Shown one piece after another: positions 1 to 64,000 of a DNA stretch of 64,000 nucleotides. The stretch covers positions 99,441 to 163,440 of the forward strand of contig JAVJQW010000048.1 of assembly GCA_040218735.1 (NCBI GenBank), in the 5' to 3' direction. The position numbers and the translations under genes were made by a program. Within the stretch, counting starts at the first letter, position 1. Every line of letters begins with the position of its first letter. The DNA comes from Deltaproteobacteria bacterium. GTDB lineage: Bacteria > Myxococcota > Kuafuiibacteriia > Kuafuiibacteriales > Kuafuiibacteriaceae. Below the pieces are notes generated by a model. The model saw nothing but the letters and a program-made list of their open reading frames with translations, made no database searches and was not told where the DNA came from.

Positions 1-639
1 GAGGGTCACGCCGCCGCGCGCTCCGGCCGTCGCCGACCACCGCTCGTGCTTCCACACCGGACAGCCCACCGCGCCCCACACGGCGTGCTCCCGTAGCGCG
101 ATCGACGTGAGGTCGTCCTCCAGCGTCCGCGGCAATCCGAACGTGCCGCCCACCTCCAGCAGCCACCGTTCGATCCGCACCCCGGCGCGGACCGCCGCCG
201 CGAGCGCCGGATCGGCGAGCCCGGTGCCCTGCGCCTCGAACGCGGCCGAGATCCGCGTCTCCCACTCCGTCTCGGAGGGCGGCGGCGGCGGGGTCTCCGC
301 CCACGCGGGCTCGAGACCCATCAGGATCGCCTTCACCACGGAGCGCACCGCGACCGCCGCGGCTTCGCGCGTCGCGGAGACACTCGCGAGCGCGTCGATC
401 CTCCGCGCGCGCGGCGCACGCTCGGGGGCTTCGAACACGATCCGATACCCGTCGGTCGGCCGGCCCTCGACGACGATCGTCGGCGCCGTCGGCGAAGGAC
501 ACACCTCGGGCCACGCGACATCGGCGTCGAGGTCCGCGAGCTGCCCACGGATCCGCGCCGCGACGCCGGGATCCTCCGGCGGACAAACGACGACGTCGGG
601 CGATGCACCGACGACGAGGAGCGGGACCACCCACAGCAC
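1..639 (-). CDS. Hypothetical exported protein, 3' end beyond the window edge
   Basis: Not in the ORF track because it has no stop in the window. Manual translation from GTG 639 (MLWVVPLLVVGASPDVVVCPPEDPGVAARIRGQLADLD...) is open to base 1. Hydrophobic N-terminus, Pro-rich linker, then alternating beta-strand-like segments. TACCAT lies 8 nt upstream. Confidence 0.65.
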   Translation of the reverse strand, partial: MLWVVPLLVVGASPDVVVCPPEDPGVAARIRGQLADLDADVAWPEVCPSPTAPTIVVEGRPTDGYRIVFEAPERAPRARRIDALASVSATREAAAVAVRSVVKAILMGLEPAWAETPPPPPSETEWETRISAAFEAQGTGLADPALAAAVRAGVRIERWLLEVGGTFGLPRTLEDDLTSIALREHAVWGAVGCPVWKHERWSATAGARGGVTL

Positions 640-664
640 GCGCGCAGATGGTACTTCACACGGT

Positions 665-2179
665 GTGACGCGGGCGTCGACTCCACGGCTGGTCGTCGTA
701 GGCGCCGGCAGCGCGGGGGCGTCGATCGCCGCGTTGGGATCCGCGTCGCAACCCGTCCTGCTCCTCGAGGCGGGCCCGGACTATGCCCCCGAAGCCGCGC
801 TCCCCGACGAGCTCGAACGCGGCGGACGGAACGCGCTCGTCCACCACGACTGGGGCTATCGCCACCGCCGATCGCCGAAGCGAACGATGCAGCGCATGCC
901 CCGCGGCCGCGTCGTCGGCGGGTCGTCCGCGGTCAACACGTGCATCGCGCTGCGCGGTGCCCCCTACGACTACGACGAGTGGGGCCTCGCCGACTGGACC
1001 TACGAATCTTGCCTCCCCGCCTTCCGCGCGCTCGAACGCGACGTCGACTTCGGCGACGCGCCGCTGCACGGCGCCGACGGCCCGATCCCGATCCGCCGAC
1101 ACCCGACCGAGGAGCTCGTCCCCTGGCAGTTGGGCTTCCTCGACGCATGCGCACAGCACGACGTGCCCCGCGCCGACGACGCCAACGATCCCTCCCAGAC
1201 CGGCGCAGGCCCCACGCCGATGAACAAGATCGAAGGCCGCCGCGTCAGCGCCGCCGCCGGCTACCTCACCGCCGAGGTGCGCGCGCGTGACAACTTCACG
1301 CTCCGCGCCGACACCCACGTGCGGCGCGTCGTCTTCGAGCGTCGTCGCGTGGTGGGGATCGAAGTCGAGAGCCACGGCGCGGTCGAGACCATCGCGGCGG
1401 ATCGGGTGTTCCTCTGCGCGGGCGCGCTCGCGACGCCGGGCATCCTCCTGCGCTCCGGCGTCGGTCCCAAACAAGAGCTCGCGCGCCTCGGCGTGGAGCT
1501 CGTCGCGGACGTCCCCGGCGTCGGTGCGCAGCTGCTCGATCACCCCGGCACCGCGATCTTCTTCCGCCCGCGCCCCGGCGGGCTCGTCCGCGGCGCGCCG
1601 CTCATCCAGACGTTGATGCGTTACGCCACCGAACGCACCAACGACATGCAGCTGCAGCCGGGCTCGGTCGTCCCGCTCCCGCGGTTCGATCTCCCGCTGA
1701 TGTCGTTGATGTGCTCCGTCGGGAAGCCGCGCAGCCGCGGCACGATTCACTTCCCGTCCGCCGACCCGCACCAAAAGCCGGTCGTCGAGTCGAACCTCTT
1801 CGACGATCCCGCGGATCTCGCGCTCGCCGTCGACGGCATCCTCCGCTTGCGCGCGCTCTTCGCCGACTCGGATCTCGCGCGCCTCGGCCGGCACTTCCTC
1901 CCGCGCGAGAAGACGTTCGCGGATCGCGCCGCCGTCGCGCGCTGGATCCGCTTCGCGTGTGACTCCGGCTATCACCCCTCCGGCACCGCCCGCATGGGCC
2001 CCGACTCCGACCCGGGCGCCGTCACCGATCCCCGCGGTCGTGTGCGCGGCGTGAAGGGGCTGTTCGTCGCCGACGCGAGCCTGTTCCCGACCATCCCCTC
2101 CTGCAACATCAACATCCCCACGCTGATGCTCGGACACCGCTTCGGGGTGTGGCTCCGGGACGGCGCGTTCGAGGTCTGA
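665..2179 (+). CDS. GMC family FAD oxidoreductase (choline dehydrogenase-like)
   Basis: VVVGAGSAG dinucleotide-binding motif, LLLEAG, RGRVVGGSSAVN, C-terminal YHPSGTARMG and VADASLFP...N. Start trimmed from 107 to GTG 665, just before the Rossmann motif. Confidence 0.9.
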   Translation: MTRASTPRLVVVGAGSAGASIAALGSASQPVLLLEAGPDYAPEAALPDELERGGRNALVHHDWGYRHRRSPKRTMQRMPRGRVVGGSSAVNTCIALRGAPYDYDEWGLADWTYESCLPAFRALERDVDFGDAPLHGADGPIPIRRHPTEELVPWQLGFLDACAQHDVPRADDANDPSQTGAGPTPMNKIEGRRVSAAAGYLTAEVRARDNFTLRADTHVRRVVFERRRVVGIEVESHGAVETIAADRVFLCAGALATPGILLRSGVGPKQELARLGVELVADVPGVGAQLLDHPGTAIFFRPRPGGLVRGAPLIQTLMRYATERTNDMQLQPGSVVPLPRFDLPLMSLMCSVGKPRSRGTIHFPSADPHQKPVVESNLFDDPADLALAVDGILRLRALFADSDLARLGRHFLPREKTFADRAAVARWIRFACDSGYHPSGTARMGPDSDPGAVTDPRGRVRGVKGLFVADASLFPTIPSCNINIPTLMLGHRFGVWLRDGAFEV

Positions 2180-2243
2180 GACATCGATCCCTCATGTGAC
2201 CTCCACGCGAGCGATCGAGCCGCGCATCTCGAACCACACCCGG

Positions 2244-2259
2244 TGGCACGGCCCTGGCA
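2244..2259 (+). promoter_or_regulatory. Putative sigma54 (-24/-12) promoter
   Basis: TGGCACG-GCCC-TGGCA with exact GG-N10-GC spacing; predicted +1 falls close to the GTG at 2272. Confidence 0.55.
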
Positions 2260-2271
2260 GTCCAAGGCGCC

Positions 2272-5200
2272 GTGCGCCGACTCCTCCTCGTCGCGAGCCT
2301 GATCGCCGGACCGTCGTTCGGGTGCAGCCGTGACGTGGACTCCGTGGAGGTGGCGCGTGTGCTCGTCGAGGACGCGGCGGCCCTAGTGTGGGCGGCCGAG
2401 CGGGCCGGCTGTTTCGACGGCGCGCCGTCCGAAGTGACCGGCGCCGTCGGGAGCTTGGGCAGCGCCGTGGCGCGCGCCGAAGGGTGCGCCGTCGAGCTCG
2501 CGACCGACTTCGATCCGTGTGGGCCCGTGCAGCGCGCGATGGGCGGCACGGTCGTCGTCTCCGGCACCCGCCGCACCCTCGGCACCGTCACCGGCGACGC
2601 CGTGCGCGCCGTCGTCCCGGACGGTCCCGACGCCACGTCCTACGCGATCGAGGCGACGCTGGAGGGCTTCGTCGGCGAGCGCCGCGGGGAGCCCGTCGCG
2701 GTGATGAACGTGAGCGGTCGCCTCGCGATCGAAGCGCGCGTTCGCCACGCCGCCGGCTGGGCCGGTGGCTGCGCCGCGCCGACCCCGCACGTCGCGCTCG
2801 ACGCGGTCGGCCTCGATGTCCACGCGTCGATCGTCGACGGCGCCACCGAATCCGAAGGTCACCTCACCGGGACCCTCTCGGGCGCGCGCGGCAAGGTCGG
2901 CGTGCAGGAGAACCGCGTGGCCGGCACGATCGTCTTCGACGGTAGCTCGGAGACGATCGAAGCGCCGCTCCGCCTCGGTTACAACGCCGCCGCGTTCCTC
3001 GAATCGTTTGCGTGCTCGGCCGACGTCGCCCGCCCGGTCTCCTTCACCTGTGGACCCCCTTCCCCCGCGGCGGCCACGCGCCTCGTCGCGGCGTCCGCGG
3101 AGGCCATGGCGGTCGTCGCGCGGCTCGCGAAGTCGGCGCCGTGTGGATTCGACGCGGTCGCGCCGATCGTCCAGGCCGACGAGCCGGGTCGCTCGCGCTC
3201 CACGAAGCAGATCGTCGACTGCCGGATCGACCTCGGCGAAGGCGTGGAGGTCGGCGTCGCGTGTGAAGGTGCGCCGACGATCGCGTCCGGCGCGGTGCGC
3301 GTGACGGGCATGATGACGTCGCAGGGTCACATCGCGGCCGGCGGCGCGGAGGTCGTGCCCTCCACGGACGACGCGCTGACGTTCGACTTCACCGAGGTCG
3401 TCTTCGACGGCTTCGCGGTGAGCCAGGGCGGCGCGCGTACGATACTGAATGGAACGGCGACGGGCGCGGTGCAGCCGCGGCTCGCACGGTCGAAGTCCTC
3501 CGGGCTCTGCACTGTGCTGACGCCGATGACCCGCGTCGAGCACGCGCTCGAAGACACGGTCGTGCTCGTCGACGCGCCGGACATCCACGCGACGGGGACC
3601 ATCGAGCGCGCGTTCACCGGCGCGACGCTCGGACCGTGGACGCCGGATCCCAACACGATCGAGGGACAGGTCACGGTGGCCGGCGAGACCCACGAAGTGC
3701 TCGCGCCGATCACATCCGCGTTCGACGCCGAGGTGTTCGAGCAGACGTGGCGGTGCGGCGACGCATCGACCGCGCAGCCGCACGTCTGCGACGTCGCGAC
3801 GGCGATGGCGGAAGACATCGGCCGCGGCGGCTCGGCGCTGCTCGCGACGATCGGGACGTTGATCGAAGACGACGCGCAGTGCGGCTTCTCCACCCCCTCG
3901 GTGATCACAAACGTGCAGACGACCGGAGCGGTCGGCTCACCGACGGGGCAGGGCGTGTTCACGATCTCCGCCTGCACGCTCGAGTTGTCGCAGCCCACCG
4001 TCGTCGGCACTGACTGCTTCGGAAACGAGACGTGGGTGCAGGGCCGCGTGTCGGTGAGCGGGACGAAGACGGTCGACGGTTGGATCACCGGCGACGCCTC
4101 CGAGCCGGTGCTCCCCGCCTCCCGCGACGGCGTTCGCTACGACCTCGTCCTCGACGCCGACGGCTTGACCGTGCACGCCGACACGGGCGCGTTGGAGGGG
4201 CAGCAGATCGAGCTCGTCCGCGGGACGGCCTCCGGGGTGTTCGCGCCGCGCGTGGCGATCGACGAAGACGTTGGCGCGTGCACGATCCTCACCCCCGAAG
4301 CGCAGGTGTCCGACCTCGACCTCGCGGCGACCGTGCGCACCACGCGTGAGGGCCGCACGTTGGAGGCAAATGTCGACGCCGCCGCCATCCACGCCACCGT
4401 CGGACGCTTCGGTCCGGAGGACGAGAACCGCACCTTCGGGAGCGTCACCGTCGACGGGCAGGTCGTCGCCTTCGAGGCGCCGCTCGACCTCGGCTACGAC
4501 GCACGCCGCTTCGTCGCCGGCTTCTCCTGCCGCGAGGGGATGTACATCCCGTTCGACGACCGCGACTGCGACATGCGTCAGGTCCTCGCCGAAGTCGGCG
4601 CGCGGTTGCTCGTCCAGACGATCGGCACCGTCACGGAGATCGCGAACGGCGACGACTTCGACTGCGCGTTCGGCGGCGACGACGTCTACGACGACCCGTC
4701 GAACGTCCAGGGCGCCCACGGCCAACCCGGGTTCCTGGAGTGGCGGATCGCCGGCTGCCGACTACGGTACAACGACGGCAACCTCCGCGAGTACGACCGC
4801 GACTGCCGCGACCACGCGAAGATGATCCAGGGTGCCGCGGTCGTCGACGGGCGGCGCGAGATTCACGGCATCCGCGACGAGATCGACGTGACGTTCGGCT
4901 CGGACGTGCAATACGTCCACCCCACCACCCCGAACGCCACGACCGTCGAGTACACCGCGGTGCGCTTCACCGAGTTCTCGACGTATCAGCTCGCGCCGGG
5001 CGTGACCGAGCCCGAGCATCGGATCTGGATTCACTCCGGTGCGCTCGCGGGCACGGTCGAGCCGATGACGGGGCCCGACGACGGCTCGGACGACTACTTC
5101 GACCGCGGGGACTACGACATCCCCACGCCCATCGCCCGGATCACGGGCCTCGCCGCGAGCGCGATCGACGCGACGATCCTCTACGAAGGCAAGCGCTTCG

Positions 5201-5412
5201 ACGTCACGATCGACGCCTCCGCGATCGACGCGTTCAGCGGCTCGTGGGAGGGCGCCCCCGGCGAGACGAACCGGCTGGCGGGCACCGTGACGATCGACGG
5301 GCGCACGATCGAGCTGAGCACGGAAGACCTCGACCCGGACTTCGACCAGGGACAGCTCGACGCGAGCTACGTGTGCACCGAGCGACTCTTACAGACGCTG
5401 CCCCCCGAGTGA
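2272..5412 (+). CDS. Large Cys-containing lipoprotein with four tandem ~250-aa repeats, function unknown
   Basis: Signal peptide with lipobox-like SFGC. Repeated CGF...C...DC...GRV.VSG...PV.P...PR.A...C...TP...N...G.VT.DG...F.C pattern. Paralog of 14840-17245. Confidence 0.8.
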   Translation: MRRLLLVASLIAGPSFGCSRDVDSVEVARVLVEDAAALVWAAERAGCFDGAPSEVTGAVGSLGSAVARAEGCAVELATDFDPCGPVQRAMGGTVVVSGTRRTLGTVTGDAVRAVVPDGPDATSYAIEATLEGFVGERRGEPVAVMNVSGRLAIEARVRHAAGWAGGCAAPTPHVALDAVGLDVHASIVDGATESEGHLTGTLSGARGKVGVQENRVAGTIVFDGSSETIEAPLRLGYNAAAFLESFACSADVARPVSFTCGPPSPAAATRLVAASAEAMAVVARLAKSAPCGFDAVAPIVQADEPGRSRSTKQIVDCRIDLGEGVEVGVACEGAPTIASGAVRVTGMMTSQGHIAAGGAEVVPSTDDALTFDFTEVVFDGFAVSQGGARTILNGTATGAVQPRLARSKSSGLCTVLTPMTRVEHALEDTVVLVDAPDIHATGTIERAFTGATLGPWTPDPNTIEGQVTVAGETHEVLAPITSAFDAEVFEQTWRCGDASTAQPHVCDVATAMAEDIGRGGSALLATIGTLIEDDAQCGFSTPSVITNVQTTGAVGSPTGQGVFTISACTLELSQPTVVGTDCFGNETWVQGRVSVSGTKTVDGWITGDASEPVLPASRDGVRYDLVLDADGLTVHADTGALEGQQIELVRGTASGVFAPRVAIDEDVGACTILTPEAQVSDLDLAATVRTTREGRTLEANVDAAAIHATVGRFGPEDENRTFGSVTVDGQVVAFEAPLDLGYDARRFVAGFSCREGMYIPFDDRDCDMRQVLAEVGARLLVQTIGTVTEIANGDDFDCAFGGDDVYDDPSNVQGAHGQPGFLEWRIAGCRLRYNDGNLREYDRDCRDHAKMIQGAAVVDGRREIHGIRDEIDVTFGSDVQYVHPTTPNATTVEYTAVRFTEFSTYQLAPGVTEPEHRIWIHSGALAGTVEPMTGPDDGSDDYFDRGDYDIPTPIARITGLAASAIDATILYEGKRFDVTIDASAIDAFSGSWEGAPGETNRLAGTVTIDGRTIELSTEDLDPDFDQGQLDASYVCTERLLQTLPPE

Positions 5413-8012
5413 TCGGTGCGCCCGCGTCCCAGCCATCGCTCCAGCGCGTCCCGCAGCGCGCTCTTCGTGATCGGTTTGGCGAGGTGCTCGTCCATGCCGG
5501 CGTCGAGGCACGCGCGGCGATCCTCCGTCGATGCGTTGGCGGTGAGCGCGACGATCGGCGTGCGGTCCTCACCTTCCAGCGCGCGGAGGATCTGGGTCGC
5601 TTCGTAGCCGTCCATCACCGGCATCTGGCAGTCCATCAACACCAGGTCGAAGCGCTCGCGGCGGAAGCGAACCACCGCGTCGCGCCCGTCCGAAGCCAGC
5701 ACGACCTCCACCCCGAAGGACTCCAACATCTTCTGCAGCACCCGCTGGTTCACGCGGTTGTCGTCGACGGCCAACACCCGGCCCGTGAAGCTCTGCTTCT
5801 TCTCCGGAGCGTCGTGGGCTTTGCTGCCCTGCACGGCGATCGCCAGCACTTCTGCGATGCGCGCGCCACGGCTCGGACGCATCAACGTGCCGCACGCGCT
5901 CGTCACGGGAGAGCGCTGCCCCAGCGGTGTCCACAAGACCCACGGGAGATCGTACGCCTCGAGGTCGAACGCGTCCGCGAGGGCGACGTCCACCAGGACG
6001 ACGTCGATGGCCTCCGGTCCGCCGAGTAGGTCGCTCGTCTCTTCCAGGTCGTGCGCCACGTAGGCGCGTACGCCGAGCAACGCGAGCTGTCGAACGGCCG
6101 CGCCGCGGATCGCGTCGTGCGGGCTCAGCACCAGCACGCCGCGCACCGGAGGCCGTAGGGGGAGCGGAAGCGCTGGAGCGAGCGGGAGCGACACGGACAC
6201 TGTGAACGTCGTGCCTTGGGACGGTTGGCTCGCCACCGTCACGTCGCCGCCCATCATCTGCGCGAAGCGCCGGGCGATGGGGAGGCCGAGGCCGGTCCCT
6301 CCGAACTTGCGGGTCGTCGACGCGTCGCCTTGGGCGAAGGCGTCGAAGATCGACTCGAGGCGGCCGGGTGCGATCCCGATCCCGGTGTCCGCGATCTCGA
6401 TCTCGATGTCGGCGTGCCCATCACGCTCCTTTCCCCGCGCCACGATCCGCACCCATCCGTGCTCCGTGAACTTGACGGCGTTCCCCACGAGGTTGCCGAG
6501 GAGCTGACGCAGTCGACTCGCGTCACCGACGACCGAGCGCGGTGTCTTGGGGTCGACGTCGAGCACGATCTCGAAGTCGCGGTTCGAGCTCACGCCGCTG
6601 AATGTCTCGACGATCGACTCGAGCTCCGCGAGCAGATCGAACGGTGACGACTCCAGCTCCATCCGCCCCGCGTCGATCTTCGAGAAGTCCAGGATGTCGT
6701 TGAGGAGCGCCAGGAGCGCGCGCGCCGAACCGTGCGCGGCCTGCGCGTACTCCCGAAGCTCGCCTTCGTGAGCCTGTTCGAGGAGCAGCTCCGTCATGCC
6801 CAGCACCCCGTTCATCGGCGTGCGGATCTCGTGGCTCATGTTGGCGATGAACCGCGACTTGTGCGCCGACGCCTCCTCCGCTTCGACGCGCGCCTCCTCC
6901 AGCTGCTCCGTACGTTGCGCGACTTTCTCCTCGAGCTGATCGGTCTGGGCACGGAGGCGCCGGAGCATTCGGTTCAGCGCGTTCTCGAGATCGATCGCTT
7001 CCTTCGGTCGGTAACCTTCGACGTGCGGGATGAAGTCGTTGCCCGCTTCACCGTTGGCGCCGATCCGCTCGGCGGCGTCGGAGATCTGCGCGATGGGGCG
7101 CGCTGTCCACCGCGCGAGCAAGACGGAGAACAGCAACCCGAACGCGAGCACGACGCCGGCCAGGGCGACGGTCCGTTGGAGCGCCGCATCGGCCGCGATC
7201 GTCGCCACCGACGCGGGTTGAAGGACGAGGATGGTCCACTGCGTTTGCCCGACCGCGGCCGCTACCACCGCGCCGTTGGTTTCGACACCCTCGATCGTCG
7301 CGTGGCGCTCGCGTCCCTTCGTCTCCATCGTCGGCGTATAGATGGGGACGTTGGGGAGGATCTGAACGTCCTCACCGAAGGGCTTCGCGGTGTCGAGGAT
7401 GACGCGCCGGTCCGCGTCGAAGACGATCGCACGCCCCGACGGGACGTGTTGAAGGGCGCGCTCGGTTGCGCGGCGCAGCGGGCCGAGATCGAGGGACAGC
7501 GCGACGTAGCCCGCGAACTTCGCACCGCCCAGTGGCGCCGCGAGGTGAACGTTGCGGACCTTCGTGGTGTAACCCACCTGCGGTCGCGAGATCACGGCGC
7601 GACGGAGCTCTCGAACCTTCTTGAAGTAGTCGCGCTTCGAGTAGTCGGTGCCGGCGGAGCGCCCGGTGGCGTCGCTCGATGTGATCCCTCGCCCGTTTGC
7701 GTCACCCACCACGATGTGTTGCGCTTCGCTGAAGCGTTGCTGGTACTCGAGCAGCAGCTTTCGGGCGAAGCGGTCGTTGCGGAGGACGCGCTTCGTATCG
7801 AGCACCGCCGCGAGCCCCTCGATCGTACGCAGCTCGCGCTCCATCTCGGCCTCGATCTGATCCGCGAGGCTCTCGACCACGAGCTGCCGCTCGGAGGACG
7901 CGGTGCTCGACAGCACCGCCTCGAGCTCCTGCGTTTGGAACGCACCCAACACGAAGGTCGCGACGCCTGCGCTGGTCGCGGTGCAGACGAAGATGGTGGA
8001 CACGAGACGCAT
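5367..8012 (-). CDS. Hybrid sensor histidine kinase (Cache-HAMP-HisKA-HATPase-degenerate REC-REC)
   Basis: Two TM segments around a Cache-like region (DYSKRDYF), [38 protein letters not shown], and a C-terminal receiver [13 protein letters not shown]...KP. ATG 8012 chosen as start. Confidence 0.93.
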
Positions 8013-8086
8013 GGAGGTCCCACTCGGTCTTCGGACCGGTGTCACCCGTACTGGAGGCCCAACGTCTCACGACGGCGCGCCCAAGC

Positions 8087-9973
8087 TCAGAAGTTGTAGC
8101 GCACCTCCGAATACACGCCGGACAGCTTGCGGAACGTCGTCATCTTCGTGCCGTCCTGAGCCACGCCGAGCTGGCCGCCGAGGGCAAACGTCCAGTCGTC
8201 GAACCAGCGCTCCGCGTACTCCACCCGCAGGAGGTGATCCGTCGGGTGGGTGATGTCCATGAGGTCGGAGATCTCGACGCGCGCATCCACGTCGTTGTTG
8301 AGCGCCCAGCGCAGCCCGTAGACCACGTGGTTCGAGAAGAAGCGCGAGGTGTCGTCCGGCGGGATGTCGTCGGTGAACAGCTCGCTGTCCGTGTCGCCGA
8401 ACAGCTCCGCGACCAGCGTGAGGTTCGTACCGAAGAGGTCGTCGATGTTGTGCTCGACGCCGGCGACCCACCCGATGCGGTGGCCGGGCAAGAGGATCGG
8501 CGCGGCCATCGCGCCGCTGTCGAGGCGGATCGGCGGACGGTCGGTCTGCGCCGTGCGCTGGTGCCAGATGGACGAGACCTCCACCTTCACCGCGGTCTGC
8601 CCGAACAGCACCTGCGTCTCGAGGCTCCCGTGGTGCACGAGCGGGAACACCAGGCTGTTGGTCGCCTGGTGTGCGATCGGCGTGCGGCGGTAGCCGTAGA
8701 AGTAACTCGCGCGCACGTCGACGCGGTGGAACGCGAGCGCGAGCCGCGCGGCGCCTTGCGGGTGCCACGCGCCGAGCTCGGATCCGTAGATGATGTTCCC
8801 GTACGAGGCCTCGTCGAGCACCGTTGCGTCGTAGGGAGAGAACGGCGACGACGGCGGCGCGAAGCGCGGCGCGACGAACGGCGTCATGTACAGGATCGTG
8901 AGCGAGTGGTTGTCGAGGAAGAACCGCGTCGACAGCATCGGCTGACCGATCTTCGGCGCGTCGGCGTAGCCCTCGGAGAAGTCGCGGGCGTTGATGATGT
9001 CGGCGATGTTGATCGTGGAGGCCGAGCCCCAGGTCAGCGCGTCGAACCCCACGCGCACTTCGTAGGCGTCGGTCGCGTACTCGACGAACCCTTCCTCGAC
9101 CATCGCGCGGTGGAGGCGCGGCTCGATCACGCTCATCTCGATGCGGGGGAGCAGGCGGAGGCGGAGGCCGTTGCCGGTCCGTCCGGTGAGCGTGGGGCGC
9201 AGCCCGACCTTCGCGAAGTTGCGGCTCTTCTCCGCTTCGAGGTCGCCGTGGAAGAAGCCGCGGTAGGTCGTGCTCGCGTAGCCGCGGAGCGTCCAGTCGA
9301 AGCCGAGCAGGTGCAGCGCGTCGGGCTCCGGCGCGGTGAGGTCTTCGACGGCGACCGAGACGCCGGGGTCCTCGCCGAAGAACGCTTCTTCGTCGTCGGA
9401 GGCGAACGTGGCGGGTTCGTCGTCGAAGAAGTCGGCTTCTTCGTCGGAGCTGAACGTCGCCTCGGGTTCCGGCGCGGTCGCGACCATTGGCGACGGTGCG
9501 AAGTCCGGCTGGGCGGCGGTCGCGAGGTGCGAAAGCACGCCGAAGCCGATGATCCGACCGCGCTCGCGTGCTTCGCGTCGCGGGTCGTCGTAGCGGGCGG
9601 AGGTGGTCTTGACCACGACGCCGTCGGCGCCGCGGATCAGGCGTGTCTTCGCGACCCACCCGCGTCGGCGTTTGTGGATCGAGACGTCGATGACGTACGC
9701 CGCGCCGAGGCGTCGCGCGGCGCGCCCCAGGTTATTGGCGCTCGAGCGCTTCTTCCTCGGGACCCGCAGCTTCCGCATCGTGCGCGCCACGCGCCGGTGC
9801 GGGAGCACCGCGACGTCGCCGTCACGGAGCGCGTCGCGGATCCCGCGCATCAGCGCTTTCGGATAGGCCCGACGCGGCGCGCGTTGTTTGGTGATCGCGA
9901 CTCGGAGCTCGGCCGCCTCCGCGGGGGCGGCGGCGACGAGCGCGAGCACCAAGACGGCGGCCGCCGAGCGCAT
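8087..9973 (-). CDS. Outer-membrane beta-barrel protein (DUF1302-like partner of MMPL/LolA-like clusters) with an extra N-terminal domain
   Basis: Signal peptide MRSAAAVLVLALVAAAPAEA, RVGFDALTWG...ADIINARD motif, C-terminal aromatic signature EVRYNF. ATG overlaps the MMPL stop codon (TGATG). Confidence 0.75.
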   Translation of the reverse strand: MRSAAAVLVLALVAAAPAEAAELRVAITKQRAPRRAYPKALMRGIRDALRDGDVAVLPHRRVARTMRKLRVPRKKRSSANNLGRAARRLGAAYVIDVSIHKRRRGWVAKTRLIRGADGVVVKTTSARYDDPRREARERGRIIGFGVLSHLATAAQPDFAPSPMVATAPEPEATFSSDEEADFFDDEPATFASDDEEAFFGEDPGVSVAVEDLTAPEPDALHLLGFDWTLRGYASTTYRGFFHGDLEAEKSRNFAKVGLRPTLTGRTGNGLRLRLLPRIEMSVIEPRLHRAMVEEGFVEYATDAYEVRVGFDALTWGSASTINIADIINARDFSEGYADAPKIGQPMLSTRFFLDNHSLTILYMTPFVAPRFAPPSSPFSPYDATVLDEASYGNIIYGSELGAWHPQGAARLALAFHRVDVRASYFYGYRRTPIAHQATNSLVFPLVHHGSLETQVLFGQTAVKVEVSSIWHQRTAQTDRPPIRLDSGAMAAPILLPGHRIGWVAGVEHNIDDLFGTNLTLVAELFGDTDSELFTDDIPPDDTSRFFSNHVVYGLRWALNNDVDARVEISDLMDITHPTDHLLRVEYAERWFDDWTFALGGQLGVAQDGTKMTTFRKLSGVYSEVRYNF

Positions 9974-12900
9974 CAGTACACGCCGCTCCCGGCGCGCGGA
10001 CGCAGCGCACGCTCTGCGGGGGTGGCCGGCGCGCGTCGCCAGTGCGCGATCTTCAGGGCGGCCGGAAGGAGCGTCAGGTCGAAGATCAACCCGAACACCA
10101 GGATGCTCGCCGACATCGAGCCGAACTTCGCGGACACCTTGTAGTCGGCGAGCATGAAGATCGAAAAGCCGACGACGAGGATGATCGTCGTGAAGAGCAT
10201 CGCCTTGCCGCTGTGGTGCATCGCTTCGAGGACGGCGGCGTCGTGGTCTCCGCTGCGCTCGCGCGCGGTGCGGTAGCGCGCCATGAAGTGCAGCGTGTCG
10301 TCGACGACGATCCCCATCGCGACGCAACACGAGACGATCGCCGAGATGTCCATCGTCTGCCCGCGCACCGCGATGAGCCCGAGCATGACGCCGACCGGGA
10401 GGACGTTCGCGATGCACGCCGGCAGCCCGATGCGGAAGGAGCCCGCCGCGAGGAGCACGAGGAGGGAGATGACCAGGACCGCGGAGCCGACGTTCTTCAC
10501 GAAGCCCGCCGCGATCTCCGTGACCGTGTTCGTCACGAGCCAGCTCTTGGAGGTGATCGTGAGCTCGAGGCCCGGCACGTTCGTCGCCGCCCACGCGTCG
10601 AGCCGATCGCCCCACGCGAGCAGCCACGTGCTGGTCTGGCTCTCGAGCCGCAGGTCCAGCACCGTCGCGGCCTCGTCGGAGCTGACGCGGTGGCTGAGGT
10701 TGCGCCCGGCTTCGAGGCTGAACGTGAACGCGTCGTAGTGCGCGGAGATCGTTTCGTCGTCCTCGGGCAGGCGATAGGACGCCGGTTCGTCCTGGTGCAT
10801 GACGCGGTTCATGCGGCGGTGGATGTCGGTGAGGCTCACGACCGACTTCACCTCGGGCATCGCTTCGAGGTGCGCTTCGAGGGCGGCGACGGCTTCGAGG
10901 TGCTCCGCGCTGCGGACGCCGCCGGGGGTCTTCGTGTCGGCGACGATCTGAAGTCCGTAGGCGCCGGAAAGCTCGCGTTCTTCGATGAGGTTGGTCGCGA
11001 TGAGGATCGGTGCGTCGTCGCGGAACGCGCCGAGCTCGCTCGCTTCGAAGCGGAGGTCGGAGAGGCCGACGAGGGCCAGCACGATCGCTCCCGCGCCGAC
11101 GGCGAGGATCGGGCTGGTGTTGTGGTTGACCCACCGGCCGAAGGCACCGAGGGCACGGTCGACGACGCCGTCGAAACGCGCGAGCCACGGTCGTTCGATG
11201 GCGGCCTTGGGCACGGGCAACAGGCCGAGCAGCGCGGGCATCAACGTGAACGAGAGGACAAACGCGGTGAGCACGCCGATGCCCGCGATCCACCCGAACG
11301 TCGCGACCGGCACGACCTTGCTCGTGCACAGCGAGAAGAAACCCAGGCTCGTCGACGCCGACGTCCACAGGCACGGCATGAAGTTGTCGCGCACCGCGTG
11401 CTCGGTCGCGAGGGGCACCGAGTCTCCGCCGCGCAGGCGATCGGCGTAGGTGTTGAAGAGGTGCACGGCGTCGCCGATGCACGCGGCGAGCACGACCTGT
11501 GGGCCGACCACGGTCATGTTGTTGAGCGACGCGCCGAGGTGCCCGGCGAGGCCCATCGAGAACCCGATCGCGGCGACGACGAGGCCCAGCGGGACGAGCA
11601 ACCCGGCGGGGCGTCGGTAGACCACGATCAGCATGATCGCGAGGACCGCGAAGAAGAGCGGGAGCAGCCGGTCGATTTCCCGCTGCGCGTACTCCTCCAT
11701 CACCGTCTCCTGCACGATGCTCCCCGTGAGGTGTACGCCGAAGCCGGTCTCGGCCTTGGCCTCGTCGATCACGGCGCGCAGGTCGTTCGTCACGCGCTTC
11801 GAACGCTCCAGCGCGCCGTCGTCGCTCGGCTGGTGCACCGCGACGACGAAGAGCGTCGCGTCGAGCGCCGGATTCAACACCGCGCCGAAGGCCGGCGGAT
11901 CCGGCGGGCGCGTCATCAGGTGCTGTAGCTCGGCGATGCGTCGCGGCTGCATCGGGAGCGCGAGCGGGGAGGGCCGTGTCCGCGCGAACGTCGTGAGGAG
12001 CTCGCGCGCTTCGCGCGGGCCCTCGATCTCGGCGGCGAGTGCCTCGGCGAGATCCGGCGCGATGAACACGTCGCCGTAGGGGGCGAGCGCATCCTGGGTC
12101 GCGGGGAACGCGGCGACGAATGCGGCCGTGGTCATGCGCGGATCGGTCGGCGGCGCGACGGCGGCGCTCACGCTGAAGGCGTCGTCGGACGGCATCTCCA
12201 GGTGGCTGGTCTGGTCGGGGTGCAGGTAGACCTCGGCGGCGTCGATCTCGGCGCCCTCGGGATCGAAGAGGCGGATCGCGGCGGCCGTCGTGCAGGTCGG
12301 CGTGGTGCGTTCCCAGTCGCAGTACTGACCTGCGCCGCAGCCCGCGTCGCAGGCGGTCGGCGCCGCGATCGCGATGTCTTCGAAGCGCGCGGAGGCCCCG
12401 GCGGCGATCGCGCCGAGCTCGCGCTCGCCGATGCGCGCCACGACGTCGAAGCGGAAGCCGTTGGTGATCGCGACGGCGGCGCGCTCGTCGCCGGAGGGTG
12501 CGCGGTCGACGAAGGTCTTCGCGGGCGTGCGGCGGTGACGGGCCACGACCTCGCCGCGTTCGAAGACGTACAGATCGCCGTCGTCGCCGAGCGTGTAGAG
12601 GCGGTCGCCTTCCAGCGCGACGCGGCGGACGGGGGCGCGGTGGAAGGGGAGCACCGTCCGTTTGCCGTGGGCGAGGAGTGTGACGTCGCGGTCCCGAGAT
12701 CCCGTGACGATGCGGTCGCCGTGGACGGCGATGTCGGTGATCCAGTCGCGGTGCAAGATCTCTTGCGCGACGACGTCGTCGCGGATGGTGTGCAGCGCGC
12801 CGTCCGCCGTCCCGACGTAGAGCGCGCCGTCTGCGGCGGCGACGGCGATCGCGGGGGCGCGCGCGTCGTAGACGAGCTGGGACGTCGCGCCGTGGGCGTA

Positions 12901-13779
12901 GACGCGGCCGTCGTCGTGGGCGGTGTAGAGGGTGCCGTCGTCGACCGCGACGTCGAGGGCGGGGCGGTCGTTCGCGAAGGTGCGGACACGGGTGAAGTCG
13001 GCGTCGTAGACGGAGACCCCGTTGGCGACGACGAAGAGCTGCTCATCGGCGACGATGTGTGTGACGAAGCCGTCGGCCTCGCGGCGCAGGCGTTCCTTCG
13101 CGCCGTCGCGGGTGTAGGCGACGAACGCGTCGAGGGTGCCGACGAGGAGCGCGTCGTCGGTGAGCGCGAGCGCGGAGATCGGGTCCCGCAGGCGCACTAC
13201 GCGCTGGACACCCTCGTGCACGTTCCAGACGCGGACGCTGCGATCGAGCGCCGCGGAGTAGAGGGTCGCGCCGTCCGCGACGAGGTGCTCGACGACGCCG
13301 GTGTGCCCCTCCAGCCGTTCGTGCCGACCGTCCTCGAAGAACACGTCGATCGCGCCGTCGTCGCCGGCTGCCGCGACGAACCCCGCCCCGAACGCGAGCG
13401 CAGCCGATTCGTGCTCCACGCGGTTGGCGCGCGCCACGGAGAAGTTGGTGAGCGCGTCGACCCGTTTGACGCCATCGATCTGCCACAGCCGATCCGCGAG
13501 GCCCTGGATCGCGGCGAGCGCTCCGTTGTGGAAGAGCGATTCGTCGTCCGTCAGCATCACCAGCGCGGTGTCGTCGCTGCCGAACCGGGCGAGGAGCTCG
13601 TCGTACTTCGCGAGGTGCTCCGAGTCTTCCTCGAACCAGATGCGGTAGGTCGTGTCGTACTCGAGCCGCGCAAACCCCGTCGCCGCCAGCACCAGGACCA
13701 CCGCCACGACGCCCAGCACGATCCAGCGCCGCGCGAGAATCGTGTGGGTGTAGCGGGTGAGTAGGTGTGTAGTTTTCAT
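9973..13779 (-). CDS. MMPL/RND family transporter with an inserted WD40-like beta-propeller
   Basis: TM1 followed by YRIWFEED...RFGSDD; two sets of TM helices with IGDAVHL and GIVVDDTLHF motifs; WD-type repeats (LEGHTGVVEHL...SAALDRSVRVWNV) inside the first periplasmic loop. Confidence 0.88.
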   Translation of the reverse strand: MKTTHLLTRYTHTILARRWIVLGVVAVVLVLAATGFARLEYDTTYRIWFEEDSEHLAKYDELLARFGSDDTALVMLTDDESLFHNGALAAIQGLADRLWQIDGVKRVDALTNFSVARANRVEHESAALAFGAGFVAAAGDDGAIDVFFEDGRHERLEGHTGVVEHLVADGATLYSAALDRSVRVWNVHEGVQRVVRLRDPISALALTDDALLVGTLDAFVAYTRDGAKERLRREADGFVTHIVADEQLFVVANGVSVYDADFTRVRTFANDRPALDVAVDDGTLYTAHDDGRVYAHGATSQLVYDARAPAIAVAAADGALYVGTADGALHTIRDDVVAQEILHRDWITDIAVHGDRIVTGSRDRDVTLLAHGKRTVLPFHRAPVRRVALEGDRLYTLGDDGDLYVFERGEVVARHRRTPAKTFVDRAPSGDERAAVAITNGFRFDVVARIGERELGAIAAGASARFEDIAIAAPTACDAGCGAGQYCDWERTTPTCTTAAAIRLFDPEGAEIDAAEVYLHPDQTSHLEMPSDDAFSVSAAVAPPTDPRMTTAAFVAAFPATQDALAPYGDVFIAPDLAEALAAEIEGPREARELLTTFARTRPSPLALPMQPRRIAELQHLMTRPPDPPAFGAVLNPALDATLFVVAVHQPSDDGALERSKRVTNDLRAVIDEAKAETGFGVHLTGSIVQETVMEEYAQREIDRLLPLFFAVLAIMLIVVYRRPAGLLVPLGLVVAAIGFSMGLAGHLGASLNNMTVVGPQVVLAACIGDAVHLFNTYADRLRGGDSVPLATEHAVRDNFMPCLWTSASTSLGFFSLCTSKVVPVATFGWIAGIGVLTAFVLSFTLMPALLGLLPVPKAAIERPWLARFDGVVDRALGAFGRWVNHNTSPILAVGAGAIVLALVGLSDLRFEASELGAFRDDAPILIATNLIEERELSGAYGLQIVADTKTPGGVRSAEHLEAVAALEAHLEAMPEVKSVVSLTDIHRRMNRVMHQDEPASYRLPEDDETISAHYDAFTFSLEAGRNLSHRVSSDEAATVLDLRLESQTSTWLLAWGDRLDAWAATNVPGLELTITSKSWLVTNTVTEIAAGFVKNVGSAVLVISLLVLLAAGSFRIGLPACIANVLPVGVMLGLIAVRGQTMDISAIVSCCVAMGIVVDDTLHFMARYRTARERSGDHDAAVLEAMHHSGKAMLFTTIILVVGFSIFMLADYKVSAKFGSMSASILVFGLIFDLTLLPAALKIAHWRRAPATPAERALRPRAGSGVY

Positions 13780-13804
13780 CGGCGTTCGAGTGACGAGGTT
13801 ACGA

Positions 13805-13820
13805 AGCAACTCGGGGGCCA
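13805..13820 (-). promoter_or_regulatory. Putative sigma54 promoter for the MMPL gene
   Basis: Minus strand TGGCCCCCGAGTTGCT: GG-N10-GC with a consensus TTGCT -12 box, about 25 nt upstream of ATG 13779. Confidence 0.6.
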
Positions 13821-13863
13821 AGCCGTGCCGACCGCCAACTACGCGAAATGGAGCGGAGAAGAT

Positions 13864-13901
13864 CGGGGCACGTGCACCACACGCGGGACACGTGCGCCCC
13901 G
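13864..13901. terminator. Imperfect GC-rich hairpin after the LolA-like gene
   Basis: CGGGGCACGTG...CACGTGCGCCCCG just downstream of the stop at 13907; no clear U-tract. Confidence 0.3.
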
Positions 13902-13906
13902 CGGCG

Positions 13907-14689
13907 TCACTGACGCTGGAGCTGGGCGACCGTGAACATCCGGTCGGGGAGGTCGATGCCGAGCTGATAGCCGCCGCTCGTGACGACCGTCTTGCGCTTG
14001 GTCTGCACGTTCTTGATCTGCGATTTACTCGGGCGCCACTTCCCCTTCACGCGCTGGTACCCCTTCACGAGCATCGTCTTCAGCGGCTTCCCGGCGCGGT
14101 CGTAGAACTCGGTCTTGAGCGGGTAGCCGGCCTTCTTGTCGTAGTACGTCACGGTGCGGGAGTAGCCGCTGTCCGCGAACTTCGGGCGCGCCTCGACCTT
14201 CCAGGTGTCGCGTTTGCCCAGCCGGTGGTCGCCAAGGAGCCGGTAGTCGTACTTGTCGAGCGCTTCGAGCGTCATGTCCTCGTAGCTGACCTCGCTGCCC
14301 TTGAACGACGCGCTCATGCTCCCGCTCCCGATCTGTTTCACGCGGCGCGTCTCGGCCATGTAGAGCCAGCGGCTCTCCTGGCCGTTCTTCTGCTCGTGGG
14401 TGAGGAGCGCCGTGCCCTTGGCGTCGGCGGGGCCCGTGAAGCGCACCAGGCTCTTCGTGGTGCCGTCGCTCTGCTTCGCGCCCTCGCGGTTGAAGGTCAT
14501 CAGCTGGTACTCGGCCACGCGCTCGCCGTGGGCGTCGTACAGCTCCATCTTCGAGGCGAAGCGCTCTCCGCCGAAGCCGACGCTACTGATCTCGTGGGCG
14601 CGCTTCGCGATCTCGTAGGCCGAGGGGGCGGTCTTGGTGGTCGCGGCGGGGGCGGCGAGCAGGGTCAGGACGAGGGCATGGTTCAACAC
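13907..14689 (-). CDS. Outer-membrane lipoprotein-sorting protein (LolA-like)
   Basis: SLVRFTGPADAKGTALL, WLYMAETRRVKQI, SFKGSEVSYEDM and EFYDRAGKPLK motifs. GTG 14689 with AAGGAG RBS upstream. Confidence 0.9.
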   Translation of the reverse strand: MLNHALVLTLLAAPAATTKTAPSAYEIAKRAHEISSVGFGGERFASKMELYDAHGERVAEYQLMTFNREGAKQSDGTTKSLVRFTGPADAKGTALLTHEQKNGQESRWLYMAETRRVKQIGSGSMSASFKGSEVSYEDMTLEALDKYDYRLLGDHRLGKRDTWKVEARPKFADSGYSRTVTYYDKKAGYPLKTEFYDRAGKPLKTMLVKGYQRVKGKWRPSKSQIKNVQTKRKTVVTSGGYQLGIDLPDRMFTVAQLQRQ

Positions 14690-14839
14690 GGGGTGGGGGC
14701 TCCTTTCGTCCGCCGAGTATGTGCGTCCGATGTGCCCGAAATGAAGGCGCGTGCGCGTAGTCGTCGAACGACCGTCGGTCGGCGGTGAGGCATCGCCGCC
14801 ACGTTGACACCGCCTCCGAGTACGCGGCCCCCTGATCTC

Positions 14840-17245
14840 GTGGTGAAGAGGAACGTCGCCGCCGCCTTGCTTCTGTTGTCGTCGTCGTGGGGCTGCGCGG
14901 ACGATGGTTTCGAAGAGGACGTGGCCGGGATCGCGCGCCTCAGCGTGCTGCAAGTCGGCTTGCTCGCGAACGTGATCGCCGAAGACGACCGCTGCGGCTT
15001 CGACGCGGCCGCGGTGCGCGACGCGGTCGAGGTCACGGGCGCGTACGGCGAACGCGGTACGGCGGTCTATCGCGTCGACGACTGCGCGCTCGGCTTCGAC
15101 GCGATCGAGACGGTGCTCGACGGCTGCGGTGCGGAGCCCGTGCGCCTCTCGGGGCGTGCGCGCGTCACGGCCACGCTCGAGATCGACGGCACGGTCACGG
15201 ATCGCGCGAGTGATCCGATCATCCCGGCGGGGCCCGACGCTGCGAAGATCGTACTGGAGCAAGTCGTCTTGCAGGGCTTCACGGCGCGCTTCGAGTCGCG
15301 GAACGCCGAGCTCGTGATGCGCGAGGGGACACTCTCGGCGATCGTGCGACCGCGCCTCGCGAAGGGGAAGGACACCGCGTTCTGCTCCGTGCCCACGCCG
15401 GACGCCGCGGTGACGAGCCTCGTCTACGACGGTGCAAGTCTACTTGCGCGCGAGAAGGGTGAAGCGGTGGTGTTCGTCTCGTCGTCGGATCTGCGCGGGC
15501 AGATCGGGCGCGGCGCCAACAGTGAGAACAGCTTCGGCGGGACGATCTCCATCGGCGGTCAGACCTTCGACCTCCCCGGCGACGTCTCCCCCGCGCTCGA
15601 CGACGGCTACGACCGAGAAGACTTCGTGTCGCGGTTCGCTTGCGATGAAGAGCTCGCGACCCCCGTCCAGTACGACTGCGCGTGCGAGGGCAACGCGTGC
15701 CACCCCGACGCCCCCGTCGCGGACGGCGTCGCGCGCCTGGTGCCGCTGACGTTCGCGCACGTGGTGCGGATGATCGACGAGGACGACCGCTGCGGCTTCG
15801 CCGCGATCACGCCCAGCTACGACGCCGAAGTCGGCCAGCAGGGCACGGCGACGTACGTGTTGCCGTCGTGCACGCTCGACCAACCGATCGAACGCGAGCC
15901 GGACTGCCACGACGTGAGCACCTCGATCTCCGGGCGCGTCGTCGTCTCCGGGCAGCGCACGGTGTACGGCTACCTCACCGGTGACTTCGAGGGGGACCCG
16001 GTGGTTCCCACGCGCGCGGACGCGGCGGCCTTTTCGCTGTCGATCGAGCTGACGGACTTCTACGTCCGCACTTCCTCGGACACGCCGGCGCTGCGGATCC
16101 GTCGCGGGACGCTGACCGGCACGATGCGTCCGCGGCTCGCGCTCGACCCCGAGGAAGGGGCGTGCATCCGCGCGACGCACCACGCGGCGTTCGAGGGGCT
16201 CGAGCTGGTGAATGCGGAGGTAGAGATCATCGATGACCACGAGAGCTTCCCGCTCACCGTGGGGCGCCTCTCGCTCGACGCGGTCGCAGGGACGCTCGGC
16301 GATCGCACGAACACCCTCGCGGGGACGCTCATCTCCGGCGACCAGACCTTCGCGGTGCCGTCCGACGACGGCGGCCTGGATCCGGACTTCGACGCCGCGC
16401 ACTTCGACGCGGGCTTCACGTGTGAGGACCTCGAGTGGCCGACGCCCCCCGAAGCGTGTTCGTTCCGACAGCGCCTCGGGCCCGAGGTTGCCCGTGCGAT
16501 CGCGGCGGTCATGGCCACCGCGACGGGGCGGGTGGTCGAAGATGACATCTGCGGCGTCGAGTCGGCCGCCGCGCAGGTGAGCATGACCGGCGCGGAGGGG
16601 GGCAACGGCACGGTGACCGCGAACGTCGCGGCGTGCACGCTCGAGGAGTCGAGCCTGGAAGCGGTCGGCGACGACTGCCACCGCGACCGCACCTACGTCG
16701 GCGGTCGCGTGACGTTGTCCGGCACCCACGACGCGACGGGGATCATCGTTCGCGAGTCCGGGCGAACCACCGTCGAGCCGCGCACGCGCGAGCCGTACCT
16801 CGACGCGTTCGACGCGACGTTCGACGGGTACCGCCTGTGGACGTTGTCGCGTGATGTGCCGACGCCGCGGATCGAGATCGAGCTGGCGAGCGGCTCGGGG
16901 CACATCGAGCTCGTGCGGGTGATGGGGGAGAACGAAGAGGCGCCGGGGGTCTATGACGTGCCGACGCCGATCGCGGTGGTCCCGCGGGTCACCGCGTCGA
17001 ACGTGGAGGCGATCGTCGCGAGCGAGGGCCGACATTTCGCCGTGCACGTCGATGCCGCCGAGCTGGAGGTGGCGTCCGGGATCTACCAGGGCGTCGGGAA
17101 CTACATCCGCGGCTTCGTGACGATCGACGGCGAGCGTGTCGCGCTGGGGCCCGACACGCCGCTCGACGACACCTACGACCAGACGATCTTCGACAGCTCC
17201 TACGCTTGCGCGCCCGAGCTGCTGGAGCCCGTTCCGCCGAACTGA
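14840..17245 (+). CDS. Cys-containing lipoprotein with three tandem ~250-aa repeats, paralog of 2272-5412
   Basis: Lipobox-like SSWGC; same repeat motifs; matching C-terminus (YDVPTPIA...LDDTYDQTIFDSSYAC vs YDIPTPIA...[16 protein letters not shown]). Confidence 0.8.
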   Translation: MVKRNVAAALLLLSSSWGCADDGFEEDVAGIARLSVLQVGLLANVIAEDDRCGFDAAAVRDAVEVTGAYGERGTAVYRVDDCALGFDAIETVLDGCGAEPVRLSGRARVTATLEIDGTVTDRASDPIIPAGPDAAKIVLEQVVLQGFTARFESRNAELVMREGTLSAIVRPRLAKGKDTAFCSVPTPDAAVTSLVYDGASLLAREKGEAVVFVSSSDLRGQIGRGANSENSFGGTISIGGQTFDLPGDVSPALDDGYDREDFVSRFACDEELATPVQYDCACEGNACHPDAPVADGVARLVPLTFAHVVRMIDEDDRCGFAAITPSYDAEVGQQGTATYVLPSCTLDQPIEREPDCHDVSTSISGRVVVSGQRTVYGYLTGDFEGDPVVPTRADAAAFSLSIELTDFYVRTSSDTPALRIRRGTLTGTMRPRLALDPEEGACIRATHHAAFEGLELVNAEVEIIDDHESFPLTVGRLSLDAVAGTLGDRTNTLAGTLISGDQTFAVPSDDGGLDPDFDAAHFDAGFTCEDLEWPTPPEACSFRQRLGPEVARAIAAVMATATGRVVEDDICGVESAAAQVSMTGAEGGNGTVTANVAACTLEESSLEAVGDDCHRDRTYVGGRVTLSGTHDATGIIVRESGRTTVEPRTREPYLDAFDATFDGYRLWTLSRDVPTPRIEIELASGSGHIELVRVMGENEEAPGVYDVPTPIAVVPRVTASNVEAIVASEGRHFAVHVDAAELEVASGIYQGVGNYIRGFVTIDGERVALGPDTPLDDTYDQTIFDSSYACAPELLEPVPPN

Positions 17246-17298
17246 CGCGCGTCCAAAAGGCTCGCGAATCGGTCCGCGGGCTGCCAGTATCCCGCCCG

Positions 17299-18756
17299 AT
17301 GGCGACACGCCCCAAAGGGATGCGCATCGCGGAGCTCTCGCGGCGCTCCGGGACGACGAAGGAGACGATCCACTTCTATCTGCGCGAAGGTCTGCTTCGG
17401 AAACCGAAGAAGACCAGCCGCAACATGGCGTACTACGACGAGACCCACGTCGAGCAGCTCAAGCTGATCAAACGCCTGCGCACCGAGAGTTATCTCCCGC
17501 TCAGCGTCATCAAGAAGGTCCTCAAGGAGGGCAAGCTCGGCCAGTCGGCGCGGCAGCTCGACCTGTCGGGGGAGCTGTTCGGGCAGGGCGCGCGGACGCA
17601 GCACGAGCCGATCACCAAGAAGGAGCTCGCCGAGCGCTTGGAGATCGACGAGGCCGCGATCGCCGACTTCGAGGCGGCGGGCCTCCTCAAGCCGACGCAG
17701 GACGGGAAGACGAAGCGCTACGGTTACGAGGACCTTCGTGTCGCCGAAATCATCCGCGACGCCCAGCGCGAGGCGGGCGAGGGCGCGGAGTCGCTGGTCA
17801 TCGAGCGCTTCCAAATCCTGGAGCGCCACATGCGCGCGCTGGTGCGCGACGAGGTCTCACACTTCTTCTCGCGCGTGCTCACCGAGGGCGACCCGAAGCG
17901 CGCGCTCGTCATGCTGCGGGGCGGACGCGAGACGCTCGGACGTTACCTCGCCGTGTCGCGCGCCCGGCGCCTGCGGCAGGAGGTCGACGCAATCCTCCCC
18001 AGCCTGGAGGCGGAGGCGACGACGGAGCCGTTCCTCTACCCGCTCCCGGAGGCGCGCGGCGTCGCGCTCGAGGAGCACGAAGCACGCGAGGCGCTGCGCG
18101 CGGCGTTCGACGCTCGGCCCACCGTGCTCAAACGCGCCGTTGCGGTGCTGTCCCACCTGATCGGCGTCGGCGACTCGGCGGCGGCGATCGATCTTTGGGC
18201 GGAGCTTTCGCCCAAGATGCGCGCCGCGCCCGAGGCGCGCGAGGCCTACGCCGAAGCGCTGATCCTCGAGGAGCGGTTCGACGAAGCCTTCGAGTGGATC
18301 CGAAAGCTCCGCGAGGACTCGAGCGGTCCGTACGTCGAGGCGCTGTGGGGGACGATCCAACTCATCCGTGTGCGCGCCGACTTCGCGAAGCTCGAACCGA
18401 GCACCGAGCTGATGGGGTTCTTGTCGCAGGCCTTCGGTGCGTACGACCACGCGCGGCGCGAGCTCCCCGACGACGGCTTCCTGCGCGCCCGAGTGCTGCT
18501 GCTCCTCGGCCGCGTCTGCCTCGCGACGCCCGAGTTCCTCGGTGTGCACGAACAGGGGCGCAAGGACCTGCGCGCCTGCCTCGATGTCGTCCGTCGGCTC
18601 CGGCGCGACGCCGACCGCGATCCGAAGCTGCAACCTCTCTTGCGCGGGCCGTTGTCCCGCGTCGAGTTCAACGCCGTCCACTTCCTGCGCGTTGGGACGG
18701 ACGACCCGGACGAACGTCGTGAGCTCGAGGCCCGCGACGCGGAGCTTCGCTCTTGA
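17299..18756 (+). CDS. MerR-family regulator with two HTH-like units and a TPR-like C-terminus
   Basis: MRIAELSRRSGTTKETIHFYLREGLL...YYDETHVEQLKLIKRL; second unit ITKKELAERLEI...FEAAGLLKP...YGYEDL; helical repeat tail. Confidence 0.85.
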   Translation: MATRPKGMRIAELSRRSGTTKETIHFYLREGLLRKPKKTSRNMAYYDETHVEQLKLIKRLRTESYLPLSVIKKVLKEGKLGQSARQLDLSGELFGQGARTQHEPITKKELAERLEIDEAAIADFEAAGLLKPTQDGKTKRYGYEDLRVAEIIRDAQREAGEGAESLVIERFQILERHMRALVRDEVSHFFSRVLTEGDPKRALVMLRGGRETLGRYLAVSRARRLRQEVDAILPSLEAEATTEPFLYPLPEARGVALEEHEAREALRAAFDARPTVLKRAVAVLSHLIGVGDSAAAIDLWAELSPKMRAAPEAREAYAEALILEERFDEAFEWIRKLREDSSGPYVEALWGTIQLIRVRADFAKLEPSTELMGFLSQAFGAYDHARRELPDDGFLRARVLLLLGRVCLATPEFLGVHEQGRKDLRACLDVVRRLRRDADRDPKLQPLLRGPLSRVEFNAVHFLRVGTDDPDERRELEARDAELRS

Positions 18757-19865
18757 GCACCTTGATGAAGGACCGCCTCGGCCGCGCTGCGATCGACTGC
18801 ATCGCCGAGAACATCGTCCGCGTGATGCCGGCGTTCGATCGACGGGGGTTCGTACGGGCCGCGACGAAGGACTTCGCCGCGCTCGAGCTGAAGGCGCGCG
18901 TCCTCGCGACGATCGAAGCGCTCGCCGCGTACCTGCCGAGTGAACCCGCGGACGCAATCGGCGTGCTGGTCGCGGCGGGGGAGGGGTGGACGCAGGGCGA
19001 CGGCGTGGAGCTCGACTTCGCTTCCTGGCCGGTGATCGACTTCGTGGGGGAGAAGGGCCTCGGCTGCTTCGACGTCTCGATGGAGGCGCTGCGCGCGCTG
19101 ACGCACCTGTTCACCGCGGAGTTCGCGATCCGCCCGTTCATCACGGCGCGCCCGAAGGCGGCACTGAAGTACCTGCGCCGGTGGGTGAAGGACCCGAGCG
19201 CGCCGGTGCGTCGGCTGGTGTCCGAGGGGACGCGTCCGAGGCTCCCGTGGGCGCCGAAGCTGACGGTGTTCGAGGACGACCCGTCGCCGGTGCTCGCGTT
19301 GCTCACGCGTCTGCGCGACGACCCCTCGGAGAGCGTGCGTCGCTCGGTTGCGAACCACCTGAACGATCTGTCGAAGTCACACCCGGCGCTGGTGTTCGAG
19401 ACCTGTCGAGCGTGGCTGGACGGGGCGTCCGACGAGCGTCGCTGGATCGTGCGGCACGCGTTGCGGACGCGCGTGAAGGCGAAGGACCCGGAGGCGCTCG
19501 CGATCCTCGGCTTCGATCCGCGGGTGAAGGTCGAAGTGCAGGGGCTGAAGCTGTCGAAGAAGCGGCTGCGGCTCGGTGAGGACCTCGCGATCGCGTTCGT
19601 CGTGCAGTCGCGGGCGAAGACGGTGCAGCCGCTGGTGATCGACTACGCCGTGCACCACCAGAAGGCGGATGGCTCGATGCGGCCCAAGGTCTTCAAGCTG
19701 CAGACCGTGACGTTGAAGCCGGGCGACGAGGTGGCGGTGTCGAAGACCCACCGACTGCGTCCGATCACCACGCGGAAGTATTACTCGGGGCGGCACGCGG
19801 TGGAGATCCTGATCAACGGCCAGTCGCAGGGCACGGCCGAGTTCGAGTTGAGGGTAGAGTCATGA
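18753..19865 (+). CDS. alkC: DNA alkylation repair glycosylase (AlkC-like, HEAT repeats plus C-terminal Ig-like domain)
   Basis: FTAEFAIRPFI, VRRLVSEGTRPRLPW, VRRSVANHLNDLSK, IDYAVHHQKADG, TTRKYYSGRH. Confidence 0.85.
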   Translation: MSTLMKDRLGRAAIDCIAENIVRVMPAFDRRGFVRAATKDFAALELKARVLATIEALAAYLPSEPADAIGVLVAAGEGWTQGDGVELDFASWPVIDFVGEKGLGCFDVSMEALRALTHLFTAEFAIRPFITARPKAALKYLRRWVKDPSAPVRRLVSEGTRPRLPWAPKLTVFEDDPSPVLALLTRLRDDPSESVRRSVANHLNDLSKSHPALVFETCRAWLDGASDERRWIVRHALRTRVKAKDPEALAILGFDPRVKVEVQGLKLSKKRLRLGEDLAIAFVVQSRAKTVQPLVIDYAVHHQKADGSMRPKVFKLQTVTLKPGDEVAVSKTHRLRPITTRKYYSGRHAVEILINGQSQGTAEFELRVES

Positions 19866-20323
19866 ATCGAGTCGAAGCCTACGCGCGGATGTACGAGACC
19901 ATCCGCTTGATCCTCGAAGAGGAGCAGGACTGGACGGCGGCGATGGCGACCGTCGCGTGCGAGCTCCACCACGCGTTCGCGTACTTCCACTGGACCGGCT
20001 TCTACCGGAACGTGGACGAGGAGCTCGTCATCGGACCGTACCAAGGCGGCCACGGTTGCCTCCGCATCACGTTCGACCGCGGCGTGTGCGGCGCGGCGGC
20101 GCGGACGAAACAGACGCAGCTCGTCGAGGACGTGCACCAGTTCGAGGGGCACATCGCTTGTTCGTCATCGACGAAGTCGGAGGTCGTCGTCCCCGTGCTG
20201 ACGCCCGACGGCCGGCTCCTCGCGGTGCTCGACATCGACTCGGACGACCCGGCGGCGTTCGACGCGCAGGATGCGAAGGGGCTGGAGACGATCGCTGCGT
20301 GGTTGGGGATGCGTTATGGGTGA
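19862..20323 (+). CDS. msrC: GAF-domain free methionine-(R)-sulfoxide reductase
   Basis: WTGFY, GPYQGGHGCLRI...GVCG, HIAC...SEVVVP, VLDIDS; the three Cys are present. Confidence 0.85.
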   Translation: MNRVEAYARMYETIRLILEEEQDWTAAMATVACELHHAFAYFHWTGFYRNVDEELVIGPYQGGHGCLRITFDRGVCGAAARTKQTQLVEDVHQFEGHIACSSSTKSEVVVPVLTPDGRLLAVLDIDSDDPAAFDAQDAKGLETIAAWLGMRYG

Positions 20324-20327
20324 GCCG

Positions 20328-20747
20328 ATGAACCGAACCGGGAAGTGCCTGTGCGGCGCGGTGCAGTACACCGCGAAGGGCGTGAAGTCCGAGATGAGCG
20401 CGTGCCACTGCGGAATGTGCCGCCGCTGGGCCGGCGGCCCGTTCCTCGCGGTGAGCTGCGACGAGGTCGACTGGTCGGCGGGCGCCACGCCGAAGGTGCT
20501 GAAGACCTCCGCCTGGGCGGAGCGCGGCTTCTGTGAGGCGTGCGGCTCGGCGATGTTCTACCGCATCACCGCGGATGGCCCGATGAAGGGCGCGACCACC
20601 GTCGCGTTCGGGACGCTCGACGATCAGGCGGGCTTCGCGATCGTGCGCGAGTGGTACATCGATCTGAAGCCGGACGCGTACACGCTGGAGGGCGAGCGCG
20701 AGGGTCTCACCGAGGCGCAGATCAACGCGATGTTCTCGATGGGTTAG
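20328..20747 (+). CDS. GFA/CENP-V family zinc-binding protein
   Basis: GKCLCGAVQY, CHCGMCRR, ERGFCEACGS. Confidence 0.9.
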   Translation: MNRTGKCLCGAVQYTAKGVKSEMSACHCGMCRRWAGGPFLAVSCDEVDWSAGATPKVLKTSAWAERGFCEACGSAMFYRITADGPMKGATTVAFGTLDDQAGFAIVREWYIDLKPDAYTLEGEREGLTEAQINAMFSMG

Positions 20748-21976
20748 AGCGCCTCGAGGTCGGCGTCCGAGACGAGGAAGATCGGCGTGGACGACGCTTC
20801 GCGCCGGTCGAGGATCGGGCGCGGGATGCCTTGCGTCGGTTCGTCGTCGAGGAGGTCGTCGATCGCGACGGCCGGGCCGGCTTCGCGGAGGGTCTCGGTG
20901 TACGGCCCCGGGTGTGCGGCCTCGGGCGCGGGGTGTTCGTCGAAGAGCGGGGCGGCCTGCTGTGCCGACTGCTCGGCGAAGGCTTCGGCTTCGAACACGC
21001 CGTTGCGTGTGAAGAACCGCGCGAGGATCCACGGGCGGACCGCGCCGCCGACGCGGGTGAGCCAGCCATCGAGCGCGAGCGCCATCTCGGCGGCGTCGTG
21101 GAAGCGGCGCTGCGGTGAGAACTGCGTCGCGCGCTGGATGACGTAGACGAGGTCGGCGGGGACGCCGGCGCTCGCGAGCTCGCCGTAGTCGGGGCCTTCC
21201 TTCACGACGCGCTGGAGCGCTTCGACGAGCGTCGCGCCCGGGAAGCACTCGCGGCCGGTGACGAGCTCGAACAGCATCACCCCCAACCCGTAGACGTCGG
21301 TCTGCGCGGTGCACTTGTCGCCCGCGATGTACTCCGGCGCGAAGTACGCCGGCGCGCCGCGGAGGCGACCGTGGTTCGTCATCGGCTGCGCGCGGTGGCG
21401 CATCTGTGCGTGGGCGTGGCCCGTCACCTTGATCTGACCGCGGCGGGTGATCAGGACGTGGCGCGGGTGCAGTGTGCGGTGGACGATCTCGAGCGGACGC
21501 CCCGTGGCGTCGTGCGCGGTGTGGCTCGCGTGCAGCGTCCACGCGATCTCGGACGCGACGTACGCGGCGACCTCGAACGCAAACAGCGTCCCTTGTCGCG
21601 CGAGGTGCTGCAGCGCGAGGTCGAGGTGCGCGCCTTCGATGAACTCGTGAACGAGGTGCGCGCCTTCGCTGTCTTCGACGAAGTCGATCAGCGTGGGCAC
21701 CCCAGGGTGTTCGATCGCGAGGAGCGCCTGCGCTTCGTCGAACAGCATGTCGCGCCCGACGCCGTAGCGATGGTCGCTCGCGAGGATGCGCTTCACGCCG
21801 ACGCGCTTCGCGAGGCCGGCCGATGCAACTTGTCTTGCGAGGAAGCGATCGAAGGGGGCTTCGGAAGCGACGGGCGCGAGGAGCTGGTACTGGCCGCCGA
21901 TCAGGAGGTGTCGATTGCGCCGCGCCTCGTCGAGATCGATGGCACGCCACGGGTCGCTCTTCGGATAGGAGACCAT
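20744..21976 (-). CDS. Ser/Thr protein kinase-like protein, probable pseudokinase
   Basis: Kinase landmarks VGVK, DEA, FAPE and TDVYGLG present; Gly-rich loop, HRD (HRT) and DFG (GHA) are lost. Confidence 0.8.
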   Translation of the reverse strand: MVSYPKSDPWRAIDLDEARRNRHLLIGGQYQLLAPVASEAPFDRFLARQVASAGLAKRVGVKRILASDHRYGVGRDMLFDEAQALLAIEHPGVPTLIDFVEDSEGAHLVHEFIEGAHLDLALQHLARQGTLFAFEVAAYVASEIAWTLHASHTAHDATGRPLEIVHRTLHPRHVLITRRGQIKVTGHAHAQMRHRAQPMTNHGRLRGAPAYFAPEYIAGDKCTAQTDVYGLGVMLFELVTGRECFPGATLVEALQRVVKEGPDYGELASAGVPADLVYVIQRATQFSPQRRFHDAAEMALALDGWLTRVGGAVRPWILARFFTRNGVFEAEAFAEQSAQQAAPLFDEHPAPEAAHPGPYTETLREAGPAVAIDDLLDDEPTQGIPRPILDRREASSTPIFLVSDADLEAL

Positions 21977-22082
21977 CGCGCGCTTTCGATTATCGGCGAA
22001 AGCGCGTCGGAATTGCTTACGGTCCCTTACGGCAACTGTCCGATGTCACACGGACTTCGCGTCGCGAACCGAGACGGATGAC

Positions 22083-22730
22083 TCAATCTTCGACGAATGC
22101 GGCGTCGGGCGGGAGGTCCAGCCGGCTCTTCTGGAAGCCAAACCAGTAGGTGACTTCGAGGCCGAGCATCACGCCGCCCGTCACGAGATCTCCACCTGGG
22201 AACAGAATACCTTCGAGGAAGCCGGTGAAGGCGAAGCCCCCCGTCTCGTACTTATCGGGTTCGTACCAGGGGAAGAGCTCGTAGCTGACGCCGAGGGTGT
22301 ACACCGCGCCGAACGCGCCCGGGGGATCGTTGTCGCGCTCTTCACCTTCGGCGCGCGTGACGCCTCCGCCGCCCACGCCGATGCTGCCTCGGATCGCGAA
22401 GTCCTCGCCGGGCAGCGGCGTCAGCTGCATCTCGAGCGACAAGGCAGCGAAGCCGCCGGCCCACTCGTCGTTGCTCCCGCCCGCGTTGTTGATCGCGAGG
22501 CCGATGCCGAGTTTGTCGTTCACGACCTGGCCGAAGCGCAGGGTGAAGCCGCCGCCGAGGAACAGACCGAGGTTGCCGATGTCGTCGTCGCTCGAGGTGA
22601 GCAGCGCCTGTCGCAACCCACCGCCGATGTAGAAGCCCTGGCGCGCCGCCGGCTTCAGCAGCTCCTGCGCCGAAGCCGTCACGGGCGCCGACGCGGCGAG
22701 CGCGAGGAGCAGTGCCGTCGTACGCATCAT
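22083..22730 (-). CDS. Small exported beta-barrel-like protein
   Basis: Signal peptide MMRTTALLLALAASAPVTASA, Gly/aromatic alternating strands; ATG overlaps the TBDR stop. Confidence 0.7.
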   Translation of the reverse strand: MMRTTALLLALAASAPVTASAQELLKPAARQGFYIGGGLRQALLTSSDDDIGNLGLFLGGGFTLRFGQVVNDKLGIGLAINNAGGSNDEWAGGFAALSLEMQLTPLPGEDFAIRGSIGVGGGGVTRAEGEERDNDPPGAFGAVYTLGVSYELFPWYEPDKYETGGFAFTGFLEGILFPGGDLVTGGVMLGLEVTYWFGFQKSRLDLPPDAAFVED

Positions 22731-25396
22731 CAGAACTCTCCTCGCACGCCGAGGATCGGGAAGATCGGCAGCCCTTGAATCGGCGTTCGCTGTGAGTAGT
22801 CGAAGCTGTACTGGAAGCCTTCCGTGTTCGTACGGTTGTACGAGTTGATCAGGCTCAGGTACGCGGTGAGTTTCCAGTAGTCGAACACCCAGGACTTGTC
22901 GACGCGCAGGTCGAGCTGGTGGAACAGCGGCAGGCGGTCCGAGTTCACGGGGCCCGACACCGGGTCGTACTGGTCGATGGCGTCGTTGTACACGGCGTCG
23001 ATGAACGGCGTGTACGGGTTGCCGGACACGAGGCGCCAGCGCAGCCCGATCTCCCAGTTCTCGGGCAGAACGTAGGACGCGACGATCGCGAGGATGTGGG
23101 TCTGGTCGAAGTCGAACAGGCGCGTCGGCTCGTTCGGACCGTCCTGACGCTGCGCACGGTTGAGCGTGTACGTGAGCCAGCCGCGGAAGTTGTCGTTGAA
23201 CTTGTGCTCGAGGAACAGCTCGAAGCCGTACACCTGGCCGAGGCCAATGTTGTCGACGTTGACCGGCGCCGGGACCCGAACCACGAGATCCTGCAGGTCC
23301 TTGTAGAAGACCGTGCCGTCGATCTTGATGTGGTCGAGCGGGTACCACTCCGCACCGAGCGAGTACTGCACGCCACGAATCAGCGCGAGGTTCGGGTTGC
23401 CGAACACCGGGTCCGTGTCGACCGGCTCCGGCGCCTGGTGCACGACGCCGACGCCGGCCTTCGCGGTCCACTGGTCGGTGAGTTTGTAGCGCGCGACGAT
23501 GCGGGGGTCGACGCTGAAGCTGTCGGTGTCCTGGAAGTAGTCGAAGCGAACGCCCGGCACGAGCTGCAGGTCACCGAACTGCATCACCGCTTCGAAGTAC
23601 GGCGCGATCGCATGATCCCACACGCCTTCGACCTTCGTGAACAGGGTGTCCGTCGCGTTGGTGTTCCCGACCGGCTCACCCTCGCGCGGCGGTCGCGGCG
23701 CGAGCACTTCCACGTCCGCGAGGAACGCGCGGTAGTCCACGCCGAACGTCACCGTCAGCCAGTCCTCCAGCTCCCAGTCGAACGCGTTGCGCACCTGGAA
23801 CGAGTACGACTCCAGCTCGAAGCGGAACTGGTCGCCGAGCCGGAACCCGAGCGCGTCACGACCGACCGCGAGGGTGAGTTTGTTTCGAACCTTCTCAGAC
23901 GGCGTGTAGTTGTACTCGAGGGTGCCGCGCTGGAAGTTCGTCCCGAGCGACAGGTTCGCGGACTGGAACTGCGGGCTGATCTCCGCGGGGTTCTCGAAGA
24001 GCAGCTCGAAGATGTCGTCCGAGCCGAGGAAGTAGAACCGAAGCTCGTGTTTTGCGCTCGGCCGCCAGTTCGCGAGCACGTGGTAGTCGTAGTAACGCGG
24101 CGCGCTGACCAGCGACACACTCGCGTCGTCCGGCGTGACCGCACTGATGACGCTGCCGATGTAGCTGCGGCGCCCGGCGACCGCGATGGCGGCGTTGTCG
24201 CCGATCGGCATCTCCAGGAACAGCGACGAGTCGAGCAGACTCACCTCCAGCGCACCGTGGAGTTGGTCCGGCTTCAGGCGTCGGATATGTCCGTCGAAGA
24301 CGCCGCCGGTCGCGCGCCCGTACTTTACGGAGAAGTTGCCGGGGTAGAAGTCGATCGAGTCGATGACGTCGGCCGGCAGCACGCTCTTCAGGCCGCCGAA
24401 GTGATAGATGATCGGGATCTCGACGCCGTCGACGTACACGCCCGTGTCCTGCGGCCCCGAGCCACGCACGATGATCTGACCGCCACCCGAACGCGCCACA
24501 CCCGGGAGGTTCTCGACCACTTGCACCGGGTCGCCGAGCGTACCCGGCACACGAACGATCTCCGCGGCGGTCAACGTGCGGCGGTTGACCTCCTTCTTCA
24601 CGCGCGTCGCTTCGACCACCACGTCGTACGGGTTGTAGCTGCCCTTCTCGATGTAATAGGTGACGTCGGTCGCCTGGTTCACGACGACCGTCTCCGCCGT
24701 GCGCAGCGGGTAGTAACCGGGGGCCTCCGCGAGCACCTTCCACTGCCCGGGTGTCAGGTCGTAGAACTCGAACTTGCCCTCGTCGTTCGTGACCGCCTCG
24801 TAGCCGCCGGCTTCGCCCCCTTCGGTTCGGAACACCGTGACCACCGCACCGACGACGAGCGTTCGGGTGCCGCGCTCGCGCAGCGTTCCGGAGAAGTTGA
24901 CGATGCCCGGCCCGGGCTCTTCCGCGACGGTCGCCGTGCTCACCGTGGACGGCGGGGGCGGCAACGGCTGGGGCGGGAGCGAGAAGTTGTACGTGAACGG
25001 GATGCGCACCGGCACCGGGACGCCTCCGGCCTCCGCCGGTTCGAACGTCATCTGCGCGACGGCCGTCGTCGCGGAGGCGACGAAGCCCCAGTCGGTGATG
25101 GTCGACGAGCGCACCACGCCGAGGATCTCGGCGGTCGTCGCGGAGAGCGTCTCGGCGGTCGTCGCCGACGACACCACGATGACATTCTCGACCGAACCCT
25201 CGGCCGACAGATCGATCTGCAAGACAACTTGCGCCGCCATGCGGTCGCGCAGCGCGGTGGGCGGGTAGACCGCCTCGACGAACTCCTTGATCTTCGGGAG
25301 CTTCGTGATCGGCGCGTCCTCGGGGGGCGCCTCCTGAGCGGAGGCCGCCACCGGCGCGAAGAGGAGCGCCAGCGTGAACAGGGCAGTGTGTTTCAT
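22730..25396 (-). CDS. TonB-dependent receptor with N-terminal TonB C-terminal-like and carboxypeptidase-regulatory-like domains
   Basis: AVYPPTAL...FEPAEAGGVPVPVRIPFTYNF; plug motifs VVENLPGV, IVRGSGPQDT, IDFYPGNFSVKYG; C-terminal GVRGEF. Confidence 0.92.
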   Translation of the reverse strand: MKHTALFTLALLFAPVAASAQEAPPEDAPITKLPKIKEFVEAVYPPTALRDRMAAQVVLQIDLSAEGSVENVIVVSSATTAETLSATTAEILGVVRSSTITDWGFVASATTAVAQMTFEPAEAGGVPVPVRIPFTYNFSLPPQPLPPPPSTVSTATVAEEPGPGIVNFSGTLRERGTRTLVVGAVVTVFRTEGGEAGGYEAVTNDEGKFEFYDLTPGQWKVLAEAPGYYPLRTAETVVVNQATDVTYYIEKGSYNPYDVVVEATRVKKEVNRRTLTAAEIVRVPGTLGDPVQVVENLPGVARSGGGQIIVRGSGPQDTGVYVDGVEIPIIYHFGGLKSVLPADVIDSIDFYPGNFSVKYGRATGGVFDGHIRRLKPDQLHGALEVSLLDSSLFLEMPIGDNAAIAVAGRRSYIGSVISAVTPDDASVSLVSAPRYYDYHVLANWRPSAKHELRFYFLGSDDIFELLFENPAEISPQFQSANLSLGTNFQRGTLEYNYTPSEKVRNKLTLAVGRDALGFRLGDQFRFELESYSFQVRNAFDWELEDWLTVTFGVDYRAFLADVEVLAPRPPREGEPVGNTNATDTLFTKVEGVWDHAIAPYFEAVMQFGDLQLVPGVRFDYFQDTDSFSVDPRIVARYKLTDQWTAKAGVGVVHQAPEPVDTDPVFGNPNLALIRGVQYSLGAEWYPLDHIKIDGTVFYKDLQDLVVRVPAPVNVDNIGLGQVYGFELFLEHKFNDNFRGWLTYTLNRAQRQDGPNEPTRLFDFDQTHILAIVASYVLPENWEIGLRWRLVSGNPYTPFIDAVYNDAIDQYDPVSGPVNSDRLPLFHQLDLRVDKSWVFDYWKLTAYLSLINSYNRTNTEGFQYSFDYSQRTPIQGLPIFPILGVRGEF

Positions 25397-25397
25397 C

Positions 25398-26372
25398 TTA
25401 CTGGAGCCTCACTGTCCGCCGCAGCCACGAAGTGCCGCCCCGCCCGTCCCTGACCACCACGATGACCTCCGCCGTGTCGTCCTCGAAGTCGACCTCGGCC
25501 GGTATCGACCACACGTTCGACTGCGCGATGTCGATCGGCACCTGCCCGTCGATGAACCCCGTGCGACCGCTGTCCAACTCGCCGCCGCGCACGAACCAGG
25601 TGACGGTGAGGACCTCCCGAACCGTCTCGTCCATCATCGTCGCGGGGTCTTCGCGTGTGAACGACTGGGACTGCGCCTCGGTGAGGTCCAGCGTCAGCGC
25701 GTAGTCGCTCGAGCGCTCGAGCGTCTGCGGTGTGTCGAGATCGAGTGTCTCGCCGTCACCCTCACCGTCCTCGTTGGTGTCGAGCGACGCCGACATCCCC
25801 GTCGCGACGGGGTTCGTGTTCACCTCCGCGCCGAACCCGAACACCAGCTGAACCTCCTTCACCGCGACGATCCGCTCGGTGCCGTTCGACACCTCCACGC
25901 GGATCGTGATCGGAAGGCGGTTGTCACACGACGGGATGCTCACGAACGCCGGCACGTCGTCGATCATCGTCAGCGCATCACAGAAGCCCTGAACGACCAG
26001 CTCGTCGAAGGGGTACGTGAAGCCCACCGTCGCGGTCGTCCCGAGCTCGAACGGCGGCACGACGATCGGCACCGGCGCCTCGAACATGTCGATCTGCGCT
26101 TGCAGCTCGTCGCGGGTCACCGCGCACTCGTAGCCGCCCGCCGAGCCGGACGTGAACGGGCACCAACTCCAGTCGAACGTTACTCCGGTGGTCGTCGACG
26201 TGTCGGACGCGAGCAGCACGCTCATCTCGGCGGTCTCTTCGGGGAGGATCCACGGTTTGTCGGCGCCCACCGCGAGCAGTCGGAAACCTTCGATCTCGTT
26301 GTAGCTCGGCAGCTCGTCCATGCAGCCGGCCGCGCCGCACACCAGCGCGATGAGGCAGAGTCGTTTCTTCAT
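25398..26372 (-). CDS. Lipoprotein associated with the TonB-dependent receptor
   Basis: Lipobox GAAGC, FRLLAVGADKP, C-terminal VVVRDGRGGTSW; lies within the operon. Confidence 0.75.
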   Translation of the reverse strand: MKKRLCLIALVCGAAGCMDELPSYNEIEGFRLLAVGADKPWILPEETAEMSVLLASDTSTTTGVTFDWSWCPFTSGSAGGYECAVTRDELQAQIDMFEAPVPIVVPPFELGTTATVGFTYPFDELVVQGFCDALTMIDDVPAFVSIPSCDNRLPITIRVEVSNGTERIVAVKEVQLVFGFGAEVNTNPVATGMSASLDTNEDGEGDGETLDLDTPQTLERSSDYALTLDLTEAQSQSFTREDPATMMDETVREVLTVTWFVRGGELDSGRTGFIDGQVPIDIAQSNVWSIPAEVDFEDDTAEVIVVVRDGRGGTSWLRRTVRLQ

Positions 26373-26375
26373 CAG

Positions 26376-27320
26376 TCAGTCCGAGAACGTGAAGCGGTAG
26401 GAGAAGGAGAGCGTGTGTTTCACCGGCTTGCCGCCTCGCGTGGCCGGCTCGAACAGCGTGGCTTTCGCCGCGGCGAGCGCGGCGTCGTTGAACTTGGGGT
26501 AGGGCGACGGACGCAGCACCTTCACGTCGCCGGTGCGGCCGTCCTCGAGCACGGTCACCTGCACGGTCACGATGCCCTCGAGGTTCTGCGCGCGGTACTC
26601 CTCGGGGTACTTCGGCTCCACGCGTTTCTTGTACTTGGGCGCGACGAACTTCACGTTCGCCACGGGCACGCGCGTCGCGCGGCGGTTCACCTTCGCGGGG
26701 GGCGGCGGCGGCGCGTTGGTCTTCGGAAGCTCCTTGACCTCGGTCTTCTCCGCGGCCGTCTTCTCGGTCGTGCCCATCCGCGTGTTGCCGACCGCGAACG
26801 ACGGGCCTTCTCCACCGCCGACCGTCGACTCCAGGCTCAGCCCGACGATGCGCCGGGGCGGCGGCTTGTCGGAGGGCGGCGGCGGCGGCGGCGCGTCCTT
26901 CGGGACGTCGATCGGATCCGGCGGCGGTGGCTCGGTCTTCTTCGGCTTCGGCTCGGGCTTCGGTTTGGGCTTCGGCTTCTCGGGCTCCGGCTCCGGTTCC
27001 GGCTCGGGCTCCACTTCGACGGGCGGCGGCGGCGGGGGCGGCGGCTCCTGCTTCACGACCGCCATCTCGATCGGCTCGTTGTCGATCGTGTTGTCGGGCC
27101 CCGCGCCGCGCATCACCGTCGCGGCAATCCCGAGGCTCACGAGCGCGACCACGTGCAGCACACCGGCGAGCACCACGACGCCGCCGACCCAGCCGAGCTT
27201 CTTCGCGAACGAAGGCTCCGCGTGGATGAGCGGATCCTGCGCCTTGAGCTCGGCGGGGATCGGGGCCTTAACCCGGGCGACGGCGCGCGCGCGCCGCTCG
27301 GCTCGCGTCGGCTTCTTCAT
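26376..27320 (-). CDS. tonB: Energy transducer TonB
   Basis: Single TM with His, EP/KP-rich linker, C-terminal PKYPEEYRAQNLEGIVTVQVTV...FEPATRGGKPV. Confidence 0.9.
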   Translation of the reverse strand: MKKPTRAERRARAVARVKAPIPAELKAQDPLIHAEPSFAKKLGWVGGVVVLAGVLHVVALVSLGIAATVMRGAGPDNTIDNEPIEMAVVKQEPPPPPPPPVEVEPEPEPEPEPEKPKPKPKPEPKPKKTEPPPPDPIDVPKDAPPPPPPSDKPPPRRIVGLSLESTVGGGEGPSFAVGNTRMGTTEKTAAEKTEVKELPKTNAPPPPPAKVNRRATRVPVANVKFVAPKYKKRVEPKYPEEYRAQNLEGIVTVQVTVLEDGRTGDVKVLRPSPYPKFNDAALAAAKATLFEPATRGGKPVKHTLSFSYRFTFSD

Positions 27321-27322
27321 CA

Positions 27323-27781
27323 CTACTCGCTGCCGACCTCGTCCGTGAGTGTGTCGTCCTTCGCGGCGTCGAGCGTCGGCGTGCGCTCGATGTTCAGCGC
27401 GAAGCTCTTCACGCCGTTCGCCTTCACGATGTCGATCACGCGCACCACGTTGCCGTACGGCACGCCCTTGTCGGCGGCGATGACGGCCTGCAGCTTGTCG
27501 TTCGCCTTCTTCTGCGTCTGCGTCTCTTTCGCGAGCGCGTCCTCGGTGATCGCGTTGCCGTCGAGGTAGATCGTGCCGTCCTTCGTGACCACGACGTTCA
27601 GCGTGGACTCCACCGCGCTACCGCCGCTGGCGGCCTTCGGCAGGTCCACCTTGAACGACGCCTTCACGATGTGCGTCGACGTCACCATCAAGATGATGAG
27701 GAGCACGAGCACGATGTCGACGAACGGCGTGACGTTGATCGCGGAGATCGCCTCGTCGTCGTTGTTCGCTGCGCCGGCCAT
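27323..27781 (-). CDS. exbD: Biopolymer transport protein ExbD/TolR
   Basis: INVTPFVDIVLVLLIILMV, IAADKGVPYGNVVRVID. Confidence 0.93.
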   Translation of the reverse strand: MAGAANNDDEAISAINVTPFVDIVLVLLIILMVTSTHIVKASFKVDLPKAASGGSAVESTLNVVVTKDGTIYLDGNAITEDALAKETQTQKKANDKLQAVIAADKGVPYGNVVRVIDIVKANGVKSFALNIERTPTLDAAKDDTLTDEVGSE

Positions 27782-27785
27782 CCGC

Positions 27786-28436
27786 TCAGCTCCCCGACGC
27801 GCCCTCGGCCTTGAGCGAGGACAACAGCGTTCGGCTCAGGAGCTCGCCGTTCGACGCACGCTCCTTCACCTTCCCGATGAAGTAGTTGTAGGCGATGACC
27901 GCCGGGATCGCGACGAGCAGCCCGACCGCGGTCGCGATCAGCGCCTCGGAGATACCGGCCATCACCGTGCCCGACGCGTCCGCCATGTTGCCCGCGAGAT
28001 CGCGGAACGCGCGGATGATGCCGAGCACCGTACCGAACAGTCCGATGAACGGCGCGTTCGATCCGACCGTCGCGAGGAAGCTCAGGCGACGCTGGTAGCG
28101 CAACCGCTCACGGCTCTCGGCGCCTGCGAGCAGGTCCTGCACCGAGTCCGGGCCCTTTTCGTACTCACGCAGCCCGAACAGGACCACGTTGGTCTCGAGA
28201 CTGTCGTACTTCGACAGGAACGCCGCGGCGCCGGCGAAGTCACCGGCGTCGAGCAGGCGGTTCAGCTCCGTCCGCACCGCGTCGCTGTCGATCGTGTGCT
28301 TCGAGTAGAACACGAAGCGTTCGACCATCACCGCGACCGACACGAGCGACATGACGATCAGCAGCCAGAGCACCCACTCCGCTTCGAAGATCGGAAGACC
28401 GACCAGAACTCCAACGATGCCACCTGTCTCACCCAT
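27786..28436 (-). CDS. exbB: MotA/TolQ/ExbB proton channel
   Basis: LATVGSNAPFIGLFGTVLGII, GISEALIATAVGLLVAIPA. Confidence 0.93.
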   Translation of the reverse strand: MGETGGIVGVLVGLPIFEAEWVLWLLIVMSLVSVAVMVERFVFYSKHTIDSDAVRTELNRLLDAGDFAGAAAFLSKYDSLETNVVLFGLREYEKGPDSVQDLLAGAESRERLRYQRRLSFLATVGSNAPFIGLFGTVLGIIRAFRDLAGNMADASGTVMAGISEALIATAVGLLVAIPAVIAYNYFIGKVKERASNGELLSRTLLSSLKAEGASGS

Positions 28437-28514
28437 GACGACGGCGTCTCCTTACTCGATCTGGGAACGGGAGGTCGACCTTTCGGTCAATCCACCCTCC
28501 GTGCCCGGGTTTTC

Positions 28515-29771
28515 TCAGTGAAACAGGCGCGCCGCGGCGACGAAGCCGTGACGTGACCGCGACAGACGCAGGACGAGCCGCTCCGCGAGCCGCGTGATGC
28601 TCCCGTACGTGAAACGCACCATCGCGAGCCGCGCGGCGTCGATCGGGGCGCCGTCGCGAGCGCGGCTGCGCGCCGCGAGCGCTTCGAACAGGTGCGGCAA
28701 TTGGACGCGGGCCGTGAGCCCGTCCCCGAGGGCCTTCGGCGCCTCCCGCAAACCCCGTTCCGATTTGCCGAAGGTGATCGCGACCACGCGACCCCGCACC
28801 GCCACGCGCGCCCCGGGGTAGATCGGGGCGGTCGTAGGGGCCTTCGACGAACATGATCCGAGCGCTTCGCACAGCTGCGTGGCGCGCCGTGCATCCTTCG
28901 ACTCGATGGCGACGACGAAACCGCCATCTTTCTCGAGGATGGCTTCGACTCGCCCGGTCACGAACGTTTCGTGGTCGGATCCTATGCCGAGACTCGCCAA
29001 GATTTTCTTCACCCCGGCACGCGGCACGTTCGCGGCGACCTCGACCACCGCTTCGCCGTCCTCCAAGAAGCGCCGAGCGCCGGACTTGGCGACGAGATCC
29101 CCCAACTCGGAGGTCGCGAACGCATCCAGCGCGAGGCGGGCGTCGAGATCCGTCGTCGCCTCCGCGAGCTTCGCCGTCAGCTCCAGCGACGTGACGTGTT
29201 CGACGTTGCGCACGGTGACGGCGACGTCGCCCTTCGCCCTCGGGATACGCCGCGGCGCCTCCCGCACCAGCCCCGCCATCACGGGCCCCTCCCGCTCGAT
29301 CAGCTTCTGGGTGTCGGCCCGCCCCAGCCCGAGCGCCCGCGTCGCCCGAATCGCGAACAGACGCGCGCCGTCGCGACGGAGGATCGTCTGCCAGCGCCGG
29401 TTCGCGCCGATCACCACGTGCTCCCCCTCCACCACCACGTCCGAGCCTTCGGGCGGCGCGCGCACGGCGTCGTCGAAGCGCTTCGGTGCCGCGAGCCGCG
29501 CGAGCAGGAGCGGACGGGCGTCCGCGCGGACGCGCACGAGTCGGATCGGCGCCGACACGTCGACGCCGAGCTTCTCGAGCGCCACGGGATCGAAGGGATC
29601 GACGAGCCCCCCCGCGAGCCGACGGGTCCGCGGCACGTCGAAGCGCGGGTCCACCGCGGACATCGCGGTGAGGAGCCGTGGAAGGACCGGGAGGGTCTGC
29701 TTCGGGCGGGCGACGACCACGTCGACCGCGGGCGGCGGCGCCGCGAGCAGGAGGAGGAGCGCGGGGATCAC
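28515..29771 (-). CDS. Hypothetical exported protein
   Basis: Short signal-like N-terminus MIPALLLLLAAPP; start overlaps the upstream stop (GTGA). Confidence 0.65.
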   Translation of the reverse strand: MIPALLLLLAAPPPAVDVVVARPKQTLPVLPRLLTAMSAVDPRFDVPRTRRLAGGLVDPFDPVALEKLGVDVSAPIRLVRVRADARPLLLARLAAPKRFDDAVRAPPEGSDVVVEGEHVVIGANRRWQTILRRDGARLFAIRATRALGLGRADTQKLIEREGPVMAGLVREAPRRIPRAKGDVAVTVRNVEHVTSLELTAKLAEATTDLDARLALDAFATSELGDLVAKSGARRFLEDGEAVVEVAANVPRAGVKKILASLGIGSDHETFVTGRVEAILEKDGGFVVAIESKDARRATQLCEALGSCSSKAPTTAPIYPGARVAVRGRVVAITFGKSERGLREAPKALGDGLTARVQLPHLFEALAARSRARDGAPIDAARLAMVRFTYGSITRLAERLVLRLSRSRHGFVAAARLFH

Positions 29772-30802
29772 TCGTTCGAGAAGACGCGCCCGATCACCTG
29801 CTCGGCCGGCTTGTTGAGCGGGTTGAATCCGTGCGCCGGCTCGGACGCCGGGTCATCGGGATCGGTCGGCACCACCCACACGAGCAGGCCGCGGACGCCC
29901 TCGGCGTGGAGCCAGTGCGTGAGGACCGCCGCCCACGCGCGCGCTTGCGAGGGGTGGTCGACGAGCGGCTCGACCTCGTCCGGCCACGCCCACGGCTTCA
30001 CATGCGAGAGTGGGCTGGAGCGATAACCGACCTCCAGCACCACGACCGGCCGCTCCGCGATGCGCGACAGCGTGGTGAGCCGGCGCGCGTTGATCTCCGC
30101 GCCGCGGATCGGGTCGGGGAGCAGCGGGTAGTAGCCATTGACTCCGGCGAAGTCGACCGCCTCCCAGAACGCCACCGACTCCGCCTCGTCCCAGTTCGCG
30201 TGGTAGGTGAGCGCGCCCGCGTAGTCGCGGCGCACGTTGGCGGCGAGGCGTCGCATCCGACGGTTCGTATCGGGCTGCGCGGAGAGCGCGCGCAGCTCCA
30301 CGCCGATCGAGAGCATCGACGTCCCCGTCGCCGCCGCGACCCCGGCGGCCTGCCCGATGAACGTCTCGTACGAGGCCCACCAGTCTTCGCGCAGCTCGTC
30401 GTCGCCGAGCTCGATACGCCCGCGCCACGTGCCGTCGGCGATGTAGATGTGCGGGACGAGCACCGTCGCGAAGCCCATCTCGTTGGCGTCGAGGAGGGCC
30501 TGGTGGACGGCGTCGATCTCATCGCGGTCGGGCGTCTGGATGCGGGGATCGTCGACCGCCCGCATCCGCCCCTCCATGAGCACGGAGATCGTGTTCACGC
30601 CCAGCTTGCGGAGGCGCTGCATGGTCAGGCGCGCCGTCTTGGTGCCGTAGCCCCGGCGCTCGTCTTCGACGGGTCGAAGGTTCGCCCCCTGGATGACGAC
30701 GGGCAGCGCGACGGCGGCGGGCGGAGGCGCCCCCGGCTTCTGCGACGGCGTACAGGCCGCCACGAGCAGGACGAGCGGCAGCGTTCGGCGGATCCGGCGC
30801 AC
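29768..30802 (-). CDS. GH113-like TIM-barrel glycoside hydrolase lipoprotein
   Basis: Lipobox LVAAC, VLVPHI...WRGRI, SIGVEL (acid/base Glu), YHANWD, GVNGYYPL, VLEVGYRS (nucleophile Glu). Confidence 0.8.
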   Translation of the reverse strand: MRRIRRTLPLVLLVAACTPSQKPGAPPPAAVALPVVIQGANLRPVEDERRGYGTKTARLTMQRLRKLGVNTISVLMEGRMRAVDDPRIQTPDRDEIDAVHQALLDANEMGFATVLVPHIYIADGTWRGRIELGDDELREDWWASYETFIGQAAGVAAATGTSMLSIGVELRALSAQPDTNRRMRRLAANVRRDYAGALTYHANWDEAESVAFWEAVDFAGVNGYYPLLPDPIRGAEINARRLTTLSRIAERPVVVLEVGYRSSPLSHVKPWAWPDEVEPLVDHPSQARAWAAVLTHWLHAEGVRGLLVWVVPTDPDDPASEPAHGFNPLNKPAEQVIGRVFSNE

Positions 30803-30914
30803 CCGAGGGCCAGGCTAGCCCGCGGAGCGCACCGCGTCACGTTCGGATCGAAGCGTGCGTGAATTGGCCTGATCTCGGGGGCGAGCCTGCGGCGGGGAGG
30901 GTATGCTGAGGCCG

Positions 30915-33434
30915 ATGCGCGCATCCTACCTCTGGCTCGTGGCCCTCGCCGCCTGTTCGCGTCCCGTCGCCATCCCCGCCACCGGAGACACCTTCATCAC
31001 CAACGCTTCGGCCGAGCCGTTCTACGTGAAGGACAACGTCCCGTTCGAGATCGTCTACACGCAGATCGGCGCGGAGCCCGCCTCCGTCACCTACGAGATC
31101 GGCGGACGCGAGTTCGACTGCACGCCCGAGGACCGCGGCGGTGGCCGACGGGCCTGCGTCCACGACGGCGTCACGCGCGACGCCGTACAGCAGGGGCAGA
31201 GCATCATCGCCCTGCGCGCGACGGACGACGACGGCAAGTCCTCGATCGCCACCACCGAGGTCGTCTTCGACTTCGATTGCCCGCGGTTCCTCTCGCTCAC
31301 GATCGACCGCACGATCGCGTCACCCGGTGACGTCGTCGCGTTGACGATGGAGACGAGCGAGCCGCTCGGGGGCACGCCGATCGTCACGCGGCTCGGGCGC
31401 GACTGGAGCCCGGTGATGGGCGAGGGCACGTCCTACTCGGTGCTCCACGACGTGACGGGCCAGGACCCCTCCGAGCTGTCGATGGTGCTCGTCCGCATCC
31501 GCGACCGCGCGGGCAACACCAGCGCCGACTGCGGCATCGACGGCGAGGTCCCGTTCGCCGTCGACCACATGCCGCCGACCGCCGACGCGCGCGGCGTCGT
31601 GCTCGTTCGCGACGCGCCGGGCGCCGCGGCGCGCATCTCGGCGCTCCCGGGCACGTTCGGCGACGACGTCGGCATCGACCACATCCGCGTGCTGGACGAG
31701 ACCGGCGAGGTGTTGATCGCGCAGGTCAGCGCAGCCGAGGACGGCTCGCTGCGCGACACGAACATCGGCACCACGACGGGTTCGCGCGTGCAGCTCGAGG
31801 TCGAGGATCGCTTCGGGCGCACGAGCCCGCGCATCACGATTCGCGAACGCTGGCGGGTGTCCGTCGGGCAGGGCGCGACGCCCGGCGCTTCGATCCGCAC
31901 GGCCGTGCGTTTCACGCCGGCGCCGCCGGTGACGACTTCGATGCGCAACCGAACCTTCGAGTTCGCGCCGGACGTCGCGGCGGCCGACACCCGCACCGCG
32001 ATCGTGCGCGCGTCGGTCGGGTTCGAGAAGGTCGGTGACCTGCCGTCGCGCTACGAGGACACGAACCTCATGATGAGCGCCTACGACAACGTCGGGAAGA
32101 CGATCGTGGCGGTCGGCGGCTACGACGGCGACCAGTACGTGTTCTTCGACGAGGTTGTCGACGAGACGCTGCTGCTGGCCTGGGACGAGCGCGAGGGGCG
32201 CTACCTCACCGAGCAGGGCCCGCCGCTCTCCTACGAGGATCCGAACCTCCCCTTCCCGCGCTACGGCCCGCCGATGGCGTTCGACGGCAACGGCTGCGGC
32301 GTGATCGTCGGCGGCGACGCGCGGACCGAGGAGTTTCGGTTCGTCGTCGTCGGTGACGTCTGGCAGATCTGCCACGGCCCGGGCGGCTACACCTGGGAGC
32401 GCATCAACATCGCGCCGCCCGTCGCCGACTTCCGCAAGTACACGCCGATCACCTGGGACCCGATCAACGAGCGCTACGTGATGATCAGCGGCTCCGAGCT
32501 CAGCGAGACGCGCGTGCTCTTCCTCGAACCCGGCACCGACGCCAACTCCTGGCGCTGGGTCGTGTTGAACCCGCTGCCCTCCAACTTCAACGGCCGCTCG
32601 GACCACGTGCTCTACTTCGACCCGATCAGCGAAGCGATCGTGACGGGGCTCGGCGCGGTCTCGCCGATCGGCAACGGTGAGCAGCTCCTCTACTGGAGTT
32701 ACATCCGCGGACAGTGGACCGCGACACAGATCCCGTTGTCGCTGCAGTTCCGCTTCGACTTCGGCTCCGCGTACGACCTCGCGCGCAATCGCCTCGCGCT
32801 GTGGGGCGGCTCGTACGACACGGCGCGCGAGCCGCCGCGCGAGGAGGTCTGGTACCTCGTCGGCTCGTCCACGAGCGCGGCCGACCGCTGGCGCAGCGCG
32901 ACCGTCGATCACCCGGTGCCGCGACAGAACCCGACGATGGTCTACGACTCCGACCGCGAGGTGACGGTGATGTTCGGCGGCATCCGCTCGATCGACGACG
33001 TGCGCATCCCGCCGGAGGTGCACCAGCTGATCTCCGAGCCGAGTTATCCGTACCTGCAGGCGAACGCCGACCTCGCCGCGTCGCGTCCGAAGGGGATCGA
33101 GACGCTCCACCTCGACGTACGGGCGAGCGGCCTCGGCGACGCCGACGGCGTCGGCCCGGGGCGTGCGCGTGGGTTCGGGGTACGCGTGATGCTGTGGGAT
33201 CACGACGCACGCGCGTGGACGGAGGTCGCGGTGAGCGCTGGCGCGGCGGACGGTGGGATCGAGACGTTGTCGATCAACGTGGTCGACAACCCGAGCCGCT
33301 TCGTCTCGCCGGACGGGCGTGTGCCGATCACGATCGTACCTTCGCGACCGACGACCGAGGGGGTGAACGGGCGGCTGGAGGTCGACCAGATCGACGGCTA
33401 CCTGGACCTCCGCGCCGGCGTCACTCTCCCGTGA
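30915..33434 (+). CDS. Large lipoprotein with Ig-like and Kelch-like beta-propeller regions
   Basis: Lipobox ALAAC, VRIRDRAGN, repeated (A/V)YD...(V/L)(M/L)FGG blades; paralog of 36925-39471. Confidence 0.8.
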   Translation: MRASYLWLVALAACSRPVAIPATGDTFITNASAEPFYVKDNVPFEIVYTQIGAEPASVTYEIGGREFDCTPEDRGGGRRACVHDGVTRDAVQQGQSIIALRATDDDGKSSIATTEVVFDFDCPRFLSLTIDRTIASPGDVVALTMETSEPLGGTPIVTRLGRDWSPVMGEGTSYSVLHDVTGQDPSELSMVLVRIRDRAGNTSADCGIDGEVPFAVDHMPPTADARGVVLVRDAPGAAARISALPGTFGDDVGIDHIRVLDETGEVLIAQVSAAEDGSLRDTNIGTTTGSRVQLEVEDRFGRTSPRITIRERWRVSVGQGATPGASIRTAVRFTPAPPVTTSMRNRTFEFAPDVAAADTRTAIVRASVGFEKVGDLPSRYEDTNLMMSAYDNVGKTIVAVGGYDGDQYVFFDEVVDETLLLAWDEREGRYLTEQGPPLSYEDPNLPFPRYGPPMAFDGNGCGVIVGGDARTEEFRFVVVGDVWQICHGPGGYTWERINIAPPVADFRKYTPITWDPINERYVMISGSELSETRVLFLEPGTDANSWRWVVLNPLPSNFNGRSDHVLYFDPISEAIVTGLGAVSPIGNGEQLLYWSYIRGQWTATQIPLSLQFRFDFGSAYDLARNRLALWGGSYDTAREPPREEVWYLVGSSTSAADRWRSATVDHPVPRQNPTMVYDSDREVTVMFGGIRSIDDVRIPPEVHQLISEPSYPYLQANADLAASRPKGIETLHLDVRASGLGDADGVGPGRARGFGVRVMLWDHDARAWTEVAVSAGAADGGIETLSINVVDNPSRFVSPDGRVPITIVPSRPTTEGVNGRLEVDQIDGYLDLRAGVTLP

Positions 33435-34486
33435 AAGTGCTCCCAGCTCTGCTCCTCGTCACCGCCACCTCGTGTGCGCACGGGGGGGAGGTGACGCGGG
33501 TGGCGTTCGGGTCGTGCGCGCACCAGGACCGGCCGCAGCCGATCTGGGATGCGATCGGGGCCACGGCGCCGGAGCGGTTCTTGTTCATCGGCGACAACGT
33601 CTACGCGGATACCACCGACCCCGCCGTGATGAAGGCCGCGTACGCGAAGCTCGCCGCGGAGCCGCACTACCGTCGCTTCGCGGCGGCGGTGCCGGTGCTG
33701 CCGGTGTGGGACGACCACGACTACGGCGCGAACGACGCGGGCGCGGACTTCGCGATGCGGGCCGAGTCGGAGCGGATCTTCCTCGACTTCTACGGGGTGG
33801 CCGCCGACGACCCGCGTCGGCAGCGCGAGGGGGTCTATCACGCCGAGGTGTTCGGGCCGCCGGGGCGGCGCGTGCAAGTCATCTTGCTCGACGTTCGCTA
33901 CTTCAAGAGCCCGTGGTCGCCGCGTCCGCAGGGTGAGCATCCGGTGTACGGGCGGTGGGCGCCCACCGACGACGTGTCGAAGACGATCCTCGGCGAGGCG
34001 CAGTGGGCCTGGCTGGAGCAACAGCTCCGCGAGCCGGCCGAGGTGCGGCTCATCGCGTCGGGGATCCAGGTCGTCTCGGAGGAGCACGGCTGGGAGAAGT
34101 GGGCGAACTTCCCGCACGAGCGGCAGCGTCTCTTCGATCTCATCCGCGACACGGAGGCCGCCGGCGTGGTGCTCCTCTCCGGCGATCGACACAAGGGGGA
34201 GATCTCCGAGATGGACGCAGGCGTCGGCTATCCGCTCTACGACGTGACCTCGAGCGGGCTCAATCAAGGCTTCAAGGGGTGGTTTCACTTCGAGCGGAAC
34301 CGCCACCGCGTCGCCGAGCACCGGTGGGGGAACGTCTTCGGTCTGATCGAGATCCACTGGGCGCACGACGACCCGAAGATCGATCTCGAGATTCGATTCG
34401 AGGACGGTGAGATCGCGGTGCAGCACCGCATCCGGTTGTCGACGCTCCAACCCGGCGCGCTCCCCGAGATCCCGCCCGATCACTGA
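33431..34486 (+). CDS. phoD: Alkaline phosphatase D family protein
   Basis: RVAFGSC, FIGDNVYAD, VWDDHDYG.ND, LLDVRY, ILGEAQWAWL, LLSGDRH, TSSGL; GTG overlaps the upstream stop. Confidence 0.92.
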   Translation: MKVLPALLLVTATSCAHGGEVTRVAFGSCAHQDRPQPIWDAIGATAPERFLFIGDNVYADTTDPAVMKAAYAKLAAEPHYRRFAAAVPVLPVWDDHDYGANDAGADFAMRAESERIFLDFYGVAADDPRRQREGVYHAEVFGPPGRRVQVILLDVRYFKSPWSPRPQGEHPVYGRWAPTDDVSKTILGEAQWAWLEQQLREPAEVRLIASGIQVVSEEHGWEKWANFPHERQRLFDLIRDTEAAGVVLLSGDRHKGEISEMDAGVGYPLYDVTSSGLNQGFKGWFHFERNRHRVAEHRWGNVFGLIEIHWAHDDPKIDLEIRFEDGEIAVQHRIRLSTLQPGALPEIPPDH

Positions 34487-34540
34487 ATTTGAACGTGAGG
34501 CCGATGCCTGCTACTTCGACCTTCGAAGGAGCGATTCGCG

Positions 34541-34870
34541 ATGGCAGGTAAATACGTCCTCAGCAAACAACGCGGCGGCAAGTTCCGCTTCAACCTCAAG
34601 GCGTCGAACGGCAAGGTGATCCTCAGCAGTCAGGGTTACAAGTCGAAGGACGGGGCGATGTCGGGCATCAAGTCCGTGCAGAAGAACGGCAAGTCCGACA
34701 AACGCTTCGAGCGCAAGAAGGCCAAGAACGGCGCGCCGTACTTCACACTCGTCGCCACGAACGGCGAGGTGATCGGCACGAGTGAGATGTACTCATCGAA
34801 CGCCGCCATGGAGAACGGCATCCGGTCGGTGATCAAGAACGCCGGCTCCGCCGTCCAAGACGACAGCTGA
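34541..34870 (+). CDS. yegP: YegP/DUF1508 family protein
   Basis: Two repeats, FRFNLKASNGKVILSSQGY and YFTLVATNGEVIGTSEMYSS; AAGGAG RBS; TTGAAC-N17-TACTTC upstream (34489-34517). Confidence 0.92.
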   Translation: MAGKYVLSKQRGGKFRFNLKASNGKVILSSQGYKSKDGAMSGIKSVQKNGKSDKRFERKKAKNGAPYFTLVATNGEVIGTSEMYSSNAAMENGIRSVIKNAGSAVQDDS

Positions 34871-34871
34871 T

Positions 34872-36911
34872 TCAGAGCGCGCGCACGTACGTTCGGTGCA
34901 GCGCGTCGTCGCGCGGCGCGCGCTCGAAACCCATCTTCCCGTAGAACGCCCAGTGCCGAGGGGCGTCGACCCCTTCGATGACCAGATGTTCGAACCCGCG
35001 CTCGCGGGCCGCGTTGGCGAGTGTCTGGAGCGCCTCGCCGTAGCGCCCGGTGCCGGGTTCGTTGGCGTCCACGCTCGTGAGCGTGACGGCCTTGCTGGAC
35101 GACGCCGCGATCGACATCCCTTTCCGGAACGCCATCGTGAACGGCCCGAGCTTCACCAGCGCGCGCTCCGTTTCGTGGTCGAGGAACCGGGTCAGCTCGG
35201 CGGTGTCGAGGCCGAGTGACTTCACGTACGTCGGCTCCTCCACGACGCGACCGCCCTGACCGATCGGCACCGGTCGCATCGTCGTCGAGAACGCCGGGTC
35301 TGCCTCGAACACTCGGCCCTCGTGGATGTTGGACCAGTCTGCAAGTTGGATTGCGGTGAAACCTTCGCTCCGCGCGATCCGTTCGAGGTGCGCCAGCGTC
35401 GACAGCGACGCATTGTCCGAGCTGATCTTGCTCCGCAGGTCACGGACCTCCAGCGTCTTGCCCGGAACGCCGTCGGCGGAGCTGTCCCGGACGCACAAAC
35501 GCATCTGGTAGGGGCCGAGCGTCGCGGCGGTCGGGTCGCGGTGTTTCATCGCCTCGCGGACCGACGCGTCCGAGGGCACGTCGGATCGCCGGAACGCGCG
35601 AATCCGCGCGACCACCCGTCCGGCGTCATCCGAGTCGAGCGTGCGGGCGTCCGGGAGCGAGGCGAGCGCGGCGTACGCGCCGAACACGAAGTCGAGCGCA
35701 TCGCCGTCGAATTGCGCGCGCGCGAGGACCGCGTTGTCGAGCTCGACGCGCACGTCGTGAAAGCTCCAGCCCCGCCCGATCTTGGGGGTGTTCGACAGCG
35801 TCTTCAGGCGCTCCACACCGTCGTACAGCAGATCGACGAACGCAGCGCGGTGCTCCGCGTTCCCCGCCTCGACCACCGCGGACGCCAGGCGATCCAGGAC
35901 GCCGCGGTGCTGCCAGAGGCGGTGCGCGTCGTGCCCGATCATCGCGGTGTACGCGTGGTAGACGTCGAGGCACTCCGAGAACGCGGGCGTGGTCGCGTCC
36001 ATCTTCGCGAGCGCGGTCTCCATGCGGTCGATGCTGTCGGCGGCCGGCTTGAACTGCGCGAGCACCCCTGCGGCGATCTCGCGCCTCGCCGTCGTAGCGA
36101 GCGCCGTGCCGGTGGCCATCAGCGCCGTCGAGGCCACCCGCGCCGGGAGCTGTTCGGGGCTGCGACGATCCCCCGGTGGTTGAAGGCCGATCGACACGCC
36201 GCCGTCGAGCGCGAGGAGCTGGTCGACCGCGCCGAACACGGCGAGGGCGTGGACCTCGGCGCGGTCGAGGAGGAGCTGCTCGGTCTCGACGAGCGTGGAG
36301 ATCTTGTCGTTGAGCATCCACGTGTTCGCGCGGGTCTGGATGCGCTCCGTCGCGCCCGAGAACAGCGCGAGCAGACCGCGCGCGGCGTCGTCCGGGATCG
36401 GCGTGTCGAGCTCGACGATGCGCTCGATCAGGAGGTCGACGATCGCCGCGACGCGCGTCGTCATCAGCGCCGGGTCGAGGCTCGCGCGGCGCGCCTGATC
36501 GCTGCGATCCTCCGCGGCCGGCTTCGCGTCTCGGTGCGCCACCCACTCCAGGTAGCCGGCGAACACCGCGCGGGTGTTGGACGCGGGATCTTCGAGGTCG
36601 GCGACGAGCGCCGGTGCGTCGATCTCCCCTTCGAGGCGCGAACGAATCCCCTCGAAGATACGTGCGACCTCCGGGTCCGATTCGCGTACACGACGCAGAA
36701 GATCGATGCGCTTCTCGAACGCGCGGCCGCGTACCGGCGTACCCGGGAGGAGCGACGGGAGGTTCGTCAACGCGACGGACGGCGCGCGCTCTACGCCCGG
36801 CTTCACGACCGTCGGCAGCAGCGTGTCCTGCGGAACCGCGGGCGCCTCGACCTCGGGTGCGAGGACTTCAATCGGGCGGCGCACTCGGCCGATCGGGCTC
36901 GTCGGCTTCAT
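34872..36911 (-). CDS. Hypothetical helical protein with tandem C-terminal GNAT-like domains
   Basis: Two LGP(Y/F).M...AR..GF..(I/L) repeats; the last has PGTGRYG and AFYGKMGF, resembling GNAT motifs. Confidence 0.6.
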   Translation of the reverse strand: MKPTSPIGRVRRPIEVLAPEVEAPAVPQDTLLPTVVKPGVERAPSVALTNLPSLLPGTPVRGRAFEKRIDLLRRVRESDPEVARIFEGIRSRLEGEIDAPALVADLEDPASNTRAVFAGYLEWVAHRDAKPAAEDRSDQARRASLDPALMTTRVAAIVDLLIERIVELDTPIPDDAARGLLALFSGATERIQTRANTWMLNDKISTLVETEQLLLDRAEVHALAVFGAVDQLLALDGGVSIGLQPPGDRRSPEQLPARVASTALMATGTALATTARREIAAGVLAQFKPAADSIDRMETALAKMDATTPAFSECLDVYHAYTAMIGHDAHRLWQHRGVLDRLASAVVEAGNAEHRAAFVDLLYDGVERLKTLSNTPKIGRGWSFHDVRVELDNAVLARAQFDGDALDFVFGAYAALASLPDARTLDSDDAGRVVARIRAFRRSDVPSDASVREAMKHRDPTAATLGPYQMRLCVRDSSADGVPGKTLEVRDLRSKISSDNASLSTLAHLERIARSEGFTAIQLADWSNIHEGRVFEADPAFSTTMRPVPIGQGGRVVEEPTYVKSLGLDTAELTRFLDHETERALVKLGPFTMAFRKGMSIAASSSKAVTLTSVDANEPGTGRYGEALQTLANAARERGFEHLVIEGVDAPRHWAFYGKMGFERAPRDDALHRTYVRAL

Positions 36912-36924
36912 CCAGCACGCTCCG

Positions 36925-39471
36925 TCAGCGCGGAATCGTCACCCCGGCGCGCAGCGTCATCCAGCCGTCGAGGAGATCGACGTCGAGCTGCGCGGGGACC
37001 GCCTCGGTGCCCGGCCACCGCGTCGTCACCGTGACCGGGACGACGCCGTCCGCGCTCACGAAGCGCGCCGGCTGATCCGTGATGCGCACCGTGATCGTCT
37101 CGGTGTCGCCGTCCGGGTCCGTGTCGGCGTCGGCTACGTCCACCCAGGCGCGGGCCACGTGATCCCACAGCTTCACGACGACGCCGCCGGCGATGTCGAC
37201 GTCGGGGCCGACGCCGTCTGCGTCACCCAGGCCCGCGGCGCGTACGACGAGCATCATCTCGGTGATGCCCGGCGGCTGCATCGCTCCGAGGTCCACGTCC
37301 GCCGCGAGGTGCGGGTACGAGGGCTGCGAGATGATGCTGTAGATCGTCGGCGGCACGAAGCGCTCGTCGAAGCGCAGCCCACCGAAGGCGATCGTCGCTT
37401 CGCGGTTCGGGTCGTAGACGAGGGTGGGGTGCGCGCGCGGCACCGGCGGGTCGAGGTTCGCGCTGCGCCAACCGTCCGTCGCGTTCGTCGCGGTGCCGGT
37501 CAGGTACTGCGTGTTGACGTTGGGGAACGGGAAGTCGTTGTCGCCCCAGATCACGAGCTGCCGGCGCGCGCGGTCGTACGCGTAGCCGAAGCCCTGGCGC
37601 TCGTCGAGGAAGCCCGGCACGGTGCCCGCGGCGGTCCACTGCCCGCCGAGGTACGCCCAGAACGTGTCGGACCCGCTGAAGGGCACCACGTAGCCGAGGC
37701 CGAGCGCCGCGGCGCCGAGCTCGTGGTCGTAGTAGAGCAGGTGGCTGTGGCGCTCGCCGAAGCTGGTGGGCAGCGGCGTGATGTCGTCCCAGCGCCAGTC
37801 GTTCTCGGTCGCGCCGGGCACCAGGAACATCGCGCCTTCGATCGGGAACAGGCCGCCCGCGTTGCTGTAGCCGCCCGCGATCACGTAGCGACGGAACTGC
37901 GGGTCCCAGATGATCGGCGTGCGTCGAATGAGCGGGAAGCCGTTGCCGTTCTCGTTGACGGGCGTGATCCGGCGCCAGCGGTACGCGCCGTTCTCCTGCC
38001 GGCAGATGCGCCAGACGTCGTTCAGCGCGCCGAGGCCCAGGATCTCACCGCCTCGCTCCCGGATGCCGTCGCCGCCGAACATCACCCCGCAGCCGGAGCC
38101 GTCGAACGCGATGCGGTGCGCGCCGCGCCCCGCCGGCGTGACGCCGAGCTGCGGCGGCGGGCCGTCGGTGAACTGGTATCGGCCCTGTCGGTCGTCCCAG
38201 CGGAGCACGAGCGTGCGGTCCTGGTAGTCCTCGTTCCCCTCGATGAGCTTCTGCCCGCCGAACGTGACGATCGAAGATCCGATCTCGTCGTAACCCGCCG
38301 CGATCCAAAAGACGTCCTCGTAGCTGTTCGGCAGCTGCCCCGCCTCTTCGAAACCGATCCGCGCGGTGATGCGCGCGGAGCTCGCGTCCTCGGAGAGCAG
38401 CGCGGGCGCCAGCTCGAGCGTGCGGTTGTTCAGGAACGTGCTGCGCGGGGGCGCCGCGTTCCGGCGCGCGGCGGTCTTCACCCCGGCGTTCGGCGTGGAC
38501 GCCGTGCCGAGCGACAGACGCCAGCGCTCCGGGACCGTCACCATGCCGGTGCTCTGCCCGAGCTGGTCGATCGCCTCTACGAGCACGCGGCTCGACGAGG
38601 TGCCACCGAGGCTCGTCGGCTCCAGCGAGCCGTCCTCCTCCGGCGTCACGCGCGCCAGCACGAGGCCGGAGTCCGCGGCGATGACGCGGACTTCTTCGAT
38701 CTGCACGTCGTCGGTGAACGCGCGCGGGCCGCCTTCGATGATCGTCGGCGTGCCCGGCGCGCCGCGCGTGACGAGCACCGCGCCCGGATCGATCGCGGGC
38801 GCCGCGAGGTCCACAGCGAACTCGGCGCGCCCGTCGATGCCGCACTCCTGGCTCGAGTTGCCCGCGCGGTCGACGATGCGGACGACGATGTCCTCGGCCG
38901 ACGGCGGATCACTCGCGGTGATCGGGCGGGTCACGGAGAACGAGCCCGGGCCGCGCTGCATCACCTGCTCCCAGGCGCGACCGGCGCGCGACACGGCCGG
39001 GGCGCGGAGGAGCGGCTCGTTGGTTTCGATCGCGAGCACCGCGGTGTCACCGACGGTCGCGATGCGCGGTTGGACCGAGAGCGAGAGGAACTGCGGGCAG
39101 TCGAAGTCGATGGTGATCGGGGCGGTCGTGACGCTGCGTTTGCCTTCGTCGTCGGTCGCGGCGACGAGCGCGATCGCGTTGCCCTGCGTGTAGTCACCGA
39201 TGGTCAGGCCGGGGTGTGTGCAGACGAGGCGGTCACCTTCGCGCTCCGGCTCACACTCGTTCACCACACCGTTGCCGAGCTCGAACGTCACGGTCGCGGG
39301 TTGGTCCCCGATCGCGCGGAAGCTCAGCCGAACCTCGACGTTCGCTCGAATGTATTGAGGGTCGACGATGAGGTCGGTGAGGAACGTGTCACCGACGTCG
39401 CGGCCCGCGACGGGGCGCGAGCAGGCGGCGGCGAGGAGGAGCAGGAGGGCAGGCCGGACGGATGGCGTCAC
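36925..39471 (-). CDS. Large lipoprotein with Ig-like and Kelch-like regions, paralog of 30915-33434
   Basis: Lipobox LAAAC-SRPV; shared blocks FDCPxFLSL, DRAGN...CGIDG, AFDGxGCGV, PSYP, GLGDADGVGP, LRAGVT. Confidence 0.8.
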   Translation of the reverse strand: MTPSVRPALLLLLAAACSRPVAGRDVGDTFLTDLIVDPQYIRANVEVRLSFRAIGDQPATVTFELGNGVVNECEPEREGDRLVCTHPGLTIGDYTQGNAIALVAATDDEGKRSVTTAPITIDFDCPQFLSLSVQPRIATVGDTAVLAIETNEPLLRAPAVSRAGRAWEQVMQRGPGSFSVTRPITASDPPSAEDIVVRIVDRAGNSSQECGIDGRAEFAVDLAAPAIDPGAVLVTRGAPGTPTIIEGGPRAFTDDVQIEEVRVIAADSGLVLARVTPEEDGSLEPTSLGGTSSSRVLVEAIDQLGQSTGMVTVPERWRLSLGTASTPNAGVKTAARRNAAPPRSTFLNNRTLELAPALLSEDASSARITARIGFEEAGQLPNSYEDVFWIAAGYDEIGSSIVTFGGQKLIEGNEDYQDRTLVLRWDDRQGRYQFTDGPPPQLGVTPAGRGAHRIAFDGSGCGVMFGGDGIRERGGEILGLGALNDVWRICRQENGAYRWRRITPVNENGNGFPLIRRTPIIWDPQFRRYVIAGGYSNAGGLFPIEGAMFLVPGATENDWRWDDITPLPTSFGERHSHLLYYDHELGAAALGLGYVVPFSGSDTFWAYLGGQWTAAGTVPGFLDERQGFGYAYDRARRQLVIWGDNDFPFPNVNTQYLTGTATNATDGWRSANLDPPVPRAHPTLVYDPNREATIAFGGLRFDERFVPPTIYSIISQPSYPHLAADVDLGAMQPPGITEMMLVVRAAGLGDADGVGPDVDIAGGVVVKLWDHVARAWVDVADADTDPDGDTETITVRITDQPARFVSADGVVPVTVTTRWPGTEAVPAQLDVDLLDGWMTLRAGVTIPR

Positions 39472-39526
39472 CCATTCAGGGTATCAGGCCGGCGCGGCCC
39501 TTCAAGGCGCCTCGTGCACCGGGGGG

Positions 39527-40453
39527 TCACGTGTCCCAGGCGCGCAGGAGCGCGTCGACGCAGCGCGCGAGGCCGCCGGTGTCGTAGCCGCCTTCGAGGA
39601 CGGCCGCGATTCGACCGCCGGTCAGCCGCTCCGCGAGCTCTCGCCAGCGCGCGGCGAGCTCGTAGAAGCCGTCCACGCTGACTTCGAGCTGCGCGAGCGG
39701 GTCGGAGGCGAGCGCGTCGAAGCCGGCCGAGATCAGGATCACATCCGGGCTGAAGTCTTCGACGCGACGCAGGATGACCTCTTGGTTGGCTTCGAGGAGC
39801 GTGCGGTCGCCGGTGCCCGCGGGGAGCGGGATGTTGAGGGTGTAGTCCTCGCCGTCGCCTTTGCCGCGCTCGGCCTTCGAGCCGCTCCCTGGATAGAACG
39901 GGAACTGGTGCGTCGACGCGTAGAGGACGTCGGCCGCGTCGTAGAAGATGTCTTGCGTGCCGTTGCCGTGGTGGACGTCCCAGTCGTAGATGGCGACGCG
40001 CTCCGCGAGGCCGCGCTCGATGAGTGTTCGCGCCGCGACGGCGACGTTGTTGACCAGGCAGAAACCCATCGCGCGCTCCGCGACCGCGTGGTGACCGGGC
40101 GGACGGACCAGAGCGATACCGGGCGGCGTCTCCTTCGCCGCGACCTTCGTGCACAGATCGATCGTCGAACCCGCCGCGAGGAGCGCGGTGTCGACGGAGG
40201 CTTCGCATGCGCGTGTGTCGGGATCGAATTGGACCTGTCGTCCGCGCGCGCCCTCCAGTCGTTCGAGGTACTCCGCGTGGTGCACGACGGCGAGCTCGTC
40301 GAAGCTCGCGGCGCGCGGCTCGAGTCGGACGACGTCGTGCTCGCCCGCATCGAGCATCTCGTGGATCGACGCGAGTCGCGCCGGGGACTCCGGGTGGTGT
40401 GCGCCCGGGTCGTGTTCCATGAAGCGATCGTCGCGGACGATGGTGACGGTCAT
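39527..40453 (-). CDS. Histone deacetylase family protein
   Basis: HPESPARL, VRPPGHHA, MGFCLVNN, DWDVHHGNGTQ, SAGFDA, LEGGY. Confidence 0.95.
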   Translation of the reverse strand: MTVTIVRDDRFMEHDPGAHHPESPARLASIHEMLDAGEHDVVRLEPRAASFDELAVVHHAEYLERLEGARGRQVQFDPDTRACEASVDTALLAAGSTIDLCTKVAAKETPPGIALVRPPGHHAVAERAMGFCLVNNVAVAARTLIERGLAERVAIYDWDVHHGNGTQDIFYDAADVLYASTHQFPFYPGSGSKAERGKGDGEDYTLNIPLPAGTGDRTLLEANQEVILRRVEDFSPDVILISAGFDALASDPLAQLEVSVDGFYELAARWRELAERLTGGRIAAVLEGGYDTGGLARCVDALLRAWDT

Positions 40454-41523
40454 GGACCGAAGAATCCGATCTTTTGCAGCTGCTCTTCCAGCGCCTGCGC
40501 GGCGATTTCGTGGCCGACCTGGGTCCAGTGCGCGTGGGCGGGGTCGTAGACTTGCACGCCGGACTTCGACTTGGCGTGCAGGCGATCCGTGAAATCGACG
40601 ACCGGGAGCTCGAGGGACTGCGCGGTGTCGACGACCATCTTGCGGAGGCGGACCGAGTCGTAGGCGCTCTCGTAGTGCATCGAGCCCCACACCAACACGA
40701 CGATCTGTGGCTTCCGCGGCTGCTTCGCGGCGAGCGCCTTCAGGTCGCGCAGGAGGTACTGCGTGACCTTCGTGAGCTCCTCGAACTTCGAGTCCCACAT
40801 GTAATTGCCGGTGTTGGAGAGCTTGATGCGTTTGTAGACGAACTCCGCGGCGTCGACGATCCGCGGACGATGGTCGAGCGGCACCATCGACGGATCGAAC
40901 TTGTCGACGGTGGGGATCGGGACGTTGGTCAGCTCGAGCTCGTCCCCCTTCACGATGAAGCGCGGCTTGATGTACTCGCGCGCGTCGACGCCGGCGCGCA
41001 GGATGTCGTCCTCGTAGATGCCGACGACGATCACGTCCGGATCGAAGTCGCTCTTGTAGCGCTCGTACTCCAGATACATCTGGTCGAGGCCCCAGCTGTT
41101 CGAGGCGCAGATCAACACTTCGACGTCGTCGTGGTTCCGCTCCACGACGCGCCCGTAGACGTCCTCGTCCTTCGCGCCGAGTCCGTGGGTGAACGAGTCG
41201 CCGAGCAGCATGACGCGTTTCTTCCCCTCGACGCGCTCCTTCGGATAGTCGATCGCGCCGCGCATCCCCCACTTGTTGGTGTGCACGCCCTTGAAGTCGA
41301 GGTTGGGCTGCATCCGCCAGGCGAGGACGGGGTCGTGCATGATGTCGCGGCCGCGGTAGTGCAGGTGGCTGGTGTCCTGCAGCGCGAGGTACCACAGCTC
41401 GTTTTCGGCGGGGTCGAGCCACTTCGACTCGTGGAACATCACGCGGAGCGCGACTTCGGTGACGCCGACGCAGAAGGCGACGACGCCGAAGAACAGGATC
41501 CACGTGGCGCGGCGCGCGTTCAT
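40450..41523 (-). CDS. Membrane-anchored SGNH/GDSL hydrolase-like protein
   Basis: N-terminal TM, LLGDSFTHG, C-terminal HAHWTQVGHEIAA; stop overlaps the HDAC start (ATGA). Confidence 0.8.
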   Translation of the reverse strand: MNARRATWILFFGVVAFCVGVTEVALRVMFHESKWLDPAENELWYLALQDTSHLHYRGRDIMHDPVLAWRMQPNLDFKGVHTNKWGMRGAIDYPKERVEGKKRVMLLGDSFTHGLGAKDEDVYGRVVERNHDDVEVLICASNSWGLDQMYLEYERYKSDFDPDVIVVGIYEDDILRAGVDAREYIKPRFIVKGDELELTNVPIPTVDKFDPSMVPLDHRPRIVDAAEFVYKRIKLSNTGNYMWDSKFEELTKVTQYLLRDLKALAAKQPRKPQIVVLVWGSMHYESAYDSVRLRKMVVDTAQSLELPVVDFTDRLHAKSKSGVQVYDPAHAHWTQVGHEIAAQALEEQLQKIGFFGP

Positions 41524-41557
41524 CGCGTGCGTCTTTTCGGTCGAAACCTCGTTGGGT

Positions 41558-43003
41558 TCAAGGACCGAATCCGGGAACGCGAAGAACGTAGAGGTCGGGC
41601 TTTCCGCCGATGTAGACCACGCGGTTTTGGGCCGTGTCGCGCCACGCGGCGGCGCCGCGGAGGTCGGCGTCGTTGGGGAGTCCGAAACCGTTGCGCGGCA
41701 TGACGACGAATACGTCCTGCGCTCGCTTGTAGCGGGCGGCGCCGCGTTGGTTCGCGAACCACACGTCGCCGTTCGGCATGACGGCGGCGTCACGGAAGTG
41801 CCCGTCGAACCCCACATCGAAGTCCGTACCTGCGACGAAGGTGCGAAGCGATGCAGTGGCCGTCGTGGTGTCTCGAATCCAGGCGACGCCGGGATCGCCG
41901 GTGATCCACAGCTCGGCGTCGGCGGCGCGGCGGATCGCCTTCACCTTGTCGTTTTCGTCGGGGAACAGATCGATGCGCGGCGCGGCCGCGTCGAGCGGGA
42001 ACGGCGAGCCGACGACGCCGTCCTCGGGCGCGTTTTCGTCGAGGCCGAACCAGAAGCGCCCCGCGCCGTCGTAGGCGGCGCCGCGGTACTTCGAGCCGGG
42101 TGCCATGACGTCGAAGTCGATCGTGGTGACGATCTGGTTCATCGCGACGTCGAAGAAGTGCACGCTGGGATCACCGCAGAGGAAGAAGTCGTCGGACCCC
42201 GGGACGGGGGCGATGCCGCGCGGTTTTTCGCCGGTGGCGGCGACGGGTGTGCAGTCCGTCCCGTCGAAGATCGTGATGCCGCTGTCGGAGCCGAACGCGA
42301 CGTCGTTGGTCTCGTCGAGCAGCGCGATCGCGTTGGTCTTGGACTGCGGCGCGCACGTGATGTCCTCCGCCTCCATCGCGCCCGGCAGGTAGCGCCGCAC
42401 ACCCTTGCCGGTGGTTCCGATCCAGAGTGTCCCGTCCGCGGGATCCACGGTGAGGGTCTCGACCTCGTCGGGGTTCACCAGCGTGATGACCTCGAAGCCG
42501 ACGACCCGGAACGTCGCGGCGTCGGTGGCGTTGAGCTCGCCGTCGGAGACGTCGACGGACACGGCGTAGTCACCCGGTACGCTCACATGGAGCGTCGGGG
42601 TCGCCTCGGTCGAGGTCGTCGCGGTGCCCGGCCAGTCGCCGAACCCGCCGGTCGCTCCGTTGGGGAGCTCGACGCGCCACATGTACGTGAGCGCGTCGCC
42701 GTCGATGTCGGTGCCCGCGGGGAGGACGATCGAATCGAACGGGAACTGCGTCGCGTCGAGCACCGCGATCTCCGGCGCTTGGTTCCCCGGCGGGTCGCCG
42801 CCGTCGCGGAAGTCGCCGGCGTCGCGGCCCGGCCCTGCGTCGGGCACCGCGCCGCCGTCGCGATCGGGATCGGCGCCGGCGTCGCGTTCCATCCCGGCGT
42901 CGCGGTCGCGGTCGATGTTGCCGTCCGGCCCCCCGCTCGGGAGCGCCGGATCGAACGTGCAGCTCGCGAGGGCGAGGCACAAAACCGCGAGGCTCGGACG
43001 CAC
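41558..43003 (-). CDS. Lipoprotein with Asp/Gly-rich linker, PKD/Ig-like domain and beta-propeller
   Basis: Lipobox ALASC, RDAG repeats, DIDGDALTY.W, Y.VSVDVSDG, and propeller blades GTLWIGT..KGV, GRFWFG, GDVWFA. Confidence 0.75.
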   Translation of the reverse strand: MRPSLAVLCLALASCTFDPALPSGGPDGNIDRDRDAGMERDAGADPDRDGGAVPDAGPGRDAGDFRDGGDPPGNQAPEIAVLDATQFPFDSIVLPAGTDIDGDALTYMWRVELPNGATGGFGDWPGTATTSTEATPTLHVSVPGDYAVSVDVSDGELNATDAATFRVVGFEVITLVNPDEVETLTVDPADGTLWIGTTGKGVRRYLPGAMEAEDITCAPQSKTNAIALLDETNDVAFGSDSGITIFDGTDCTPVAATGEKPRGIAPVPGSDDFFLCGDPSVHFFDVAMNQIVTTIDFDVMAPGSKYRGAAYDGAGRFWFGLDENAPEDGVVGSPFPLDAAAPRIDLFPDENDKVKAIRRAADAELWITGDPGVAWIRDTTTATASLRTFVAGTDFDVGFDGHFRDAAVMPNGDVWFANQRGAARYKRAQDVFVVMPRNGFGLPNDADLRGAAAWRDTAQNRVVYIGGKPDLYVLRVPGFGP

Positions 43004-43024
43004 GCCGTCAGATTAGCGGTTCAC

Positions 43025-44521
43025 TCAGGCGGCGGCCAGGTTGCGCGCGACGTGAATGGCCATGCTCATGACCGTCATCTGCGGATTCACGCCGAGTGAG
43101 GTGGGCATCAGCGACGCGTCCGCGACCCACAGACCCGGTACGTCGTGGGTCTCGCCGGAGGGGCTCACGACGCTGTTCTTGGGGTCGACGCCCATGCGGC
43201 AGGTGCCCATCGGGTGGCTCGCGTAGATGTTCATCTCGCGCTCGCGCACCTTGGGGGTGAGGGGGGCGAGCGCTTCGTTTTCCGTCTTCGCCCAGACTTC
43301 GCCGTCGCCGATGCCCGGGTACACCTCGGTCGCGCCTGCGGCGAAGAGCACGCGGACGATGCCGCGCAGCGCGCGGATGAGGCGGTTTCGGTCCCGCGTG
43401 GAGAGCGCGTACGTGACCTTGGCCTTGCCGTGTCGACCGGGTTGCACGCGCCCGTTCGATTGGTCGCTGACGAGCCCGCCGCACATCGCGATGTTCTTGA
43501 GCATCCGCATCTTCCGCATGCCGTCGACGCCGCTCCAGGGTTGCGTCGTGAAGAAGACCTCGGGGGGCGCGTTGTAGGTCTGGAGCAGCACGCCCTTCTC
43601 CAGCTGGATCGCGTACGCCTGCGGGACGCCGTCCCAGGAGTTGATCGCGTCGTCGACCATTCCGTACGTACCGACCGCCGGGTGGATCGCGAGGTTTCGA
43701 CCGACTTGGTCGGAGCGGTTGGCGAGGTCCTGCGCGAGGAGGAGCAACGGCGTGCCGACGGTGCCCGCCGCGAGCAAGACGGCGTCGGCTTCGACGGTCA
43801 GGCGGCCGACCTCTTCGTGGGTCTCGTTGTCGACGACGCGCGCTTCGACGCCGACCGCGCGCCCGTCCTTCGTGAGGATGCGCGCGACCTTGCAGTCCGC
43901 GCAGACCTCGGCGCCGTGGTCTTCGGCGATCGGGATGAAGTTGCGGTCGACGCTCCCCTTCCCGCCGCTCGGGCAGCCGAGATAGCAGATGCCGCAGCCG
44001 ACGCAGCCGGGCGCGTTGCGGTGCACGAAGCGGCCGTCGAGGCCGAGCGCTTCGGCGCCGCGTTTGATGAAGAGGTTGTTCGCGCGCGCCTGGAGCGGGT
44101 GCATCTCGGTCACGCCGGTGGTGCGTTCGACGTACGCGTAGATCGGCGCGAGGTTCTCGGGGGCGAGGCCTTCGAGGCCGGTGGACGCCCAGGCGTCGAG
44201 CACGGCGTCGGGCGCGCGGTAGCAGATGGCGCTGTTGATCAGCGTGGACCCGCCGACGCCGCGGCCGGCGGGGAGCGGGTAGTAGGCGTCGCCTTCGACG
44301 ATGCGCGTGCCGCGCTCGGCGTAGAGGTGGTTGATCGCCCAGCCGTAGCTCGCGGGGAACTCGTTGGGGCGGTAGCGGTGGCCCTCTTCGAGGATGACGA
44401 CGGAGAGGCCCTTCTTCGCGAGCTCGGCGGCGGACGCGGCGCCGCCGGCGCCGGCGCCGACGATCACGACGTCGGTCTTGATTTTGCGGTGGCCGCGGAG
44501 GGTCTTGGCGTCCTTCGCCAC
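43025..44521 (-). CDS. GMC family oxidoreductase (long-chain alcohol oxidase-like)
   Basis: DVVIVGAGAGG, GRGVGGSTLINS, CVGCGICYLGCP, SHPMGTCRMG, PTSLGVNPQMT. Confidence 0.9.
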   Translation of the reverse strand: MAKDAKTLRGHRKIKTDVVIVGAGAGGAASAAELAKKGLSVVILEEGHRYRPNEFPASYGWAINHLYAERGTRIVEGDAYYPLPAGRGVGGSTLINSAICYRAPDAVLDAWASTGLEGLAPENLAPIYAYVERTTGVTEMHPLQARANNLFIKRGAEALGLDGRFVHRNAPGCVGCGICYLGCPSGGKGSVDRNFIPIAEDHGAEVCADCKVARILTKDGRAVGVEARVVDNETHEEVGRLTVEADAVLLAAGTVGTPLLLLAQDLANRSDQVGRNLAIHPAVGTYGMVDDAINSWDGVPQAYAIQLEKGVLLQTYNAPPEVFFTTQPWSGVDGMRKMRMLKNIAMCGGLVSDQSNGRVQPGRHGKAKVTYALSTRDRNRLIRALRGIVRVLFAAGATEVYPGIGDGEVWAKTENEALAPLTPKVREREMNIYASHPMGTCRMGVDPKNSVVSPSGETHDVPGLWVADASLMPTSLGVNPQMTVMSMAIHVARNLAAA

Positions 44522-44522
44522 G

Positions 44523-45107
44523 TCAGACTCCGACCGCCGACTTGCCGAGGTGCGACAGGTGCGCGGGCGCGCAGCCGAGGTACCAACCCATCGCGGCGCG
44601 GGCTTCGGGTTGTTCGGCGTACATCATGCCGCAGAGGAGTTTGAGCGAACGGAACGCGAGCTTCTTCACGTAGACGCTGGTGAGCTCCCACTCGCGGATG
44701 ACGGCGGCTTGGGTCTCGGCGTCGAGGTTCGTGAAGCGGCCGCCTTGGAAGACGATGGCCTGCTCTTCGATCACGTGCAGAACGCTGCGGGTGAGGAGGC
44801 GGGCGTCGGGATCGGAGTGGGCGAGGTGGTCGTCGATCTTCGGGACGATCGTGTCGACGTCGGCGATGGGCATCCCGTGCGCGCCCGGGAACATCGCGAG
44901 GAGGACGGCGCGGAGGATCTCTTCTTCGCGGGCGGTGAGGACCTGTCGGCCGTTCGCGGGATCGTGTTTGAGGTAGGACGCGAACTTCACGAGCGCGCCC
45001 GCGAAGGTCAGCGCGCCGGACGCGACGGCGGCGCGCACCAGCAGCTGCCGGCGGGTGAGCTTTCGATCTTTTCCGCGTACGTGACGCGTCCCCAACAATG
45101 GCAGCAC
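44523..45107 (-). CDS. Small partner protein of the GMC oxidoreductase (gluconate 2-dehydrogenase subunit 3-like)
   Basis: Twin-arginine-like LTRRQLL plus hydrophobic stretch, RFTNLD...W, Y...MGWY; directly upstream of the GMC gene. Confidence 0.65.
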   Translation of the reverse strand: MLPLLGTRHVRGKDRKLTRRQLLVRAAVASGALTFAGALVKFASYLKHDPANGRQVLTAREEEILRAVLLAMFPGAHGMPIADVDTIVPKIDDHLAHSDPDARLLTRSVLHVIEEQAIVFQGGRFTNLDAETQAAVIREWELTSVYVKKLAFRSLKLLCGMMYAEQPEARAAMGWYLGCAPAHLSHLGKSAVGV

Positions 45108-45148
45108 CGAGCGCCTCCTTTCGGCGTCGGTTGATCCATCGGCACTTT

Positions 45149-45745
45149 TCAGTCGCGTTTGACGAGGCCGCCCATGACCAGGTCGAGGCCGACCCCCATG
45201 AAGCGCTGGATCTCGATCGGGTAGTCGAGGCCCATGAGGCCCTCCATACCGTCGAGGAGCGCTTTGAGGATGGCGGCGACCACCTCGGAGTCGATCGGGC
45301 GCACGACGCCCTCCGCGATCCCTTGGTCGATCATTTGACGCGCTTCGTCGATGTACGCGGCTTGCATCTCGAGGAGCTTCTTCGCGAGCTCTTCGTCCCT
45401 GAGGGCCATCTCACCCATCACGACGAAGAATCGCGGGGCGTCCGGCGCGGACGAGAAGTACTCCAGGTAGTGCGACGCGAGGACCTGCATCTTCTCGGCG
45501 AGCGGCGCCTCTCCGGTGCGCACGCCTTTCAGGAACTCCATCGACCGCCCGTACTCCTCGTCCACCAGGGAGTTGAAGACCTCTTGCTTGGACTTGAAGT
45601 GGAAGTAGACGCCGCCCTTCGACAGGCCCGCGGCGCGGGCGATGTCGTCCATGCGGGTGGGGTGGTAGCCCCCCTCGATGAAGCAACGCCGCGCGGCCGT
45701 CAAAATTTGCTCGCGGCGAGCCTGCTCGGGCATGTGACGCGTCAT
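45149..45745 (-). CDS. TetR/AcrR family transcriptional regulator
   Basis: RREQILTAARRCFIEGGY...MDDIARAAGLSKGGVYFHFKSK. Confidence 0.95.
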   Translation of the reverse strand: MTRHMPEQARREQILTAARRCFIEGGYHPTRMDDIARAAGLSKGGVYFHFKSKQEVFNSLVDEEYGRSMEFLKGVRTGEAPLAEKMQVLASHYLEYFSSAPDAPRFFVVMGEMALRDEELAKKLLEMQAAYIDEARQMIDQGIAEGVVRPIDSEVVAAILKALLDGMEGLMGLDYPIEIQRFMGVGLDLVMGGLVKRD

Positions 45746-45780
45746 CTTCCTCTTCGACCTCCTCGAACGATGAGGGCCGT

Positions 45781-45809
45781 CGGATAACCGACTCGGTAGT
45801 CGTTATCCG
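45781..45809. promoter_or_regulatory. Inverted repeat upstream of tetR, candidate operator
   Basis: CGGATAA-C-CGACT-CGGT-AGTCG-TTATCCG, 35 nt upstream of the TetR start. Confidence 0.5.
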
Positions 45810-45876
45810 CCGAACCCCGTCGGCGCGTCAACCCGACCACGGGTGGAGGGGGAAGTCGAGGCTTTGAGCTGCGCGC

Positions 45877-47172
45877 TCAGGGCGGCCCGAAGGGGTAGAC
45901 CTCCGTTGCGCCGTTGGCCTCGATGACGACCGCGAAGCCGTCGGCGAAGGGGAGGAGCGCGCGGTCGAGACCTTCGAAGCGGGCGAGGGCGCCATCGCAT
46001 GGGCCGAACCCCGGCACGAAGTGGTAGACGGCGACGAAGTCCGCCGCGCCGGTGGTGTACGTCGCGAGGTAGGTGACGCCCCGGTCGGTCTGGGTCGTTC
46101 GATCCACGAAGCCCTCGGGCCCGGTGTCGTGCAGCTCTTCCCCGATCTCGCCGTGCTTGGTGAGCCGGGCGAATCGTCCATTGACCGTGCCGGCGCGTAA
46201 CGCGGCGAGCAGCGTGGCACCTGTGGCGTGCAGCCCGACCACCGCCTGTGGCAAGGTCGCGATCGGGGTCAGCGCGTCACCGTCGAGACGAAACAGCGCG
46301 TCGTCGGCCGCGAGCCAGCGCGTGGCCTGGTGATCGTCCGCGGCGTTCATCCACCGGGCGACCCCGACATCCCCGACGCGGCGCACTTCGGCGCCGTCGA
46401 AGCGGAAGAGGGCGCCCGCGGGCCCGACGAGCACCACGTCGTCCCCGATCCGTCGTGCATGGACGATACGTTCGGTCGGTTCGGAGGCGATCGCGGTGAC
46501 GGCGGGCGCGCCGAGTTCCCAGCGGGCCAGCCCGCGCGCATCGACTTGCGCAAGGAGCTCCCGGCCGCCGGTGGCGACCGGCAAGGCCTCGAGTCCAGCA
46601 GGGAGGGGGTGCTCATGGGGCGCTTGCCCCTCCGCGATCAAGGTCAGTCGGTCCGAATAGATCAGTCCGATCGCTCCGTCGCCGAACGGCACGGCATGGC
46701 GAACGCGACCGGGGGAGAGCTCGATGCGTGGGCGAGTTCGCCATCCACACTGCGCGGCGTCGTTCAGCGGCGCGAGTCGAAACGGCGAGATGGTGTCCGG
46801 GACGTCGGTTTGCGGGAGCCAGCTACCGATCTGTTCGCCATCGAACGATGCGACGAAGATGCTTGCTGCGTCCGGAAGCGGGCGTGCCTTGGCCGACGTG
46901 TTCGACGCGACCCGGCCCGGCGCGAGGGCCAAGGCCTCGAGGCTCGATTCGAACGTCGCGAGGGCGACGGTGCCCACGCGATCGCGCTCGAAGTCGAGCT
47001 GCACGACGCCATGCCGACGGGTCGCGACGTAGGACGCCTGGGCCGCTTGCTCCATCGCGATGAGCCCAGATCCACCTTCGGGGATCGAGGGCAACGCTAG
47101 AAACAGATCGCTTCCACACCCGCCGAGCGCGAGTGCGATCATCGCCGCGGTCGTGTGTCCCGCGTGCTTCAC
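45877..47172 (-). CDS. Hypothetical lipoprotein with a beta-propeller-like C-terminal part
   Basis: Lipobox ALGGC; GTG overlaps the kinase stop (GTGA); repeated LFRFDG/LFRLDG blade motifs. Confidence 0.7.
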   Translation of the reverse strand: MKHAGHTTAAMIALALGGCGSDLFLALPSIPEGGSGLIAMEQAAQASYVATRRHGVVQLDFERDRVGTVALATFESSLEALALAPGRVASNTSAKARPLPDAASIFVASFDGEQIGSWLPQTDVPDTISPFRLAPLNDAAQCGWRTRPRIELSPGRVRHAVPFGDGAIGLIYSDRLTLIAEGQAPHEHPLPAGLEALPVATGGRELLAQVDARGLARWELGAPAVTAIASEPTERIVHARRIGDDVVLVGPAGALFRFDGAEVRRVGDVGVARWMNAADDHQATRWLAADDALFRLDGDALTPIATLPQAVVGLHATGATLLAALRAGTVNGRFARLTKHGEIGEELHDTGPEGFVDRTTQTDRGVTYLATYTTGAADFVAVYHFVPGFGPCDGALARFEGLDRALLPFADGFAVVIEANGATEVYPFGPP

Positions 47173-48389
47173 ACCAACGTCGACAACAACGCGGCGCACA
47201 TGAACGCCGCGACCGCGGTGCACAGGATCGCCGCGCGCGTCGTGACCGACATCCTCGAGAACGCCACGCGGCGCCGCGCGGGGAGGGGCTGGTAGCGCCA
47301 CTCGGTCGCGCCGCGCCTGCCGATCACCGTGGGGCCCACCGCGAGGCCCTCGCGGGTGCGGCGGCGGAAGACGTCGGTGTCGAGGCCGGGGAGGGTGGAG
47401 GCGACGGGGAAGGCGCCTTCGAAGTCGGGGCGGTCGCGGCCGCTGACGAGCGCGTCGATCACCCGGCGCTTCTCGACCATGATCGCGCCGAAGAGCTCCT
47501 TCACCCACGCGCCGACCTCGACGCTCGAGGTCGCCGAGCCCCGCAGGAACTCTTCGAGCGCGCGTTGCAGGTCCAGCGCCGTCGCGTAGCGGCGGTCCGG
47601 GTCGCGCTCCAGCGCGCGCAGCACGATCGCCTCGAGCGCCTTTGGGTAGCCGCGCACCACCTGCGAGGGGGGCGGGATCGGTGCCTCGGTGATCGCTTCG
47701 AGGATGTCGTGCGAACGTTCGAAGTGGAACAGCCGGCGCCCCGTGGTCAGCTCGTACAAGACGACGCCGAGCGAGAACAGATCCGAGCGCCGGTCGAGTG
47801 ACGTCCCCATGCACTGTTCCGGGCTCATGTAGCTGTACTTGCCCTTGAGCATCCCCGCGCCGGTCTTCGACGTCTGCGTGCGCGCCTTCGCGATCCCGAA
47901 GTCGACGATCTTCACGTCGCCCGCGTAGGTGACGAGCACGTTGTGCGGCGACACGTCGCGGTGGACGATGTTGAGCGGCTTGCCGTCGTACCCCGTCTGC
48001 TCGTGCGCGTGGTGCAGCGCCTTGCAGGTGTCGGCGACGATACGCGCCGCGATCGCGACGGGGATCGACTGCTCCAGCTCCGTCGCCCGGTGCGTGATCT
48101 CGACGAGGTCCTCGCCCTCGATCAGCTCCATCGCGATGAAGTACTGATCGTCCATCACGCCGAGGTCGTAGATCTGCACGACGTTCGGGTGGTTCAACCC
48201 CGCCGAAGTGCGCGCCTCGTCGAGGAACATCGAGACAAACGTCGCGTCCCGCGCGAGCGCCGGGAGGAGCCGCTTCACGACGACGAGCCGATCGAAGTCC
48301 GGGAGCGCGTGGTGCCGCGCGAGGAAGATCTCCGCCATCCCGCCGGTGGCGATCTTCTCGATGAGCTCGTATCGGCCGAAGCGCCGCAC
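47169..48389 (-). CDS. Membrane-anchored Ser/Thr protein kinase
   Basis: IATGGMAEIF, VVVKRL, HRDVSPHN, DFGIAK, YMSPEQ, C-terminal TM; GGAGG upstream of GTG 48389. Confidence 0.93.
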   Translation of the reverse strand: MRRFGRYELIEKIATGGMAEIFLARHHALPDFDRLVVVKRLLPALARDATFVSMFLDEARTSAGLNHPNVVQIYDLGVMDDQYFIAMELIEGEDLVEITHRATELEQSIPVAIAARIVADTCKALHHAHEQTGYDGKPLNIVHRDVSPHNVLVTYAGDVKIVDFGIAKARTQTSKTGAGMLKGKYSYMSPEQCMGTSLDRRSDLFSLGVVLYELTTGRRLFHFERSHDILEAITEAPIPPPSQVVRGYPKALEAIVLRALERDPDRRYATALDLQRALEEFLRGSATSSVEVGAWVKELFGAIMVEKRRVIDALVSGRDRPDFEGAFPVASTLPGLDTDVFRRRTREGLAVGPTVIGRRGATEWRYQPLPARRRVAFSRMSVTTRAAILCTAVAAFMCAALLSTLV

Positions 48390-48563
48390 CTGCCCTCCAT
48401 TGAACACGATCCGGGGTGGTGATCGAAAGGGTGCGCACCCGCAACGATCGTCCCTGCGCGGTTCGTCGCGCAGATCACACTCTTGGCGCTCCCGGGGTGC
48501 GGAAGCGCTGCACTGTCGCACCTCGTAGACGGACGCGTCTAAGAGGGGGCCCGCGGTGAGCGG

Positions 48564-49745
48564 CTAGTCCACCTGCGTCATCGCGAGCTCTTCGCTGCTC
48601 GCGGCGCGCTTCTTCTCCATGATCGTCGCGAGGATCACGCCGATCTCGTAGAAGACCACCAGCGGTACGGCCATCATCAGCTGCGAGAGTGGGTCGGCCG
48701 GCGTCAGGAACGCGCCGGCCACGAACGACAGGACGATCGCGTACTTTCGGTACTTCCTCAGGCCCGCCGCCGAGACGATACCCACCGCCGCGAGCATCGC
48801 CAGCGCGAGCGGCAGCTCGAACACCACGCCGAACGCGACCGTGATGCGCAGCAAGAGCCCGAGGTAGTTGTCGACCGTGAACGAGCCGGTCAGCGACGCC
48901 GGCATCATCTGGTTGACCAGGAAGTCGAACATCACCGGGAACATCGCGTAGTACGCGAACAGCCCTCCCCCGATGAACAGGAACGACGCGCTCGCGATGA
49001 CCGGCGCGACCGCCTTCTTCTCGTTCGAGTACAGGCCGGGCGCCACGAAGCGCCACGCCTGGTACAGCCAGATCGGACACGCGAGGAACAGCCCGCACAC
49101 CAGCGCGATCTTCAGGTACGCGAAGAACGGCTCGAGCGGCGAGAGCACCACGAGTTTGTCGCCGGACGTCGCCTTGCCCGCCGCCGCCGCCGCGCGCCGC
49201 ACGACGCGGTTGAGCGCCGCGTTCCGCGGAGGGTCGAGCACCACCAACGCCCCCTCCAGCTGCAGCTCGATCACGATCTCGGACTTCGGATCGTCGACGA
49301 GGTACACGACGTACGGCGTCGGCTCGATGTCCTCCAGGATGTCGGAGACCAGCGCGCCGTCGTCGCCGATCGACTTCGCGTCGACCAGCACCAGCTCCAC
49401 CGGCGCCTTCTTGTCGACCGCGTCCTCCGCGAGCTCACGCACCGGCTCGAGCGACGAGAACGTCCCGAGGAAGCGGACGCGCTCGTGGTCGTCGAGCCGC
49501 TCGGCCAGCGCCGCCCCGCGCTCCGATTTCAGGTCGTGCACGAGCACCGTCTCGACGCGCGCGCGCGACTTCAGGACGTTGGTGAGCGGGGTGATCGAGT
49601 AGTCGAGGATCTCCGGCGCGAAGAACGCCGCGCCGGCGGTGGTGACGACGATGGCGAGCAGCGACTTCGCCAGACGCATGCGCAGCTCGCCGAGGTGTTC
49701 GGTGAGCGAGAGCTTGGTGTCGTCGAGGCCTTCGGAGGTCGCCAT
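48564..49745 (-). CDS. tatC: Twin-arginine translocase TatC with an inserted receiver-like domain
   Basis: LTEHLGELRMRL, SPLEPF, YQAWRFVAPGLYSNEK, FGVVFELP, AFLTPADPLSQ; about 130 extra residues after TM1. Confidence 0.93.
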   Translation of the reverse strand: MATSEGLDDTKLSLTEHLGELRMRLAKSLLAIVVTTAGAAFFAPEILDYSITPLTNVLKSRARVETVLVHDLKSERGAALAERLDDHERVRFLGTFSSLEPVRELAEDAVDKKAPVELVLVDAKSIGDDGALVSDILEDIEPTPYVVYLVDDPKSEIVIELQLEGALVVLDPPRNAALNRVVRRAAAAAGKATSGDKLVVLSPLEPFFAYLKIALVCGLFLACPIWLYQAWRFVAPGLYSNEKKAVAPVIASASFLFIGGGLFAYYAMFPVMFDFLVNQMMPASLTGSFTVDNYLGLLLRITVAFGVVFELPLALAMLAAVGIVSAAGLRKYRKYAIVLSFVAGAFLTPADPLSQLMMAVPLVVFYEIGVILATIMEKKRAASSEELAMTQVD

Positions 49746-49760
49746 CGGGAGCGAGGGGGG

Positions 49761-50054
49761 TTAGCTGCTGCTCTCGACCGCCGCTTCCTTCTTCTGTTCG
49801 ACCGGCTCGCCGTCGGCGGCCTCCGGCGGAAGGAGCTCCGCGACCTCTTCGGATCTGGGCGCCTCGACCTGCTTCGGCGGGTCGGGTTTGTGCATCTCCT
49901 CGTCGACGGTCGTCTTGAAGTCCTCGGTGGCCTTGCGGAACTCACGGATGCCCTTGCCGAGGCTCCGCGCGAGCTCGGGGAGCTTCGTCGGCCCCAGCAC
50001 GATCAGCGCGATGGCCAGGATGATTCCGATTTCCCAGAAGGACAGACCGAACAC
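49761..50054 (-). CDS. tatB: Twin-arginine translocase TatB (TatA/B family)
   Basis: MFGLSFWEIGIILAIALIVLGPTKLPELARSLGK, with GP motif; directly upstream of tatC. Confidence 0.8.
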   Translation of the reverse strand: MFGLSFWEIGIILAIALIVLGPTKLPELARSLGKGIREFRKATEDFKTTVDEEMHKPDPPKQVEAPRSEEVAELLPPEAADGEPVEQKKEAAVESSS

Positions 50055-50113
50055 GGCCGAAACAACATACCAGAGTCGGTTTTTGTTCGCGCGGGCCTTT
50101 GACGCGTGCCGAG

Positions 50114-50134
50114 TTAGTGTGTATTAGACACTAA
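50114..50134. promoter_or_regulatory. NrtR-type operator
   Basis: Perfect 21-bp palindrome TTAGTGT-N7-ACACTAA with the GT-N7-AC core of NrtR sites, 3 nt before the pncB ATG; TTGACG -35-like box at 50099-50104; nrtR is in the same operon. Confidence 0.85.
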
Positions 50135-50137
50135 GAC

Positions 50138-51487
50138 ATGAGCACGAGCCCGAAAGCGCTGATGACCGACCTCTACCAGCTGACTATGGCCGCCGGGTAC
50201 TTCCGGCACGGTCTGCAGGACAAGCGCGTCTCGTTCGAGCTCTTTGTCCGCAAGCTCCCGGAGCATCGACGCTACCTCCTCTTCGCCGGCCTGCAGTCGG
50301 TGATCGAGTACCTGCGGAACGTCCGCTTCTCGGAGTCGCAGATCGCGTACCTCGCCGAGGTCCCGGCGCTGCGCAGCGCGATGTCGTTCGACCTCGTCGA
50401 GTACCTCAGAGACTTCCGCTTCCGCGGCGACGTCTGGGCGATGCCGGAGGGCACCGTGGTCTTCGAGCGCGAGCCGATGATCCGCATCACCGGCACCCTC
50501 CTCGAGACGCAGCTCGTCGAGACGTTCCTCCTCTCCACGATCAACACCGAGACCACCGTCGCCACCAAGGCCTCGCGCATCGTGCGCGCCGCGGGCGGCG
50601 GCACGGTGTTGGAGTTCGGCACCCGCCGCACCTCCCCGGAAGAAGCCGTCGCCTCCGCGCGCGCCGCGTTCCTCGCCGGCTTCTCGGCGACGTCGAACGT
50701 CGAGGCCGGCTACCGCTACGACATCCCCGTCGCCGGCACCGCCGCACACTCCTGGACGATGTCCCACGCGTCGGAGGAGGAGGCGTTTCGGCACTACGTC
50801 GAAGCGTTCCCGAACCAGGCCACCTTGCTCGTCGACACCTACGACACGCTGGAGGGCGTGCGCCGCGCCATCGCGGTCGCGGGTGACAAACTCAAGGGCG
50901 TGCGCCTCGACTCCGGCGACCTCCTCGAGCTGTCGAAGGGCTCGCGCAAGTTGTTGGACGAAGCGGGGCTGAAGGACACCGAGATCATCGCGTCGGGTGA
51001 CCTCAACGAGTTCAAGATCGCCGCGCTCCGCGAAGCGGGCGCACCGATCGACGGCTGGGGCGTCGGCACCGAGCTCGTCCGCTCGCGCGACAACCCCACG
51101 CTCGGCGGCGTCTACAAGATGGTCTACGACCACACCGAGGACCGCCCCGTCGCGAAGTTCTCCGTCGACAAGGAGACGCTCCCCGGCCTGCACCAGGTCT
51201 TCCGCCTCGAGCGCGACGGCCTCGCCGCGCACGACGTGCTCGGGACGCTTCCGGAGTTCCACGTCGACGCGAAGCCGCTGCTCGTGGAGTGGATGAAGGA
51301 CGGCAAGCTCACGCGCGAGCTCCCGTCGCTCGCGGGCCTGCGCAAACACGCGCGCGCGCAGCTCGCCGCGCTGCCCGAGCGGGTGTGTTCGTTCGAGCCG
51401 TGGTCGGCCGAAGAAGCCTACGAAGTCCGCGTCAGCGACGGCCTCACCGCGCTGATCGAAGAAGTTCGCCACCGGGAGATGGACTGA
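50138..51487 (+). CDS. pncB: Nicotinate phosphoribosyltransferase
   Basis: LMTDLYQLTM, LEFGTRR, GTAAHSW, LLVDTYDT, GVRLDSGDL, ASGDLNE, GVGTEL, GGVYK. Confidence 0.96.
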   Translation: MSTSPKALMTDLYQLTMAAGYFRHGLQDKRVSFELFVRKLPEHRRYLLFAGLQSVIEYLRNVRFSESQIAYLAEVPALRSAMSFDLVEYLRDFRFRGDVWAMPEGTVVFEREPMIRITGTLLETQLVETFLLSTINTETTVATKASRIVRAAGGGTVLEFGTRRTSPEEAVASARAAFLAGFSATSNVEAGYRYDIPVAGTAAHSWTMSHASEEEAFRHYVEAFPNQATLLVDTYDTLEGVRRAIAVAGDKLKGVRLDSGDLLELSKGSRKLLDEAGLKDTEIIASGDLNEFKIAALREAGAPIDGWGVGTELVRSRDNPTLGGVYKMVYDHTEDRPVAKFSVDKETLPGLHQVFRLERDGLAAHDVLGTLPEFHVDAKPLLVEWMKDGKLTRELPSLAGLRKHARAQLAALPERVCSFEPWSAEEAYEVRVSDGLTALIEEVRHREMD

Positions 51488-53172
51488 TGCGTGTCGCCAT
51501 CGTGCAGATCAACACCACCGTCGGTGACCTCGACGGCAACGCGAAGAAGCTCCTCGACGGCGTGAACGCCGCGGCCGAGGAGGGCGCGAAGCTCGTCGTC
51601 GCCTCCGAGCTCTGCATCCCGGGCTACCCGCCGCAGGACCTGCTGGAGCGCCCGTCGTTCATCGACGCGTGCGCTCGCACCGAGCAGGCGATCGTCGACG
51701 CGCTCCCCGAAGGCGTGACGGTCGTGTTCGGGAACGTCCGCCGCCGCCCGGTGCCGCCGACGTACGGTCGCGCGCTGCAGAACGTCGCCGTCGTCGCGCG
51801 CCGCGGTGAAGTGCTCCGCCACGTCGTGAAGTCGCTGCTCCCGACCTACGACGTCTTCGACGAAGCGCGCTACTTCGAGCCGCGTCGCGACCCGACGCCG
51901 AACATCGTCGAGATCGACGGCGTCCGCGTCGGCGTCACCGTGTGTGAGGATCTCTGGAACGACGACTCGCTGTGGAAGCAGGTCGACCTGTGGCGCGACA
52001 AGTCGCCCGGTCACCACCGCCTCTACGCCTCCGACCCGGTGAAGGAGCTCGCGGACGCCGGGATGGAGCTGCTCGTGAACGTCTCGGCGTCGCCGTGGGC
52101 GCAGGGCAAGATCGACGTCCGCACGAAGGTCATCAACAACGCCGCCACGCGTTACGGCGTCCCGGTCGTCTACGCGAACCACCTCGGGGCGAACGACGGC
52201 CTGATCTTCGACGGCACCTCGTTCGTCTACGCCGCCGACGGCGAGTGCATCACCCGCCTCCCGTGTTTCGAGGAGGCGGTGCGCGTCGTCGACACCGACG
52301 ACACCGCCCGCGCCGCGCCGCTCCCCGCCGCGACGATCGGCCGCGTGCACGACGCCCTCGTGCTGGGCGTGCGCGACTATTTTCGAAAGACCGGCCTCAC
52401 CCGCGCGGTGATCGGGCTCTCCGGCGGCATCGACTCCGCCGTCACCGCGTACGTCGCGACGCAGGCGCTCGGGAAGGAGAACGTCATCGGCGTCGCGATG
52501 CCTTCGCGTTACTCGTCGGAGCACTCCGTCGCCGATGCAAAGGCGCTCGCCGAGAACCTCGGCGTGCGGTTCGAGCTCATCGGCATCGAGGGTGTCTTCT
52601 CCGCGTACCTCGAGGCGCTCGCGCCGGTCTTCAGCGACCACCCGCAGGACGTCACCGAGGAGAACCTCCAGGCGCGCACGCGCGGCGGCATCCTGATGGC
52701 CTTCGCGAACAAGTTCCGCGCGGTCGTGCTCTCCACCGGCAACAAGAGCGAGGCCGCGGTCGGTTACTGCACGCTGTACGGCGACACGATCGGCGCGCTG
52801 TGTGTGATCGCCGATCTCTACAAACACCAGGTCTACGATCTCGCGCGCTACGCGAACCGCGACGGCGTCGTGATCCCCACCAGCACGATCGACAAACCGC
52901 CGTCCGCCGAGCTGCGCCCGGATCAGAAGGACGAGGACAGCCTCCCGCCCTACGACAAACTCGACCGGATGCTCGAGCTGTTCCTCGAGCACCGCTACAC
53001 GGCCGCGCAGATCGCCGAGGACGTCGGCGTCTCGCCGGCGCTCGCCACGGAGATCATCACGAAGGTCTACAGGAACGAGTTCAAGCGGAAGCAGCTCCCG
53101 CCGACGCTGCGTGTGTCGCGCAAGGCGTGGGTCGGTCGCGAGTATCCGATCGTCCAGAGGTTCTCCGAGTAG
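51487..53172 (+). CDS. nadE: Glutamine-dependent NAD+ synthase
   Basis: Nitrilase-like domain (EL..PGYPPQD, K.LLPTYDVFDE, VCEDLW) plus GLSGGIDS, ENLQAR, STGNKSE, KPPSAELRPDQKD. Confidence 0.96.
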   Translation: MRVAIVQINTTVGDLDGNAKKLLDGVNAAAEEGAKLVVASELCIPGYPPQDLLERPSFIDACARTEQAIVDALPEGVTVVFGNVRRRPVPPTYGRALQNVAVVARRGEVLRHVVKSLLPTYDVFDEARYFEPRRDPTPNIVEIDGVRVGVTVCEDLWNDDSLWKQVDLWRDKSPGHHRLYASDPVKELADAGMELLVNVSASPWAQGKIDVRTKVINNAATRYGVPVVYANHLGANDGLIFDGTSFVYAADGECITRLPCFEEAVRVVDTDDTARAAPLPAATIGRVHDALVLGVRDYFRKTGLTRAVIGLSGGIDSAVTAYVATQALGKENVIGVAMPSRYSSEHSVADAKALAENLGVRFELIGIEGVFSAYLEALAPVFSDHPQDVTEENLQARTRGGILMAFANKFRAVVLSTGNKSEAAVGYCTLYGDTIGALCVIADLYKHQVYDLARYANRDGVVIPTSTIDKPPSAELRPDQKDEDSLPPYDKLDRMLELFLEHRYTAAQIAEDVGVSPALATEIITKVYRNEFKRKQLPPTLRVSRKAWVGREYPIVQRFSE

Positions 53173-53858
53173 TGGCTGCGCACGCCCTCGGCGTGGCGGT
53201 CGACGTCGTCATCTTCACCGTCATCGACGGCACCCTGCGCGTCCTCCTCACGAAGCGCCCCGCGTCGCACGCGACGTACCCGGACTCGTGGTCGCTCCCC
53301 GGTGGGTTCGTCGCCGCGCGCGAGAGCGCCGAGGCGGCGGCGGAGCGCGAGCTCGCCGCGAAGGCCGGCGTCGAAGGTGTGTACCTCGAGCAGCTCTACA
53401 CGTTCAGCGATCCCGACCGCGACCCGCGAAACCGCGTGGTGTCCATCGCCTACTACGCGCTCGTCTCGCCCGACCGCCTCACCTCCGAGCGCGGCTCCCA
53501 CGAGCCGGACTGGTTCGACGTCGGCGACACCCCCAAGCTCGCGTTCGACCACGACACGATCCTCCGCGTCGCCGTCGAGCGCATCCGCGGCAAGCTCGAC
53601 TACACCCCGATCTGCTTTCAGCTCCTCCCGGCGCGCTTCACCCTCACGGAGCTGCAGAAGGTCTACGAAGCCGTCCTCGACGAGCCGCTCGACAAACGGA
53701 ACTTCCGCAGCCGCGTCCTGAAGTCCGGCCTCGTCGCCGAGACCGACGCCTTCCGCACCGGCAACCACCGGCCGGCGAAGCTCTACGAGTTCGTGCGGCG
53801 CGAAGGCGACCAGGCCCCCTACGGCCCCTCGCCGGGTGTGTTCAGCCGCGCCGGCTGA
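53172..53858 (+). CDS. nrtR: NrtR Nudix-related transcriptional regulator
   Basis: AVDVVIFT, WSLPGGFV, YLEQLYTFSDPDRDPR, LAFDH, FTLTELQKVYEAVL, DKRNFR, RPAKLY; GTG overlaps the nadE stop. Confidence 0.92.
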   Translation: MAAHALGVAVDVVIFTVIDGTLRVLLTKRPASHATYPDSWSLPGGFVAARESAEAAAERELAAKAGVEGVYLEQLYTFSDPDRDPRNRVVSIAYYALVSPDRLTSERGSHEPDWFDVGDTPKLAFDHDTILRVAVERIRGKLDYTPICFQLLPARFTLTELQKVYEAVLDEPLDKRNFRSRVLKSGLVAETDAFRTGNHRPAKLYEFVRREGDQAPYGPSPGVFSRAG

Positions 53859-53876
53859 AAAAACGACACGGGCGAT

Positions 53877-53902
53877 GGAACCTTTCCGCCCACACTCACG
53901 TA
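53877..53902 (+). promoter_or_regulatory. Putative ECF sigma-factor promoter
   Basis: GGAACC-N16-CGTA, 9 nt upstream of ATG 53912. Confidence 0.55.
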
Positions 53903-53911
53903 CTCCTCCCG

Positions 53912-54331
53912 ATGTCGTGTGAAGCCGAGCTGGCTGCGCTCCTGTTGCGCCGCGATCCGGACGGCCAGCTCCTCTACGCCGAGCGCGACGTCGTCGCGTG
54001 CTTCGCGATGCTCGCCAAGGCGAACCCCGACTCGCGGGGTCCCGCCGCCCAACGCTACCTCGACCGCCTCGCGCTCTACGCGAACATCAAGGCCGAAGAC
54101 CCGAACGACGTCCGCGTCGCGAAGCTGTCCGCGTACTTCGAGGCCTACCCGATCCCCGACGCCCTGGTGCGCGCCGTCGAACGCGCGCTCGGCGACGCCG
54201 TCCAGCTCAGGGCGCCGGTCGACTGTGGTCGGTTCCTCGGCGTCGACACCCCCAAGACCTGCGTGAGCGGCCCGCGCGCCGGCGCGCTGCACTTCCTGCT
54301 CGACGAGCGGACCAAGAGGAGCCCCCGATGA
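53912..54331 (+). CDS. Hypothetical protein (139 aa)
   Basis: C-terminal part of ORF 53111-54331 from ATG 53912; GC3-biased codons; no family recognised. Confidence 0.7.
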   Translation: MSCEAELAALLLRRDPDGQLLYAERDVVACFAMLAKANPDSRGPAAQRYLDRLALYANIKAEDPNDVRVAKLSAYFEAYPIPDALVRAVERALGDAVQLRAPVDCGRFLGVDTPKTCVSGPRAGALHFLLDERTKRSPR

Positions 54332-54747
54332 AACTCGAACAACCCTTTGTCGACGCCCTCGCCCAGAGCATTCGATCGCCCGGGCGCGCGGTCGAGATCT
54401 CGCCGGAGCTGTACGCCGAGTTCGTCCGATCGATCGCGGCGTCCGACGTCGACGTCGACGCCCTGGCGAGGGAGGTGGAGGCCCAGCGCTGGCCCGCCCG
54501 CACGTTGAGCTTCGACCTGAAGACGACCGACGACGTTCACGTGGGCTTCGGTCACGACCTCGACGACCTCGTCGACGCCGTGAAGGCCGAAGGCAAGGTC
54601 AAGATCGACGTCACTGAGTCACCGGCCGATGCGCGCGGGCAACACGCCATCGTGTTGGAGCTTCGCGGCGCCGTGAGCGACGTCAAAGCGGTGGAGGGCC
54701 GAATCGCCGATCTCGCTCGCGGCGTCGCGCGCTTCCAGGCGTCGTAG
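54328..54747 (+). CDS. Hypothetical protein (139 aa)
   Basis: AGAGGAG RBS; ATGA overlap with the previous gene; no family recognised. Confidence 0.75.
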   Translation: MKLEQPFVDALAQSIRSPGRAVEISPELYAEFVRSIAASDVDVDALAREVEAQRWPARTLSFDLKTTDDVHVGFGHDLDDLVDAVKAEGKVKIDVTESPADARGQHAIVLELRGAVSDVKAVEGRIADLARGVARFQAS

Positions 54748-54750
54748 CGC

Positions 54751-56877
54751 TCAACGACTCGCGTCGTCGACGTTCACGCCGTTTCGCTCGAAGCGAACGC
54801 GATCGAGGATCTTGTACGGGTCGAACGGGATCTCGCTCCTCAGGCCCACATCGCTGTCCGCGATGCGCGTGTGGCTGAGCGTCAGCTGGGGCGCGGCGAC
54901 TCCGATCGCGATCCCGTTCTCGTGCCGGACGTCGAGGTCGCGCGCCGTCATCGTCCATCCGCCGGCGAGCAAAACTGCTGGGTTCTTGCACGCCCCTGCG
55001 ACCGAGGTCCTGCGATCGACGCGCACCCGCAGGAGGTCCGTGGACTGCTGTTCGACGTCGTCGAGCACCCCCTGAATCGTGATCCCCGGTGCCGAGGTCG
55101 CGACGATCGAGACATCCTCGCCGACGAACCGGCCGTTCCTCGATCGGAGGCTCGACTTCTCCTGGCCACCGCACACCTCGGTCGTTGCACCGGTGAGCTC
55201 TGCGCGCCGCAGCTCCAGCTCGCCGGTGTTGACCTCCACGCCGTCGTCCTCGTGGTCGACGACGACGAGGTCCTCGACGACGGCCACAGATCGGACCGAC
55301 TGCACCACCGTACGCTCCGGGCGGAGCACCGCCATGCGCCTCACGTCCGCGCGCGCGTCGTCCATGGCGAGCACGACCGACTGCGTCGCGATCCCCCCTT
55401 CGAGCGCTGGGCCGGAGTCACGGACGACGACGTCTTCGACGTCGAGCTCACCGCCCTCCACCGCGACGAAGTCGCCGTTCACGCTGCGTTCGATCCACGC
55501 GCCCCGCACGACGAGCACGCCGCCTTCGCCCGCCGAGAGGGCCGCGGAGCGTTGGTGGTCGGCGACCCAGACGTCGCGCGCCGTGACCGTCGCCTGGAAC
55601 GCGCGCAGGCCGTAGTCACCCACTTCGATCAACGCGAGGTTCGACACCTCCGCGTCGCGGGACTGCCCGATCTGGACACCTCGCCCCGCTCGTCCGTGGA
55701 CGACGACGTTGGTGACGCGCGCCTTGTCGGCACGCGACTGAATCCCGACGCCCTCGCCCGGCCCGATGTAGAGGTCGCGCGCGTCGAGGTTTGCGCCGAC
55801 CTCGACCACCGCGGCGCTTCGGTTCGTGAACGCGTGGAAGCGCTCGAGGTGCAGCGTCCCGCCATCGACGAACACCGACCGGCCCGTCGTCCCCGGCGCG
55901 TCGGCCTCGATGCGCACGTCTCGGAGGGTGAGGTCGTCGTGGGCTTCGATCGTGCCGCTCAGACCCACCGCTTCGATCGTCGAGGTCGACGTGAGTCGGA
56001 GGTCGCCCGAGATCACCGCTTCGGCGCACGCGCCGACGATCCGAAGGGGCGCAGAGATCGCGGCGGCACCGAAGTCGTGGACCCCCGTGTCGAGGGCGAC
56101 GGTGCCGACGAAGCCGTTGCGTAGGCGTTCGTCGACCGACGAAAAGTCCACGTACGGTTCGGCGCGTGTCCCGTTGGCCGGCGCCGCCGAAGCGCGCGCG
56201 GTCAGGTAGATGACGTCGCCGTTCAACGGCGCGCTCGGCCAGCCGTCCGCGGGGCAGGGCGGGCCGACCACCGAGCACACCTCTTCGCCGGGGTAGCGTC
56301 CGGTGCCCGTCGGGCACGGCGCCGGGACGGCGGCGAATGGACGGCAGAACGTGAACCCCGCGTCGAGCTCCGTGGTCCATCCTTCGGGGCAGCGATCCCG
56401 CGGTCGCATCGGAGCGACGGGGGCCTCGGGTCCGTCGGACGTGCACGCTCGGCAGTAGCGGTCTTCGAGGCACAGCCCATCGTCGAGGCATCGATTCGCG
56501 TCGAACGCCGGGACCCTGAGGTTGTTCTCCCACTGCGGCGGATCGCTTCGCCAGGCGCCGGGCGAGTCGAGGTCGATCGTGAGCGCGCCGACCGGGGTCA
56601 CGGCCTCCCCTTCGAAGCCGATCGCACCGGGCAACAGACCGCGCGTTTCGAGGCTGTCGCGGAGGAAGAAGACCTCGGCCCGCCGAGCGCCGGGGACGTC
56701 GATCGGGCCGAACGTCGTCGGGGCGTTCGGGTCCGTGGCGAACGCGTGGGTCGCCCGTTCGTCGTCGCCGACGAGCAGGATTTCACTTCGAGCGTCGTCG
56801 GGAGCGGGCGCACGAGGGAGGTCGACCCGTCCGCACGCGATGCACAGGACGAGGGCTGCCGCGGCCGTGACGCGCAC
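54751..56877 (-). CDS. Lipoprotein with Cys-rich segment and right-handed beta-helix
   Basis: Lipobox CIAC, Cys/Pro-rich CPEGW...CPADGWP, NGTRAEPY motif, then repeated beta-helix-like coils. Confidence 0.75.
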   Translation of the reverse strand: MRVTAAAALVLCIACGRVDLPRAPAPDDARSEILLVGDDERATHAFATDPNAPTTFGPIDVPGARRAEVFFLRDSLETRGLLPGAIGFEGEAVTPVGALTIDLDSPGAWRSDPPQWENNLRVPAFDANRCLDDGLCLEDRYCRACTSDGPEAPVAPMRPRDRCPEGWTTELDAGFTFCRPFAAVPAPCPTGTGRYPGEEVCSVVGPPCPADGWPSAPLNGDVIYLTARASAAPANGTRAEPYVDFSSVDERLRNGFVGTVALDTGVHDFGAAAISAPLRIVGACAEAVISGDLRLTSTSTIEAVGLSGTIEAHDDLTLRDVRIEADAPGTTGRSVFVDGGTLHLERFHAFTNRSAAVVEVGANLDARDLYIGPGEGVGIQSRADKARVTNVVVHGRAGRGVQIGQSRDAEVSNLALIEVGDYGLRAFQATVTARDVWVADHQRSAALSAGEGGVLVVRGAWIERSVNGDFVAVEGGELDVEDVVVRDSGPALEGGIATQSVVLAMDDARADVRRMAVLRPERTVVQSVRSVAVVEDLVVVDHEDDGVEVNTGELELRRAELTGATTEVCGGQEKSSLRSRNGRFVGEDVSIVATSAPGITIQGVLDDVEQQSTDLLRVRVDRRTSVAGACKNPAVLLAGGWTMTARDLDVRHENGIAIGVAAPQLTLSHTRIADSDVGLRSEIPFDPYKILDRVRFERNGVNVDDASR

Positions 56878-56912
56878 GCCCGACTCTAACGCGGTTCCGG
56901 GGCGTCGGACGA

Positions 56913-57716
56913 TCAGCTCTGGGGATCCGCGTCGTCAGCCGGAGCCTCGGCCGGCGTCTCCTCGAGCGGCGGCGGTCCATCGACGAGCTTGGCCAGCGCG
57001 GCGATCTGGACCTGGAGGGTGGCGATGCGCGCGCGGAGCATCTCCGAGTGTTCGACGATCGCGAGCGGCTTCTTCGCTTCGGTGCGGTACGTCTCGCGGC
57101 TCTCGTCGGGGTGTTTCTCCGCCTGCGCGTCGATGGCGCGCAGCGTCGCGGAGACGTCCTCGACACGGTCGGTCAATCGCTCGTCGAGGTGATCGAACAG
57201 CACGGTGAGCGCCTTCTTGAACTCCTCGCCTTTGCGCTCTTCGATGCGGAGCATCTTCTTCGCCTGATCCGTCAGCTCGGCGACGCTGCGCGTCGCGGCT
57301 TCGCGGATCTGTGTCGCGCTGTGTCGTAGCTCCTCGACGCTCTTCTCGACGCTCTTCTGCGCCTGCTCGACCGGCGACTTCACCGATCGATCGAACAGGT
57401 CCTGCAGGGTCGTGCCGCCGGTCTGGATGAGGTTGCGCAGCATGCCGAGGGGCATCCGGCTCTCGCGCTTCTCTTCCTCGTAGATGATCTGCGTGAGCGT
57501 CACCGACGTGAGATCTTCCTTGGTCTCGTTGTCGATGATCGTGACCTCTTCGCCCGCTTTGATCATCTTCGCGATCTCGTCGAGCGTGACGTACTTGCTG
57601 CGATCGGTGTCGTAGAGCTTTCGGTTCGAGTAGCGCTTGATCACCTTCGCGGTCGGTGTGGCTGCTTCCTCGGGTCCGCCGTTCTGCGGCGCGTCATCTC
57701 GGCTTGCCGTGCTCAT
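56913..57716 (-). CDS. PhaR-type (PHA synthesis regulator) DNA-binding domain protein
   Basis: VIKRYSNRKLYDTDRSKYVTL...IDNETKEDLTSVTLTQII plus coiled-coil tail. Confidence 0.88.
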   Translation of the reverse strand: MSTASRDDAPQNGGPEEAATPTAKVIKRYSNRKLYDTDRSKYVTLDEIAKMIKAGEEVTIIDNETKEDLTSVTLTQIIYEEEKRESRMPLGMLRNLIQTGGTTLQDLFDRSVKSPVEQAQKSVEKSVEELRHSATQIREAATRSVAELTDQAKKMLRIEERKGEEFKKALTVLFDHLDERLTDRVEDVSATLRAIDAQAEKHPDESRETYRTEAKKPLAIVEHSEMLRARIATLQVQIAALAKLVDGPPPLEETPAEAPADDADPQS

Positions 57717-57782
57717 CGGGTCCGTCCTTAGCACACCCTGAGGCCCCATGGCGCCCCGCGTCGAGGCCCTCCGGCCCGAATG

Positions 57783-57811
57783 TTGCGGGTGGGGCAGACC
57801 GGCCCTAGACT
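57783..57811 (+). promoter_or_regulatory. Putative sigma70-type promoter
   Basis: TTGCGG-N17-TAGACT, 22 nt upstream of ATG 57834. Confidence 0.5.
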
Positions 57812-57833
57812 CGCCGAGCCCACCGGGCGCGTC

Positions 57834-59771
57834 ATGATCGTCCAGTGCGACAAGTGCCAGACCAAGTTCCGCATCGCGGACGAAAAGGTCCGGCCCAACG
57901 GTGTGAAGGTGCGTTGCAGCCGGTGCGCGCACGTCTTCGTCGTGCGCAAGGAGCCGGCGACCGCGCCCAACCCCGCGATCTCCGCGATGAGCGGCGAAGG
58001 ACGCGACCCGTTCGAGAGCCGCACCGTCCCCACCATCCCCGACGCCAGCTCGATGGTGTCCGGGCTCCCGACCGCGCGGGCGCCCATCCCCGCCTCGGCG
58101 ACCGCGTCGAGCCTGGAAGCGGCCGCTGCGCTCGGCTTCTCGGGCCTGCCCGCGCCGCCGAAGAAGGCGCCCCTCCCGCCGCTCGATCAGATCCGTGGAC
58201 TGGGCGGTCCATCGGGGCTCGGCGAGACCTTCCGCAGCTTCACCGGCTCCGAGGCGCTCACCGTCCGCTCCGAAAACGACGGCGACGACAGCGACGACGA
58301 GCTCGACTTCCCGTTCGAGGTCGACGACGACGGCTTCGAGCCCGCGCCGGATCCGCTCGGCCCGCTCGCCGACGCGGACCCGACGCCCGATCTGGACGTC
58401 CATCGTAAGAAGACCGCGCGGGCGGGGCTGCCGTCCTTCCCGGAGAGCAAGCCGAACAACCCGCCCGCCGAGGAGCGGTTCCCCGCGCCGCCCGAAGACG
58501 AGGTGGGCGGCGCCACGGAGATGAACCTGCCGGGCTTCGATGGCCCGAGCTCCGATCCGTTCGGCGCCATCGACGAGGCGGACCCCTTCGGTTCGCCCGC
58601 GCTCACCGCGTCCGGGAGCTTCCCACCGCCCCCCGGGGTCGGCGGGAGCGGAGGTTTCCCGCCGCCGGCGGCGTTCCCGGCGGATCCGCTCGGCGCGTCG
58701 GGGAGCTTTTCGTCCCCGTCGAAGTCTTCCACCTCCGGGTTCCCGACGCCCGCCGAGGGCTCGCCTCGCCCCAACGCGTTCGCCGGCGATGGCCCCGCAC
58801 CGACGGGGGCGTTCCCACCGCCGCCGGGGCTGACCGGCAGCGGCGGCTTCGCACCCACCGGGACGGGGGCGTTTCCGCCGCCGGTCGACTTCGGACCACA
58901 CGCCGCGCCGGCCACGGCCGAGGAGCTCGGCGACATCCCCGGCTTGATGGACGCCGACGGCGACGACCCGTTCGCGGGCGTCGATGTCGACAACGCCGCG
59001 TCGGTGGGCGCCTACAGCGCGTTCCACGCGGGCGCCGATGACGTCGGCCCGTCGAGCGCGCCCCTCGAGCCGCCGGGCCACTCCGGCGAAGTGCTCGCGA
59101 AGCTCGAGCTGGGCAAGGCCGGCCTGTCACCGGACGGCCTGACGCACCACGAACCGACGGCGATCGCGCGGGCGTACCAGCCGCCGGGCGCGCGCAAGAA
59201 GACGGCGGTCTATCTCTCCGACGGCGGCGACGGCCTCGGCTGGTGGCCGACCGCGTTGGGAGTCGCCGCGGGGATCGTCGTCGCGGCGCTGTTCGTGCCG
59301 GGGGTCGCGGAGCACGTCGCGCCGCTGCTCGGGACGACGCCTCGCCCGGTGATGTCGAGCGGGAACGAGCCGGTGGTGCCGGGGAGCCTCGATGAGGTCT
59401 TCGCCGAGTCGACGTACGTCCGCACCTACGAGACCGCGGCGGGGCATCAGCTCCTGGTGGTGGGCGGGTCCGCGGCTGCGTCCGCGGCGGTCGGCAAGGT
59501 CGACGCGGTGGTGGCGGTGCTCGACGAGGGGCGCGTCGTCGAGCGACGAACCGCGCCGGTCGGGGTCGTGCTGGACGAGGCCACGCTGTTCGACGCGCAG
59601 ACCGAGAGCTACCTGTCGAATGCGATGGCGGCGAAGGTCCCACGTGCCCTGTCCGAGGACGATCGTGAGCCGTTCATGGTCGTCTTCTGGGCGCCCCCCG
59701 CGAACGCGGAACAAAAGACCTTCCGGGTGGCGTTCGTGAAGTCGGACGCGGCGGCGCGCGCAGAGAAGTGA
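57834..59771 (+). CDS. MJ0042-type zinc-ribbon membrane protein with long Pro/Gly/Asp-rich linker
   Basis: MIVQCDKCQTKFRIADEKV...VKVRCSRCAHVF, low-complexity linker, one TM, C-terminal beta-rich domain ending PFMVVF. Confidence 0.85.
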   Translation: MIVQCDKCQTKFRIADEKVRPNGVKVRCSRCAHVFVVRKEPATAPNPAISAMSGEGRDPFESRTVPTIPDASSMVSGLPTARAPIPASATASSLEAAAALGFSGLPAPPKKAPLPPLDQIRGLGGPSGLGETFRSFTGSEALTVRSENDGDDSDDELDFPFEVDDDGFEPAPDPLGPLADADPTPDLDVHRKKTARAGLPSFPESKPNNPPAEERFPAPPEDEVGGATEMNLPGFDGPSSDPFGAIDEADPFGSPALTASGSFPPPPGVGGSGGFPPPAAFPADPLGASGSFSSPSKSSTSGFPTPAEGSPRPNAFAGDGPAPTGAFPPPPGLTGSGGFAPTGTGAFPPPVDFGPHAAPATAEELGDIPGLMDADGDDPFAGVDVDNAASVGAYSAFHAGADDVGPSSAPLEPPGHSGEVLAKLELGKAGLSPDGLTHHEPTAIARAYQPPGARKKTAVYLSDGGDGLGWWPTALGVAAGIVVAALFVPGVAEHVAPLLGTTPRPVMSSGNEPVVPGSLDEVFAESTYVRTYETAAGHQLLVVGGSAAASAAVGKVDAVVAVLDEGRVVERRTAPVGVVLDEATLFDAQTESYLSNAMAAKVPRALSEDDREPFMVVFWAPPANAEQKTFRVAFVKSDAAARAEK

Positions 59772-59818
59772 GCGGTACGCGCTCGCATTCGTGATAGAAC
59801 CGTCCCCGGAGCTGTTCG

Positions 59819-60019
59819 ATGGGTTGCCCGAGCATTCAGGAAGGGTTGATCATCCTCTTCGTCCTCGCGCTGATCCTCGGCGCGAGCCGCCTGCCGCAGC
59901 TCGGCGACGGCCTCGGACGGGCCATCCGCAACTTCAAGCGGAGCCTCAAGGGCGACAACGAGATCGACGTGACTCCGCGTGAACCCAAGAAGATCTCGAC
60001 CTCCGACGACGACAGCTGA
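59819..60019 (+). CDS. tatA: Twin-arginine translocase TatA/TatE family subunit
   Basis: IILFVLALILGASRLPQLGDGLGRAIRNFKRSL. Confidence 0.88.
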   Translation: MGCPSIQEGLIILFVLALILGASRLPQLGDGLGRAIRNFKRSLKGDNEIDVTPREPKKISTSDDDS

Positions 60020-60035
60020 CCCCCCTCCTCGCCTC

Positions 60036-60119
60036 GCGTGTCATGACACGCTAGCTTCCCGCCGCTGCAGTGACACACCTGTCGGATACGGAAATCCGTC
60101 GCGTGGCACGACTCGTGCG
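60036..60119 (+). promoter_or_regulatory. Putative sigma54 promoter with upstream palindromic activator sites
   Basis: Perfect palindrome GCGTGTCATGACACGC (60036-60051), CGGAT-N6-ATCCG (60083-60098) and TGGCACG-ACTC-GTGCG (60104-60119, GG-N10-GC). Confidence 0.6.
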
Positions 60120-60169
60120 AATGGTCGCTTTGAAGAAAAGCGCGGGACGGACTAACCCCCGCAGGAGGG

Positions 60170-60550
60170 ATGAGAAAAATGCGAACGACGATGAAACTCT
60201 TGGCCGTCGCGGCTCTGGCGGGGGCCATCGGCTGCGAGGCGGTCGAAGGCGGGGGCGAACCATTGCCCAGCCTCGATGGACCCGTGGAGGTCGCGACGAC
60301 GAACACCGGCCTCGACGCCGACTCGGGCTGCCTCTACGTCAGCGGCGCCAGTGAGTGCGGCGCGAAGGAGGACTTCCGGACCGCCTCGCTCGCCGCATTC
60401 TACGGCTGCGTCTATCACCCCGCGTGTAAGGAGACGAAGGTCGTCATCCAGCACGTCTGTGATGGCGTCACCGAGAACGTGCTCGTGTTCGGCTCGAAGA
60501 GCGGAACGTATCGCCAAGTCCCGTGCGCACCGGCCGCACCCCCGATGTGA
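60170..60550 (+). CDS. Small Cys-rich lipoprotein
   Basis: AGGAGG RBS; lipobox GAIGC; six further Cys; start may instead be 60179 or 60191. Confidence 0.75.
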   Translation: MRKMRTTMKLLAVAALAGAIGCEAVEGGGEPLPSLDGPVEVATTNTGLDADSGCLYVSGASECGAKEDFRTASLAAFYGCVYHPACKETKVVIQHVCDGVTENVLVFGSKSGTYRQVPCAPAAPPM

Positions 60551-60561
60551 GGAGGTCTGAA

Positions 60562-62460
60562 GTGAACCCGAACACGAAACGTTACCTCCCCATCCTCGTC
60601 TTGGTCGCCGCCGTCGCCGGCGGTGTGTACCTGACGCGCGGTCGGCAGCTCACCGGCGAGGCCGGCGGCATCGGCATCGAGGGCCACCTCGCGCACCTCG
60701 GCAAGGTCGACCAGGGCCTGATGGCGCAGCTCGACGGGCTCGTTCAGAAGACCTCGAGCACGAACGTCCACACGGTGGATCAAGACGCGATCAAGTCGAT
60801 CAGCGACGCGCTCGAAGCCCGCGGCGTCAGCGCGCTGCGCTCCGCGACCACGCACTTCTCCGAGAACGGGTGTGTGCAGCCCGGCTCCGCCGCCGAGGTG
60901 AAGCTGATCGTGAGCATCCTGAAGCGGCCGGACGTCACGCCTGTGCAGCGGCGGGTCGTCAGCTACGTCCTCCTCGACGCGGCGAAGCACGCGATCGGCG
61001 ACCTGAAGATCGGCAAGGTGGCTTCGCCGGGTGACAAGCCGTTCTCCTCGCACCCCGGGATCGCGAAGGCGGTCGACGACATGAAGGCCGGCGCGTTCGA
61101 CGGTGAGCTGCCGAAGCCCGGCACGTCGGTCGATCCGAGCGCGACGATCTGGGACTGCACGTTCGGCGCGCTGCAGGGCGTGGCCGATGCGCTCCGCGCG
61201 GGTGTCGTCGACGCGAGCACGCTGCAGCGGCAGGCGCTCGAAGGCCTCGATCTGCTCCCGAAGGATCACCCGGCCGCGGTCGGCTTCGTGCAGGTCGCGA
61301 CGATGGCGGCGAGCGCGGCGAAGAAGCCCGCGTCGGACTACCTCCAGATCATCGAGCGGAAGGATCTGTCGGACGTCGTGCGTGGCATCGCCTGCAAGGC
61401 CGCGGTCGACACGGGGGTCGAGCTGTCGACGCTGAAGACGTCGATCGGCGAGCGCCCGCCGCGTCCGTTGGTGTCGTGCCTGGTGTCGGCGGGTGACGAA
61501 GACACGATCCGCGAGGCGGTGAAGGCGAGTGACTTCAACCTGCGGATGCAGGCGCTGCGGAAGCTCCCGATCCCCGCGACCGCCGAGGGCGTGAAGACCG
61601 CGCTCGACGCCGCCGCGCTGCCGGAGATCTCGCCGCGTGAGCGCGCCGTGCGTATCGGCGCCATCGCGGGCGCCGCGACGAAGTGCGCAGACCCGGCTGC
61701 GTGCCTCGCGCCGCTCGACACGTTCGTGCAGAACAAGCCGAACCTGAAGCTCCCGCAGCACCTCGCGAGCGCGCTGCACGCCGCCAACCCGAAGCACCCG
61801 ATGCTCTCCGCGGCGGTCGGTGAGCCGAAGGTCGGCATCGCGGCGACGCTCGGTCAGATCGCGAAGGGCGACGCGCCGGTGCAGCTGCCGTCGAGCATCG
61901 CGGCGAAGCCGGCGGCGGGTGCGTCCGACGCCGCGGACACCGCGGGACTCGAGCTCTCCGCGCCGGATGCGTCGGCGGTCTGTGACTTGGTCATCGAGCC
62001 CGGTCTCGCGCAGAAGACGATCGACGAGGCGTTCCACAACATCGAGAGCGGTGTCGTGTGCGCGAGCCCCGGTCGCTACGTCGGTCCGGTGGTCGTGTCG
62101 AAGCCGAACATCTTGCTGCGCGCGCTCCAGGGCGCGGTGGTGCTCGAGGGTCCGGTGATCGTCGAGGTCCCGACCACGCTCGTCGGCTTCCAGGTCGAGG
62201 GCCCCGTGGTGGTCGCCGAGACGGCGCACGGCGCGGTGCTCGCGAACAACATGCTGAAGGCCGGCGGCGTCACGCTGACGGCGCAGCTCGGCCTGGTCGG
62301 CAACACGATGGACGAGGGCAAGACCTTCGAGGCGCCCGGCGGCGTGATGTCCCCGGCGCAGGCGAGCTCGAACCTCGTGCTGAAGGGCCAGCAGAGCAAG
62401 AAGCTCGGCGTCGGCGAGTCCGTCATCGCGCTCGACGCCCGATGGCCCCCGAGGATCTAG
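60562..62460 (+). CDS. Membrane-anchored hypothetical protein, helical body with C-terminal beta-helix-like region
   Basis: GGAGG RBS before GTG 60562, N-terminal TM, TIDEAF...ASPGRYVGPVVVSKPNILLRA motif typical of the start of a beta-helix. Confidence 0.8.
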   Translation: MNPNTKRYLPILVLVAAVAGGVYLTRGRQLTGEAGGIGIEGHLAHLGKVDQGLMAQLDGLVQKTSSTNVHTVDQDAIKSISDALEARGVSALRSATTHFSENGCVQPGSAAEVKLIVSILKRPDVTPVQRRVVSYVLLDAAKHAIGDLKIGKVASPGDKPFSSHPGIAKAVDDMKAGAFDGELPKPGTSVDPSATIWDCTFGALQGVADALRAGVVDASTLQRQALEGLDLLPKDHPAAVGFVQVATMAASAAKKPASDYLQIIERKDLSDVVRGIACKAAVDTGVELSTLKTSIGERPPRPLVSCLVSAGDEDTIREAVKASDFNLRMQALRKLPIPATAEGVKTALDAAALPEISPRERAVRIGAIAGAATKCADPAACLAPLDTFVQNKPNLKLPQHLASALHAANPKHPMLSAAVGEPKVGIAATLGQIAKGDAPVQLPSSIAAKPAAGASDAADTAGLELSAPDASAVCDLVIEPGLAQKTIDEAFHNIESGVVCASPGRYVGPVVVSKPNILLRALQGAVVLEGPVIVEVPTTLVGFQVEGPVVVAETAHGAVLANNMLKAGGVTLTAQLGLVGNTMDEGKTFEAPGGVMSPAQASSNLVLKGQQSKKLGVGESVIALDARWPPRI

Positions 62461-62466
62461 GCCCAA

Positions 62467-62850
62467 GCCCGCCGCGAATGCGGCGGGCCTGAGGACTGTG
62501 CCCAGTTCGTTCGCGCAGCGAACGACCGTGAAGGGCCAAGGCCGAAGCCCGCCGCGAATGCGGCGGGCCTGAGGACTGTGCCCAGTTCGTTCGCGCAGCG
62601 AACGACCGTGAAGGGCCCCGCCGCGAATGCGGCGGGCCTGAGGCCTGTGCCCAGTTCGTTCGCGCAGCGGGCGACCGTGAAGGGCCAAGGCTGAAGCCCG
62701 CCGCGCATGCGGCGGGGCTGAGGTTTGTGCCCAGTTCGTTCGCGCAGCGGGCGACCGTGAAGGGCCAAGGCCGACGCCCGCCGCGAATGCGGCGGGGCTG
62801 AGGTTTGTGCCCAGGCGTCCCGCGTAGCGGGCCGGCATTATGGCCAAGGC
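62467..62850. repeat. Tandem array of five ~80-bp double-hairpin (REP/BIME-like) units
   Basis: Units start at 62467, 62547, 62616, 62696 and 62776 (periods 80, 69, 80, 80). Each has a GCCCGCCGC-GAAT-GCGGCGGGC-type and a TCGTTCGC-GCA-GCGAACGA-type hairpin. Confidence 0.95.
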
Positions 62851-63051
62851 GCAATGCCGTTCACTTAGCGGACGGGCCTGCCTCGAGCCCCCATCAGGCC
62901 GCGAGGTGCGCGTCGAGGTAGGGAAGCGCGCCGGAGCCGCGGAGCGACTCGTCCCTCGGCCGCCGTTTCGCCGGGCTGGTGACGGCGGGGGTCCCCGGAC
63001 GGCAGTGCTCAGAAGGAGGGCGGCGCTCTCGAACACCGGCTGGTATCGCTC

Positions 63052-64000
63052 TCACGAACTGCCCTCCGCGCGTGCCGGTGGCGTCGGATGCGGTTCACGC
63101 CGAGGACGCTCGGGACATGCGCCTGGCCTGGTCCGGGTGGAGCGGCGCTCGTGAATCCTCCGATCGATGAAGGCGCGACCCAACACCTCCCGCGCCGCGT
63201 GAAGGTTGTGCGCGCGACACAGTAATCGCAGCTCGCCGACCACGCTCTTGGCGCCCAGCGTGCGGCCGCCCACGTGATCGAATTCGAGGTTCGACCGTTC
63301 GCTGCACCGCCGTCCGTCCGGGCTCACGAACGTGCACTGCGCGCCGTCGCGTTCGACCACCGCACGCCGCGTCGCCGCCGGGACGTACGCTGCGCCCGCG
63401 GGTGCATCCTCGACGGGTCTCGATCGCGGACGGGTCGTCTTTCCGTTCTTCCTCCGTTCCAGCTTCTCCACGTAGAGCGCGAGCGCGGCTTCGAAGATCT
63501 CCCCGATGTCCGTCCCAGGCGGGGTGAGCTCCTTGGCTCGATCCAAGAGCGCCTCGGCTTCGGCGCTCCCGTCGAAGCGAAAAGCGAATGTCACCGCGGT
63601 CGCCGCCTCGACGCGATCGTCACTGCTCTTCGCTCCCGGGAACTCGGTAGCGATCAGCATCTCGACCTCGGCCTTGGACTTGTTCCGCGCCTGCTCGACG
63701 AGGCTGTGGGCGTTTTCATCGTTCATGAACTTCGAGAGCTTCGCGACACCGGTCATGTGCAGCTCTCCGTTCGCGATCATCTCGAACACCTCGGGCACCC
63801 GCCGCGCCGCGCGCACCACGGCGACCCGCCGGCACGCCTGGTCCTCGGTCAGCCCGAGCCCCTCGACGCAGAACCGGAACAGCGAGCTGAAGCCACGCTC
63901 CACGTAGAGCTTTCGCCGCTCGATCTCCGCCATGAACCGGAGCGCCTGCACACCGCTCTTCAGCTCGGCGCGAAGCGCTTCACGAAGTCCGCTCAGGAGA
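63052..64000 (-). CDS. HNH-domain protein (DUF222-like helical N-terminal region), 5' end beyond the window edge
   Basis: Frame is open to the edge (LLSGLREALRAELKSGVQALRFMAEIERRKLY...GFSSLFRFCV..LGL); C-terminal RRAVVERDGAQCTFVSPDGRRC...LEFDH...LRLLCRAHN. Confidence 0.85.
   Translation of the reverse strand, partial: LLSGLREALRAELKSGVQALRFMAEIERRKLYVERGFSSLFRFCVEGLGLTEDQACRRVAVVRAARRVPEVFEMIANGELHMTGVAKLSKFMNDENAHSLVEQARNKSKAEVEMLIATEFPGAKSSDDRVEAATAVTFAFRFDGSAEAEALLDRAKELTPPGTDIGEIFEAALALYVEKLERRKNGKTTRPRSRPVEDAPAGAAYVPAATRRAVVERDGAQCTFVSPDGRRCSERSNLEFDHVGGRTLGAKSVVGELRLLCRAHNLHAAREVLGRAFIDRRIHERRSTRTRPGACPERPRREPHPTPPARAEGSS

What the first reader, a model, noticed from the sequence alone, without database searches (positions are those of the whole stretch)
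49176..49559. TatC with a CheY-like pseudo-receiver inserted between TM1 and TM2
Seen: residues ~63-190 follow the receiver pattern: VLVHD, helix, VRFLGTFSS, VELVLVD (Asp122 at the phospho-acceptor position), DDG turn, YVVYLVD, GALVVLDPP and a final helix. The conserved Thr/Ser and Lys are missing. The flanking TatC motifs are intact and in frame. Known: the TM1-TM2 loop of TatC is periplasmic, whereas receiver domains are cytoplasmic. Inference: a co-opted receiver fold on the trans side of the translocase, possibly for gating, substrate handover or partner binding. I know of no described TatC like this.
Basis: partly seen in the sequence, partly recalled or inferred. Interest (0 to 1): 0.78.

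Follow-up and report, generated by a model that had tools for sequence, protein, structure and literature searches.

The report
TatC carrying a periplasmic pseudo-receiver domain
A protein-export gene (tatC) from an uncultured myxobacterial lineage carries, in its first outward-facing loop, a degenerate copy of a signalling "receiver" domain that can no longer signal and probably acts as a structural cap; other TatCs with large loop inserts are already known, but not with this fold.

Summary
The ORF at 48564..49745 (-) is a full TatC. Its profile match breaks after about residue 58 and resumes at about residue 193. The roughly 134-aa insert lies between TM1 and TM2 and has no hydrophobic segment.

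The insert is not an artefact. It is present in 32 protein clusters and 16 independent Myxococcota MAG loci, always next to tatA, and evolves with dN/dS below 1.

It folds confidently as a (βα)5 CheY-like domain (pLDDT 89.0). It is also a remote sequence homolog of receivers. The receiver active-site residues are not conserved, so it is a pseudo-receiver.

The claim "no described TatC like this" is only partly right. Deme et al. 2026 solved TatCs with large periplasmic inserts. The N. salsuginis insert sits in the same loop and the M. xanthus insert in the other loop, where it forms a trimer. Neither shows detectable similarity to this insert.

A homotrimer of this insert is predicted: score 0.75, best control 0.02. 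My best reading is a trimeric cap on the TatC3 core. Verdict: a new variant of a known kind, of moderate interest.

The parts
49761..50054 (-). tatA/E-family gene (97 aa) immediately upstream of tatC, with 15 bases between them
   Evidence: PF02416 at 67.3 bits. TIGR01411 at 59.9 bits, cut-off 53.9. A tatA homolog lies directly upstream of tatC in 16 of 16 insert-bearing loci.
48564..49745 (-). tatC, 393 aa plus stop, with the inserted domain
   Evidence: PF00902 E=7.5e-68 over the full profile. TIGR00945 at 199.8 bits, cut-off 132.7. PDB TatC chains match at E about 1e-42. GC3 in this frame is 0.96-0.97.
49572..49745 (-). TatC N-terminal cytoplasmic segment and TM1 (residues 1-58)
   Evidence: Aligns to TatC profile positions 1-42 and to residues 4-51 of 9e02_E and 2-49 of 4b4a_A. 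Kyte-Doolittle peak over residues 25-47. Model helix 14-62.
49170..49571 (-). Inserted pseudo-receiver (CheY-like) domain, residues 59-192, in the first periplasmic loop
   Evidence: No Pfam or NCBIfam hit at E<=1. (βα)5 model with pLDDT 89.0. Foldseek hits to TadZ/CpaE, DesR and NarL receivers, TM 0.62-0.79. The insert profile hits receiver proteins. Maximum 19-aa hydropathy is 0.88, so there is no TM segment.
48564..49169 (-). TatC core from the conserved P1 strand (KLVVLSPLEPF) through TM2-TM6, the C-terminal tail and the stop codon (residues 193-393)
   Evidence: TIGR00945 positions 43-215 match residues 193-366. Matches 4b4a_A 51-235 and 9dzz_A 55-237. Hydrophobic segments lie within 198-231, 245-273, 294-331 and 353-377.

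Best explanation
This is a working tatA-tatC pair in which the first periplasmic loop of TatC (TM1-TM2) has acquired a receiver-type (CheY-like) domain. The domain descends from response-regulator receivers but has lost the phosphorylation machinery, so it is a pseudo-receiver. It cannot act in phosphotransfer: the catalytic residues are gone, and it sits, by inference, outside the cytoplasm. I propose that it is a structural oligomerisation module. The Tat core complex is a trimer of TatC with TatB/TatA. In my reading the three inserted domains associate head-to-tail, with the α4 'ELQLEGA' stretch of one copy against β5/α5 of the next. They would form a ring or cap on the periplasmic face that braces the TatC3 assembly and closes its centre. 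This would be a convergent counterpart of the unrelated trimeric insert of M. xanthus TatC. Shown here: TatC identity, the insertion site, the receiver fold and remote homology, loss of the active site, conservation in one lineage, and purifying selection. Inferred: the periplasmic location (from TatC topology), the trimeric cap (from a prediction and an analogy), and the stabilising role.
For: TatC identity and the interrupted profile.

Lineage and context: the insert occurs in 32 of 32 proteins found with it, all PF00902 and 386-409 aa. It occurs in 16 MAG loci titled Myxococcota, Myxococcales, Deltaproteobacteria or, for L001, only 'bacterium'. tatA is adjacent in 16 of 16 loci.

Fold: domain model pLDDT 89.0, pTM 0.85, β-α x5. 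Foldseek ranks 1-12 are all TadZ/CpaE or DesR receiver domains (E 1.6e-4 to 1.6e-3, TM 0.54-0.74), and the NarL receiver 3eul scores TM 0.70/0.79 at rmsd 2.8. In the ESM Atlas's own model, 9 of 10 structure rows are clusters with PF00072 in 100% of members.

Sequence homology: the insert profile against the PDB gives MrkE receiver E=0.009 (5-126 vs 8-123) and a histidine-kinase receiver E=0.024. Against 1.84 billion representatives it gives 21 hits at E<=1e-3. Five carry PF00902, one is an unassigned fragment, 13 carry Response_reg (E 6.9e-6 to 9.2e-4, full-length register, 7 with LytTR), and 2 are multi-stretch proteins without a receiver.

Active-site loss: position 122 is D 15, S 16, T 1 of 32. 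The Lys position 171 is never K. D71 is D in 8 of 32. The Thr/Ser position is not conserved.

Topology: no hydrophobic segment in the insert (max KD 0.88); insert charge K+R 18, D+E 26.

Selection: insert dN/dS is 0.24-0.74 in the 8 of 16 loci tested.

Trimer: complex prediction with 3 copies gave a score of 0.75 against a best control of 0.02. That mark was reached by 20 of 30 proteins solved as pairs of one chain and by 1 of 23 solved as single chains. The runs agree in at least 82% of contacts and the partner's pLDDT is at least 81. Invariant or near-invariant residues D135, L163, G165, A166, V168, R174 and R180 lie in the predicted interface.

Against: The trimer is only a prediction. The calibration used two copies and other alignments, so its counts hold only roughly here. 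Receiver domains are known to pair through α4-β5-α5, so the pass may partly reflect memory of solved receiver dimers.

Conservation is only weakly enriched at the predicted interface. The mean majority fraction is 0.686 against 0.568 (Mann-Whitney p=0.010), but 20 of 137 circular shifts of the interface mask do as well.

The only solved TatC with an insert at this same site (N. salsuginis) has a disordered, unresolved insert, so a P1 insert need not form an ordered cap.

The full-length model has pTM 0.56, so the position of the domain relative to the TatC core is not established. I could not see model coordinates.

The insert evolves faster than the core (dN/dS 0.24-0.74 against 0.13-0.35).

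Pfam's own Response_reg model does not reach significance. The window's insert gives no hit at E<=1, and 2 of 17 inserts hit with a best E of 0.0099. The homology is therefore remote.
Confidence: 0.5

Rival explanations
1. Docking platform. The pseudo-receiver is a periplasmic binding site for another protein, such as a maturation or quality-control factor, signal peptidase, TatA/TatB periplasmic ends, or the emerging substrate.
For: Pseudo-receivers commonly serve as protein-protein interaction modules. The closest structural matches are the atypical receivers of TadZ/CpaE; their role in localisation and interaction is recalled, not tested here. The most conserved stretch of the insert (ELQLEGA...PPR...R..RR) covers α4-β5-α5, the usual receiver interaction face.
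Against: No conserved neighbouring gene other than tatA suggests a partner. Nicotinate phosphoribosyltransferase is divergent in 10 of 16 loci, and the Ser/Thr kinase downstream in the window appears in 0 of 16. The conserved face is already used in the predicted self-association. No partner was tested.
Confidence: 0.2
2. Tolerated decoration. The site after TM1 is a permissive insertion point, and the domain is a lineage-specific passenger with little effect on transport, comparable to the flexible N. salsuginis insert.
For: Two unrelated inserts occupy the same site in distant lineages (no similarity at E<=10). The N. salsuginis insert is disordered in the complex. The insert evolves faster than the core. 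The family is tiny: only 6 of the 21 profile hits among 1.84 billion representatives are TatCs or an unassigned fragment.
Against: It is kept at full length, in frame and foldable, in all 32 proteins and 16 loci, down to 38% identity within the insert. dN/dS is below 1 in 8 of 8 comparisons. Several surface-motif residues are invariant.
Confidence: 0.15
3. Periplasmic ligand or cation sensor. The remnant acidic pocket at the old phosphorylation site binds a divalent cation or a small molecule and tunes Tat core-complex assembly to periplasmic conditions.
For: 31 of 32 sequences keep at least one Asp at position 122 or 171, with a reciprocal D/S pattern (S/D 15, D/S 9, D/D 5, T/D 1, D/A 1, S/S 1). 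D129 is D in 28 of 32 and D135 is invariant. In the window's own protein all 7 pocket positions examined are Asp. That receivers bind Mg2+ at this pocket is established knowledge, recalled here.
Against: The number of acidic pocket residues drops to 1-3 in many members. The D/S pattern may reflect shared ancestry rather than compensation, and no tree-aware test was run. There is no ligand evidence of any kind.
Confidence: 0.12
4. A true cytoplasmic receiver that regulates TatC by phosphorylation, with an altered membrane topology.
For: The window's own sequence has Asp at the phospho-acceptor position (D122) and an acidic residue after β1 (D71).
Against: D122 is Asp in only 15 of 32 relatives, Lys is never present, and Thr/Ser is not conserved. 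The insert contains no hydrophobic segment that could return it to the cytoplasm. TM1 and the cytoplasmic motifs of TatC are intact. No histidine kinase is conserved nearby.
Confidence: 0.02
5. Assembly or annotation artefact: a chimeric join or a frame error.
For: None found.
Against: There is a single open frame with uniform GC3 (0.97 in the insert, 0.958 in the rest). The same architecture appears in 16 independent MAG contigs, some of 3-7 Mb, and in 32 protein clusters from several sources.
Confidence: 0.01

Closest known systems
Nitratifractor salsuginis TatC with a large insert in the TM1-TM2 periplasmic loop (PDB 9E02, 9E04, 9E06, 9E07; Deme et al. 2026, PMC13323110)
   Same: A TatC of similar length (382 aa) with about 115 extra residues at the same site. 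Its TM1 aligns at 4-51 and the core resumes at 167, against 13-60 and 206 in the window protein. The paper calls it an 'atypical' TatC with a large periplasmic insert.
   Different: No sequence similarity between the inserts. phmmer leaves them unaligned, and the insert profile does not hit 9e02 at E<=10. The N. salsuginis insert is disordered and unresolved in cryo-EM, so its fold could not be compared. The window's insert is predicted to be a compact, confident receiver fold.
Myxococcus xanthus TatC periplasmic domain (PDB 9E03 complex, 9E0S isolated domain; Deme et al. 2026)
   Same: A folded periplasmic domain inserted in TatC of a member of the same phylum. It forms a homotrimer on the three-fold axis that adds TatC-TatC contacts. 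The window's insert is predicted to self-associate as three copies.
   Different: It sits in the other periplasmic loop. The domain is residues 127-303, directly before TM4, which aligns from about 299. There is no match to the insert profile at E<=10. Neither 9e03 nor 9e0s is among the listed Foldseek rows for the domain model. The window's second periplasmic loop is short (residues 270-292).
Response-regulator receiver domain (Pfam PF00072, CheY-like superfamily)
   Same: The (βα)5 fold. Remote but library-wide significant sequence similarity in full-length register. A conserved DG turn after β3 (D129 in 28 of 32, G130 in 31 of 32) and a Pro after β5 (P172 in 32 of 32).
   Different: The phospho-acceptor Asp, the acidic pair, Thr/Ser and Lys are not conserved. 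It is below Pfam significance. It is inserted inside a membrane protein's periplasmic loop rather than being a cytoplasmic module.
Atypical receiver domains of TadZ/CpaE pilus-assembly ATPases (PDB 4dad, 4lda, 4dn6, 4n0p)
   Same: These are the best structural matches (E 1.6e-4 to 1.2e-3, TM 0.54-0.74). They are receiver folds used without phosphorylation (recalled).
   Different: They are N-terminal domains of cytoplasmic ParA/MinD-type ATPases. Identity in the structural alignments is only 15-20%. They do not appear in the sequence-profile hits.

Membership tests
TatC (PF00902 / TIGR00945) | Full-length match to the curated family models above their cut-offs | tested here: met
   PF00902 at 228.9 bits (cut-off 25.1) over profile 1-208. 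TIGR00945 at 199.8 bits (cut-off 132.7).
TatC (PF00902 / TIGR00945) | Six transmembrane helices with the N-terminus in the cytoplasm | tested here: inconclusive
   Hydrophobic segments fall within 25-47, 198-231, 245-273, 294-331 and 353-377. Model helices are 14-62, 205-234, 236-280, 291-321, 333-347 and 352-392. This fits six helices, but orientation was not predicted by a topology program or measured.
TatC (PF00902 / TIGR00945) | Conserved cytoplasmic signal-peptide-binding residues (E. coli F94 and E103 positions) | tested here: met
   F233 and E242 are invariant in 32 of 32 sequences. The alignment to E. coli TatC 9dzz_A (query 194-377 to chain 55-237) puts them at or next to positions 94 and 103; I did not view that alignment residue by residue. 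The review PMC13673990 names F94/E103 as the binding site (passage).
TatC (PF00902 / TIGR00945) | Genetic linkage to a tatA/B-family gene | tested here: met
   tatA/E-family ORF 15 bases upstream. Conserved in 16 of 16 loci.
Response-regulator receiver (PF00072) | (βα)5 CheY-like fold | tested here: met
   Predicted model only: pLDDT 89.0. Foldseek top rows are receivers with TM up to 0.79. In the Atlas model, 9 of 10 structure rows are PF00072 clusters.
Response-regulator receiver (PF00072) | Match to the curated Pfam model above the gathering score (30.2 bits) | tested here: not met
   The window's insert has no hit at E<=1. 2 of 17 inserts hit PF00072, best E 0.0099. The relationship shows only in profile searches.
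Response-regulator receiver (PF00072) | Conserved phospho-acceptor Asp at the end of β3 | tested here: not met
   Position 122 is D 15, S 16, T 1 of 32 (A1), and D 4, S 11, G 1, T 1 of 17 (A2).
Response-regulator receiver (PF00072) | Acidic pair after β1, Thr/Ser after β4, Lys after β5 | tested here: not met
   D71 is D in 8 of 32. Position 151 is S 2, T 1 of 32. Position 171 is D 21, S 10, A 1, never K. Which residues define a receiver is recalled knowledge. The register comes from the MrkE and histidine-kinase alignments.
Response-regulator receiver (PF00072) | Cytoplasmic location with a phosphodonor (histidine kinase or Hpt) | not testable with these tools
   A periplasmic location is inferred from the position between TM1 and TM2 and the absence of extra hydrophobic segments. 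No kinase is conserved nearby.
TatC with M. xanthus-type periplasmic domain (9E03/9E0S) | Insert in the TM3-TM4 loop, homologous to the 9E0S domain | tested here: not met
   The window's TM3-TM4 loop is 23 residues. No hit of the insert profile to 9e03/9e0s at E<=10. Neither is among the listed Foldseek rows.
TatC with N. salsuginis-type insert (9E02) | Insert in the TM1-TM2 loop | tested here: met
   9e02_E aligns at 4-51 and from 167; the query aligns at 13-60 and from 206.
TatC with N. salsuginis-type insert (9E02) | Homology of the inserted sequence | tested here: not met
   The inserts are left unaligned by phmmer. No hit of the insert profile at E<=10. The folds cannot be compared because the insert is unresolved in the structures (target length 239).

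The most novel reading that the evidence does not exclude
A response-regulator receiver domain has been moved to the outside of the cytoplasmic membrane and is still a switch. Its remnant acidic pocket keeps at least one Asp at position 122 or 171 in 31 of 32 members, and D129 and D135 are conserved. In this reading the pocket binds a periplasmic cation or small ligand, and binding controls whether the three domains lock the TatC3 core together. That would give this lineage an extracytoplasmic input into Tat translocon assembly, which is not known for any Tat system.
Probability: 0.1. Interest if true: 0.8.

Novelty: new variant of a known kind. Interest (0 to 1): 0.5.

Why it matters
TatC is the conserved receptor of the folded-protein export pathway. 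Until 2025-2026 it was treated as a bare six-helix membrane protein. The two solved 'atypical' TatCs showed that large periplasmic domains can be grafted onto it. This locus adds a third, unrelated graft whose origin can be named: a receiver domain, one of the most typical cytoplasmic signalling modules, reused on the far side of the membrane after losing its chemistry.

If it forms a trimeric cap, two myxobacterial lineages would have bolted different domains onto different loops to reach the same arrangement. [quoted passage not shown]

In practice, a compact, confidently folded extra-membrane domain could serve as a handle for cryo-EM of Tat complexes, as the M. xanthus insert did. The finding is confined to uncultured Myxococcota, and its function is untested.

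Tried and rejected
- **Family scans of the insert alone.** Pfam and NCBIfam gave no family at E<=1. Scanning all 17 inserts against Pfam gave only scattered weak hits: Response_reg in 2, ApbA in 2, eight others in 1 each, best E 0.0079-0.18. None is usable alone.
- **ESM Atlas search by features.** The best scores were 0.79, below the 0.9 level at which the tool says a hit is more than a lead. I used only its structure rows.
- **Conservation on the predicted interface.** Weak and inconclusive: Mann-Whitney p=0.010, but 20 of 137 circular shifts match the observed difference.
- **Reverse HMM from receiver regions of 12 profile hits.** It recovers 15 of 17 TatC inserts (missing L011 and L016) among 1516 segments. 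I reject it as independent evidence because those receivers were selected by the insert profile. For the same reason I did not run a profile-profile comparison against them.
- **Neighbouring genes as clues.** The Ser/Thr kinase directly downstream in the window appears in 0 of 16 loci. Nicotinate phosphoribosyltransferase, divergent upstream, appears in 10 of 16 and has no evident link to Tat.
- **Recent acquisition judged by composition.** Insert GC is 0.714 against 0.655 for the rest, and GC3 is 0.97 against 0.958. There is no foreign signature, and the GC difference fits an Ala/Arg/Asp-rich soluble domain set against membrane helices.
- **Antisense ORFs over the region** (48973..49602 +, 49485..50102 +). 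I treat these as spurious, as is typical of high-GC DNA, and did not test them further.
- **Literature.** 'TatC' + 'CheY-like' gave 1 paper. 'TatC' + 'receiver domain' + 'periplasmic' gave 9. 'pseudo-receiver' + 'periplasmic' gave 7. Judged from titles and abstracts only, none concerns a TatC insert.
- **Not checked.** I did not obtain the N. salsuginis insert sequence or fold.
Full report
**What is there.**
The window has a 393-aa ORF at 48564..49745 on the minus strand. A 97-aa ORF precedes it at 49761..50054, 15 bases upstream.

- The small ORF is a TatA/E-family protein: PF02416 at 67.3 bits; TIGR01411 at 59.9 bits against a cut-off of 53.9.
- The large ORF is TatC. PF00902 covers the whole profile (1-208) at E=7.5e-68. 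TIGR00945 scores 199.8 bits against a cut-off of 132.7.
- The TatC match is interrupted. Profile positions 1-42 align before about residue 58, and positions 43-215 resume at residue 193.
- PDB TatC chains align in the same two blocks. For example, 4b4a_A residues 2-49 and 51-235 match query residues 13-63 and 197-381.

I place the insert at residues 59-192 (49170..49571).

**It is real and selected.**
- A search with residues 58-195 found 32 proteins (E 6.6e-77 to 1.0e-19). All are 386-409 aa and all carry PF00902. The few that have names are called Myxococcota or Myxococcales TatC.
- I aligned the window protein with 31 of them, dropping P0002 because it is identical to the window protein (A1).
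- One scan of genome contigs matched 57 stretches, and 27 of those encode relatives. Sixteen (L001-L016) align across the insert. All 16 are MAGs, titled Myxococcota, Myxococcales, Deltaproteobacteria or, for L001, only 'bacterium'.
- The other 11 (L017-L027) match only from query residue 166-211 onward, at 35-41% identity.
- tatA lies directly upstream in 16 of 16 insert-bearing loci.
- In the 8 of 16 loci that I compared codon by codon (L001-L005, L007, L008, L013), the insert has dN/dS 0.24-0.74 and the TatC core 0.13-0.35. The insert is under purifying selection, but a weaker one than the core. With GC3 near 0.97, dS is compressed, so these ratios are rough.
- The frame is continuous and GC3 is uniform (0.97 in the insert, 0.958 in the rest). 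An assembly artefact is excluded.

**What the insert is.**
- On its own the insert hits no Pfam or NCBIfam family at E<=1.
- In the full-length AlphaFold2 model (mean pLDDT 75.7, pTM 0.56) it is the most confident part, with 10-residue block pLDDT of 76-90. It reads β64-69, α75-85, β90-96, α99-111, β118-122, short α133-136, β145-150, α156-163, β167-170, α175-188.
- I built an insert-only alignment by reference from the window and the 16 loci (A2) and folded it alone: pLDDT 89.0, pTM 0.85, the same five β-α units.
- Foldseek against the PDB with the domain model gives 6 matches at E<=0.001.
  - Ranks 1-12 are all receiver domains of TadZ/CpaE or DesR (TM 0.54-0.74).
  - The NarL receiver 3eul reaches TM 0.70/0.79 at rmsd 2.8.
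  - A few non-receiver α/β proteins appear lower, with TM at or below 0.48 by query: solute-binding proteins and cobalamin-binding domains.
- With the full-length model, the TatC cores come first and then the same receivers.
- The ESM Atlas holds its own model of this protein. By structure, 9 of its 10 rows are clusters with PF00072 in 100% of members, aligned over residues 58-192 at TM 0.67-0.73 by query. The tenth is a glycosyltransferase cluster.

The relationship is also visible in sequence, although remotely.
- The A2 profile against PDB sequences puts the MrkE receiver first (E=0.009, profile 5-126 to chain 8-123) and a histidine-kinase receiver second (E=0.024). Neither 9e02, 9e03 nor 9e0s appears at E<=10.
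- Against 1,835,955,588 representative proteins the profile finds only 21 at E<=1e-3. By Pfam:
  - 5 carry PF00902 (TatCs or TatC fragments);
  - 1 is an unassigned 139-aa fragment;
  - 13 carry Response_reg, 7 of them with a LytTR output domain; they match in one stretch over most of the profile at E 6.9e-6 to 9.2e-4;
  - 2 are multi-stretch proteins with no receiver.
- No free-standing close homolog of the insert turned up.
- Pfam's own Response_reg model reaches only 2 of 17 inserts (best E 0.0099), and not the window's.

So this is a receiver homolog that has drifted beyond the curated family boundary.

**It is a pseudo-receiver.**
Taking the register from the alignments, the tallies across the 32 aligned TatCs are:

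| Receiver feature | Position | Residues in 32 sequences |
|---|---|---|
| Phospho-acceptor Asp | 122 | Asp 15, Ser 16, Thr 1 |
| Acidic residue after β1 | 71 | Asp 8 |
| Thr/Ser after β4 | 151 | Ser 2, Thr 1 |
| Lys after β5 | 171 | Asp 21, Ser 10, Ala 1; never Lys |

What survives is the DG turn after β3 (D129 in 28 of 32, G130 in 31 of 32) and the Pro after β5 (P172 in 32 of 32). The residues that define a receiver are recalled knowledge.

**Where it sits.**
- The insert has no hydrophobic stretch. Its maximum 19-residue Kyte-Doolittle mean is 0.88, against 1.8-2.3 in the TM segments.
- It is net acidic, with K+R 18 and D+E 26.
- TM1 and the cytoplasmic motifs are intact. F233 and E242 are invariant, and they fall at or next to E. 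coli F94 and E103 in the alignment range.
- Solved TatC structures place the TM1-TM2 loop in the periplasm.

The domain is therefore periplasmic by inference. I ran no topology predictor or experiment.

**What is already known.**
Deme et al. [quoted passage not shown]
- The M. xanthus insert (residues 127-303) 'folded to form a homotrimer' (crystal structure 9E0S). It is ordered in the (TatBC)3 complex and adds TatC-TatC contacts.
- The 'unrelated' N. salsuginis insert is disordered.
- One search shows that the N. salsuginis insert occupies the same TM1-TM2 site as ours.
- A 2026 review (PMC13673990, passages) uses the M. xanthus domain as an argument against transport through the centre of the complex.
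- Three literature searches found no paper linking TatC with a receiver or CheY-like insert. They returned 9, 1 and 7 papers, and none is relevant judged by title and abstract.

I could not see the supplements of Deme et al., so I cannot exclude that a wider survey of TatC inserts is tabulated there.

**How it most likely works.**
The Tat core is a trimer, and an unrelated insert in a related phylum member trimerises. I therefore asked whether three copies of this domain are predicted to associate.
- The result was a score of 0.75 against a best control of 0.02.
- That mark was reached by 20 of 30 proteins solved as pairs of one chain and by 1 of 23 proteins solved as single chains.
- The runs agree in at least 82% of contacts, and the partner's pLDDT is at least 81.
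- The contacts are head-to-tail. Residues 159-166 (the α4 end, ELQLEGA) and 132-143 of one copy meet residues 150-187 (the β4 end, β5 and α5) of the next. That pattern suits a closed ring.
- Several of the most conserved residues lie in this interface: D135, L163, G165, A166, V168, R174 and R180.

Two results weaken this reading. The enrichment of conservation at the interface is weak (0.686 against 0.568, Mann-Whitney p=0.010, matched by 20 of 137 circular shifts). The tool also warns that its calibration used two copies and that receiver dimers are in its memory.

My reading, at about even odds, is a trimeric periplasmic cap that braces TatC3. The identity and nature of the insert itself I hold at about 0.9.

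The rivals, in order of weight, are:
1. a docking platform for a periplasmic partner;
2. a tolerated decoration at a permissive site;
3. a cation or ligand sensor that uses the remnant acidic pocket;
4. a true cytoplasmic receiver, which is essentially excluded.

One observation keeps the sensor idea alive. Positions 122 and 171 swap Asp and Ser reciprocally (S/D 15, D/S 9, D/D 5, T/D 1, D/A 1, S/S 1), so 31 of 32 proteins keep at least one Asp there. I ran no tree-aware test, so shared ancestry may explain the pattern.

**Verdict.**
The novelty claim is reduced: TatCs with large periplasmic inserts are known and solved, one of them at this very site. What is new is a third, unrelated insert type of identifiable origin, a degenerate receiver, confined so far to uncultured Myxococcota. 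It is a new variant of a known kind, of moderate interest.

Noticed in passing
window 59819..60019 (+): A second TatA/E-family ORF of 66 aa lies about 10 kb from tatA-tatC (TIGR01411 at 48.6 bits, below the 53.9 cut-off; 32% identical to the tatC-adjacent TatA). No gene in the window scores as TatB above its cut-off, so which paralog plays the TatB role is open.
   Followed up: partly
window 49170..49571 (-), residues 122 and 171; alignment A1: The old phospho-Asp site (122) and the old Lys site (171) swap Asp and Ser reciprocally across 32 relatives (S/D 15, D/S 9, D/D 5, T/D 1, D/A 1, S/S 1). At least one Asp is kept in 31 of 32. This could be compensation in a still-functional pocket or just shared ancestry.
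   Followed up: partly
L008 and L015: Two different insert-bearing tatC loci (66% and 60% identical to the window protein) come from contigs of one and the same MAG. This means either paralogs or a mixed bin.
   Followed up: no
L016:4160-4588: The most divergent insert (39% identity) carries two extra short segments, after the DG turn and after β4. Its stop-to-stop frame extends to 534 aa upstream. It is also one of the two inserts missed by the reverse receiver HMM.
   Followed up: no
window 47169..48521 (-): A Ser/Thr protein kinase ORF (450 aa, kinase domain about 48-334) starts 42 bases downstream of tatC on the same strand. It is absent from the tatC neighbourhood in 0 of 16 related loci, meaning none has it, so it is probably an unrelated neighbour.
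   Followed up: partly
window 50138..51487 (+): Nicotinate phosphoribosyltransferase (NF006696 at 520 bits) is transcribed divergently from tatA. This arrangement is kept in 10 of 16 related loci. It shows conserved synteny with no evident functional link.
   Followed up: partly
window 5370..8066 (-): A stop-to-stop segment of 899 aa has a conventional receiver domain near its C-terminus (aa 765-874, iE 5.4e-10 to my receiver HMM), probably a hybrid sensor kinase or similar. It is the only other receiver-like hit in the window.
   Followed up: no
P0044 (170 aa) and P0038 (139 aa): These are two fragmentary proteins from the representative library. P0044 has the TatC N-terminus followed by a much more divergent match to the insert profile (E=2.3e-4). 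This hints that the insert-bearing TatC clade is wider than the sequences sampled here.
   Followed up: no

Follow-up and report, generated by a model that had tools for sequence, protein, structure and literature searches.

Terminal inverted repeats together with a target-site duplication are the classical signature of a DDE transposase, and the IS5 group of insertion sequences is known to prefer CTAG targets. The ends of IS200/605 elements carry neither inverted repeats nor target duplications, and the ISC/OMEGA elements include an HNH-only relative, IshB. The accessible portions of one report describe ISC elements as nuclease-only, non-autonomous transposons that encode homologues of Cas9 (PMC4810608). 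Genes of the REP13E12/HNH/DUF222 type appear in the accessible portions of two further sources as repetitive substrates of recombination, with 19 in M. tuberculosis (PMC10589994, PMC13157036).

The window analysed here, a stretch of 64,000 nucleotides, closes on a gene for a predicted HNH nuclease and a neighbouring array of hairpin repeats. The HNH gene is the sole ORF of an insertion-sequence-like element of about 1.8 kb, and the hairpin units are an independent two-hairpin MITE, unrelated to that element. We consider it probable that the locus consists of two separate mobile elements side by side, both of which landed at the very rare sequence CTAG. Its features are as follows.

60523..62460, + strand: upstream ORF, convergent, 645 aa; no Pfam family matched
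62461..62540, + strand: MITE unit 1, 80 nt, two hairpins, GTGAAGGGCC-type end
62541..62609, + strand: MITE unit 2, 69 nt, joined to unit 3 by an 11-nt junction deletion
62610..62689, + strand: MITE unit 3
62690..62769, + strand: MITE unit 4, mosaic
62770..62849, + strand: MITE unit 5, with the ..TTATGGCC-type end, the commoner type; here ATTATGGCC
62842..62851, no strand: 10 bp bordering the HNH element, placed as a target-site duplication would be (GGCCAAGGCG)
62852..62872, - strand: right terminal inverted repeat of the HNH element, an exact match to the 21-mer
62852..63051, - strand: 3' non-coding tail of the HNH element, 200 nt
63052..64000, - strand: ORF of the HNH element, last 315 of 330 codons plus stop
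63205..63336, - strand: HNH core, residues 237-280 of the full-length copy (C-X9-C, DH, C-X2-H-N)

Between the stop of the upstream ORF on the + strand (62460) and that of the HNH ORF on the - strand (63052) lies a gap of 591 bp, in agreement with the roughly 590 bp that an initial annotation of this DNA had placed downstream of the HNH gene. The upstream ORF is context and lies outside both elements; its TAG stop sits within the CTAG at 62457-62460 where the array starts. The HNH ORF is truncated, the contig end coinciding with the window end, and its first 15 codons and a leader of about 600 nt are missing. The 10-bp flank at 62842..62851 overlaps the final bases of MITE unit 5 and has the core CAAG, where other copies have CTAG; its partner falls past the contig end.

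The anatomy of the HNH element is clearest in a complete copy (C33) of 1795 bp, which comprises a non-coding leader of about 600 nt, an ORF of 990 nt (330 aa) and a tail of about 200 nt. The genome holds some 25-30 copies, and these break the assembly: tblastn with the HNH protein matched 30 of the 70 contigs, many of them at contig ends, and blastn with the element returned 77 HSPs with common limits and a coverage of 19-31 copies per 50-nt bin over element positions 191-1940, lower at the extreme ends. In four runs from four studies, summed contig depth was many-fold higher over the element than over its flank, and the contigs of three of these runs include loose ends at 62852 with differing flanks. 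The segment 62852-63051, which had first been read as about 200 bp of unique sequence, turns out to be the tail and right terminal repeat of this multicopy element, with 25-31 copies and a mean pairwise identity of 0.82-0.88 among them. The 21-nt terminal inverted repeat has 44 matches, of which 41 could be classed as 20 left and 21 right ends. The target-site duplication flanking the element is 10 bp long and centred on CTAG, CTAA or TTAG; its two sides agree at 10/10 positions in C29 and 9/10 in C33, the two complete copies, and at 10/10 in two pairs that span contigs. Exact 10-bp flank matches number 3 among 441 end pairs versus 0.092 expected, and YTAR occupies flank positions 4-7 in 26 of 42 flanks.

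Codon periodicity is absent from the leader (0.141/0.159/0.160 vs. 0.169/0.061/0.055 in the ORF), which also lacks GC3 skew. It is weakly structured: across seven leader and tail windows, RNAalifold gave z values from +2.6 to -5.2 against column shuffles, the lowest in one leader window, and because this control is crude we do not claim a structured RNA in the leader or tail. The single Rfam match, elsewhere in the window locus, is a chance snoRNA match. We saw no empty counterpart of an insertion site in the comparisons available. At the C29 locus the matching contig of the sister genome stops before the insertion point; at a locus of the closed relative G133, three of five same-genus genomes (g50) matched, with one flank each and hence no synteny over the insertion site; and among contigs of the four runs aligned to the window none represents an empty site, nor does any among the pieces listed bridge the junction of gene, array and element. 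Since neither an empty site nor an insertion polymorphism was seen, the case for mobility of the HNH element is an anatomical one. Copies are 7-15% diverged with no near-identical pair, a figure to be read with the caveat that collapse at contig ends could conceal young copies, and we therefore make no claim of recent activity.

By predicted fold and conserved residues, the encoded protein is an HNH (His-Me finger) nuclease. Its predicted structure (pLDDT 89) comprises helix-turn-helix, ribbon-helix-helix-like and HNH parts only, with residues 26-136 resembling the DNA-binding domains of ParB and KorB (Z 5.7-6.7) and residues 215-292 resembling the HNH domains of GVE2 HNH (Z 6.5), IscB (Z 6.3) and McrA (Z 6.2). 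All 12 genome copies examined retain the core residues C237, C247, D256-H257, C276, H279 and N280, and all 12 have Glu in place of the motif's middle Asn; an alignment of 41 family members shows no variation at C237, C247, H257, C276, H279 or N280. The call of an HNH-domain gene in the initial annotation thus stands on core residues and fold, and its DUF222/HNH-type reading stands in that the gene is multicopy and distantly of DUF222 type; at the level of the window protein itself, neither Pfam HNH nor DUF222 is matched at E<=10. Among the 41 family members, HNH (PF01844) is matched by 27, HNH_5 (PF14279) by 14 and DUF222 (PF02720) by 4 (best E 1.7e-4). The best sequence-family match of the protein is NCBIfam IscB over residues 225-290, with an E of 0.0022 and 17.2 bits against a cut-off of 175 bits, and HNH families of PHROGs match at E 0.003-0.004. 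Searches of Pfam, NCBIfam and predicted fold gave no DDE/RNase H-like, DEDD, HUH, serine recombinase or tyrosine recombinase domain, and the fold matches include nothing RuvC-like; sequence comparison with solved structures yielded nothing useful, and Foldseek gave no match at E<=0.001. A defence-system reading of the locus was dropped with 0 PADLOC families. The family is large, public data giving 11,086 clusters for it at E<=1e-30, and it is multicopy in 56 of the 301 Myxococcota genomes searched (38 of 40 within one family).

The MITE has 73 copies at 61 loci in this genome. Its unit is 72-80 nt long and non-coding, with CTAG/YTAR at both sides and two hairpins in which 95% of cells are paired and 12 of 23 pairs show compensatory change, a level reached by 0 of 500 shuffles. 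The terminal inverted repeats of the MITE are weak, one end shares GAGGCCG with an IS5/IS1182-like element, and no autonomous parent was identified in this genome. An IS630-type transposase was rejected as its mobiliser, there being no PF13358 match above cut-off, and a loose likeness between the other MITE end and the terminal repeat of the HNH element (judged by eye at about 70% across 22 nt) was dropped as chance-level.

In the window, the MITE forms a tandem array at 62459-62814 with a period of 80, 4.6 copies and 88% matches. A 20-mer of hairpin 1 occurs five times, with start spacings of 80, 69, 80 and 80, versus 0 in 100 shuffles, which bears out the five-unit hairpin array first annotated here. 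The polarity noted at that time is equally real: units 1 and 2, distal to the HNH gene, are 98.6% identical (68/69), and unit 5, proximal to it, is 70-76% identical to units 1-4. The five units run head-to-tail without unique spacers, and the array was rightly described as not CRISPR-like. Unit 4 matches unit 5 on its left side and unit 3 on its right and is therefore mosaic; the array probably grew as units were duplicated in tandem on the spot and neighbours exchanged sequence.

How the two elements came to be neighbours can be judged from their distribution. The genome contains 1891 CTAG sites, 78 of them at MITE borders, and these sites are used by at least three element families. MITEs abut an HNH element at 11 of the 61 loci, about 8-fold above random choice among CTAG sites (11 loci for about 27 insertions vs. 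4.1%). The 11 element ends with a MITE comprise eight clear cases, a weak, partial match 19 nt from the left end of C21, and fused remnants at C38 and C70. In the latter two copies the element's own terminal repeat is deleted and its tail is joined to a truncated MITE by an identical 45-nt deletion, with different downstream flanks. We abandoned the notion that a MITE end serves the HNH element in these fusions because gene conversion fits equally well; such conversion would have taken place between copies already bearing a MITE there, and we therefore do not count the fusions as evidence for that notion. The enrichment is best explained by the shared rare target, that is, adjacency is enriched because both elements land at CTAG. 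This sharing needs an extended preference, GGnCTAGnCC-like, as read from flank counts only.

The initial annotation had instead put forward nuclease and hairpin array as a candidate for one mobile unit, the repeats then being the structured DNA or RNA that the nuclease works with, on the pattern of REP-RAYT or IscB-omegaRNA systems. Adjacency far above chance would suit this proposal, as would the conservation of the hairpins by compensatory change, the fact that both arrays of at least three units in this genome adjoin HNH copies, and the repeats found beside HNH elements in relatives, which are hexamer arrays in the case of G133 and a palindromic repeat in that of G036. Yet no recognised MITE lies within 40 nt of 33 of the 44 visible element ends, and where MITEs do adjoin the element they are found on its left or on its right and pointing either way. 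The 10-bp duplication stands between element and MITE, so that the MITE lies outside the element. The sister genome has 43 MITE matches, including 3-unit arrays, and this type of HNH element was not found there, whereas G003 and G036 carry HNH elements and have 0 MITE matches each. The protein has no RuvC or HUH domain, and no Rfam family matches the HNH element at E<=1 in three full copies and the window locus. We therefore hold a single nuclease-repeat unit to be very improbable. What survives of the proposal is the mobile-element-like character of the HNH gene; its link to the repeat does not, since the MITE is mostly dispersed elsewhere. Of the two observations named beforehand as counting against that link, dispersal of the repeat away from HNH copies is seen at 50 of 61 loci; paralogs without tails are not seen, every paralog with a visible 3' end having the same tail because the tail belongs to the element.

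A coincidence of target alone does not fully explain the arrays beside HNH copies, because arrays of at least two units occur at 5 of the 11 HNH-adjacent loci vs. 3 of the 50 others (Fisher p=0.003). Compatible with any of the readings discussed here is a further process in which repeated cutting by the HNH protein at the duplicated target would lead to repair errors and so to flanking tandem arrays, of the MITE in this genome and of (GGGGTC)n in G133. The mosaic of neighbouring units in the window is what unequal exchange would give, and the hexamer arrays in G133 (616+608 occurrences of the hexamer pattern vs. 0 in the control) flank many HNH copies on both sides. We nevertheless find such a process doubtful, because arrays also offer more CTAG sites and hence should attract more insertions (about 21% of sites, by a rough estimate, vs. 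45% of insertions, a difference that is not significant), because the sister genome has its 3-unit arrays without this element, and because some hexamer arrays in G133 lie away from any HNH match.

Judged separately, there is a nearly even chance that the ParB-like/HNH protein, as modelled, is the mobility enzyme of its own element. A protein made of a ParB/KorB-like helix-turn-helix, a small ribbon-helix-helix-like part and an HNH nuclease would bind the terminal repeats; it would probably sit on the palindromic target as a dimer, as the symmetry of the target alone suggests. Its cuts in the target would be staggered by 10 bp, and the target duplication would arise when either the protein or host repair joins the ends and fills the gaps. 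Tentatively, it could be a His-Me-finger transposase specific for its own 21-nt repeats and for a palindromic 10-bp target, and one that founds an unrecognised superfamily of insertion sequences; array growth beside its copies may then be a by-product of repeated cutting at the duplicated target. We know of no HNH enzyme that performs strand transfer, and to our knowledge terminal repeats with target duplications are otherwise found in prokaryotic transposons only with DDE transposases or Cas1 (casposases). The main alternative is that the element is non-autonomous and moved in trans by an unlinked DDE-type transposase with a 10-bp stagger, the HNH protein being cargo. As a retention or homing nuclease, for instance, it would cut a target that the element has left or does not occupy, and repair would then copy the element into it again. 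A similar retention role has been proposed for TnpB and IscB in IS200/605 elements.

Movement in trans would account for the DDE-like combination of terminal repeats and target duplication, and ISC elements show that nuclease-only, non-autonomous transposons are a known kind. An IS5/IS1182-like transposase is present in this genome, its ends also abutting CTAG, and the HNH copies are old (median dS 0.27 among 12 copies). The assembly, 96.5% complete, is in 70 contigs, so that a partner transposase could sit in an unassembled repeat. Several observations nonetheless make this alternative rather unlikely in our view. The IS5/IS1182-like element has different ends, and no other gene or element in this genome carries the 21-nt terminus of the HNH element. 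The closed genome G133 likewise has no other gene with related termini: of its 38 matches to the terminal motif, 34 fall at HNH units and four are solo, and by our reading of the matches there are 12 inverted pairs, spaced 1651-1876 bp, with a single HNH match inside each. From genome to genome the terminal repeats change along with the protein subfamily, which is what a protein that reads its own ends would lead one to expect, and the HNH copies in G003 also end at CTAG/CTAA. Moreover, cargo in about 25 copies should decay, yet the ORF is under purifying selection, with a median dN/dS of 0.18 (66 pairs, 12 copies) and stops in 4 of 47 match pieces from this genome.

In the searched, largely open-access literature, no element that has inverted repeats and target duplications and encodes only an HNH protein was found to be described. 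If the protein moves the element, it would represent a new catalytic class of transposase, and this would explain a large family of multicopy DUF222-like HNH genes, including the long-unexplained 13E12 repeats. The protein would then also combine small size with sequence-specific cleavage at a readable target, which possibly makes it a tool. More broadly, a nuclease gene and a structured repeat can become neighbours simply because they compete for a rare target site.

Compared with described systems, the HNH protein is close in layout to the DUF222/13E12 (REP13E12) proteins of Actinobacteria, in which a helical N-terminal part likewise precedes an HNH motif at the C-terminus and whose genes also occur in several copies per genome and are regarded as repeat elements. 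The window protein differs in having no match to PF02720, and terminal inverted repeats, target duplications and a defined target are not among the features given for those genes in the accessible portions of their descriptions. Like ISC/OMEGA elements, the HNH element is a multicopy transposon with a nuclease as its only gene and a long non-coding region upstream of the ORF, and the HNH region of IscB is both the best family match and among the best fold matches. It differs in that its 330-aa protein has no RuvC or PLMP domain, in that no omegaRNA/HEARO or other Rfam RNA was found on it, and in having inverted repeats and a 10-bp duplication.

The RAYT protein of REP-RAYT systems is an HUH Y1 transposase, whereas the protein adjacent to the array here is an HNH nuclease with no HUH domain. 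As in MITEs and REP-type repeats, the array unit is short, non-coding and dispersed (73 copies) at gene ends, with compensatory changes in its hairpins, a constant CTAG flank and occasional tandem clusters; it departs from MITEs in its weak terminal inverted repeats and in that no autonomous parent was identified, and from REP in having two different hairpins rather than one palindrome. The HNH element itself differs from classical IS4/IS5-type insertion sequences in encoding a helix-turn-helix and HNH protein instead of a known transposase domain, in its unusually long non-coding leader of about 600 nt and in the 7-15% divergence of its copies. It resembles them in its 21-nt inverted repeats, its 10-bp duplication with a palindromic core, its single ORF and tens of copies, and its insertion in intergenic positions, mostly just past stop codons.

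At the window locus, 591 bp separate the stop codon of a plus-strand ORF from a minus-strand HNH ORF, and this gap holds five tandem hairpin units and 200 bp of other sequence.

60523-62460, plus strand: upstream ORF of 645 aa, with its TAG stop inside CTAG at 62457-62460
63052 to the window end, minus strand: HNH ORF

The 645-aa product has a hydrophobic stretch near its N-terminus and matches no Pfam family at E<=0.01; the window end coincides with the end of contig C4. The anatomy and polarity that the initial annotation described for the array are real, because TRF finds a period of 80 with 4.6 copies and 88% matches, the hairpin-1 20-mer occurs five times versus none in 100 shuffles, and units 1 and 2 are 98.6% identical while unit 5, adjoining the HNH gene, is 70-76% identical to the other units. 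Two subtypes are mixed here, units 1-4 having a GTGAAGGGCC-type end and unit 5 a TTATGGCC-type end. Because the units are mosaics of their neighbors and an 11-nt junction deletion is present, the sequence points to an array that probably arose by unequal exchange and duplication in place, not by five independent insertions. In this array, CAAG, CTTG or TTGG replaces the usual CTAG (62537-62540, 62686-62689, 62766-62769, 62846-62849), as it also does at HNH-copy flanks on contigs C6, C58, C59, C60 and C39, a recurrent one-base change of a rare tetramer.

The ~200 bp at 62852-63051, previously taken as unique, are the 3' tail of a multicopy HNH element. By tblastn, the HNH ORF is matched on 30 of 70 contigs, with amino-acid identities of 75-100%, and these matches very often fall at the end of a contig. 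A complete copy with its flanks gives 77 blastn HSPs with common limits. The complete copy on C33 spans 1795 bp, with a ~600-nt leader, a 990-nt ORF (330 aa) and a ~200-nt tail; each 50-nt bin at element positions 191-1940 is covered by 19-31 copies, with fewer at the extreme ends. In the contigs of four public runs, each from a different study, the summed depth of the element is many-fold above that of a flanking gene, and loose contig ends with differing flanks occur at 62852 in three of the four. The contigs of all four runs share a joint leading from ORF position 63694 through 11 other letters, including CTAG, to the element terminus at 62852, which looks like one HNH copy inserted into another.

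Some copies are rearranged. Two (C38:1-1450 and C70:403200-404170) share a 45-nt deletion in which the right terminal repeat, the target duplication and the start of the adjoining hairpin unit are lost, so that tail and unit are fused; their downstream flanks are not alike. In two copies, the 3' end of a group II intron (Rfam RF00029; 44.4 bits against a gathering score of 40) stands in place of the usual leader directly upstream of the HNH start codon, at C38:27-122 (L004) and at the same place in C60, and both contigs begin within that intron sequence.

A 21-nt inverted repeat marks both ends of the element, with 44 matches (at most 4 mismatches), 41 of them assigned to 20 left and 21 right ends; we found it on no other sequence of this genome. 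The 10 bp outside the ends form direct repeats, agreeing at 10/10 positions in the C29 copy and at 9/10 in the C33 copy; two pairs of contig ends, in each of which the assembly breaks within a copy, also agree at 10/10. Among 441 left-right pairs, three exact 10-bp flank matches occur versus 0.092 expected from position-specific base frequencies. Of 42 flanks, 26 read CTAG, CTAA or TTAG at positions 4-7 of the 10-mer, and several others, including that of the window copy, read TTGG, CTTG or CAAG. CTAG is very rare (1891 sites in a genome of 68.8% G+C), and many insertions lie directly on a neighboring gene's stop codon. Copies have diverged by 7-15%. No empty site was found when the C29 locus was compared with the sister genome G001, whose matching contig stops short of the insertion point, when a locus of the closed genome G133 was compared with same-genus genomes, only one flank matching, or in contigs of the four runs.

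The HNH element carries a single gene, which is under purifying selection. Across 66 pairs of twelve ORF copies, median dN/dS is 0.18 at a dS of 0.27; family-invariant residues are kept in all 12, and stops interrupt only 4 of the 47 match pieces in this genome. Substitutions by codon phase are 0.169/0.061/0.055 in the ORF versus 0.141/0.159/0.160 in the leader, which is without codon periodicity, shows no GC3 skew and has stops in every frame. Pfam gives no match for the window's HNH protein itself, and NCBIfam gives a weak match to the HNH part of IscB; in an alignment of 41 family members, of which 40 share 31-69% identity with it, Pfam matches are to HNH (27), HNH_5 (14), RuvA_C (11) and DUF222 (4). 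Its AlphaFold model is confident (pLDDT 89), and a wide structural search with the model suggests a three-part division, at modest Z values:

residues 26-136: ParB/KorB/Spo0J-like DNA-binding domain (Z 5.7-6.7)
residues 150-203: small ribbon-helix-helix-like part (Z 4.4-4.8)
residues 215-292: HNH domain (Z 6.2-6.5)

No RNase H-like, HUH or recombinase fold was among the structural matches.

The family is multicopy but patchy, occurring in 5 of 41 relatives by single-protein search and in 56 of 301 genomes of the phylum by profile search, one taxonomic family contributing 38 of its 40 genomes; a library of 1.84 billion proteins yields 11,086 matching cluster representatives at E<=1e-30. In two other genomes, G036 and G133, the HNH gene again lies within 1.6-1.9-kb repeats with different inverted repeats of their own. 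The 14-nt terminal motif of G133 occurs 38 times versus 0 in the control; comparing the two match lists ourselves, we placed 34 of the 38 at HNH units and 4 solo, with 12 inverted pairs 1651-1876 bp apart, each enclosing one HNH match. In G003, six units (L040, L044, L047, L061-L063) are 98% identical and share a sharp 3' boundary at CTAG/CTAA, with differing, ragged left ends; the tail of some carries an optional ~72-nt insert. G036 elements (L039, L059, L060) adjoin, and near one end contain, a palindromic repeat of the type CCCTCTCCCCGC..GCGGGGAGAGGG. Elements on G133:C1 are embedded, often on both sides, in tandem (GGGGTC)n / (GGTCGS)n hexamer arrays hundreds of bases long (L064-L069; for example 466646-466721 and 468601-468622 around the HNH copy at 467249-468346). 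A 22-nt pattern of these arrays occurs 616+608 times versus 0 in the control, and some of the arrays have no HNH match nearby; the arrays may be a target, or traces left by repeated insertion and excision.

The hairpin array is a different element, a MITE with 73 copies at 61 loci by iterated nhmmer. CTAG/YTAR brackets nearly all copies, and none shows a 10-bp duplication. Both hairpins are kept by compensatory change: in a 27-copy alignment 95% of cells are paired and 12 of 23 pairs have changed on both sides, a level of pairing reached in 0 of 500 shuffles, with slid controls at 32-41%. A covariance model matches 73 times here, 43 times in G001 (75% complete; 3-unit arrays included), once or twice in three other genomes, and not at all in the HNH-bearing G003 and G036. 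In G001, we found no copy of the HNH element and a single HNH homologue, only 49% identical. Thus, the two elements are distributed independently across genomes, and the earlier proposal that nuclease gene and hairpin array form one mobile unit is not supported.

Their adjacency probably has another basis. An HNH element is found no more than 40 nt away from 11 of the 61 MITE loci, and 8 of 44 visible element ends (left 3/22, right 5/22) abut a MITE, in both orientations. Because MITE borders make up only 4.1% of CTAG sites, adjacency is enriched roughly 8-fold. In the window, the HNH copy's 10-bp flank includes the last bases of unit 5, which places a MITE border in the target position. A third CTAG-abutting family is a ~790-bp non-coding MITE with ~230-bp terminal inverted repeats (63 blastn HSPs), and there is also a 227-bp derivative of it; the probable parent, present in two copies, is an IS5/IS1182-like IS (domains DUF772, DDE_Tnp_1, DDE_Tnp_1_6). 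This family and its relatives lie at:

C23:222956-223741
C60:298993-299219
C1:165-251
C57:~60-1647 (L025)

At about 10 places, the terminus of this third family adjoins the hairpin MITE. Since all three families sit at CTAG, these sites are shared hotspots. Arrays of at least two units occur at 5 of 11 HNH-adjacent loci versus 3 of 50 others (p=0.003), an excess that may reflect only the greater number of target sites within arrays, or may be a hint that cutting by the nuclease favors the growth of arrays.

The HNH element combines one conserved HNH ORF, its only gene, with inverted repeats and target duplications, and its target is a palindrome. We infer that its protein would bind its own terminal repeats via the helix-turn-helix part, perhaps as a dimer, and cut the symmetric target with a 10-bp stagger. 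The main rival is that an unseen transposase moves the element in trans, the HNH protein being a retention nuclease. Three points make mobilization in trans less likely: in two genomes, including a closed one, the ends occur exclusively with the HNH ORF; they change together with the protein subfamily; and many HNH copies are under purifying selection.

The closest named family to this protein is DUF222/13E12, which two papers describe as a multicopy gene and recombination substrate (PMC10589994, PMC13157036). Our search of the mainly openly accessible literature turned up no paper that presents these genes as transposons bounded by inverted repeats and flanked by target duplications. Within those limits, we file the HNH element as a form of insertion sequence not previously described; if the HNH protein is indeed its transposase, the element would be categorically new.
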